Part shown: piece after piece, positions 1 through 41,326 of the stretch
How the letters are laid out: every line of letters starts with the position of its first letter
Position numbering within the stretch: the first letter of the stretch is position 1
Translations under genes and position numbers: made by a program
Origin: Halocafeteria seosinensis
Lineage: Eukaryota
Direction of reading: 5' to 3'
Length of the DNA: 41,326 nucleotides
Assembly: GCA_001687465.1 (NCBI GenBank)
Contig: LVLI01000379.1
Coordinates: 1-41,326 of the forward strand
Notes under the pieces: generated by a model
The model's input: the letters and a program-made list of their open reading frames with translations, nothing else
Database searches by the model: none
Told to the model about the DNA's origin: nothing

Positions 1-381
1 AGTCCATCGGTCGCAAGTGCGACCTGGACTGCGTTACAGTACTGATTCACCCGGAATCTTGCTGTGGGAAGAGCACAAAGGATTCAAGCCATTCCACCCT
101 CTCGGATAAAATCACTTCTCCAATGCTTAATTCTTGTTTACCCTAGTAAAACGAAAGATGAAAGGTGGCCACACGGAAGTTGCACGTTTCGTCTTCACGA
201 CAGTATTGGATACCCATAGATACAAACTCTAAATAGGCCATAAATAATACACACTACTACTAACTCTAATTAGGGAGGCACATTTCCACAACGTAAGCAG
301 TGTTGACAACCTCGGCAGACGTGATACAGATGGCCAATACGTGTGCATTCTTTGTCCGAGGATAATTGCCCTGTTTTCAGT

Positions 382-466
382 AGCAAGCTACACGAATTGA
401 CTTATACGTGCAAGAGGAAACTAACAACAATATCCTCCCAATCCTATTAAGCAATGAACTGCTAGC
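382..466 (+). repeat. 85-bp direct repeat, copy 1
   Basis: AGCAAGCTACACGAATTGAC...AATGAACTGCTAGC is identical to 631-715. A 164-bp purine-rich spacer lies between the copies. Confidence 0.95.
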
Positions 467-630
467 AAGTCAAGCGGCTGTGTCAAGACGGGTAAGTAAG
501 GACGAGACGGAATGGAACGTTGGGAAGACACCAATGGGGAAGGGGGAACGAGAGCCAGGAGAGAAGAGGGACGAAGAACTGAGGCGGACGGCACGTCTCG
601 GGTGGAATCCGGATTCGAGAACAGCCGAAG

Positions 631-715
631 AGCAAGCTACACGAATTGACTTATACGTGCAAGAGGAAACTAACAACAATATCCTCCCAATCCTATTAAG
701 CAATGAACTGCTAGC
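631..715 (+). repeat. 85-bp direct repeat, copy 2
   Basis: Identical to 382-466. Confidence 0.95.
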
Positions 716-811
716 TAGCCATGCGGATGTCCCATGGGATGTGACGGAAACGGATACTGAAGTTCGGGTCTGCGTCAATGCTTTGAAGTCACTCGTTTAT
801 GCTGCCTCTCT

Positions 812-920
812 CCTAGTGGAACAGCGAGCCTGTAGCTGCCAGACACAGGCGCCAACTGCTACCTAAGTGTAGCGGCTAACATCCAGCTGCCGGTGGGCCA
901 TCAGTCACATCTTCGTCGTC
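812..920. repeat. 109-bp dispersed repeat, inverted relative to 40138-40246
   Basis: CCTAGTGGAACAGC...CATCTTCGTCGTC is the reverse complement of 40138-40246 with 4 transition mismatches and no indels. Confidence 0.93.
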
Positions 921-1429
921 ATTTATCATGAAAGCCACTGTTTGCTTATCGTATTGTTTCCAAAGGAACTTGGAGATTCGTCAGCCCATGCCAATGCTGT
1001 TCCTCGATTCCAAGAAGTTACATCCTGTGGACGCGGTCGGCCTGCGGTCCAGCCACTTGTACTTGTAAAAGATGAAGTGGGAAGCTCATGGTATTCCGCC
1101 CGAAGAGCTCTTTACCACCGTATCGAACGGATCTCAATCGGATGAAGGGTGAACGTGGTTGTGCTATTTTCGTTGCGAGGTAGTCCTGAATCGATTCAAA
1201 GAGAATAAGCTGCAGGATTTAATCGCTGCCGCCAAGCTGAATATTTCATCTTGATTGCATCTTGTCCAAAAATCTGGTAACAGTGTTGGGTAAAGTTTCA
1301 GATGGAGTGAAACGTTTACAGTGCTGGAAAAAAGTCATATACACAACTTCTAGATACAGAATCTGACGGTGAATTGTTGCATGTTGTTCAATTAATAAGC
1401 ACATGAAAGCAGGGTTTTTGACTTAAGTA

Positions 1430-4400
1430 CTATTTTCTTTGCGGCGGAAACAAGCTGATTCGTATTGTCTCGACACCTGATAAATCTTTCGAAGTATCGC
1501 GCTTTGGCGAGGGACGAGAGACAGGAATACGACCTAGATCTTCGTACTCATAATAACCTTCACGCTCCGTCACACCTTCAATGCCACGCAGGGGCGAATG
1601 AAATCCGCTCTTCGTCGGAGACGAACTGGAGAGATCCTGGGTTTCTGGGGCCTTTTCTTCGGACACTGGCGTCTTTGGGTAGCTTTCTCGAACTGTCGAT
1701 GGAATGACCGAGGGTCTTGTTCTTCCCACGACCGATGTACGCTTGCCAGAAGACACTTCACGTTCCGGACTTCTAATCGTGCCAGTATCTTTTCTTCTTT
1801 TATGAGGATCGAGTTTTCGTCCTTTAGCAGTTTTCGCCTGGCGGCCTGTGTCAGCGGAAACTTTTGTTTCGGTCTCAAAACTCTGTGCCTCCCGCACTAC
1901 GTCAACGAGGTACGTGTCAAGAGGCTGTAGTGGAGAGATGGCTTGAGAAGTATACGGCATACGGCTTACGTCTGATATTGACGATGAAGTCGTACTTTCC
2001 ACAGTGGATGCTCTTGCTTCTGGAACATTCGAGTGAACTGTAGAGGTTGAGTCTGCTTCGGCGGACTCGGTACGTATAGTATCCCACGCATTACTTCCGC
2101 TTAATGACCGAACATTTGGTAGAACAATTCTACTGTCCCCAGTACACCTCGTGGTGTCTGGGGCGGTAGTGCCTTCAGTGAGCACCGCTGCCTCTTGGAC
2201 GCTCGAGCAAGTTGTAGGCTTTGTACCTGCTTCCACTGATTCGACATCTGCACCTACTCCTCTGCGTTCTGCGAAGTCGGATGGAGCACCCTTCGCTGTC
2301 GAGCTTTTCTCGACGACCCTCGAAGCCTCCGAAACATGCGAGTGTACCTCAGAGTCTGTGGATATTCCGGAGGTTTTCTTCAAGGGCCTTATTCGTAGAC
2401 GCTTGGTGTCACTCTCTTCCATCGTACCACCTTCACTTGTGCCAATTCCTTCAGCGGCAGCATGCCCACATGATTCACGATCTGTTGTCTTTTTCTGCTC
2501 TTCGGAAATTTGAAGCGTATGTTTCGGGGATATGGGTCCACCTTCAGTACCAGTGGATTCGTGCTTGGATTTATCTTGTTTTTCTCGCACATGCGCTGTG
2601 GCAGTTGACCTTGTAGTTGATACGGTTTTCTCTAATTCAGTCCTAGAACTAGGTCGTTCGTTCTTTTCATCGAAGAGCGCTCCGAGCATATCGGCAGCTG
2701 GAAGGCTCGAATCGGACGGCCCTTCGTCCCGAGCTTCCGAGTCTCCATGGATGCTTGAGATGTCCGTCGCTTCTGCTACACCGTCAGTAGCGCCGGGCAC
2801 CTCTCCCGAATGCTGTTGGGAGACATCGTGACCTGTTCTGCTGGACATTGCGGGTCGAGTAGTCTTCTGGCTACGGTAACTCGCGGGAGCAACATACCGA
2901 CCCTTGGCCGTTGTGGTTCTGGTTTCAGTATCCTCACTCCGGAGTGCGGAAGCTGATTCCGGTGTAAAATCTCCTCCTGTACGATCCTTCTGGCGCATAG
3001 GGACAACATCGCGTGCTTCCGCTGAAGTGTCCACACCGCGTTCCTCATGGAATTGTTGATGACTGCGTTGTCCTTGATGAATCTTGTCCCACAATGCACG
3101 TGGCGGAGAACTAGGGATATCCAGTGACTTCAGACCAATAGAGCTAAGCAATGGCGTTACGGCATCGTTGAACAGCTCTTCGCGTTCTTCATAGCGCCGA
3201 GTAAGTTCATTGATTTGTTGTTCATGGCGTCGAAGTTCATCGTTGTTCCTCTGAAGCATCGTTTCTTGTGACGCTGGCTTGTTCTGCAACCGATCTATAG
3301 CGAAACGGACAACTTGCGGTATCTTTTGAGGAAAGAATTTTCTCACTCCTTGTGATTTATCCGCTTTTCGCTTATAGCTAGCGAACGTTTTAGTGCCACG
3401 TACATGTTGTGTCCCTACGTGGTCCTGAGACAGCGATCTTCTCTTACGTCGCCCAGAAACATGTTTTGCCGGCACGTCCGCAGATGATCCTCCTCGATGT
3501 AAAGCTGAAATGACATCCTCGTGTACCGTAGAAACCTTTTGTTTACCATTGCCAGGTGACAAACTGGTGCGCAGCCAAAACGTTTCATAATAGGCTGAAG
3601 GCATCACTGCTGGGTTTGAAATCATTCGCGCGGACGCACTACAACGGCGACGAGATAGGTATTGAGGGTCAGCTTTCCAATCTCTCCAGGTAAAGCAACC
3701 CTTTTGGTGGCCGAAGCACTTCCCGGGTAGTAATCCCCGACCTGCCCGCTTTGTACCTTCAGTAATGGTACTGAATGAGGTATCCAACTGATAGGGTTCG
3801 CCGGTATCTTTGTCCTCACGACTCGTATCCTTCGTTTTCTTCGGCTGACGTGGTTTTTTCTTGCTTCTGTTTTTTTTTGTTTCAGATCCTTTATGGTTCT
3901 TCGCAAACCTAGAATTTTGATACTTCTTTTGTGTCGTAATTGGACGACTATTTTTAGGCTTTCTATTGGACACACTACTTTGAACTCTACCGCCAACTCG
4001 CAGAGGCTTCTCTTTCTGCCCTCCCAATTTACGGTTCTCCGAGTAAGATCTTCCTTGCAATTGCATCGCTGTTTCGCTGATATTCGAAGCACCAAAAGGG
4101 ATGTCGACCTGTTTCCCTGGACAAGATGAAAATCCTGAATCATGGTGTTTTGTTTGTCCATGCACTGAAGCATTCTCAGTAAAGACAAAGCCTCCTGATG
4201 AACGACATCGGCTATGTTCTCTAGGAGGTAAAGAGCGGGTGGCAGAAGGTACGTCTATCGACACACTGGTGGCGTCCCCGGCACCGAGAAATCCCAGTAG
4301 CGATGGATGTGGTTCGTCCGATTCCAGAGCCCGACATTCTCTAGTTTGAAATCTGGTATCCGCCCCCGTTTTGCTGTGAGCATGAAGTTGCGGCGACGGT

Positions 4401-7065
4401 GTATGCTCGGCTTTACCCGGATGTTGTCGCTTAGTAGATGCTTCGGATGAGTTGTTTTCCACAGTATGAAGACGCTCTTCTCCTTGATCCACTGGAACAT
4501 ACGATACACCACGGCTTCGATCCTTCTCATTTTTCCATTGGTCTAAAGCACGGCGAAGAGAGTTGAACTGGAATCGCTCAGCAGCAGCATAAGCGGCAAC
4601 ACGCTCGCGATCCCTTGCCAATGTAGTCGCAAACTTAAGGGCTTGAAAAAAGGTATTAATGAGCTTCGAGTATCTTCTGCGGCTTACTTCGTCGGCGCTG
4701 TTACACAACCTGAGATGATACGCGCATCTTTGCTTCCAACGGCGCAAACCACGACGCAGTATACAGGCTGCAATCCGTTTTTCTACGAAATCAAGGCCTC
4801 GCTTTGAGTCAACAAATTGAAGCCACTTTTGTATGCAGTGTTTTTTCCTAGACGTCTGTAGCATTTCAAAAGCAATGAGACTAGAATTCATCGAGAATTG
4901 GTGCCAACTTTGGAATACTTTCCGCAATAGAGAGGCTTCATATTTTCGGACAGCTTTATCGTGCAAATCTTTGGAATTGATCAAATCCCCCCACGTACAG
5001 AAATACCGTTTTAATTTCTTCAACTGCATACTGGGAAAGTTAGCTGGGTGTGTTGGTTGCTGCTGTTGTAACTGTGCTTTTCCCCGCAATCGTGAGATTT
5101 CAGCTTCAAGCTGTTGGACCCTGTCAGAAAGTCGCTCATTGCTTCGATCCTTCTCCTGACGCGTCCGATGCGCATCAGCAGCTAGTCGCTTATTGTCTTC
5201 AATCAGCCTGCTATTTTCTTGTTGCAATTGAGAAAGGGCTTCCACGGCTTTTTGGTGGTTGGAGGCGTTAGCAGTCCTAAAGGATTCCAGCTTCGAGCGC
5301 AGCTCCGCATTTTCCTTCCTTAAATCCCTCAACTCATAATTCTCAGAGGCGTTCCCGCTATGTTCTTTAGCGTTTGGATGGTGCTCCCAATCATATGGTT
5401 TGGGAACCTTCCGAGGGTCATTGGTCCCACTCGTTTGCTCGTCGTGTGGTCCTTTGGAATAGCACTTTACTTTTGAGGGTTGTCTTTCTTCTACACCAAG
5501 CTCGTCCCCACTGGATTGTTGCGAGGAAGATGGGGGTTCTGAATGAGCTCTTCGAGGGTATGTACCCTTTCGCGTTGGTAAATTCACCTTTTCTACAGAT
5601 CGGGTGGGTCGGGAGGTTGAGGCATCCGTTTGTTTCCGCCAAAGTTGTCGGGTATATGCAGTGTCTGGTAGAGATGAAGCAGTGCTTCGTCTGGATTGAA
5701 GGAGATCCCGGCGCTGTGTATCTGTAACATAGCCTCGTTTCCGTACCGTGGATTTCGAGACAGGCCGAGTGGAAGCGTTCGTAGTTACTTGTTGCTCGGC
5801 CTCTTCCCTCCACACGTTGCTGCTATCCTTTTTTCGTAGCCTAGAGAGCATATCATAATTCTTACCACAGTTTTCCTCAATAGCTTGAAGCAAATCCTGT
5901 AACTGCCATTGCTGCTTTGATATAACTCTCTGAAATGCAAGCTTGAGTTGCTGATCTCGCCACTCTGGCAGTTCCAATTGTTGGCCTTGTCTATCAAGTT
6001 GCCCTCTCTTGTTTTCAGCATCATACCTTGTCTCTGGGCTCTCCTTTTGAGAGGTTTTTGCTCTTGCATAGCTTCTTATCAAGCGCTGTGCAGGCTGTAC
6101 CACGGAGGTGTAGCCAGAGGCGCCTTCCTTGTGTGGCGTCACATTCTCCGGATCATTGGAAGACTTATTGTGCGAGCAGCCAGGACCCCCAGAGTTTTCT
6201 TCTTCTCCACTCTTGGGTTCAACTTGAGAAGCCACAGATGGTGTTTGCTTGGAAGGCTGGCGCAGTTCATATGCAATACAATTCCTTGTACTCTGAATCT
6301 GCTTGTAAAGGGATAGTTGAACTACATCAACTTCCTCTTGACTCATGTAATTTGCAAACTGTGGCATCTGGCTAGAGCAAAACAGTCCAATGTCAGACTT
6401 AGAGGGTTGAGGCATGGACAGCTGCCGTGCTATTGCATTTCCCGGAGCAAGTCCAGTCCAGACTCTCCTCAGCAGCTCACCATGTACCCTGATTTTATTC
6501 CGCATCACCATTAGCTGATAAAGCCTTAGCTGGTTATTGAACAAATTCTGCAGCATGTTCCTGTATTCTTTCATCATCCTAGATGCCTGGTTCCGTTCTC
6601 GAGCGGAAACAAGCTCTCCATCAAGGGATTTTAACGATGGTAGCGTCGTAATCACTTCCTCTCGATAGCACGGAGATTGAGCCACCGGGTTTCCGCTCAG
6701 GCGCAAGTGCGTCAGTCTGTTGAGCTTAGATAACCATTCTAACGCATTTGTAGCTCCTAGAAGGTTATCTTGTAATGATAACCGCTGTACGTTTTGGAAT
6801 TGATCGATGTGTTGCAGTGACTGTAAGTAATTGGCGGAAAGGTAGATCGTAGAAATTCTCCCAGATAAGGAAGGCAATTTATCCAACGACGTGATTCCAT
6901 GGCCAGCAAGATGCAATCTATGGGCTTGGATAGATTTCGGGTCGTCTTGTATGGCTTCCGAGAGCTGCCGTATGGAAAAAGCATGCCCCATGAGTATCAA
7001 TCAATTAATGAGCCAAGCCGACCAAACCCTAAACGCTTCTACGTACCGTGTACTGTTTCCTCCAT
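1430..7065 (-). CDS. Large LRR (SDS22-like/LRRcap) + coiled-coil + Sfi1-like centrin-binding repeat protein with long disordered C-terminus; probably centriole/basal-body associated
   Basis: 1856-aa ORF at 1430-7000. N-terminal LRRs (IYLSANYLQSL, LSLQDNLL, LRLSGNPV) and an LRRcap (YREEVITTLPSLKSLDG), then a heptad coiled coil. Sfi1-consensus repeats include AVRKYEASLLRKVFQSWH and AAERFQFNSLRRALDQWK. A short first exon probably starts at ATG 7065; its splice sites are uncertain. Confidence 0.8.
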
Positions 7066-8007
7066 TTTTGTGCCAACTTAGATATGGAGGGTTTCGACTT
7101 GTGTGTCCTTTGGTGTTTCTGTGTCCATCAATTCATTGAATTTATCAAGGAGGAGGTTCCCCAACACACAGTACTCACTTTCGGCGGCACTCTAGCGGCG
7201 GTTTGCGAACTCCCTACCACATACGACACGTTCTTCGTTTGCAGTTTACGTGGCTCCGCAGATACTGTCTTGCGTTGAGTTTTCCTGGTTGTAGCGCTCT
7301 CAGTCCAACCCAGGTCCCCTCCACCGCATTCCTGAGTGTGGTAAGTCGTGGGCTGCACCATGACAGCTACCTATCTACCCATTGAACGTCATGCATCTAC
7401 GTGAAGCAAGATTCATCCACCGTTCGCGTAGAAGAGACAGAATGTCATTACAGCAAGAAATTGACGGTCTAATAAGAGGGACTAGCTCTGCTTGGCTGGC
7501 CCCCAGAGTCTTAACGGCCGCCCGTGGCGCACGTGATTCAGGAATTGGTCAGAGAGAGTCGACCACCACAAAGAAGCCGGTTCATGCGGTGCGACTGAAT
7601 AGTCGTTAGGTAGCTCGGTACAACAAGGAAAATGGATGACTGGAGTAACATGTGTATATTGGCACTTATCCAGGGTGGTGTGGTCAGGAACTTTGAGTGC
7701 ATTCCGCAATATATCGGGTGAATGGGGAAGTAATCCCAGCAAAATCATGCACTCCGTATCGCCCAACGATTATCCAAAGGTTATTTAGATGTCAAATCCA
7801 GTTTTCGATAAACTGAGACTGTATGCAGTAATACCACGTTGCACGCCTCGTCGATTCCTGAGAAACTTCACAAATCACTTGTTATACAGCCGGTAGTTTA
7901 TGAGATGGACCCTGGTGATGGTAGGTCATTGTAAGCGCTTGATAAGTTAGTCAGCTAGTAGTTGGGTTTATTGTTTGGCCCTTGTTTGTTGTTTGTCGGA
8001 CGGTATC

Positions 8008-10097
8008 ATGGGGGTGAAGTATAGGTTCGTCACTGCCATTACTACGCTGCTCCTATTCAGCGCTGCGGAGAGACATTTCACTCCTTCTGAGGTCTCCTTG
8101 AACACTCATACTCCCATCACTTCCCCGTTCCTTCTTTATTCACTATTGTATGGCTTCCCGTACCCTCTGATTGCGGCGGGGGGAGCAGTAGAAAGCCATT
8201 GGGTGCAGGAAAACCCTGTGGAATCATTCAACACATATCCACCTGAAGTGATACAGAATGGTACGTGTACGGTCTACCCACCCTGTGATTGCCTATTCGC
8301 TGGAAGTATTTTGATAGATTTGCTCTTGCTCCACTCGGCAGAGACTTGGAATTTCATTTACCCCACGAATTCACCAGTGGGCAACATCCTCCCAAACTTT
8401 ACCGAAACATCGATGGTGATGTTCCGAAACAAGGTTTACGTATTAGGTGGGAGGAACACAACCCATGTATTTCGATCAGTTTGGCGCTCTAAGGATGGTG
8501 GAAGTAAGTATGCGAAGAACCGCAGGTACCCGGACTTTCTTGGTCTGTATTCCCTTCGAATTTTCGCAGAGCACTGGGACTATGCTGCTAATGTCTCGTC
8601 TTTTGGTTACCGCTTCGGCCACGTTGTCACTTCTTCGGCGGACAATATTTTCCTCTTTGGGGGGTATATGTGTAATGACACGAAGTTAAGGTCATATACT
8701 GAAGGCTGTGTTCTCAAAAACGACGTATGGCGCTCTTCCGATGGAGGTAGGTCCAAGTGGACATGTATCAGCGTCAATGGTGCACTTATCAATCCTTAGT
8801 GCACACAGAAAACTACCATAAGATATATGAAGGAGTTCCTAATACACCACGAACTGGATTTCGAGCTGTTTCTTCCGAAGGACAGCTAGTACTTATGGGA
8901 GGGTTTGACCCCCATAACTCGAAGTATTGCGATGACATATGGGAATCGTCTTCTAGGGGAGGTAAGTACCATCCTCGCACGGGTTGTTTGAAAAGGGTTG
9001 TTGCAAGAGAACTACTGTATCTTTCAACTGTGTTTATGTGTACAGAGAAATGGAACCAAATAAAGCCAGCGCCCTCATGGCAGAAGAGAGCAGACTTCGG
9101 AGCCGTGGCATTGGGATCACACATCTTTGTGTTCGGTGGCAAGGGTTCCTCCGGGTTTTTTAGCGACGTTTGGAGAGCGGACAAGCAAGGTTTGGGGCAG
9201 TGGAAGCTGGTCACGAGGGGCGCAGCATGGAGACCTCGGGCATCGTTTGTCTCGTTTGCTTCCTCTCAGTATATGTGGTTAATTGGAGGATCAAATGGTA
9301 GTAGAGAAATGGAAGACGTATGGGAGGCTACAGATGGGATCAACTGGAAGCGGCGGACGACCCTAATATCACGCAATGCCTCTGCTATTTTGAGTGTCGT
9401 GCAAGGTAATTCCACCTTCCCTCTTGTGTTAGCCAGCAGGTACAACATCTCGCAAGCGGACTTAGCTGGGTCAGCATCTACGCTCCGAAACACAAGCTTA
9501 ATGTTTCAGGGCACACTTAACCTACTTTGCTCTGAAAACGGTGTTGTATGTTCAGGCCATGGGAATTGCTCGGATAAATCGGATCTCAGGAAACAGTTTG
9601 TTCCCTCAGTAACTCAGATAAACCCAGTCTGCAATTGCACGTTCAGATACACCGGCGATAAATGTTCAAAGGGATCATGCGGTGCATATAATTGTAAACA
9701 CGGTGTCTGCAATACAAAAGAAAATGGTAGCCTTATATTGTGTGAATGCAATCCTGGATGGAACGGCACCGAGTGTGATGCACCTATATGTGATCCCAAG
9801 TGTGTGCATGGCACTTGTGATAAGCCCTATGGCTGCGACTGTGAGGAGCATTGGTTTGGAGCCCATTGCGACGTCTATAAGAGCACGCTCTGGAGAATTG
9901 GACACTATATTTCTGTTCATGGTTCTGCATGGTTCACAACCATTGGATGCATTGCTGGAGTCGGACTCTTGACGTATGGACTTGTCATGAATCAAGTTCT
10001 ACGAAATCCTGCCCGACTACGGAGACGAAAGCATTCCGGCAAACACGGGATGCATATGTGGGATGACTCCGTTTTGTATGGTACTTTTGGTGATTGA
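8008..10097 (+). CDS. Kelch-like beta-propeller + EGF-like repeats + single TM helix (type I membrane protein)
   Basis: Hydrophobic N-terminus. Kelch-type blades (VYVLGG, IFLFGG, DVWRSSDG, WxxR). Cys-rich EGF repeats (CNCTFRYTGDKC, CECNPGWNGTEC, CDCEEHWFGAHC). TM segment WFTTIGCIAGVGLLTYGLVM followed by a basic RRRK tail. Predicted introns 8261-8341, 8504-8569, 8747-8808 and 8962-9045. Confidence 0.85.
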
Positions 10098-10128
10098 GCA
10101 GTATGCCATTTCTCTCGCCAAATCACCC

Positions 10129-11694
10129 CTAATGAACGACGTAAGGATACTGCTCCGTGATTTGGCTGAGGTAATTAAATGCGCGATCTGTAATTGTCGG
10201 CTGTTCGCAACCCTCCATACGCAACTCCTGAACGGAGCGGAGATGTTGGAAAGCCTCGTCTGTTATTTGCTCTTGGGAGCATCGGCCCATATTGAGGCGC
10301 ACTACTCTTCCAAAATACTGGAATGCTTGATCAGTAATGGTTGGTTGGTTGCATTCCCACATGACCAGACAAGTAATTCTCTTCAAATGGGAAAACGCAA
10401 TATCGGTTAGGGTTGTTTGGTTGCATGCGTGCATATCTAGACTTTCAACTTTAGATAGATACATAAAAGCGTTATCGCTAATAGTGGTCTGACTGAGACC
10501 GTGCATATCAAGGGCAGTCAAATTCCCAAAGTGCGAAAACGCGTCATCTGTAATCGTGTCTCGGTTGATGGCACCTATGGCCAAGTCCTTTAGAGAGTTC
10601 GCTACTGAGGAGAAAGCTGCGTCTGTTATCTGCCTTTGGTTGCACATGGACATGTGTAGTGTCTCGATGCTAGGAAGCCCCTTCAGTGATGAATCTGTTA
10701 TAGAGTGCTGATTGCACCACGTCATAATTAGCGTCCTAACATCTTGGAGATGCGCGAAGCCATGGTCGCTTAGATCTGAATGCTGAATCCAACTGATATC
10801 TAGGTATCGTAGACTCTTGAAAAAATGCAAAGATTCATCTGAGATTGCATACTTTGAATTATGAGCATTCAAATGGGTCAAGTTCGGCAGGTGTCGGAAT
10901 GCATGCGGTGATATCGTGGATTGCCAGCAGTCGGCCATAGACAGTTCTATAAGAGAACTCAAATGAGCGAACGCGTTATCAGTAATTGTTGACTGCATGC
11001 AACCATCCATCGATAAACGCGTTAAGTTCGTCAAGTGTTTGAACGCGGCGTCGGTGATCTCTGATTGGGTACACGTGTTCATATTGAGCGCCTCTAAGCG
11101 CCGCAGGTGGGAAAAAGCTTGATCGGTAATGGTCATTTGCTTACAGCCATTCATCTCCAAGTGTCTCAATTTGGACAGGTATGCAAACGCGGAATCGGTT
11201 ATTGTTTCCGTTTTACACCAGCTCATTTTCAAGTCCTCTAACACATTCCCGTTTCGATTGAGCCGTTCAAAGAATTGATCGCTGAGTGTCCACGACATGG
11301 TGACATCTAACTTCCATAGACGCCGAAAGCCCTCGATGGAGTCGGCCATGGACTCGGGGGTTTCAAACGTACATCGCAATAAATTTAACTTTTCCACACT
11401 GGGGAAATACAACTGCAATTTAACTTCCGGTTTACGTAAGCGCAAATGCAGAGTTCCTCGGAAGTGTGGCATCGAGTTCAAAGCCCATTGAAACTGAGCT
11501 TTCGAGTCTTTATCCCAGAATGTCGTGTGTGAATGCTTCCACTGAAGATGAAACACATGGGTTTGAAGAGCTTTGCAGACGTGTCCTAGACTACGGCATA
11601 CAAGCTCCACCACATCGCCTTCAAACCAAGTTTCATACCAATTCAGAAAGATTTGCAGAGCTTGTATTATAAAAGCATTGTTATTGTCTTCCAT
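10129..11694 (-). CDS. Intronless LRR protein (AMN1/F-box-LRR-like), about 16 repeats of 24 aa
   Basis: 521-aa single ORF. Repeat consensus LxxLxMxxCxQxxITDxAFxHLxx. Possible degenerate F-box at the N-terminus (LGHVCKALQ). Confidence 0.85.
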   Translation of the reverse strand: MEDNNNAFIIQALQIFLNWYETWFEGDVVELVCRSLGHVCKALQTHVFHLQWKHSHTTFWDKDSKAQFQWALNSMPHFRGTLHLRLRKPEVKLQLYFPSVEKLNLLRCTFETPESMADSIEGFRRLWKLDVTMSWTLSDQFFERLNRNGNVLEDLKMSWCKTETITDSAFAYLSKLRHLEMNGCKQMTITDQAFSHLRRLEALNMNTCTQSEITDAAFKHLTNLTRLSMDGCMQSTITDNAFAHLSSLIELSMADCWQSTISPHAFRHLPNLTHLNAHNSKYAISDESLHFFKSLRYLDISWIQHSDLSDHGFAHLQDVRTLIMTWCNQHSITDSSLKGLPSIETLHMSMCNQRQITDAAFSSVANSLKDLAIGAINRDTITDDAFSHFGNLTALDMHGLSQTTISDNAFMYLSKVESLDMHACNQTTLTDIAFSHLKRITCLVMWECNQPTITDQAFQYFGRVVRLNMGRCSQEQITDEAFQHLRSVQELRMEGCEQPTITDRAFNYLSQITEQYPYVVH

Positions 11695-11750
11695 GGTTAC
11701 AACATTGAAGCAGTATCAGTAGTTTATGTGGGATGAAAAAATAGACAATT
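11695..11750. promoter_or_regulatory. 56-nt interval between divergent start codons (putative minimal bidirectional promoter)
   Basis: LRR gene ATG at 11694 (-) and NPRL3 ATG at 11751 (+). The spacer is AT-rich. Confidence 0.5.
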
Positions 11751-14093
11751 ATGTTGGGAATTGCGTTCTGTGTGGATGATGTACAGAAGGGTCCCAAGTA
11801 CGTGGTGCATGCATTCACAGCACGCGGGGCACTCACTGAGTTTATACGTATATTATACAGGTTGGCATTTCGATATCCGCCTTTATTAGTCTCCCTTGGA
11901 GTGGAGGAAGAGGAGACCGCACAGCAACAGTACAAGGAAGAGAAACAGCAAGGGGGACCTCGACGGAATTCAGGGAACCAAGCACATTCACCCTCTACAT
12001 CCTCTTCAGCAGTAACAACAACAGCCTCAGGAAGTTCACACACCAGCAGCGGAGGCTCAGCCACAAACAGCGGTGATGTTGCAGCTTCAAGTACGTCCGG
12101 ACAAGCGGCAGCGCAGTCAGCACAAGGAAGCAATAATGCCTCAAACTCATCCGCCAGTGCCGCGGGTAGTTCCCAAGCAACATCAGTGGCAGCCGGGTCC
12201 TCCTCTCCAACGCAGAGTTCGTCCCACCCCAACAGCAATAACACCAGCTCGGGTACAAATACGAATTCGGGAACTGTGGGCTCAGGAAACACGGCACCGT
12301 CAAAACAGATAGGACAAAGTGATTCGATCCAGATGATACTAAGGAGTGGCGATCAGTTTGCCAATATGTTTCGCCCTAAGAATGCGTTATGCACTGGAAG
12401 TGTCTTGGAGCTTCGAGTGGACGACGTAGTTTTCATCAGCTGTCCAACTTTATTGCAGTCGAAAGAACGCTTTAACCGAGAGTAAGTCGGTGCCAACCCC
12501 AAGAAGTGCTCAGTCGTGTGCGTCACGCTGCCAATACCTGCAGGACAAGTGATGCTTCAACAAGATCACCTGAGCGAAGCGAGAGCTCGCACTCTCACAC
12601 AGATGCCTCTGATGGGGATGTTAGTCTGTCCAGGAAAGGAAGCAGTCAAACAACGGAGTCTCAAGTATCGATGTTCAACCTCATTGTCGTCGCACATACC
12701 TCCTCGTTTCGCTCACGAACATACAGACAGGACGACACCTTTGAGAAAGAGTGGATAGAAAGTGTTGTCAACCGCTTCTCCAATGCCCTCTCTCTTCAGG
12801 AGAAGAGATGCAAGTAAGCACTGGACAATAAGCCATACTAAATATTGGACTCATACGCACGTGGTTGATGACTGTCCTCCAACAACAGGTACATCTCCCA
12901 GCAGGCTAAGATTTTGACTGAACTTCGTGAAAAATGGGTACACGATGGCAAAGGCGTTGGTACGTGCTTCTTTCTTAAGAGCGGCTGTCTTGTGTTATTT
13001 TATTTTGTTCGTTTCTTCTGTACATGAAGATCCCGACGAACTCCTAAGGGATTCCATTGATCAGTCCACGCTAGCGGGGGAATTGATACAGTTCTTCTAC
13101 ACTCTGTCCAGTCACCGACCGACGTATATTCGCTTGGGAGGATCTTCTTCTGTTTCCATACCACCTCCAACGAGAGCAGTAGAGTCAAAATTTCCAGAGG
13201 AAGGTATAAGACCCTATCATGCCGTACTGTTATACTACGGAGTTCGTGAAACAGAAACATTACTACCGTCGGACTGTAATGATTCTCTTCGCCACCTAGT
13301 TCGTCAGGTTTCCCCCTACGTAAGCATTCCGTCTATGCGCTCGTCCCTTGGAGTCTCACAGAAAGCACTCTCTTCCATGATAGAGCATTTAGTCAAATGG
13401 GGTTTAGCCCGGGTAACCACGGTACTCTCTGAAGATTCAGTGTTAAGAGTTGCTAAGAACGAAGACACCCACCAAGAATGGACATCGCAGTATGGAGACC
13501 TAGCCGAGCGATTTCAACGACGTTTCAAGAATCACGAACTTGGAGGCTTTCTAACGCTCTTTGATGGAAAGAAGCCTCTGCGGGAACTCACTTCCGCGTT
13601 CTACACGAAAGCAGAATGTGAAGAATTCCTTTCCATGGTAGCTTGGGCAATGTCTCATGGGCTGATTGTCCAAATTCAACGTTACATACAGTTTGTTCCC
13701 CCGGATACACTCTGGATTTACACCGACAATTATTCTCAGTCTTGGAAAGCTACTGGAAAAATGGTCCTGGACGCAACGGAAGGAACTTCAGCTTCCGGTA
13801 CTGGCATGTCCTCTCGTGATCACATGATACGCAACGCCTTAAAAGCCTACATTGACAACTTGCTTGAACAGAAGCTACCGGCCGATACTGTTCACCAAAG
13901 TCCCACTGAATCCCGACACGAATTCGCTCATTCCCTCTCCAGTAGCCTGATGGAAAAAATCCATCTTTTTAATGGAAAGACTCCAGTAGAATATATCTGT
14001 CAGTCTTGTGGATTTACCAACGAAGAAGTTGAGCTCCTATGCGAAATCCTCCCTGAGATATTGGTGAAGCTCGAACATGGTGAAAACGACTGA
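11751..14093 (+). CDS. NPRL3: GATOR1 subunit NPRL3/Npr3-like protein
   Basis: Spliced N-terminus MLGIAFCVDDVQKGPKLAFRYP (intron 11798-11860). Longin-region motifs FANMFRPKNALC, LELRVDDVVFISCPTLL and MFNLIVV. LSLQEKRCKYISQQAKIL after splicing, IRPYHAVLL and HLVKWGLARV all match NPRL3 blocks. Ser/Thr/Gly-rich insertion near 11990-12300. Confidence 0.9.
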
Positions 14094-14099
14094 TAATTC

Positions 14100-17019
14100 T
14101 CAAGTGGACCCCAATGAAGTACCGCGGACGCGAATCTCGTTGCTACTTAGTGCCAGTCCTTCGGCTTTCATTTCGCTGATATATTCCCCTTTATTAGCTG
14201 CTTCAGATGCTTGGTGCAACCGTTGCAAAATATCGTTATGTGTCATCCCCAGATGTACTCCATCGCCCTCACCAGTATCGCCAGGGTCGATTCCGGGTAA
14301 CGTGGGGGCAGTATCTTGTTTTACTAGTGTCCGCCACGCTTTCGAAAGAGCATCCAACGTTGCTTTCCTCACTGGTCTAACTACTGCGATAGACGCTTGT
14401 CCATTGAGTGTATGTTCTCGCTTAGGATTTTGAATAATTCCCTGCGGATGGACAATGGCGCGATAAAGAATGTGTATGGATGCATATGAAACCGGCTCAT
14501 GGCACTTACTGTTCGAGGGCACACCCATGCGACGTCTTGTTCAGGAGTTCTCACTGTCCAGGATCCATCATCTGTATCTTCTTCAGGTGATTTGCCTTCG
14601 CTGGTGGCAGAACTTAAAGAGCCTCGAGAAGCATATCGAGTTAGTACGTGCTTAGCGGCAGTTAAACTTGACTGCTGTTGCGATGTCTTGAGCTTTTTGT
14701 GGTGCTTTCCGTACAAGATTGCATCATATGAATTGGCCTTCCAACTCGATTTTCCGGGCATTACAGTTCCTCTCTCAAGTACAGCCACTAGTAAAGAGTG
14801 ACCAGCGAGGTGAGAATGATGGACTGCGCGTCCAATGCGATCTGCTGCTCGCTCCAATGCGTTCTTGAGGGGTGGTATACTCTCCTCGTCAACTCCCTTC
14901 TGGGGATTAGCATCCAAAAGGATAATCGAAAAGTCACCGGCAAGCTGCGAGGTGGCGTCACACCCTGCTGCCACTTGGCCGGAACCACTCTTACTGCTAC
15001 TGTTGCTTTGTCGCTTGCGTGTTGACTCCGTAAGTTTCATTTGGTTCTCAATCCGCTTAATAGCTTCGTCAGCGATGCCTGTATTTCTTTCAAGTTTACG
15101 GTTGAACGTTCCCCCAGCCAAAACACAAGGGGCACCAGCGGCATGGGCCGCTTTGTCTGTTTCAATCTGATGGGTGGACTGAGGTTCAAGTGCGAGAACA
15201 TTCACTTTCCTATTACAAACAGGCAACACGATCCTATCTGTTCCCCCCATCACTCCTCTATATACAACTTGACCGCTGCAAAACATGAAATAATAAGGAA
15301 GCGATAAGACGTTTAATTCTTTTGCTGCCTGTTTATCGTAGGCCATATCCACGCCAACTATGCGGTATGGGCATTCTCCAGCAGCTGATCCACTCTCTTG
15401 TCCTCTTGCTGCCAAAGCCATGTCTGCTAATACACTTTGATCCTCTTCAGTGAGCAAAAACGTTTGGTCTTTGAATTCGGAAGAAAACGGATACATAATG
15501 CATAGCGTGGCCAGTACATGCTCAAGCAACTGGATGGCTTTTCTACACAGTGGTTCATCCTCTCTTATACAAGCAGCAATGATTATCTTATCCTGGGGTG
15601 CTGATTCGACGTATTCTCTGAGTCGCGTAGGGGCAATTCTGGGAACTTTTTGGTGAGCATTGAGAAATGACCGGAGACCAGGACTGACCCGTGATAATGA
15701 TGACATGCTTTCCGTTGTCTTCCCTGAGTTCCTTTGAAGGGCTTCCGAACGAGGCAGCTTTGGATGAATGCCCTCAAGTTTCTGCCTCACTTCCACCCTT
15801 CCAAGCCACTTGCCTTTGTGGTACGATGCACCGGCAAATGTACCATATCCATCCTCAACATTTTCAATGTTATCCGAATAGTCTTTAAGACTCTGAGTAT
15901 CATCCTTTTGCTCTCCCCTTAAGTTTGCGCGTAGAATACTCGGCACCTCCCGAGTAGTTTGATTCAAAGCTTCCTCTCTTAGTTCCTTTGAAGATTTACC
16001 TCCTTTTCGACGGTCCAGAGCGACGACGCTATCTTGCAAACTGTTCAGGAGCCCCTGGAGCTTTCCTTCGGGGGGAATGCTCTGTCTCCCAGATAGCTGC
16101 TTGCTCTCTCCTTCAGCCGGTTGTTCTGCTGCAGGGTACGAGGCGCCCGGATACCGAAGTTTTGACTGCGTTATAGAACCAACTTTGAACAAATATTCCC
16201 GGTTATTGCAAGCAAAGTATATCTCAAGAAGTGCACCGTCAAAGAACCGGAAATTCACGTAGGGATTCAGGTCGAATGTCACCTCCTGAGGAACTGTACC
16301 GGCATCCTTTTTCTCGGCGTTCCATAACCAGGAATGGAGTATTTTCTTACTAGTCTCGTCGCTTAATTGGCCACCTCGGTTCGTTATGGACAAGAACTGT
16401 AGTTTTCTCTTGGATCGTTGGTCCTCTTCTTCTTCCTCTTTCGGGCTCGACTCCGAGGCAAACCCGACGTTGTGCTCATTGAAATTTGCCAGCAACTTTC
16501 CTGTTAATTTAATGACTCTTTGTCTTCTACTGTTGGAAACAGCAGAATGCAGTGATTCGTTTCCGGGAACATCGTAAACTGTATGTTGGAACTGTTTTCT
16601 ACTTCTTGATGAAGCATGATAACTAATTACTCGAACAGCAACGGCTCTGAGCTCCTTGTTGCCTGGAATCGAAGTGCCTCTGTGGTTTTCCAAGAGTTGG
16701 CTGTAAGTGTCGTTATGGTAGCTGCATTCGAAATCGATTCGCAACTATAGACACTATTTACATCTTAACCACCATATAACGGAGATGACGTACTATGCCT
16801 CTCCCGATCCATCGCTGGCGAAGCGCAATGCGGGAGTACCGTCGTCGTAGTCCACTGCAACACGTATTGTAGTACGGAGGCCATCATTCACACACAGTAT
16901 CGGTAGTACTAATACCCATCTATGACAACGAGTGTTTCCAAAAATTATCGACAAGAGGTCAATGAAATCCACTACGTACCACTTTTGGTCCAAATGGACG
17001 AATCGTCACGCGCTGTCAT
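14100..17019 (-). CDS. FAM194/ERICH6-like domain + thioredoxin-like fold + degenerate receiver-like domain protein
   Basis: Spliced start MTARDDSSIWTKSVDYDDGTPALRFASDGSGEAYY (two GTACGT..CAG introns). Beta-rich FAM194-like region (GGQLSDE...HSWLW...FDLNPYVNFRF). Trx-like region (IIAACIREDEPLCRKA...IVGVDM...LNVLSLPYYFMFCSGQVVY) without CxxC. The last exon joins ORF 14100-14528 through a GTAAGT..CAG intron. Confidence 0.65.
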
Positions 17020-17349
17020 CAGGTTTCATGCAGTGCTCCCGAACTAGATAGCTACAAGACGACAAGACATGCAGTCGAGCAATACCCGATACTATACTAT
17101 GCAACTTCAATACCTCCTAAGTAATTTTGCTAGGCTACCTGGTAGTAGAAAAGCCTCACCCAAGCTAACGGTCGACGTTGAAGCTTTTGTGAAGGCACAG
17201 TGAAGCCAAAACAAAATGCAGTACACCCGGTATTACGGGCCGGTAATGTGTTCAATCACTCATAAAGACGCGATGTTTATTTGTTGCAGTCCGAGAACCG
17301 TTTCACGGAGCAATATCTTGAATCGTACGCTTTATTGAGAAAATGCTTC

Positions 17350-19451
17350 TTAGAACGTCTTCAAGTCGGGGTCGACGTCGAAAGATGGCTCGGTCTTTGC
17401 GCGGACATCGTCGACAGACACACCATTGGCGATTTCACGCAATACCAACCCCTGTTCAGTAACATCCAACACCGCCATGTCTGTAATGATTCTGTTCACG
17501 ACTCCGGTGCCGGTTAATGGTAGACTGCATTTGTTGAGGATCTTCGGTTTGCCATCTTTGGACGTATGGTCCATGGTTATAATGACGCGGCTTCCAGAAG
17601 CTACCAGGTCCATCGCACCTCCCATTCCTTTTACCATCTTTCCAGGAATAATCCAGTTTGCAAGGTCACCGGCCGATGAGACTTCCAACGCACCCAATAC
17701 CGTGAGGTCCATGTGCTTACCGCGGATCATTCCAAAGCTCTCGCTGGAACTGAAAACGCTTGCACCCTTGTTCATAGTGACTGTCTCTTTACCAGCATTG
17801 ATGACGTCCGGGTCAGCCTGTCCCTTGGGCGGGTATGGTCCCATGCCCAACAAGCCATTCTCAGATTGTAACTCAATGCGCACTCCTTCAGGCACGTAGT
17901 TACTTGCCAGTGTAGGCATTCCAATGCCCAGGTTGACGTACATTCCGTCTTCAAATTCTTGGGCAGCTCGGCGCACTATACGCTCGCGGGCTCCTCCAAG
18001 ATCACCACCACCAGATGACTCAGATTCATCCTTCTGCTCCGTTCGTTTCTCAATTCTCTTTTCAAGTTTCTCGCACTTGATCAAGCGATCCACGTAGATT
18101 CCAGGAATATGTACCTGGTTCGGGTCGATTTCTCCGGCCTCAACAATCTGAAACAAGTTAATATGACAGGAATCATATGTATCATATATGCACCAAAGTT
18201 AGCGTCTACGTTCGAGACAAGGAACAATACATGAGAAATTCATATGGCCCACGTGGGCATAGGTGAATGGATATGGAAATTAAGCACCCAACACCAGAAA
18301 ATTCGGGGCGAAACAAGAGAAAATAGCGAGACTCCTCAGCTTACCTCTTCGACTTCGGCAATGGTCACCTTCGCAGCTTTTGCCATGTCCGCATTGAAGT
18401 TGTTTGCGGTGCCTCGGCAAATAATATTGCCTCTTGTATCCCCCCTGTAAAGCAATACCGGAAACAAAAAGTGTTCAATTCGAGCACCGTGTCCCCAAGT
18501 CGACGGAGCATGAGGAAGTCCCTTACTTCAATCCTTTGATAAGTGCAAAATCTCCGGTGATAGATTTCTCCATGACGTAGTTTTTTCCGTCAAACTCTCT
18601 CTCTTCGCGCCTGTCGGTGTACATATCGGGCTTGCCATCGGATGTATATTTCAAGATGTGTTCTCCATGGTGAATGATAGTACCATACGCGGTGCGAGTG
18701 AAAAAGGCGGGGATACCACAGCCACCAGCACGGATTTTTTCTGACAGCGTGCCTTGTGGAGTAAGCTCGACTTCAAGTTCACCGCTTAAGTATTGCCTTT
18801 CAAACTCTTTGTTCTCTCCGACATAACTGCTCGTCATCCGTTTAATTTGTCTGGTCCCAAGCAGCAAACCAAGTCCGAAATTATCCACACCGGCGTTATT
18901 CGACACAGCACTGAGACCCTTTGCTCCTTGGTCCCGGACAGCGCTGATTAAGCTTTCCGGGATGCCACAGAGTCCGAAACCACCAACAAGCCTGCAACGT
19001 TCCAAAAGCGAATGAATGAATTAACTCCAATACGAACAACTCGTCGTCGCGGGAGCTGGAAGAAGCTTACAAAGTTGCGTTGTCGTGGATATCTTTTACG
19101 GCTTCCGCGGCCGAGTTGACGATTTTGTTGTATGGTCTCGCGCTGAAATACCGTGCAGAAGGCTGCAGTCACCCAACAGTAATACCAGTTCGGTACTAGA
19201 CAGTGTATCATGTACTGAGCGAGAATTACAGTTGGAAGAGGGCCACAACTTACCATTCCACCCACAGCGTTTGCCACCTGGATCTGGTTAGTGTTCAAAG
19301 ATGCAGCGACATCTACAGCTCCGGTGACGGCAGCAGCAGTGGCATTAACGCCACCACGACGGACCCCGGAGCCTGTAATGGTCCTTTGAACCGTCTTTCG
19401 GAGGCTCTGCATGCCTTGACGGCGTCCAACAGATAGCAAGAAGGAGACCAT
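17350..19451 (-). CDS. OXCT1: Succinyl-CoA:3-oxoacid CoA-transferase (SCOT), mitochondrial
   Basis: [51 protein letters not shown], catalytic [28 protein letters not shown]. Arg-rich N-terminal targeting peptide. Multi-exon. Confidence 0.97.
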
Positions 19452-19832
19452 TTTTTTTTGGCGCCAGTGTGTGTGTGATGAGTGTTCTACAAGTTCGGTT
19501 ACTTTATGTACTGGGTTTTCTCTCCAAATACTATTTTCCCTAGTTTCTTGGCACACTTTTCAACCTTGCACGAGGGGTTCCAGCTCTCAATACGACCTGA
19601 AATATGCTGTATTCGCCACGTGTATCTTGCTCCTCCAAAGGAACTTCCCTTTAAAGGAACGAAACAATCTTTTCGTCGATTTCAACTTCAACCTATCATG
19701 TGGAAGGCCACGAACATGGATGGTAACAAAACAACATTGCGGTCGATTTTGACCACTTTCGGAGACTTCAGTCTGCGCTGAAGTTGATGGAACCCCTGGT
19801 GTGGGTGTAGAGTGAGGTTAAGGAGCGAAACG

Positions 19833-22800
19833 ATGACGCGCCGGGGTTTAGGAAGCAAAGAAAACCCAGATCGTATTGAGAAATATGTAAGCCAATGCTT
19901 CCCTCTTTGTGCGTCTTTCATCCCGTTTTGTCACTGTCAGTTATCTCGCTCAACACGATGTGCAGGCGATGGGGCAGGAACTGGGTCGCGGAGGATTTGG
20001 AGTGGTGTATTTGGCACTAGATACCATGACGGGGAAGAGTGTGGCGGTGAAGAGGCTGTCTTTACAGAGCATGAATGAGGAGGATATAGAGATTACCCAA
20101 GGCGAAATTGAACTTTTGAAGAAACTGAGGCACCCAAATATTGTGGAATACGTGGACTCTGTTCGCACTCAGGATTACTTGTATATTGCTTTAGAGTACG
20201 TTCCTTTTCCTCATTGGAGAGTTCTCTGAACTTCAGCCCAAGATTCCAAATGGTTGCGATCATGAACGGTGCGTAACTGCAGGTACGTCGAGAACGGGTC
20301 ATTGACAGGATTGGTCAAGAAGTTCGGAACGTTCAATGAAACTTTGAGTGCCATGTACACTGCACAAGTGTTACAAGGACTCAGTTTTTTACACGAACAA
20401 GGCGTTATTCATCGCGATATCAAGGGTGAAAATATTCTAACAACCAAGGAAGGTTTTGTCAAGTTGGCAGATTTTGGGGTGGCGATTCAGGGTGTGGACC
20501 ATGAGCACGATGTGGTTGGGACGCCTTATTGGATGGCTCCCGAGGTCATCGAGATGGCAGGAACATCCTCGGCATGTGATATTTGGAGCGTCGGTTGCAC
20601 AATTATAGAAATGTTAACCGGAAAACCACCGTACTTTGACTACAATCCCATGACGGCACTCTTTCGTATAGTCCAGGACGAATATCCTCCGTTTCCCGAG
20701 CAGATTTCTCCGGCTCTTCGAGACTTTCTGATTCAGTGCTTCAAGAAGGAACCTTCCTTCAGAAAATCTGCCCAAGAACTACTATCCCATCCGTGGATTG
20801 TGAACACCGTGAAATCGAAAGCCTTATCGTCTGGCAAGCAACAAGTGAGTGAAAGTGCTGGTGATGGAACTGAAAAAATAATGGAAAAAGCTGCTTCAGT
20901 CATTGAGCAAGCGCGGGCATCGAATGAAAAACTGAAAGATAAGCAAAACCTCAGCAGTCTATTTGGCAATGCGACAGCTGATGCGTTTGGCGATGATGAT
21001 GACGATGACACAGCACTACTGCAGTTACAGAAGGACATACAGAGAGGAAATATAAACGTTAGACAGTCCAGACAGGGACGTTACGAGGGAAATAGTGCCC
21101 ATGGTCAGCAAAGACACAACTTTCATACGATAGGATTGAAGGATGTGGAGGAGTTCGAGAAAATTAACCAAAATCTGTTCGAGAATACTCTAAGAGGAAT
21201 GGTGCTACGAGGCAAGCAACAGCAAGACGAACCACTAGGACACGACGAGAACGCCAATAGTGGTGGGGTAAGGGTGATACTGTTGGGTTGCTTTAAATGT
21301 TTATCACCTCGAGATAAATCTGTGTTTTGCCTTCGCAGCCGAAGTTATTTAAATTGGAAGACGTAACTCCGCAAGATATCAACGAATGGGCTGGAAAAGT
21401 GGGAAAGGCTTCCCACAAGAATAACGCTCAGCGTAAGTTGCATGAATTCATGTTACATCAGGGAGCAATGCAACCTGGAATTACGTCTCTGCAGCCATAA
21501 AACTACCTGCAATAAACGAAGATAATTCGTTTGACTTCGAAGAAGAGTTTGACCTGGGTGATGACGACGAGCAGGAACCAAATATGGGTACTAGTAAAGT
21601 CCAAGGCAATGGGTCGGACCACGCTCAGAAATCGCTTCAAGCATTTACTGAAGAAGACTCGGATGAGGATTGGGATGTTGATCTGAAGAAAACAGATAAG
21701 ACCGATGATAGAGAAACCCGCCACAACAGGACAGCTCACAATTCATTGAAGGAAAAGTTGTCAGGAAAGCCTGCTTTGCAAGCGTTTGCTGACTCCGATG
21801 AAGAAGAAGATTGGGATAAGGCTATTAACTCTCGATTAGAAGATGAGCCTACTCCCAAAGGGAATGACCAACTTTCTGGGCTTCTTGGGAAAAAGCCAAA
21901 CTTAGATGTAGTTTTTGGGAAGGATGACGACGACCAGGAAGAGAACTGGGACAGTTTAGTGCGGCCTCAATCAAAATCCTCCGGTAAAGAACCTACGCCC
22001 CGGACGGAAAAGAGTGGGCTTGCCCAATTTCAGGAAGATGATGAGGATGAAGCTGCTGTGGAAATTGAGTATCCCCGTAAGGCTAGCTCAAACTCAAACA
22101 AGGAAACAAGCCTTCTGTCTCCTCCGGACTACTCAAAAGAATCTTTGAAGGATAAACTAGCGAGAAAGCAACGGAGTGCTCCCACAAAAGAACATGCATG
22201 GGAGGAAGATCAACAGCCTTCATCCCGGGATGTTGTTCTGGACATCGATGCTGCACTGGAGGAAGAAGGAGGAGAAAGCGAAATTTTGTCTGACGCAAAG
22301 GAAACCAGCATAACGGCCAGGAGGCAGAACTCTGTGCTATCTATTTTGGACAAATTACAGAGCAGTGCGCAGGTCAGTTCAGAAATAATTTTAAAGTCAT
22401 GCAAGACGCTCCGCTCGTTATTTCGTGAAAGCCCTGCGCTAAAGCAGTTTTTCGTTAAGCGGCATGGGGTGCTGCCTCTCTTGGAACTGCTACAGACCTG
22501 GAAGAGCACAGAGGATTTCTTCGTCATATGCACGCTGCTTTCAACCATGAACCATCTCGTATTCAATGAGCCTGGTCTGCATGAATCGCTAGCCCTGATT
22601 GGCGTTACTCCTTCAGTTATGGCTTTTGCTAATTCCGGGTTCCCTCCACGAGTCCGTCAGGAAGCGGCCAAATTCGTTAATCAGTGCTGCACCAACAGCC
22701 GCTTGACGCTTCAACTGTTTGTGGCAGCGGGCGGAGCTAGCGTGTTGGTAGAGCTCTTAAAAGCTTCAGTTAAGGGACGGCGATCTCAGATACATGAGGA

Positions 22801-24728
22801 TGAAAGTAGTGAGGATGCTGCCTCCGATGTCACTACGTTGGACATGGATGAGAGTAGCGAACGCTCGAAAGGAGAAATGGATCAATTATTGCTGAGGCAT
22901 GCGATCAATGGAATAGTCACAGTTTTGAATATGCAGACTGTAGCTATGACTCAGAATGAATTTCGACGACTTTTCATCCGCACTGGCATTCTTGCACCCC
23001 TTGTCATGGCATTGCGTGCCTCCTTTTACTTTGTTTGCAACTCGCTATCTGGGGCAACACTGGCTGAACATACTGACGAATCAGATCCCGGATCACTGCA
23101 TCCAAACCATAAGAGGAGCCAATGGGATGAAACCATTGATTTCACCCCTGATGATTTTAGGAGAGGTGTCGTACCGAAGACTATGTTGCCTTCGTCCCCA
23201 TTTTTAGATACGGATATGTTTGTTGGCGAATCTACAGACTCCAAGAACACAACGATTGAACAGATGAATCGGCGTCGTAGTTCAATGGACACGAGGGGAA
23301 TGAGGGCTGCCCTCGGGGAGATATCTGATGAGGATAGCGATGATGATTGGAAGCCTTTTGGAATGAAGGACCTGACCTTTTCCCAGCCGAAGAATGCTGA
23401 CCCTCCCCACCAGAGTGCACCACACCACTCTCGCAGCAGATCAGAACAGGTTGCCCGACCGCCGTCAAAAGAGCAAATGAAACCGGCACGAAACTCTACG
23501 GGTAACGCAGGAGAGTATACTATTAAAGCGCATGAGTTGCCGATATGCGGTACAATCAAGGACGTCCTTGGGGACATGTCTTCCCTCATGAATCTTCTTG
23601 TGCTATTGGCGCAAGGCGATAGTGTTGTGAAGGCCGCGTACAACCGGAAAGATTTGGTCAAAGTACTATTGTTTATTTTACGCCCCGCTCCCTATTCACT
23701 TTTGAACCATGAACTTTACGCGCCGATTGTGTATTCTTCTCTAAAGACGATACGTCACATGTCTATGGAGCCTTCCGTTGTAGAGCGAATGGGTGATTCT
23801 GGAGCTATATCTACTCTTGTCCCGTTGCTCTGTGAAGACAGCGAGCTGGACGTGCTATCAGAAGATTCTTCCCATCGATATAGCAAAGAGGTGCGACACT
23901 TTGTTTTGCACGCTCTCTTCAACTTATGCAGAGTGAACAACCAAAGGCGGGAAAACGCAGCGATGAACGGCATTATCCCTCCACTACAGAAGCTGCTACA
24001 GAAGCAAAACTCGCTTCAGCCACTAGCGCTTCCAATCTTATGCGACCTTGCGCATGCTGGTCCAACAAGCAGGAAAATTCTGTGGCGCCATAACGGGGTC
24101 GGCATGTATATTGGTATTTTGAAACGGAACTATTGGGCTATGCATGCCTTGAATTCCTTAGCTGTTTGGTTGGGGAAAGACCCGGAGAGGGTGGAAGTTG
24201 CTTTGACGGAGAAATCTCACGTCGACGCATTAGTGGATATGTTCACCAGCGCCCCACGTTCATATTTCGAGACTATTGTAGGACATATTGAGTGTACGTT
24301 ACTTGGTCGCTCGAGATTATGCTGTTGCCATTGGTACCATCGGCTTTATTTGAATGAATGCAGCGATGCTGGACCGAAGTCCTTTACTAGCAAAGCACAT
24401 GTCATTTTCCTTCAAGTTTATTGAGGACATAATGACACGGCTAAAAAAGAAGAATTCTGTATGTCTTGTAAAATCTTATTGTCACTTCCTAACGAAATAC
24501 TAGATGTTGTCGATATGATATGATGCACAGGCAATTGTCCGAAGAAGCTTGCTCAACATACTAAAACTAGCCTTCATAGCGAATGATGACAAGGAGAGAC
24601 TAGCACAGCAGTTCAACTTGCAAGAATTCGTTCTACGTATTCGAGACAATGCTGCTAAGGAGAGGCAAGTTCTCTTGGAGCAAATAGCTGAAGCAATCCT
24701 AGCAGCATTGGACGATAACCCGAGATAA
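19833..24728 (+). CDS. Cdc15/SepA/MAP3K-epsilon-type STE kinase with acidic linker and C-terminal ARM/HEAT region
   Basis: [60 protein letters not shown]-terminal [22 protein letters not shown] and [10 protein letters not shown]. Six introns splice cleanly to TAA at 24726-24728. Confidence 0.92.
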
Positions 24729-24736
24729 GATTCTCC

Positions 24737-27700
24737 TTACCGTGTGAGCTCAGCTGCCTGCCCAGCTAAATCGGATGCCTGGCCATAGAGCTGCGTTTTC
24801 TGACGCACTTTATCATACACGTCCAGGAACCTCTGAAAGTTTGTAGAGGGTTTTATACTTATGTTTTGCTTGTTAGCAGTGGCACTCGGTGGGATGCTTG
24901 TTAGCCGATTCCGAAGCTGCTCAAAAGCGTTTGATTGAGGTAATATCATGAGTAGAGCATATAGTGCCCTCAATAAATGGGCGTGGTCGGTCCGTTCAGT
25001 TTGTAGCAGATGCATTCTAAGATCTGAAGACAGTATAGGATACTCAGTGTTTCGAATTTGCGCATTGTTGGAACGAGGATACTTACTGATGAAGACGGGC
25101 GATTCAAGTAATTGCACTAATTTGTCGATTTGCATCAGCAAGCCGACACTTACTTGACTAGCAGTGCTGCATTTTCCACAGAATACAAATTCTCAGGTTG
25201 GGGAGGATTGCCAAAAACACTTTTGAGGGAACATACATTCTTGTGATAAGTGTTGAAGCCAATTCATAAGCTTCCGCGAGCAGACACAGTGTAAACGTAG
25301 CAATCGAATTGTGACACCAAGTTACGAATAATGCCTCGAACACTTCAATACCGGTAGCCCGCCGATCATGCAGCTCACGCTGCAAATTCTCGATATCGAC
25401 TAAGCCATTTTCGCTGTTTTTTCCTTGCTTTCCACTGGAATCCGTCTTGAATGATGACCGCAGCGTGTCTCTTACTTCACCCTGACACAATGCACATGTT
25501 GCCACCAAAATGAGATACAGAATTTTAAATTCTTGAGGAACGTGTCTCAAACTAACCAATTCTGAAGCAGTTAGGAGGATCAAATTCAAGAGCTCTACCA
25601 TGATTGATGCAAATTCGGGATGCTCTTCGTCCTTCAGGATTCTGGATATGCCAACGAAAATGTGCTCGGGCACGAGTTGTTTGCACAATCTCCGGATGAT
25701 GAATGCTCCACGATTTTCAAGCAACCTGTAAGACCCAATTTTAGCATATAAGCGAGAACACTGCATTGACAGTCAAAATCTAATCAACGCACGCTCGACT
25801 TCGGGCAAACATAATAACTATTCTCTCCAGCACGTAAGTGTGGAAGTAGTCCCAGTCATAGTACGCACAGCGAGCTAGAACTTCGATCTGTATAAATCAT
25901 TGTTTGTGCTTACGTCGCTCTGCACTCTCTTTCTTCATGTCACTACATGAGCAACTCACATTACTCTTCAGCACGTTAGGATCAGCATTATCCCCCAGGT
26001 TGTGCAACAAACTGGTCAACAATTCATTGAAATATGCCATCACCCTTCCCGGTGCTTTCTGAAGCAACACCGTGAACCAATTTAACGCTTCCGTCCTCGT
26101 GTAGGTGTCAGGAGATGGCAGTGCTAGGTTCACGACAGTAAGCACCGCGGGGAACGTAAATTGCTCGGCTGGGTTAGAGACCTTCCCGTCGTCTTCTTCT
26201 ACCACGTTTTCTTTCTCTACTGCACGAAAATCCGAATTGAATTCTGCGTCGTGCTCCTTTACGGGGTTCTCGTAACTTTGGGATGGCACATGGACACTAG
26301 TAAGCTCTAGCAGAAGCCCATTACATTCATGAGCTTTTCTCACCACTTCATCCTGCACCATACGCCATTACGTCTGCCACATGAAACATCCTTCGTCACA
26401 CGTATGCTTCAACACTTACCGAAGGGTCCGAGAGTAGTTGGAAAATGAAGTCAAGGATAGTGGCAGACCAAGGTAATGAATTGGGTCCCGCTAGCTGGAT
26501 GAGAGTGAGCATCCATTCCACGGCTGTCAGACGAGTCAGATTACATGAGGAACTACTCTGCCCAACCAACAGATCAACCAGAGAAGATAGAGAAACCTTT
26601 TCCTGCAGCTGATCTACGTTCAACTGCATTGCGAATGGTGTAAGGGATACATCTATCATGGCATCAGCATCTTATCTAAAGCACCCTAGGGAAGCCTTAC
26701 GTTTGCCACATATTTACGAAAGTCACTTAAAGTCTCCATTGCCTGCGTACAAACTGATTGGTTAGAGCTCTCTAGCATTGCGAAAATTCGATCCGCAAAA
26801 TCAGGTAAGTACTCGACAAGATCTATATCTGCGACCATGAGGAATTGCAAAAAGAGTCATAGTATGAACGGCTGCGGTGCTGTCAGTGATATATTCGTTA
26901 CCGTACCCTTGACCTTATCCATTTCTCTTATCCAGCCCAAAATTAGGGTTTGGATACGCGGATGCTGTGTATGCATATTCTCCTTAATCGATGCGACAAA
27001 GATCTTAAGAAAGGACTCCTTGTCATACTCCGTTGTCGCAAATGTTGATAAAAGTCGTTCGTTGAGCTGTTGTGCTGCATTTACGACAGGATCAGACCTA
27101 TCGGCAAACAGTTTCACAAGCGCCGTGAACACTATGGGAAAAATGGGAAGGATCCGGTGCCCTACGAATTTGATGATGTTGAACATAGATTCAACAGCAT
27201 CCTTTCTCACCGAGTCATCCTGATCACTGAATCGTGTGATGACAGCTTCACTGATGATATCCAGATGCTGAGTCGCAGTTTGGACATCCATTCCCGCTAC
27301 TGCAGCTGCTACCGCAATGGCGCCACCACGTCTGTAATGAGGATCATCTGCTGAAGCATACTGGGCAGTAATTCCTTCCAAGACATTACGCAGTTGCTCA
27401 AATTTCCCCCGACGAATCAACTCCCCAACAATGTGCTGAATCTTGTGAGAAGCTGTGCGTCGCTTCTCGACATTCCTGTCTCCAAGACTTTCCAACAACT
27501 GCAGAGACACAATTCATGTGTGTATATAACATGCCAATGCCTCCAAAATTATGGCATACCTGCTCCGTAATTTCATCGCTGATTTGATGCTGCTGGCCCG
27601 TGCCTCCTCCACCAGTGATACTACGAGACTGATTCCGCTGACCCTGCTGCTGCTGATGTTGTTTGGAGCTCGAATGATGCCTATTATGCTGTTGTTGGGG

Positions 27701-27796
27701 GTCATTTTGCGGATGAGGAGGAGGATACTGCTGCGTCTCGTGCCGTCCACTGGCATTTGCAGCAGAAGGAGGAGCTCTACTCCCTTCGGAAGACAT
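24737..27796 (-). CDS. VAC14: VAC14 scaffold of the PIKfyve/Fab1 complex
   Basis: LGDRNVEKRR, RRGGAIAVAA, LLENRGAFIIRRLC, TWCHNSIATFTLCLLAEAYE, QIDKLVQLLESPVF, LYALLMILPQSNAFEQLRNRL. Seven GT-AG introns splice in frame. Confidence 0.96.
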
Positions 27797-28077
27797 TTCT
27801 AAAAGACCCTAAAATAAATGTAGAGAATTGTCCTTCGGTACAAGCCTTATGAAGCTGCGTAATGTACTACCTGGTAGTTAAGGGGAATGGCTGCGGGGGA
27901 TAATCTTCACAAAGCTTTCTACATCATTGCACACCCCATTATATGCGCTTTACATGCCGCGAATGCATTTGTATCAGTAGTTTCTTGCTGATTGGTGCAA
28001 ATGGAGACCTTGGTATGAGGATAAGGCGTCGTATATCGACTGTATAGACCATACTTCAACTACAGAGACAGTCGCCG
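27797..28077. promoter_or_regulatory. Divergent VAC14/DHRS7 promoter region with CCAAT box and palindrome
   Basis: CTGATTGG (reverse CCAAT) at 27988-27995. Interrupted palindrome ACTACCTGGTAGT at 27866-27878. Confidence 0.5.
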
Positions 28078-29335
28078 ATGGAGCTATTCACGCTTCTCGT
28101 GACCATTACAGCCGGTATCCTCACGCTCTGTGGAGCGCTTACGGTTTATTTCGCATACTTCTTGGACTCTGACTGGGAGCTCTTCTGGAGGTCGAATGTG
28201 CCCGAGAAAAAGGACCTCTACGCCGGCAAACGAGTCGTCATTGCAGGAGCTTCTTCAGGAAGTACGGCCTCGTTGGTGCTTTATATCGCCTCAAACATGA
28301 ATGTTGCGTGAACCAAAAATGATCGAATGCCCGTTGCAGTTGGCGAGGAACTAGCATACGCTCTGGCCAAACGCGGAGCGAACCTTGTACTAGCAGCTCG
28401 GCGTACAGCCAGATTAACCCAAGTGGCCAAACGAGCCAAGGAACTAGGAGCTGGAGAAGCTGTGGTCAAATTCCTCGATATGGTGGACTTTGAATCTCAC
28501 GCGAAATTTGTGGAAGACATTGTGGATAAACATGGGGCGGTCGATATACTGGTACGTTTTTTTGCATTAGTAGAGCAAGGGATTGGGGGATTTGGAAGTC
28601 TTTACTGTCTTGATAACATTTATTGACAGGTAAATAACGCTGGGCGCACACAGCGTTCCTTAGGTGAAGAGACAGAGCTCCAAGTAGATCGAGACATGTT
28701 TGATTTGAACGTAATCGGTATGATTTCTCTAACTAGAGCATTCCTCCCCGTGTTTCTGAAACGAGGGCATGGGTCCATTCTAGTAGGTTATTGATGATGC
28801 ATCGTAGTATATTCAGCTGTAGGTACGTTTATCTCGTCGATAACTTACCATACAGGTGACAAGCAGCGTTGCGGGCAAAGTTTGTACCCCTGTTAGTACC
28901 ACATATGCTGCTACCAAGCATGCTCTCCAAGGTTTCTTCCACTCGCTACGCACGGAAGTTGGTAGCAGGAATATTCAGATCTCACTTGCATGCCCAGGTC
29001 CTATTAAAACAGAGATTACATATCAGGCGTACGTCGCTCAAGCAGGTAGTGTTCTTGGTCAGGGTGCTGAGGACGATGCTTCGAGGATGAGTGCCGCCCG
29101 ATGCGCTTATCTAATGCTCAAGTGCATTCACCATTGTCAATACGAATGTTGGATATCAACCAACCCGGTTCTGTTTTTTACGTATATGCATCAATACTTC
29201 CCTACATTAGCATGCTACCTCGCAGAACGACTAATTGGTCCCAAACGTGTAGCTGCCTTCAAAGATCGTGACTACGGATACGGATCATGGATGAACATGT
29301 TCTCCTCTCCGCCCACAACAAAGAAGGAAGACTGA
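28078..29335 (+). CDS. DHRS7: DHRS7-like short-chain dehydrogenase/reductase with N-terminal membrane anchor
   Basis: Spliced AGASSGIGEELAYALA, LVLAARR, DILVNNAG, SSVAGK, catalytic YAATK, ACPGPI. Three introns. Confidence 0.88.
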
Positions 29336-30178
29336 AAGGAATTCAGTGATCCTTGGGTGGAAGCTACCTTTAGGGCATAGTCGTGCAATGGTCGTATATT
29401 CTGTTGTCACAGTAGACCGAGTTGTGCCACCATGTGACTAAAGGGGAACGGAGACTTAAGATTTGCGATGAACTTTCTTCATACGAGTGTATATGGCAAA
29501 ATAAATGAACCCGTGGTGGTCCAAGCCTGTGGATTTGTAGTATAACGCTATCTGGCCCGGTCGGGAGTGCGCCTGAGCAAATCTTCGACGTGGGTCTCTA
29601 TTTCTCCCAACAGTCTTCTGTCTTTCGTTTCTTCACCATGTTCCCTAGTAGGGGTACACCCTTGATGTTTTGGGTTCTACGCCTTGCTTCGTTATTTCCC
29701 GTAGAGTGTTTAAAACCTGTCCAGCACCCTCAAGGAACATGTGTCCAACGCGAGACACAAGAGCCATCCTTCTTATCCACCACGAAGCGTTTGCGACAGT
29801 TTCAATAAATTTTTGATGCAAAGCGCTCCAAAGAAATCCTGCAATTTTATTAAACGTCACCAAATTCTTCGCCCGAAGCGGGTTCCGTCAAACCGACTAC
29901 TTTGCATAGATCCGGTTGATTGTTTGGAACTTGTTCCGCAGCAGCATACAAACAAACACCCGCAGAAGCAGCAACCCGCTTTAAGCGAGCAATTTGTGTC
30001 CGTCTTTCTCCGTGGCTGAGGTACATTTGTGGTACACTCCGTACTTCGCTGTTTCGTGTGGTATTTAATGATCGGAGCTTCCAGGATTTGTTGTTACAAG
30101 TGGGCCCGTCGCTGCTTAACACGCTCCTCGTTAAGAAGATGTGGTCAACTCCCCGGCCGGTGGGCTATCTGTCACATA

Positions 30179-30200
30179 TGTGTGTGTGTGTGTGTGTGTG
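30179..30200. repeat. (TG)11 microsatellite
   Basis: Seen directly in the sequence. Confidence 0.97.
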
Positions 30201-30509
30201 ACAAAGCTAGCGTTCCGATGGTGGAAGCTAGTTCGACGATGTCATTCCGTCAGATGCAACTACCGGGAATGGTCAATGATGCTTTTCTCTAGCAATAATC
30301 TTGATTCCATTGGTGGAGTGGAGCAGACAAGAGTGCACCCTTATTATATGAGTATTAATGTTCTCCCTGATGCATCGACTAAACCTTTACAACGATTCCA
30401 ACGCAGATTTGTGCAGACGAGTGTGTATTCGTATAAATTCTACAGTTGTCAGTATGTGGATAGTAAAATCACGATTGTCTAACAATGGTAGTTTCAATGC
30501 GTGCCCAAA

Positions 30510-31096
30510 TCAATGTGAAAGAATCCGTGTCTGCAAATCCGCTCTGTGCCTGCATCACATGCGATGGACAAGTATAGCCGGAACCAAATAAGAACTCTAA
30601 ATTCACATACTCGCTGCTCACTAGCTCGGGATTCCTTTGTTGAACGCGCAATGCAATGGCTAGGGTAATAATCTTGAGTGATCCTCCCTGGGGTTTGACA
30701 CCGTTTTCTTTGAGCCAGTCCTGGAAATCCTCCATGGCTTCATTCAGATTTCCTCCGTTCGAGCTGAGCAATTCTGACAACTTGGCGTCGAGTTTATGAG
30801 CGCTTGTTATGCCATTTTCGCGCAACTCGCGTGCCGAAGCTTCGCCAATTCGAGGAACTGCTCGGAGCTCCCCAGGATCAGCCGCCGCGTAGTCCAAGAT
30901 ACTTTCCACCTTCGTCTGGAGGCCAGCAGGAATATCGATAGTTAGAGCCCAAGTACGAAACACGCAATCCTTATTCTTAATGGGTATAATTTAATACAAT
31001 AAATGGTAAACTTACGCTCATAAACCTTCTCTGCTCGTCTCCGAGGCGTTTATAAGCCTCCTTCGAGAGCACATTCTGGAAAGGGTTAATGTTCAT
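30510..31096 (-). CDS. Barrier-to-autointegration factor (BAF)-like helix-hairpin-helix protein, about 141 aa
   Basis: Exons 31096-31016, 30915-30611 and 30549-30510. Introns are GTAAGT..CTAAC..CAG (100 nt) and GTATGT..CAG (61 nt). The protein ...FMSTKVESILDYAAADPGELRAVPRIGEASARELRENGITSAHKL...FQDWLKENG...IITLAIALRV aligns without gaps to human BAF I26-G27, L34, G38 and A42, and matches the FxxWL helix. The start codon could be 31021 instead. Confidence 0.75.
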
Positions 31097-31644
31097 TGTT
31101 TCAGAAGTCAGCCTTAGGAATTGCGCAAATACAACAGATTACAAGGATTGCTGAAAATTAATTTACTTGTCTGTCTCTTCAGGTTCAAACCTTTTGATTC
31201 TTCTTCATTGTTAGTACGAAGGCATCCACAAGAGTTGAACCCGATCCTGTTCTTTCCCGCTGTGCGAGAATTCTCTTTTTGTTCGGCCTAAGCGAGGCGC
31301 GCGGCGGTCCGCACCTTCCCGGAAAACCATCTAACGTCAACCAACACCCATAACGATTTTGCATCATCCAATATGCTCTCTCTCTTGCAACAGCTCGAGT
31401 TTCATTGCCTTTAATGCTCTGGTTTGTTAGTATACGGGTGTCAGGATACCGAACCGCCTCGTTCCCGCTTTGCGAGAATTTTCTGTAGGAACAACCGAAG
31501 TTGAACATGCACACAGGATTCGTCAAGAAAGGTAAATTACCATAAACGATTTCGTATTGTTGGTGAGGCTCTCTCTTACTGCACTTTGGGTCTATTGCCT
31601 TAGTTCCTCCGGTTGCAACTACTGTGGGCGACGGGAAGAGGGAG
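31097..31644. promoter_or_regulatory. Putative shared bidirectional promoter of the BAF-like and kinase-BAF genes
   Basis: 548 nt between divergent ATGs, containing no convincing gene. Confidence 0.45.
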
Positions 31645-33382
31645 ATGGCTCCACGCAAACGTCAACGGGACAACGTGGCTGGCGCATCAGACAGGTCTCC
31701 TGCGGTCAAGACTAAGAATGAGAGAAACTGGGTTGGCAGGACGATTAATGGGTGGTATGTACAGGCCGTGATTGGTGAAGGGAGTTTCGGTACTGTATAC
31801 GAGGGTAAGGATTATCCCCGATTTCCTAACTACATGTATAATGCATCTCAGCGCTGACTCTTCGTTCCAGTTAGAGGAGGAAGCAAATCCAACCCACGGA
31901 CATACGCCATGAAGGTAGCAAAGCCAGATACAAGCGCGGCGCGATATCTCAACTGTGAAATTACACTCCTCCGGAACAACTTGAGAGGGAAGCATGGGGT
32001 TCCCCAAATACCTAGTCTTTCTGAAGCCAGTGGGATGTACGAGGGCAACCTTTACCTCATCATGGAAAAATTCGAGACAAATCTGGAGCAGATAGCAAAA
32101 CAACGAAAATTGTCTGAAAAGCATATTTCTTCACTTGCCTACGAACTAGTACGAGTTGGCGAACGCCTGGTTACTCTTTGCCATCCATCCCATGGGTATG
32201 TGATTTGCATTTGCACAGGTTCGGACGTTACAAGACGTACATGAAGCCGACCACTTGTATGTGGACCTAAAACCTGAAAACATAATGCTCGGATCTGCTA
32301 CTCACAATGTGAAAGAGAAAGTTGCTCTAGTGGATTATGGGTGTGCGTCGCTGCTCAGTGGGGCTGGCCAATACCAGACAGTGAATGAAGACGGCACGAG
32401 GATGTATATGTCTCGCTTCGCCCTGCAGACTACCGGTAAGCGATTCAGAAGATAGTTTGCATTCTGTGTCTATGGCAGGCATCTATCATAGTTCGACATC
32501 AAACCATTCATATATTCATGATCTCAGAGAAATCCCCGCGGAACGACCTCCAATCTCTGGCTTATATACTGTGTGAGCTGGCAGCAGGCTCCTTGCCATG
32601 GTCAAACGCACGTACAACAAAAGAATTGGACTCTATCAAAGAGTCCGTGAGTACAGAAGTTTTGACCAAAGATACTCCAACTTGCGTCAAAAGGTTTACC
32701 TCCATAGTGAACTCGCTCCCGAGTAACAAACCGTGCGACTATACATCTCTGCTGAACTGCTTTGAATACGACTACATGAGCATTCATGAGCTAGTAGTTC
32801 CAGGAAACCGTAGCAAATCGCTTAGACCGCGGAAATCAAGGAAGAACTATGATCAGACTGTTCGGAAAAACAGTTCCGCTGAGTTACAGTCGACAGGGGT
32901 AGATCCGAAAGTAAGTCGACAACCCTACCCATAGTCAGGTACCGGTATTCTGTTGAACGTTATACTATTCCTTCTCTCCAGTTAAGACGCGTCGCCTTGG
33001 ATGTCACCATCCAAAAGCTTGACTCAATTCCGGGCATTGGGAAAAGTATTGTCACTTCATTGAATAACTACGGCGTGCCTAACATTCAAGGTCTGGCGTT
33101 CCGTTTCCAAGCGGGATTAACAGAGAACAACACGGAAGGAACAAGAAAGGCGTGCAGCGAATTCAGTGCATGGGTCGCACAAAATATCTGCTCGGACAAG
33201 CAAGTACTGAAGAACTTGACCTCTGTTGCCGCAATCCGGTTGAAGACCGGATATGGAAACTGTGTTTTTGACGAGTATGTATCACTTGCCCTCTCCTTTA
33301 ACGGCTGCATGTAATTGGTTTCCATTGTTGCTGCAGCGGCATTCGTCAATTTGTCAACTCCTTTAGGAAGGCTCATGGTTAA
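31645..33382 (+). CDS. VRK/CK1-superfamily Ser/Thr kinase fused to a C-terminal BAF-like domain, about 458 aa
   Basis: Exons 31645-31804, 31871-32148, 32219-32435, 32528-32910, 32982-33274 and 33337-33382 total 1377 nt in frame. Motifs: IGEGSFGTVY, YAMK, YVDLKPEN, LVDYG, DGTRMYMS (no APE), SPRNDLQSLAY, GSLPW. Exon 5 encodes LDSIPGIGKSIVTSLNNYG...FSAWV. NLS-like PRKRQR at the N-terminus. Confidence 0.85.
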
Positions 33383-34684
33383 TCTTTGGAAGAAAGGCGC
33401 CTCGATTTAGAGCTCGCTCGCAGCGACTCGCACACTCCTTTTCTGTCGATTTGTAGTACAGCGCAGGTGATACTCCTCTTAACAGCTACAGCGCTTCGCG
33501 CACTCCTTTCCTTTCGATGATTCATGTTTGACGTACAGGTGATATCAGATGCAGCATGCACGAAATCATCTATCGATTCTTGACATCGATTTCCATGGGT
33601 TTCACGCAGAATGCGACACATGAACACACATCTTCACCCATATCCCCGCATTGAGACCATAGCAGTATATTGGACTTTCTTCCTTCCTCTTTCGCAAGAA
33701 TCAATACTGTCATCATAAGAAGTTTATCATGGCTGGCTTCAAGAAATTCAAGTTATGAAGCATGGAAGATACCATACCGCTGGTCTGATTGTACAGTGCA
33801 CTACACAAAGGTTTTTGCGGGATGCATTGACACACACATACATGCGCGAACAATTTCAAGTGGCGCTAGTGTACGACCAGTCAAGTCAATGCACATCGTA
33901 GCCACGTAGCGCTGTGCCCGGTAAGGGGACATCATCTACAAGTTGTAGTACATTTTCTAAACAGTTCGGAAAGTGATCATAGGAGCGCTATACAAGGCAG
34001 AGCATCATGACACTGAATCCTGTCATGAAGTTAGAGCTCTTGGGCTCAGATATTTAGGATTCGGAAGAAAAGCCCGGGTGTGAAGTGTCTTTCATATGGA
34101 AGGAAGACTAAAACTACTACACTGTACGCTTCATTCGAGTGGCAGTTCATAAAATATTACACATCGCGTTTCTTGACTAGACTCTCCAACATTGTTAGGA
34201 AACTACAAATTGTCTACAATAGTGTTGGCCACACACACATGTATTGTTGCCTCTTCGCCTTAAAATGGATTCGCCTTAAAATAGATCAGTCCAATACCAT
34301 TAATATGTCAGCTATTCGAGGGATAGTTTGACAAAACGCACGACCGCACATTTCGTTCAAACATTCTTCCCTGTTGATACTCAGTGCAGTTGCACTATAA
34401 CACACTTGCGAGTCAGCACTTCCTCTTGAAGCCTCCCGGGACCCTGGGATATCCAGCCTGTGAAGAACAAAAGATACGATACTTTCGCACATTCCCTGTA
34501 GACCACACAGTATCAGTACTTCGTTTCCAAGATGCATTGACAGAAAGATAACTACTTAAGTTGTTGTACTAGTGATACAGATACTGTCTTCTACACGCAT
34601 GCATCGCGCGCTGTTTGTGAGATATCTTGCATATTATAGTGGCTCCCTCACATTCACTTATTCATACATACAGAGAGATAAAAA

Positions 34685-37600
34685 ATGACACCACAGCCTG
34701 TCATTAAATTAGAGCTATTAGGCTCAGATGGTAAGCCTCATGAGCACCGTGTGCGCGCTCTTGTTTTCTTCATTCAATTCAATTTGTTCTTCGATGCGCA
34801 GCGATTCGCACTTCGATTATTTTTACTCATTTGATTCTCATCATTGGAGGCATTCTTACCGGCATTACTCAGCTGGGCTATGACCGTCATTCGGTGCCGT
34901 CTTTACCCTTTGAAGCATGTGCGGAGCACATCCCCATTACCGGAAAGAACGCCTGCTACGTTGAATGTCACCAAAACTTTACGTGGATGGGTCTTTCAGA
35001 CCACGTTTCTCCGAACGCGGGAGAATTCAAGCTGGGCATTGACATACCAGACATCAAGCAAACGTTTTCTTTCAAGTACAAGGCGAGTATCTATGGTGGT
35101 GACCAGAGCTCATTCGACTGGACGAATGCAGTGGATAAGGGATGCTCACCAATGGACAAGAAAATGCAGGGATGGGGAAAAGTGTTCTACCAAGAAAAGA
35201 AGCGACAGACGTGTTCCACAAACAAATGTGAGGATTTGCAAATAGTTGATACGTCATCGACAGTGTGGGGTCAACAGCGAGGAGGATATAGCCGGTATCT
35301 TATGGTGATCCAATTCTGGGACAAGATCGTTGACGATTTTGCAGGGTCTGAGTTTACCTTGAGCTATAGGATACCCCAGTTTCGAGAGTTTGTTGTCGGA
35401 CTGCGAACTACGTTTACGATCTTGTCCCTCATTTGTTTGCTATATTGGGTGTGCTCTGTCCGAGAGTTTCCTAAGCGGCTTGGCGGCAGTCGATTCAAGT
35501 TCTTCTGCTGCTGCTGCTGCGGTGGCGGCCCACCATTGCTCAGATTGGTGTTTTGGTTCTTATTGAGTGTAGCTCTCTGGCAGAATCCAATTTTTATGAT
35601 TGCACAACTAGGGGAATATCGAAGCATTGACTTGAATGTCGTCGCGGAAGCCTTCAATTCAGTGGCATGGTCGTTCTTGCTAGCAATATGGTCTCTGATG
35701 GCATACGAAGCCGGCAGTTTCGATGAGCAGAAATCCAGAGATAAAGATGCTTGGAAGGTTTATACGATCTCTTTTCTCTTCGGCATCTTACTATCGGTAA
35801 CATCCGTTTTGATGAATGTGGCCAGTAAACCCGAATTGTTCACTGGAAACGGCATTGAGATCTTTGGAATATCTGAGGTAAACCATGACCTCCGCGTTGC
35901 GGGGATTGCCTTGGGCGCGGTCTATCTCGTGCTACTAATCCTTTGGACCATTTGGTTTGGCTTTATGATTTTGATTTCTTGGGCCACACTTCGCGATACA
36001 GTATTCATGAGGACACGTGCACGGCAGCTGATTGTCCGTTATTTCATGTGGCAGACGATTACTGTTGTCCTATTTGTCGTCATCGTTGATATTATTCCGG
36101 TTGTTGGCTATTTCAAAAAAGCGTATGAGCACTTTGAGAACGGTAAAGCGATCAACACTGAGACCGCAAAACTAGTAGGGATTGTGCAGAAAATCTCGCA
36201 AGGTTACCAATCGGTCGGATCCTACTTCCTGGTTGCTGTACACGCACTCTTCCTTTTCTATGCGTTGCTTCCCCCTCGGGCTGTTGGATCAGTAGAAGGT
36301 TTTTGTTGGAAAATTTTGGGCATAATTACACTTTCCGGAAGCAATGAAAGAAAGCGTCCGTTCTCTGTTATGGAAGCAAGTTGGTTGTTTGACTTCATAT
36401 GTGCCGCCAACTATGATCCAGAAAATACCACCCGGATCAACGCAGATGACAGGACTGAATCAACCCCACAAGAAACGCGTGAAGCGACAAAACAGTCTAA
36501 GGGTCCTTTGGAAGTGGCGCCACATGGTTTCTCTATTGACGGGTTTATATACAGTAAAAAATCTGGAACCATCGTTATTGTGTTCCGGAAAGAGTTCAGA
36601 GTCGTCCTTGTTTTTCGCGCAGCTGCCCAAGATAGCGTGCGTCCTAGTTTGTTGCACGAAGAGGAGGTGAATATGCAGTCTCTCGCTTTCTCTAAAGAAG
36701 ATTCAGGCTTCTGTTCTTGTTGTCCGGGGTTGAGGGAAATATCTCCCCGCGTTCGGGAGGATATGTGGAAGCGATATGTGTCTGTTCGGGAGGCACTCCA
36801 TCGTTCTCTGGCAATGGTTTTATACCTCGCAGGAAAGGATTTGAAACTATACAGTACAGGGTTCGGTATCGGGGGAGGGGTTGCAGCTCTTGCAGCCTAC
36901 GACTGTAGGCACCTGGTTGAAAATTCGCGAAGAGACACTAAGCGAGGATTCTGTTCAATAGTATGTCATGGTGTGTATTCTGCCTTGACATGTGGGTGCT
37001 GTTTTAGAGGCGACGAGAGCGCCCCTCTGTTGGAAGGGGACGAGGAGAACCATCCTCGTGGACAGCCTATCAACGCCTCTTCTTCGAATTGCATATCTGC
37101 TCTTACAAGTCAAGACAGTGACAACCAGCTTAACACTATGTTCCGGAAGATGTGCGGCTCCGAACCTATCACGCGTCCGGATGTGTGTGTGGGCGAGGAC
37201 TCCGATGTTGATAACAGCTCAACCTCCGCAAATGAGAGAAACGATATAGTCCGAGTGTACACTTTTGGGACGGAACGAGTAGGCAACTTCAGATTCACTG
37301 CTAAGGTAAGTGAGTCTTCAAACTTCTCAACATTTCAGGTATTCGTAACCTCATTTCCGTCTGCTCGCAGTATAAGCACGCAATTCCTTGGACGTTTAAC
37401 GTTAGTACTGAAGGAGATTATTTCACGAGGCGACCGGAGGAACGTTTTCCTCTCAAGCAGCCCGGAAATTTTGTACTTATTGACAAGTGAGTCATATTTT
37501 CCTATAGCAGTAACCGAACCTGTGCTTACGTGTGACTCAATGATGTCCAGAAGGGGCAACGTTCTCCAGGATCCTTCGCTTCTAGAGCGTGCACTCGTCG

Positions 37601-37779
37601 TTAAAGGAGGTGGCGTACAAATGCATGATCCTGAAAGCTACAAGCTGTGCCTGTACGCGTCGAGATTCCGAAGTAGGCTGCACGTGAATGAAGAAGTCGC
37701 CAATATCCGAGAAGAGGAGCTTCCCACTCTGCGGGATGGTATCCATCCCACCCTGCGCGGACGCCCCTCAACCTCATAG
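34685..37779 (+). CDS. TMEM181/Wntless-like multi-pass membrane protein fused to a class-3 lipase domain lacking the nucleophile Ser
   Basis: The first exon from ATG 34685 splices into ORF 34831. TM region FVVGLRTTF...LWQNPIF...FLLAIWSLM resembles TMEM181. Lipase-3 blocks VVLVFR, STGFGIGGGVA, VYTFGTERVGN and, after two introns, YKHAIPWTFNVSTEGD...KQPGNFVLIDKRGNVLQDPSLLE. Confidence 0.8.
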
Positions 37780-38599
37780 GCTCTTAACTGAGTCAGACAG
37801 CACGTTAGCACCTACGCGCGCCCAGTAGTGTTGGACTAATAGCGACTTTATTGACTTCTGGGTCATGCGATTTGGGCCACAGCCTACTGGTTGTCACCAG
37901 CCAATCTTGGATTAAAATGTATCAAAGTTGTTTGGAAGCCTTCGCTGACTGGTATCATGAAGACATGCTTGCTCATGATACTCAGCTCTTGCACTGAGAA
38001 ACGGTGATTCCAACCAAGTTGCAGAGGAATCTTCCGTCGAAAAATCGTTGAACACGCTGCCGCTCCTGGAAGGGGAGGATGAAGAACTCCTCCATCAGAG
38101 GCCGGAGATATTGCTTATCGATGATTGAATGGAAGAATAATTTGCATGCTCCGAGGAGCTTATCCACATGTGTTATCCGCCCGTTAGAGCCGTGGATAGC
38201 GTGGCTTCGCCTCCGCACTCTACACGGACCGGTGCATTAGACCAAATAGATAGAGTATCGTGTCTTACCCGGGCACACACCATGTCCTCGAGGCACCATG
38301 CTTGACATCTCAAACCCGGATATGTGAGGAGTCGTCACTCACCGAAAACAAAGGAACCTAACTAACGATAATGACTACCGTGTTACCAAAACGGGAGCAT
38401 TTGCGTGGCTGGGTGTGGAGGTCATTGGGGCGTACTCGAATTCCTGCGATCGACATGGAAGAAACGGCACGGGTAGGTCAACTTCATTGTCGGTGCTCTC
38501 TGTCCCTATCGATAGTTTTCGCGAGATCCCGTGAAATGGGTACAGTAGTTAGTTTTGCACTAACATTGCCTCTGGCGCTTTTCAGTATTGTCCGACTTC

Positions 38600-38882
38600 T
38601 CACGGTCTCCGCGGTGATACGGAGATCATGTGTGTGCACGCTTTCTTGCTCCAGCTACCTAGTCCGTGGCTGTTCTTAAAACTCCAGTACCAGGGCGGTA
38701 GTCGGCACGGTCCTCTTGGAAGGAATGTTGCTATTGAAGTCTCCGCCGGACGGCGCGACACCTCATAAAGAAGAGAGAAGGAAACATATCTCAAGCTTTC
38801 AAGAGAGGCAGCGAAGCTCTTTATTCCATTCGTCTACCAAGCCTACGGAGGGACGGTCTCAACATTTGAAAGAGCTGTATGA
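38600..38882 (+). mobile_element. Possible decayed restriction-like-endonuclease end of a CRE-type non-LTR retrotransposon
   Basis: The frame at 38769-38882 reads RREKETYLKLSREAAKLFIPFVYQAYGG, resembling the RLE K..KY...F.PF...GG block. Upstream CVH/SSYL fragments lie in shifted frames. Stops and frameshifts are present and no RT domain is seen. Confidence 0.3.
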
Positions 38883-39066
38883 TAGTGTATAGGCCGTCTA
38901 ATCTCAACCAGTCCTTTTAGTCAGGAATCTTCGACTGCGCCTAAGCGCAGAGGAGCAATTGTAGGATGTTGCGCAAGTGGTTGCATTTAGTAGTGATGCC
39001 CAATACAGTGTATGAGGGGAGGCGTAAGTTACCGCCGCCTAGCGTATCGTAGGATACTACGATTCG

Positions 39067-39152
39067 ATAGTCTACCGGGTATGGGTCAAAGTTTCTCACC
39101 CGCTCAGCGGGTTGACTTCTTCAACTTTGGAAGGCACACTCAGGTAGTCTAT
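39067..39152 (+). other. Long imperfect stem-loop
   Basis: Nested pairings ATAG/CTAT, CTACC/GGTAG, GGGT/ACTC, CAAAGTT/AACTTTG and ACCCGC/GCGGGT. Confidence 0.5.
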
Positions 39153-39284
39153 GACATATGTACAAGAACAAGGGTTCATACAGTACCGGTGTGGTTCTAC
39201 TGTTTGCACAATACCTTTGCGCGTGTGCGTTGCATATCAAAACTGCTCGAGCCTCAACGCAACAAGCTTTAGTGAAACGAAACG

Positions 39285-39989
39285 ATGCCGCCTACCAAAC
39301 GAAGAACCAAAAAACTGAAAGCAGGCACCTGGAATTCCGCTAACTATCGAACCCGGCTCCCTAAGCGTTTGAGTGAAGAGTGTTTCTCTGAGGAAACGAC
39401 ACGCTGTGGTTCCAATGACTCTATGACTGTGTTTGGGCATCCCACCGCTGCAGGTCGGGATGAAATGAATGCACCGGCGTCTACAGTGACTTCTACGTCT
39501 AGTAGACACATGGACGACCACGACGTCATATTTGAAGGATCGCGGTATATTGATCATGAGGAGCTTGCTAAAAACATCAAGGAGATATACGCTGGCTCAG
39601 CATACTTAATTGGGGGTCATGATCTAAGTTTCCACGACGGTATGCTCCTTCATCAGCACGTGATCTTGCGTCATAATAAATTCATGGGCTTCGGTGACCA
39701 AATCCACGGATTTGTTGAAGAAATTGACGATGAGCACTTACGCGGATGGGTTGAAAAAAAATGGATTCTTCATAGAGCTAACCTGGCGACGATGCACGTA
39801 TATCCGGAGACACGTCTCCTCTCAACTCCGGTGCTCAACGGGAGCAAATTGTGGAATACTCCCAAAGAAGACACGCCGCTTCCTACCAAACCAAGTGAAT
39901 TCCTCTTCTCCCCTTTTGGTCACGGACTCTGGTCGACATACTGTGTTGGAAGTGTTGTACCTTTTCAATGCTGGTCGTTGCTTGGGTGA
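39285..39989 (+). CDS. Orphan repeat-borne protein, copy 1 (C-terminus differs from copy 2)
   Basis: 234-aa ORF with a basic NLS-like start (MPPTKRRTKKLK). The duplicated segment encodes the same protein as copy 2. No family recognised. Confidence 0.5.
   Translation: MPPTKRRTKKLKAGTWNSANYRTRLPKRLSEECFSEETTRCGSNDSMTVFGHPTAAGRDEMNAPASTVTSTSSRHMDDHDVIFEGSRYIDHEELAKNIKEIYAGSAYLIGGHDLSFHDGMLLHQHVILRHNKFMGFGDQIHGFVEEIDDEHLRGWVEKKWILHRANLATMHVYPETRLLSTPVLNGSKLWNTPKEDTPLPTKPSEFLFSPFGHGLWSTYCVGSVVPFQCWSLLG
39431..39896 (+). repeat. 466-bp inverted duplication, arm 1
   Basis: Reverse complement of 40861-41326 with 4 substitutions and no indels. Arm 2 runs off the window end. Confidence 0.96.
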
Positions 39990-40137
39990 TGACAACACAA
40001 AGGCGGCATTCATTGGGTCGTCTTCGCTTCTGACATGAAAGCAGCGCAAACAATCACGACGAATTGGCTTTTAAACAATCAAATACAGCAGCTTGAGAAC
40101 TAAACAGGATACTTTGCCACGAACCCCTTCTTCACAC

Positions 40138-40246
40138 GACGACGAAGATGTGACTGATGGCCCACCGGCAGTTGGATGTTAGCCGCTACACTTAGGTAGC
40201 AGCTGGCGCCCGTGTCTGGCAGCTACAGGCCCGCTGTTCCACTAGG
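40138..40246. repeat. 109-bp dispersed repeat, inverted relative to 812-920
   Basis: See 812-920. Confidence 0.93.
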
Positions 40247-40653
40247 GTTCCACTTCACAACAACAGCCGCTTCTGAAATTTTGGAATAGTTGATACAGAA
40301 CGATGCTAAGTTATTGTTCGGAATGGTCGAATTGGGTATTGTGGAACATCTGAGTATTGTATTACCGTACGAACCATGGACACAGTGCAGCGAACATACA
40401 AAACAGCACCGGCCACGCCTCTTGTCGTCTGCCGCCTGCAAGTGCCCGCGCTAACTAGAACACGGAATAACTTCGTATCCAGCGCTCACTACCACTACAC
40501 TTTGTGCAGTCTGTAAGTCACAAGTTCAGTTATCACCCAACTCTGCGAACTTGGTTCGTTTCAATGCATACATGTATCTGCGGCTAGCTGATAAGAAACA
40601 ATGTACTGTACGGTATTCCGCTGCACTACTGTATCACTGTGCTACAACCACCG

Positions 40654-41326
40654 TTATGAAGGCCTTCTTCTTATCTTCGGCACTTTGATACCTAAGTTCG
40701 ATAAAGATGTCAGTTTGCGGATAGCACCATGGAAACTCAACGTTTCAACATGACGCAGTTGCGAGCACCGTCTAGGCACCTTCGCTTTGGGAACTTGAGG
40801 AGCTGGTAACCGTTTCGCGATGCACAATGCTTCGTCCAAAAACAGTGGCCAGGGGACTTTACTTGGTTTGGTAGGAAGCGGCGTGTCTTCTTTGGGAGTA
40901 TTCCACAATTTGCTCCCGTTGAGCACCGGAGTTGAGAGGAGACGTGTCTCCGGATATACATGCATCGTCGCCAGGTTCGCTCTATGAAGAATCCATTTTT
41001 TTTCAACCCATCCGCGTAAGTGCTCATCGTCAATTTCTTCAACAAATCCGTGGATTTGGTCACCGAAGCCCATGAATTTATTATGACGCAAGATCACGTG
41101 TTGATGAAGGAGCATACCGTCGTGGAAACTTAGATCATGACCCCCAATTAAGTATGCTGAGCCAGCGTATATCTCCTTTATGTTTTTAGCAAGCTCCTCA
41201 TGATCAATATACCGCGATCCTTCAAATATGACGTCGTGGTCGTCCATGTGTCTACTAGACGTAGAAGTCACTGTAGACGCCGGTGCATTCATTTCATCCC
41301 GACCTGCAGCGGTGGGATGCCCAAAC
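40654..41326 (-). CDS. Orphan repeat-borne protein, copy 2 (5' end beyond window)
   Basis: The frame is open to the window edge. It is identical to copy 1 through ...PLPTKPS, then continues with a different 68-aa basic tail. Confidence 0.5.
   Translation of the reverse strand, partial: FGHPTAAGRDEMNAPASTVTSTSSRHMDDHDVIFEGSRYIDHEELAKNIKEIYAGSAYLIGGHDLSFHDGMLLHQHVILRHNKFMGFGDQIHGFVEEIDDEHLRGWVEKKWILHRANLATMHVYPETRLLSTPVLNGSKLWNTPKEDTPLPTKPSKVPWPLFLDEALCIAKRLPAPQVPKAKVPRRCSQLRHVETLSFHGAIRKLTSLSNLGIKVPKIRRRPS
40861..41326 (-). repeat. 466-bp inverted duplication, arm 2
   Basis: See 39431-39896. Confidence 0.96.

Follow-up and report, generated by a model that had tools for sequence, protein, structure and literature searches.

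To our knowledge, BAF (BANF1; Pfam PF02961; PDB 1ci4, 9j8m and 7abm) and the control of BAF by VRK kinases have been treated as animal features. VRK1 and VRK2 are reported to phosphorylate Ser4 of BAF, and BAF-L (BANF2) is described as a BAF paralogue that binds DNA more weakly and heterodimerises with BAF (PMC13443024). Human BAF mutants with glutamate at position 25, 46 or 51 are reported to have lost or weakened DNA binding (PMC2173821), and tethering between BAF and LEM is presented as likely metazoan-restricted (PMC5630835).

We analyzed a 41,326-nt stretch of Halocafeteria seosinensis contig LVLI01000379.1 (GCA_001687465.1), hereafter the window, in which positions 30510..33382 hold two divergent genes. 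Gene A, on the minus strand, encodes a small BAF-like protein; gene K, on the plus strand, encodes a kinase with a second BAF-like domain predicted at its C-terminal end (Table 1). This differs from BAF and VRK1/VRK2 in that the genes adjoin and the kinase itself is predicted to carry one of the BAF copies. The start ATGs, at 31096 and 31645, have 548 nt between them, which confirms the arrangement given in an earlier note on this DNA, and the region between them is a candidate promoter common to both genes. Gene A has three exons and encodes 141 aa (stop codon at 30510-30512). It is expressed and spliced as modelled: a transcript-derived 141-aa protein from EukProt, P0001, matches its start, both splice junctions and its stop, and differs at one residue. 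An alternative acceptor for the first intron of A, at 30969, was discarded, as P0001 places the junction at 30915.

Table 1. Features of the A/K locus, in window coordinates.
Feature	Position	Strand	Remarks
Left flank	29336..30509	.	1174 nt without recognisable gene
A exon 3 and stop	30510..30549	-	agrees with P0001
A phase-2 intron	30550..30610	-	same aligned position as last intron of K
A exon 2	30611..30915	-	opens with Thr28; encodes the BAF-like HhH domain
A exon 1 (Met1-Ser27)	31016..31096	-	N-terminal extension, last residue Ser27; start and junction as in P0001
Intergenic region between both ATGs	31097..31644	.	non-coding, 548 nt
K exon 1	31645..31804	+	basic NLS-like stretch (residues 4-8), Gly-rich loop (44-49)
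K exon 2	31871..32148	+	kinase N-lobe, catalytic Lys; alone no PDB match
K exon 3	32219..32435	+	non-RD catalytic loop, DYG motif, CK1-type subdomain VIII
K exon 4	32528..32910	+	kinase C-lobe (CK1/TTBK-like), then basic linker
K predicted 71-nt fusion intron	32911..32981	+	GTAAGT donor; pyrimidines at 12 of the 13 positions preceding CAG
K exon 5	32982..33274	+	BAF-like domain of K, basic overall, with the Gly-Ile-Gly of the HhH preserved
K phase-2 intron	33275-33336	+	precedes exon 6
K exon 6 and stop	33337..33382	+	splice prediction
Right flank	33383..34743	.	at least 1361 nt without recognisable gene

Gene K (stop at 33380-33382) has six predicted exons and encodes 458 aa. Removal of five GT-AG introns (62-92 nt) yields a 458-codon frame with no internal stop or frameshift in the six exons. 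Without splicing of the fusion intron, the kinase would stop at 32932-32934. The donor of this intron is identical to that of A intron 1, which a transcript confirms. By coding statistics, the linker and exon 5 are coding only in the joined frames and the intron itself scores as non-coding; exon 5 has no upstream in-frame Met of its own. The fusion of the kinase to a second BAF-like domain, first proposed in the earlier note, is thus predicted from splice signals and coding statistics, and the part that did not find backing is the transcript: searches for a transcript-derived K protein gave no match among 236 and 155 candidates, and exact look-ups found none of seven sequences, control genes among them. 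If the fusion were not made, the kinase would end at 32934 (354 aa) or K would be silent, with exon 5 a relic, and the failure of these searches to find a K protein would follow. The strong splice signals and coding statistics, an exon 5 that lacks a start codon and has a 49% conserved relative, and the six exons free of frameshifts and stops make this very improbable. None of the 63 collected proteins is a kinase-BAF fusion.

A non-RD loop and DYG are motifs of VRK-type kinases, and K has both. With the CK1 group (CK1, TTBK1/2, VRK1-3 and vaccinia B1) it shares subdomains VIII and IX without APE and an LPW motif. Its catalytic motifs are complete and the kinase looks intact, in agreement with its earlier placement in the CK1 superfamily. 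The narrower label "VRK-like" is not supported: the best PDB match of exon 3 is CK1 (Yck2), exon 4 matches TTBK1/2 and CK1 (E 5e-6 to 2e-4), and VRKs appear as one short VRK3 match (E 0.18), with VRK1/2 absent among the best 60 matches, a ranking of TTBK and CK1 above VRK that comes from single-exon searches. No relatives of the kinase were found with exon 4, and K is probably an orphan within the CK1 group. It also differs from this group in its extra C-terminal domain, whereas the oomycete CK1s described in PMC3019232 have none. The three stramenopile genomes tabulated there have three to four CK1-group genes each (PMC3019232, Table 1), from which we estimate that a CK1-group neighbor would arise by chance in about 2-3 in 10,000 cases.

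Both small domains are supported as divergent relatives of BAF, through whole-domain homology that is transitive via protist tandem-BAF proteins. Against Pfam BAF, A scores 13.6 bits and its relative P0003 18.4 bits (gathering cut-off 25), and the fused domain gives no match. In the ESM Atlas, BAF is the first match of both A (0.93, 172 features) and the fused domain (0.92, 162 features), with rival HhH families at 0.85-0.87. The nearest bridge to Pfam BAF is formed by a BAF-like Atlas cluster and by the tandem-BAF proteins P0022, P0033, P0036 and P0030, three of which pass the cut-off; unlike A and K, these proteins have two BAF domains per chain and no kinase. In the PDB, their profile has human BAF as its top match (E 9e-5); it matches only the A and K domains among 1006 ORFs of the window (4e-13 and 2e-6), and aligns by hhalign with the A type at 98% and the K type at 91%. 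A profile restricted to the five A- and K-type sequences had generic HhH proteins and no human BAF among its best 60 PDB matches, and single-sequence PDB searches with either small domain gave no matches.

Structure models bear mainly on A. When its model, of moderate quality (pLDDT 63), was compared with 48,161 chains by fold, BAF came top, with an rmsd of 2.7 over 83 of 88 residues and Z 7.6 against 6.1 for the runner-up. Unrelated helical models can reach a Z of 7.6, and Foldseek placed BAF fourth (E 1.2), yet with the highest probability (0.57). Foldseek against viral structures gave no match, and the single-sequence model of the fused domain (pLDDT 58) gave no meaningful fold match. The BAF-like identity proposed earlier for both domains is therefore upheld by the Atlas and the tandem-BAF profile, and for A also by fold, with both below the Pfam cut-off. 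As for a better match to another HhH family, Cdd1, HHH_5, RadA-N, DUF4332 and TfoX-C all gave short, motif-only matches below cut-off. In comparison with BAF, the HhH motif, the following helices with F-x-x-W and, in the model of A, the fold are alike; the identity is about 17-20%, helix-3 and LEM-binding positions are changed, and A bears a 26-residue N-terminal extension. The A/K pair could be a split counterpart of a tandem BAF, with a kinase added to one half.

A search for relatives gave 54 matches, of which 9 were examined in full; P0002 and long repeat proteins among the 54 were dismissed as repeated weak HhH-type matches. The relatives of A are P0003 (57% identity) and P0055 (38%), that of the fused domain is P0004 (49%), and both small domains are under constraint. 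Since A and the fused domain share 21% identity, their duplication is likely old and their divergence ancient. The A and K types align by hhalign over 84 columns (91% probability, E 1e-6). In both domains a phase-2 intron lies at the same place of the alignment, and an intron there may also account for how P0003, P0004 and P0055 end, apparently by read-through. These comparisons point to a common origin of the A and K domains. A tree neither groups nor separates the two types (p-AU 0.36).

Such a history might explain the locus by itself: a BAF-like gene would long ago have been duplicated in inverted orientation, and the copy would have landed behind a neighboring kinase and been kept as a DNA tether, with A and K now independent. 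A reversed A, a kinase and a BAF copy are the expected product of a local inverted duplication, the common intron position is in line with this, and a transcript-derived protein was found for A but not for K. Moreover, the divergent layout is the norm for the window and nothing special to A and K; there are five head-to-head pairs, with ATG gaps of 56, 281, 381, 548 and 1016 nt (approximate, between first in-frame ATGs). However, the low identity of the two domains implies an old duplication and hence a long-lasting adjacency, and we regard mere historical adjacency as rather unlikely.

The two domain types differ in charge and at key residues. In A, Arg, Asp and Glu replace Gly25, Leu46 and Val51 of BAF, so A may bind DNA too weakly to need switching off. 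The fused domain, P0003 and P0055 keep both HhH glycines, 25 and 27; A has Arg instead of Gly25, and P0004 has Ser instead of Gly27. Leu46, Gly47, Leu50 and Val51 of BAF correspond to D/A/S/E in A and A/F/Q/A in the fused domain; position 46 is D, D and E across the A type and position 47 is F or L across the K type. This helix-3 dimer sequence, altered by type and conserved, would suit a matched pair more readily than separate homodimers. The A domain is acidic (13 K+R, 17 D+E) and the fused domain basic (14 K+R, 8 D+E). Counted without gaps from the HhH glycine, and hence in position only, Ser27 and Thr28 of A align with Thr3 and Ser4 of BAF. At the BAF phosphorylation position, P0003 has Thr at 4 and P0055 has no Ser/Thr.

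We favor, tentatively and at less than even odds, a dedicated chromatin switch. The fused BAF-like domain would anchor K on double-stranded DNA and on protein A, which K would phosphorylate at Ser27/Thr28, upon which A would be released. Docking of A on the fused domain would occur by heterodimerisation of the BAF-L type, here between paralogues that share 21% identity and one of which belongs to a kinase. The scheme would resemble that of BAF and VRK1 in that the putative regulator is again a CK1-superfamily kinase, here an orphan of the CK1 group distinct from VRK1. Nuclear location, DNA binding, heterodimer formation or co-binding, the phosphosite and its effect are all carried over by analogy from human BAF and VRK1. 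Among the options of the earlier note, docking by the fused domain appears to be the best supported.

The arrow could also be reversed, with the fused domain putting the kinase on chromatin for other substrates and A, a poor DNA binder, pairing with it to keep the kinase from DNA or to tune it. The acidic nature of A and its Arg, Asp and Glu residues in place of Gly25, Leu46 and Val51 of BAF favor this, as do the detection of A, and not K, as a transcript and the reported precedent of BAF-L, with its weaker DNA binding and heterodimerisation with BAF (PMC13443024). On the other side, P0003 and P0055 retain the HhH glycines, so A-type proteins may bind DNA, and A has Ser/Thr at the BAF phosphorylation position. 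We consider the reversed arrow unlikely.

The chromatin switch would have no described counterpart that we could find. Our search of mostly open-access literature turned up no paper that reports a kinase fused to BAF, linkage of BAF with kinase genes, or BAF in a protist; the earlier note likewise knew of no description of such linkage or fusion. A metagenome scan for the genomic context of relatives returned one locus from 390 pattern matches, a bacterial membrane-protein gene that we judged to be a false positive, and a genome scan (253 pattern matches) returned two bacterial loci, one of them the same false positive. A kinase bearing a BAF-like domain beside a free BAF-like gene would be Rosetta-stone evidence for BAF-kinase coupling outside animals, which would have arisen with another CK1-group kinase. 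The A/K system is small enough to reconstitute, and could serve to study kinase recognition of BAF and DNA bridging by heterodimeric BAFs.

Paired sensor/helper genes combine a head-to-head layout with a decoy domain, an immune-receptor scaffold and a pathogen-triggered output. The layout of A and K fits, but an NLR-type domain is absent. An integrated decoy, another option raised earlier, gained no positive evidence, given the lack of mobile marks and the ancient divergence of the domains. In a wider antiviral module, the BAF-like domains would bind naked viral DNA or bait viral VRK/B1-type kinases, and the fused kinase would signal or kill. BAF is reported to restrict poxviruses and to be inactivated by B1 (PMC6395007, PMC13712952). 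A kinase on a giant-virus-type contig (L004) has VRK1 as its best PDB match and shows a non-RD loop and DYG, the BAF-like Atlas cluster spans viruses and oomycetes and is half viral, divergence is fast, and K is perhaps inducible. Conversely, a profile search found one copy of the pair in the window, neither protein has a sensor or effector domain familiar from defence pairs, and two NLS-like stretches point to a nuclear location. Four viral scans with BAF-like queries returned no loci, and one with kinase exon 3 returned 28 loci of generic kinases, all of them lacking a BAF-like ORF. We therefore judge an antiviral role to be distinctly improbable.

More broadly, and speculatively, microbial eukaryotes may have repeatedly joined a divergent BAF gene and an orphan CK1-group kinase into a two-gene module. 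K would then have captured a BAF domain to become a self-targeting, DNA-sensing kinase with an obligate heterodimeric partner, and this BAF switch outside animals may act on invading giant-virus DNA. We hold this to be doubtful. The A/K pair could also help to ask whether BAF serves protists in defence against giant viruses.

Finally, the pair could be a selfish toxin-antidote system, in which A clumps DNA and the kinase neutralises A. Tight linkage, rapid divergence and long empty flanks in a packed region would be in keeping with this. The flanks of about 1.1-1.3 kb noted earlier as gene-free are confirmed, with 1174 nt left of the pair and at least 1361 nt right of it. Both score as non-coding in all six frames, none of the 12 flank ORFs scanned matches Pfam, and a search against Rfam found no match and no non-coding RNA. 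However, we found no terminal repeats, target duplication, transposase or cassette boundaries near the pair, the GC and GC3 of A and K resemble those of neighboring genes, and the introns are spliceosomal. The supposed toxin, A, has weakened DNA-binding residues and is the member of the pair found to be expressed. With no positive evidence for it, this option is highly unlikely. The 1174-nt left gap is atypical, as the remaining three tail-to-tail gaps in the window are 6, 8 and 31 nt.

The analysis drew on the window itself, on protein collections and profiles, and on two structure models. The window is intron-bearing, gene-dense microbial eukaryote DNA with a GC content of about 47%. The divergent pair reported in the earlier note, including the spacing of its start codons, is confirmed by the coordinates 31096 and 31645. 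Gene A encodes a free BAF-like HhH protein, and gene K a predicted kinase followed by a second BAF-like domain. Exon 2 of gene A, used as a query, retrieved one protein (P0001) among 23 candidates from the EukProt transcript collection. P0001 (141 aa) agrees with the start, last junction and stop of gene A, differs from it at one residue and sets its first acceptor at 30915. Expression and splicing of gene A, here or in a very closely related organism, follow from this match.

Start and stop positions of the divergent genes in the window
Gene	ATG	Stop	Strand	Remark
Gene A	31096	30510-30512	minus	ORF reading, P0001
Gene K	31645		plus	548 nt from ATG of gene A

Both small domains appear to be remote BAF homologues, the assignment being firmer for gene A than for the fused one. 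In the ESM Atlas, BAF clusters ranked first for both, with bacterial HhH families at 0.85-0.87, and the first match of the gene A model (pLDDT 63) among 48,161 chains was BAF. Using a profile built from the two domains, we searched 1.84 billion proteins and retrieved 54, including A-type relatives (P0003, 57%; P0016 and P0055, 38%), a K-type relative (P0004, 49%) and tandem-domain proteins, three of four of which exceed the Pfam BAF cut-off. The latter (P0022, P0030, P0033 and P0036, one from a protist transcriptome collection) have two BAF domains in tandem and are probably single-chain BAF dimers. A profile of the tandem proteins only, whose members had been retrieved using the window's own domains, had human BAF as its top PDB match, with 7 BAF entries between E 9e-5 and 3e-4 followed by Rad51/RadA at no better than E 0.035. 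This profile aligns to both the A type and the K type, and selects the A and K-domain ORFs out of 1006 window ORFs. With a nine-sequence profile the longest match was BAF, yet polymerase beta ranked slightly higher. The BAF-like assignment of the earlier note is upheld by the Atlas, the fold ranking and the tandem profile, but not by Pfam (HhH_5, Cdd1, IMS_HHH and BAF matches, all sub-threshold), by a five-sequence A/K profile (BAF absent from the PDB matches listed) or by Foldseek on the gene A model (BAF fourth, non-significant).

The A domain and the fused domain are paralogues. Their local alignment score of 58 was equalled by 1 of 2000 shuffles, and hhalign gave 91%. Both carry a phase-2 intron with an identical donor at the same aligned column, and three relatives have read-through endings that seem compatible with that intron. 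Identity is 21% between the two domains versus 57% and 49% within types, so the split is old. A 13-row tree neither supported nor rejected the types as sisters (p-AU 0.36).

Gene K has six exons, with GT-AG introns of 66, 70, 92, 71 and 62 nt, giving 458 codons. The product includes a Gly loop, the subdomain II Lys, CK1-type subdomains VIII and IX, LPW, two basic NLS-like stretches and DYG, a motif of VRK-type kinases. The catalytic loop keeps Asp, Lys and Asn, with Tyr-Val-Asp replacing His-Arg-Asp (non-RD). Exon 3 exceeds the Pfam Pkinase cut-off and has CK1 as its top PDB match, exon 4 matched TTBK1/2 and CK1 (33 PDB matches at E up to 0.1), and exon 2 had no PDB match. The only VRK in the exon 4 search was VRK3 (E 0.18, 31 residues), among the best 60 of 65 matches at E up to 10. 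Given these matches, the kinase is a very divergent member of the CK1 superfamily, as first proposed, but not demonstrably a VRK; the label "VRK-like" is not supported, with TTBK1/2 and CK1 above VRK3. Three stramenopile genomes have 3-4 CK1-group genes each (PMC3019232, Table 1), and two CK1-group kinases are placed in the last common ancestor, VRK being unmentioned in that part of the source (10.1101/2020.01.27.920793). Among 28 viral kinase loci, the best match was L004, a VRK1-like locus on a giant-virus-type contig (29% identity, 216 residues). This is a weak hint of VRK affinity, L004 being perhaps the sole CK1-group kinase in the set. The L004 kinase is a 561-codon ORF (L004:4795-6477) on a 242-kb IMG/VR contig, non-RD and DYG-type, with VRK1 as best PDB match (E 9e-24); there was no BAF-like ORF within 6 kb of it.

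The predicted fusion of this kinase with the second BAF-like domain is very probably real. Left unspliced, intron 32911-32981 leads to a kinase stop 21 nt past the donor. A three-periodic model fitted to seven neighbouring ORFs gave coding scores only in the splice-joined frames, at +3.0 per 100 nt for the linker and +1.4 for exon 5; the intron and every flank frame were negative. Seven GT-AG pairs could join these frames. The chosen pair has the sole GTAAGT donor among them, identical to the confirmed donor of gene A intron 1, and its acceptor has pyrimidines at 12 of 13 positions. The splice signals and coding scores uphold the fusion claimed earlier, whereas the protein collections searched contained no transcript-derived protein of gene K. 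That absence favours the opposing reading, that there is no fusion, which the strong donor and acceptor, the frame-specific scores and an exon 5 whose own frame has no upstream Met make highly improbable. Exact look-ups of ORF proteins matched in 0 of 7 cases (four being control ORFs), and a kinase linked to this domain was absent from all 63 proteins collected.

We numbered residues by human BAF from the tandem-profile alignment, as an ungapped count. Gene A has Arg25, Asp46, Ala47 and Glu51; in human BAF, DNA binding is lost in the 25E and 46E mutants, and dimers are weakened in 47E and 51E (PMC2173821). All three A-type proteins have an acidic position 46, both K-type domains have Phe or Leu at position 47, and the fused domain is basic with both HhH glycines intact. 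These patterns, from few sequences, point away from a standard homodimer for either domain. Ser27/Thr28 of gene A fall at BAF positions 3/4, a VRK1/2 phosphorylation target (PMC13443024), which suggests, again from few sequences, a BAF-like phosphorylation site. Tethering of BAF to LEM proteins is described as probably confined to metazoans (PMC5630835).

The most likely reading, held tentatively, is that A and K form a dedicated switch: the fused domain would carry the kinase onto DNA and onto A, and phosphorylation at Ser27/Thr28 would release A. In a close variant, which is less likely, A would resemble BAF-L and inhibit the DNA tethering of the kinase. Paired sensor/helper genes of plants are a known paired-gene arrangement; antiviral sensing or a decoy role is improbable here. 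BAF restricts poxviruses, and B1 inactivates it (PMC6395007, PMC13712952). Overall, the interpretation in the earlier note is upheld in part. No BAF-kinase fusion or linkage was found in the literature searched; assembled from known parts, both the gene pair and its domain architecture would be undescribed.

Divergent pairs are the rule in the window (five pairs), so the orientation of A and K alone is uninformative. A historical adjacency of the two genes is rather unlikely. The left flank (1174 nt) is an outlier versus tail-to-tail gaps of 6-31 nt. A toxin-antidote pair, or a mobile origin, would be at odds with the absence of terminal repeats around the pair and its neighbour-like base composition, and the toxin-antidote reading is very unlikely. 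We found no RNA family match near the pair and no further BAF copies in the window.

An imperfect direct repeat between the two start codons (31241-31276 and 31449-31484; 36 nt, 81%) could represent duplicated promoter elements, and another lies in the right flank (34007-34051 and 34685-34729; 45 nt, 82%). In a 1011-codon ORF (34744-37779), a membrane domain resembling Wntless/TMEM181 (E 0.0013, sub-threshold) is joined to a lipase domain of class 3 (E 6e-8). A 476-nt inverted repeat (39431-39906 and 40851-41326; 98.5% identical) extends past the window end and overlaps a 237-codon ORF without a Pfam match. In addition, 812-920 matches 40138-40246 at 96%, and 382-481 recurs at 631-730. From these repeats, both window ends are possibly mobile or subtelomeric DNA.
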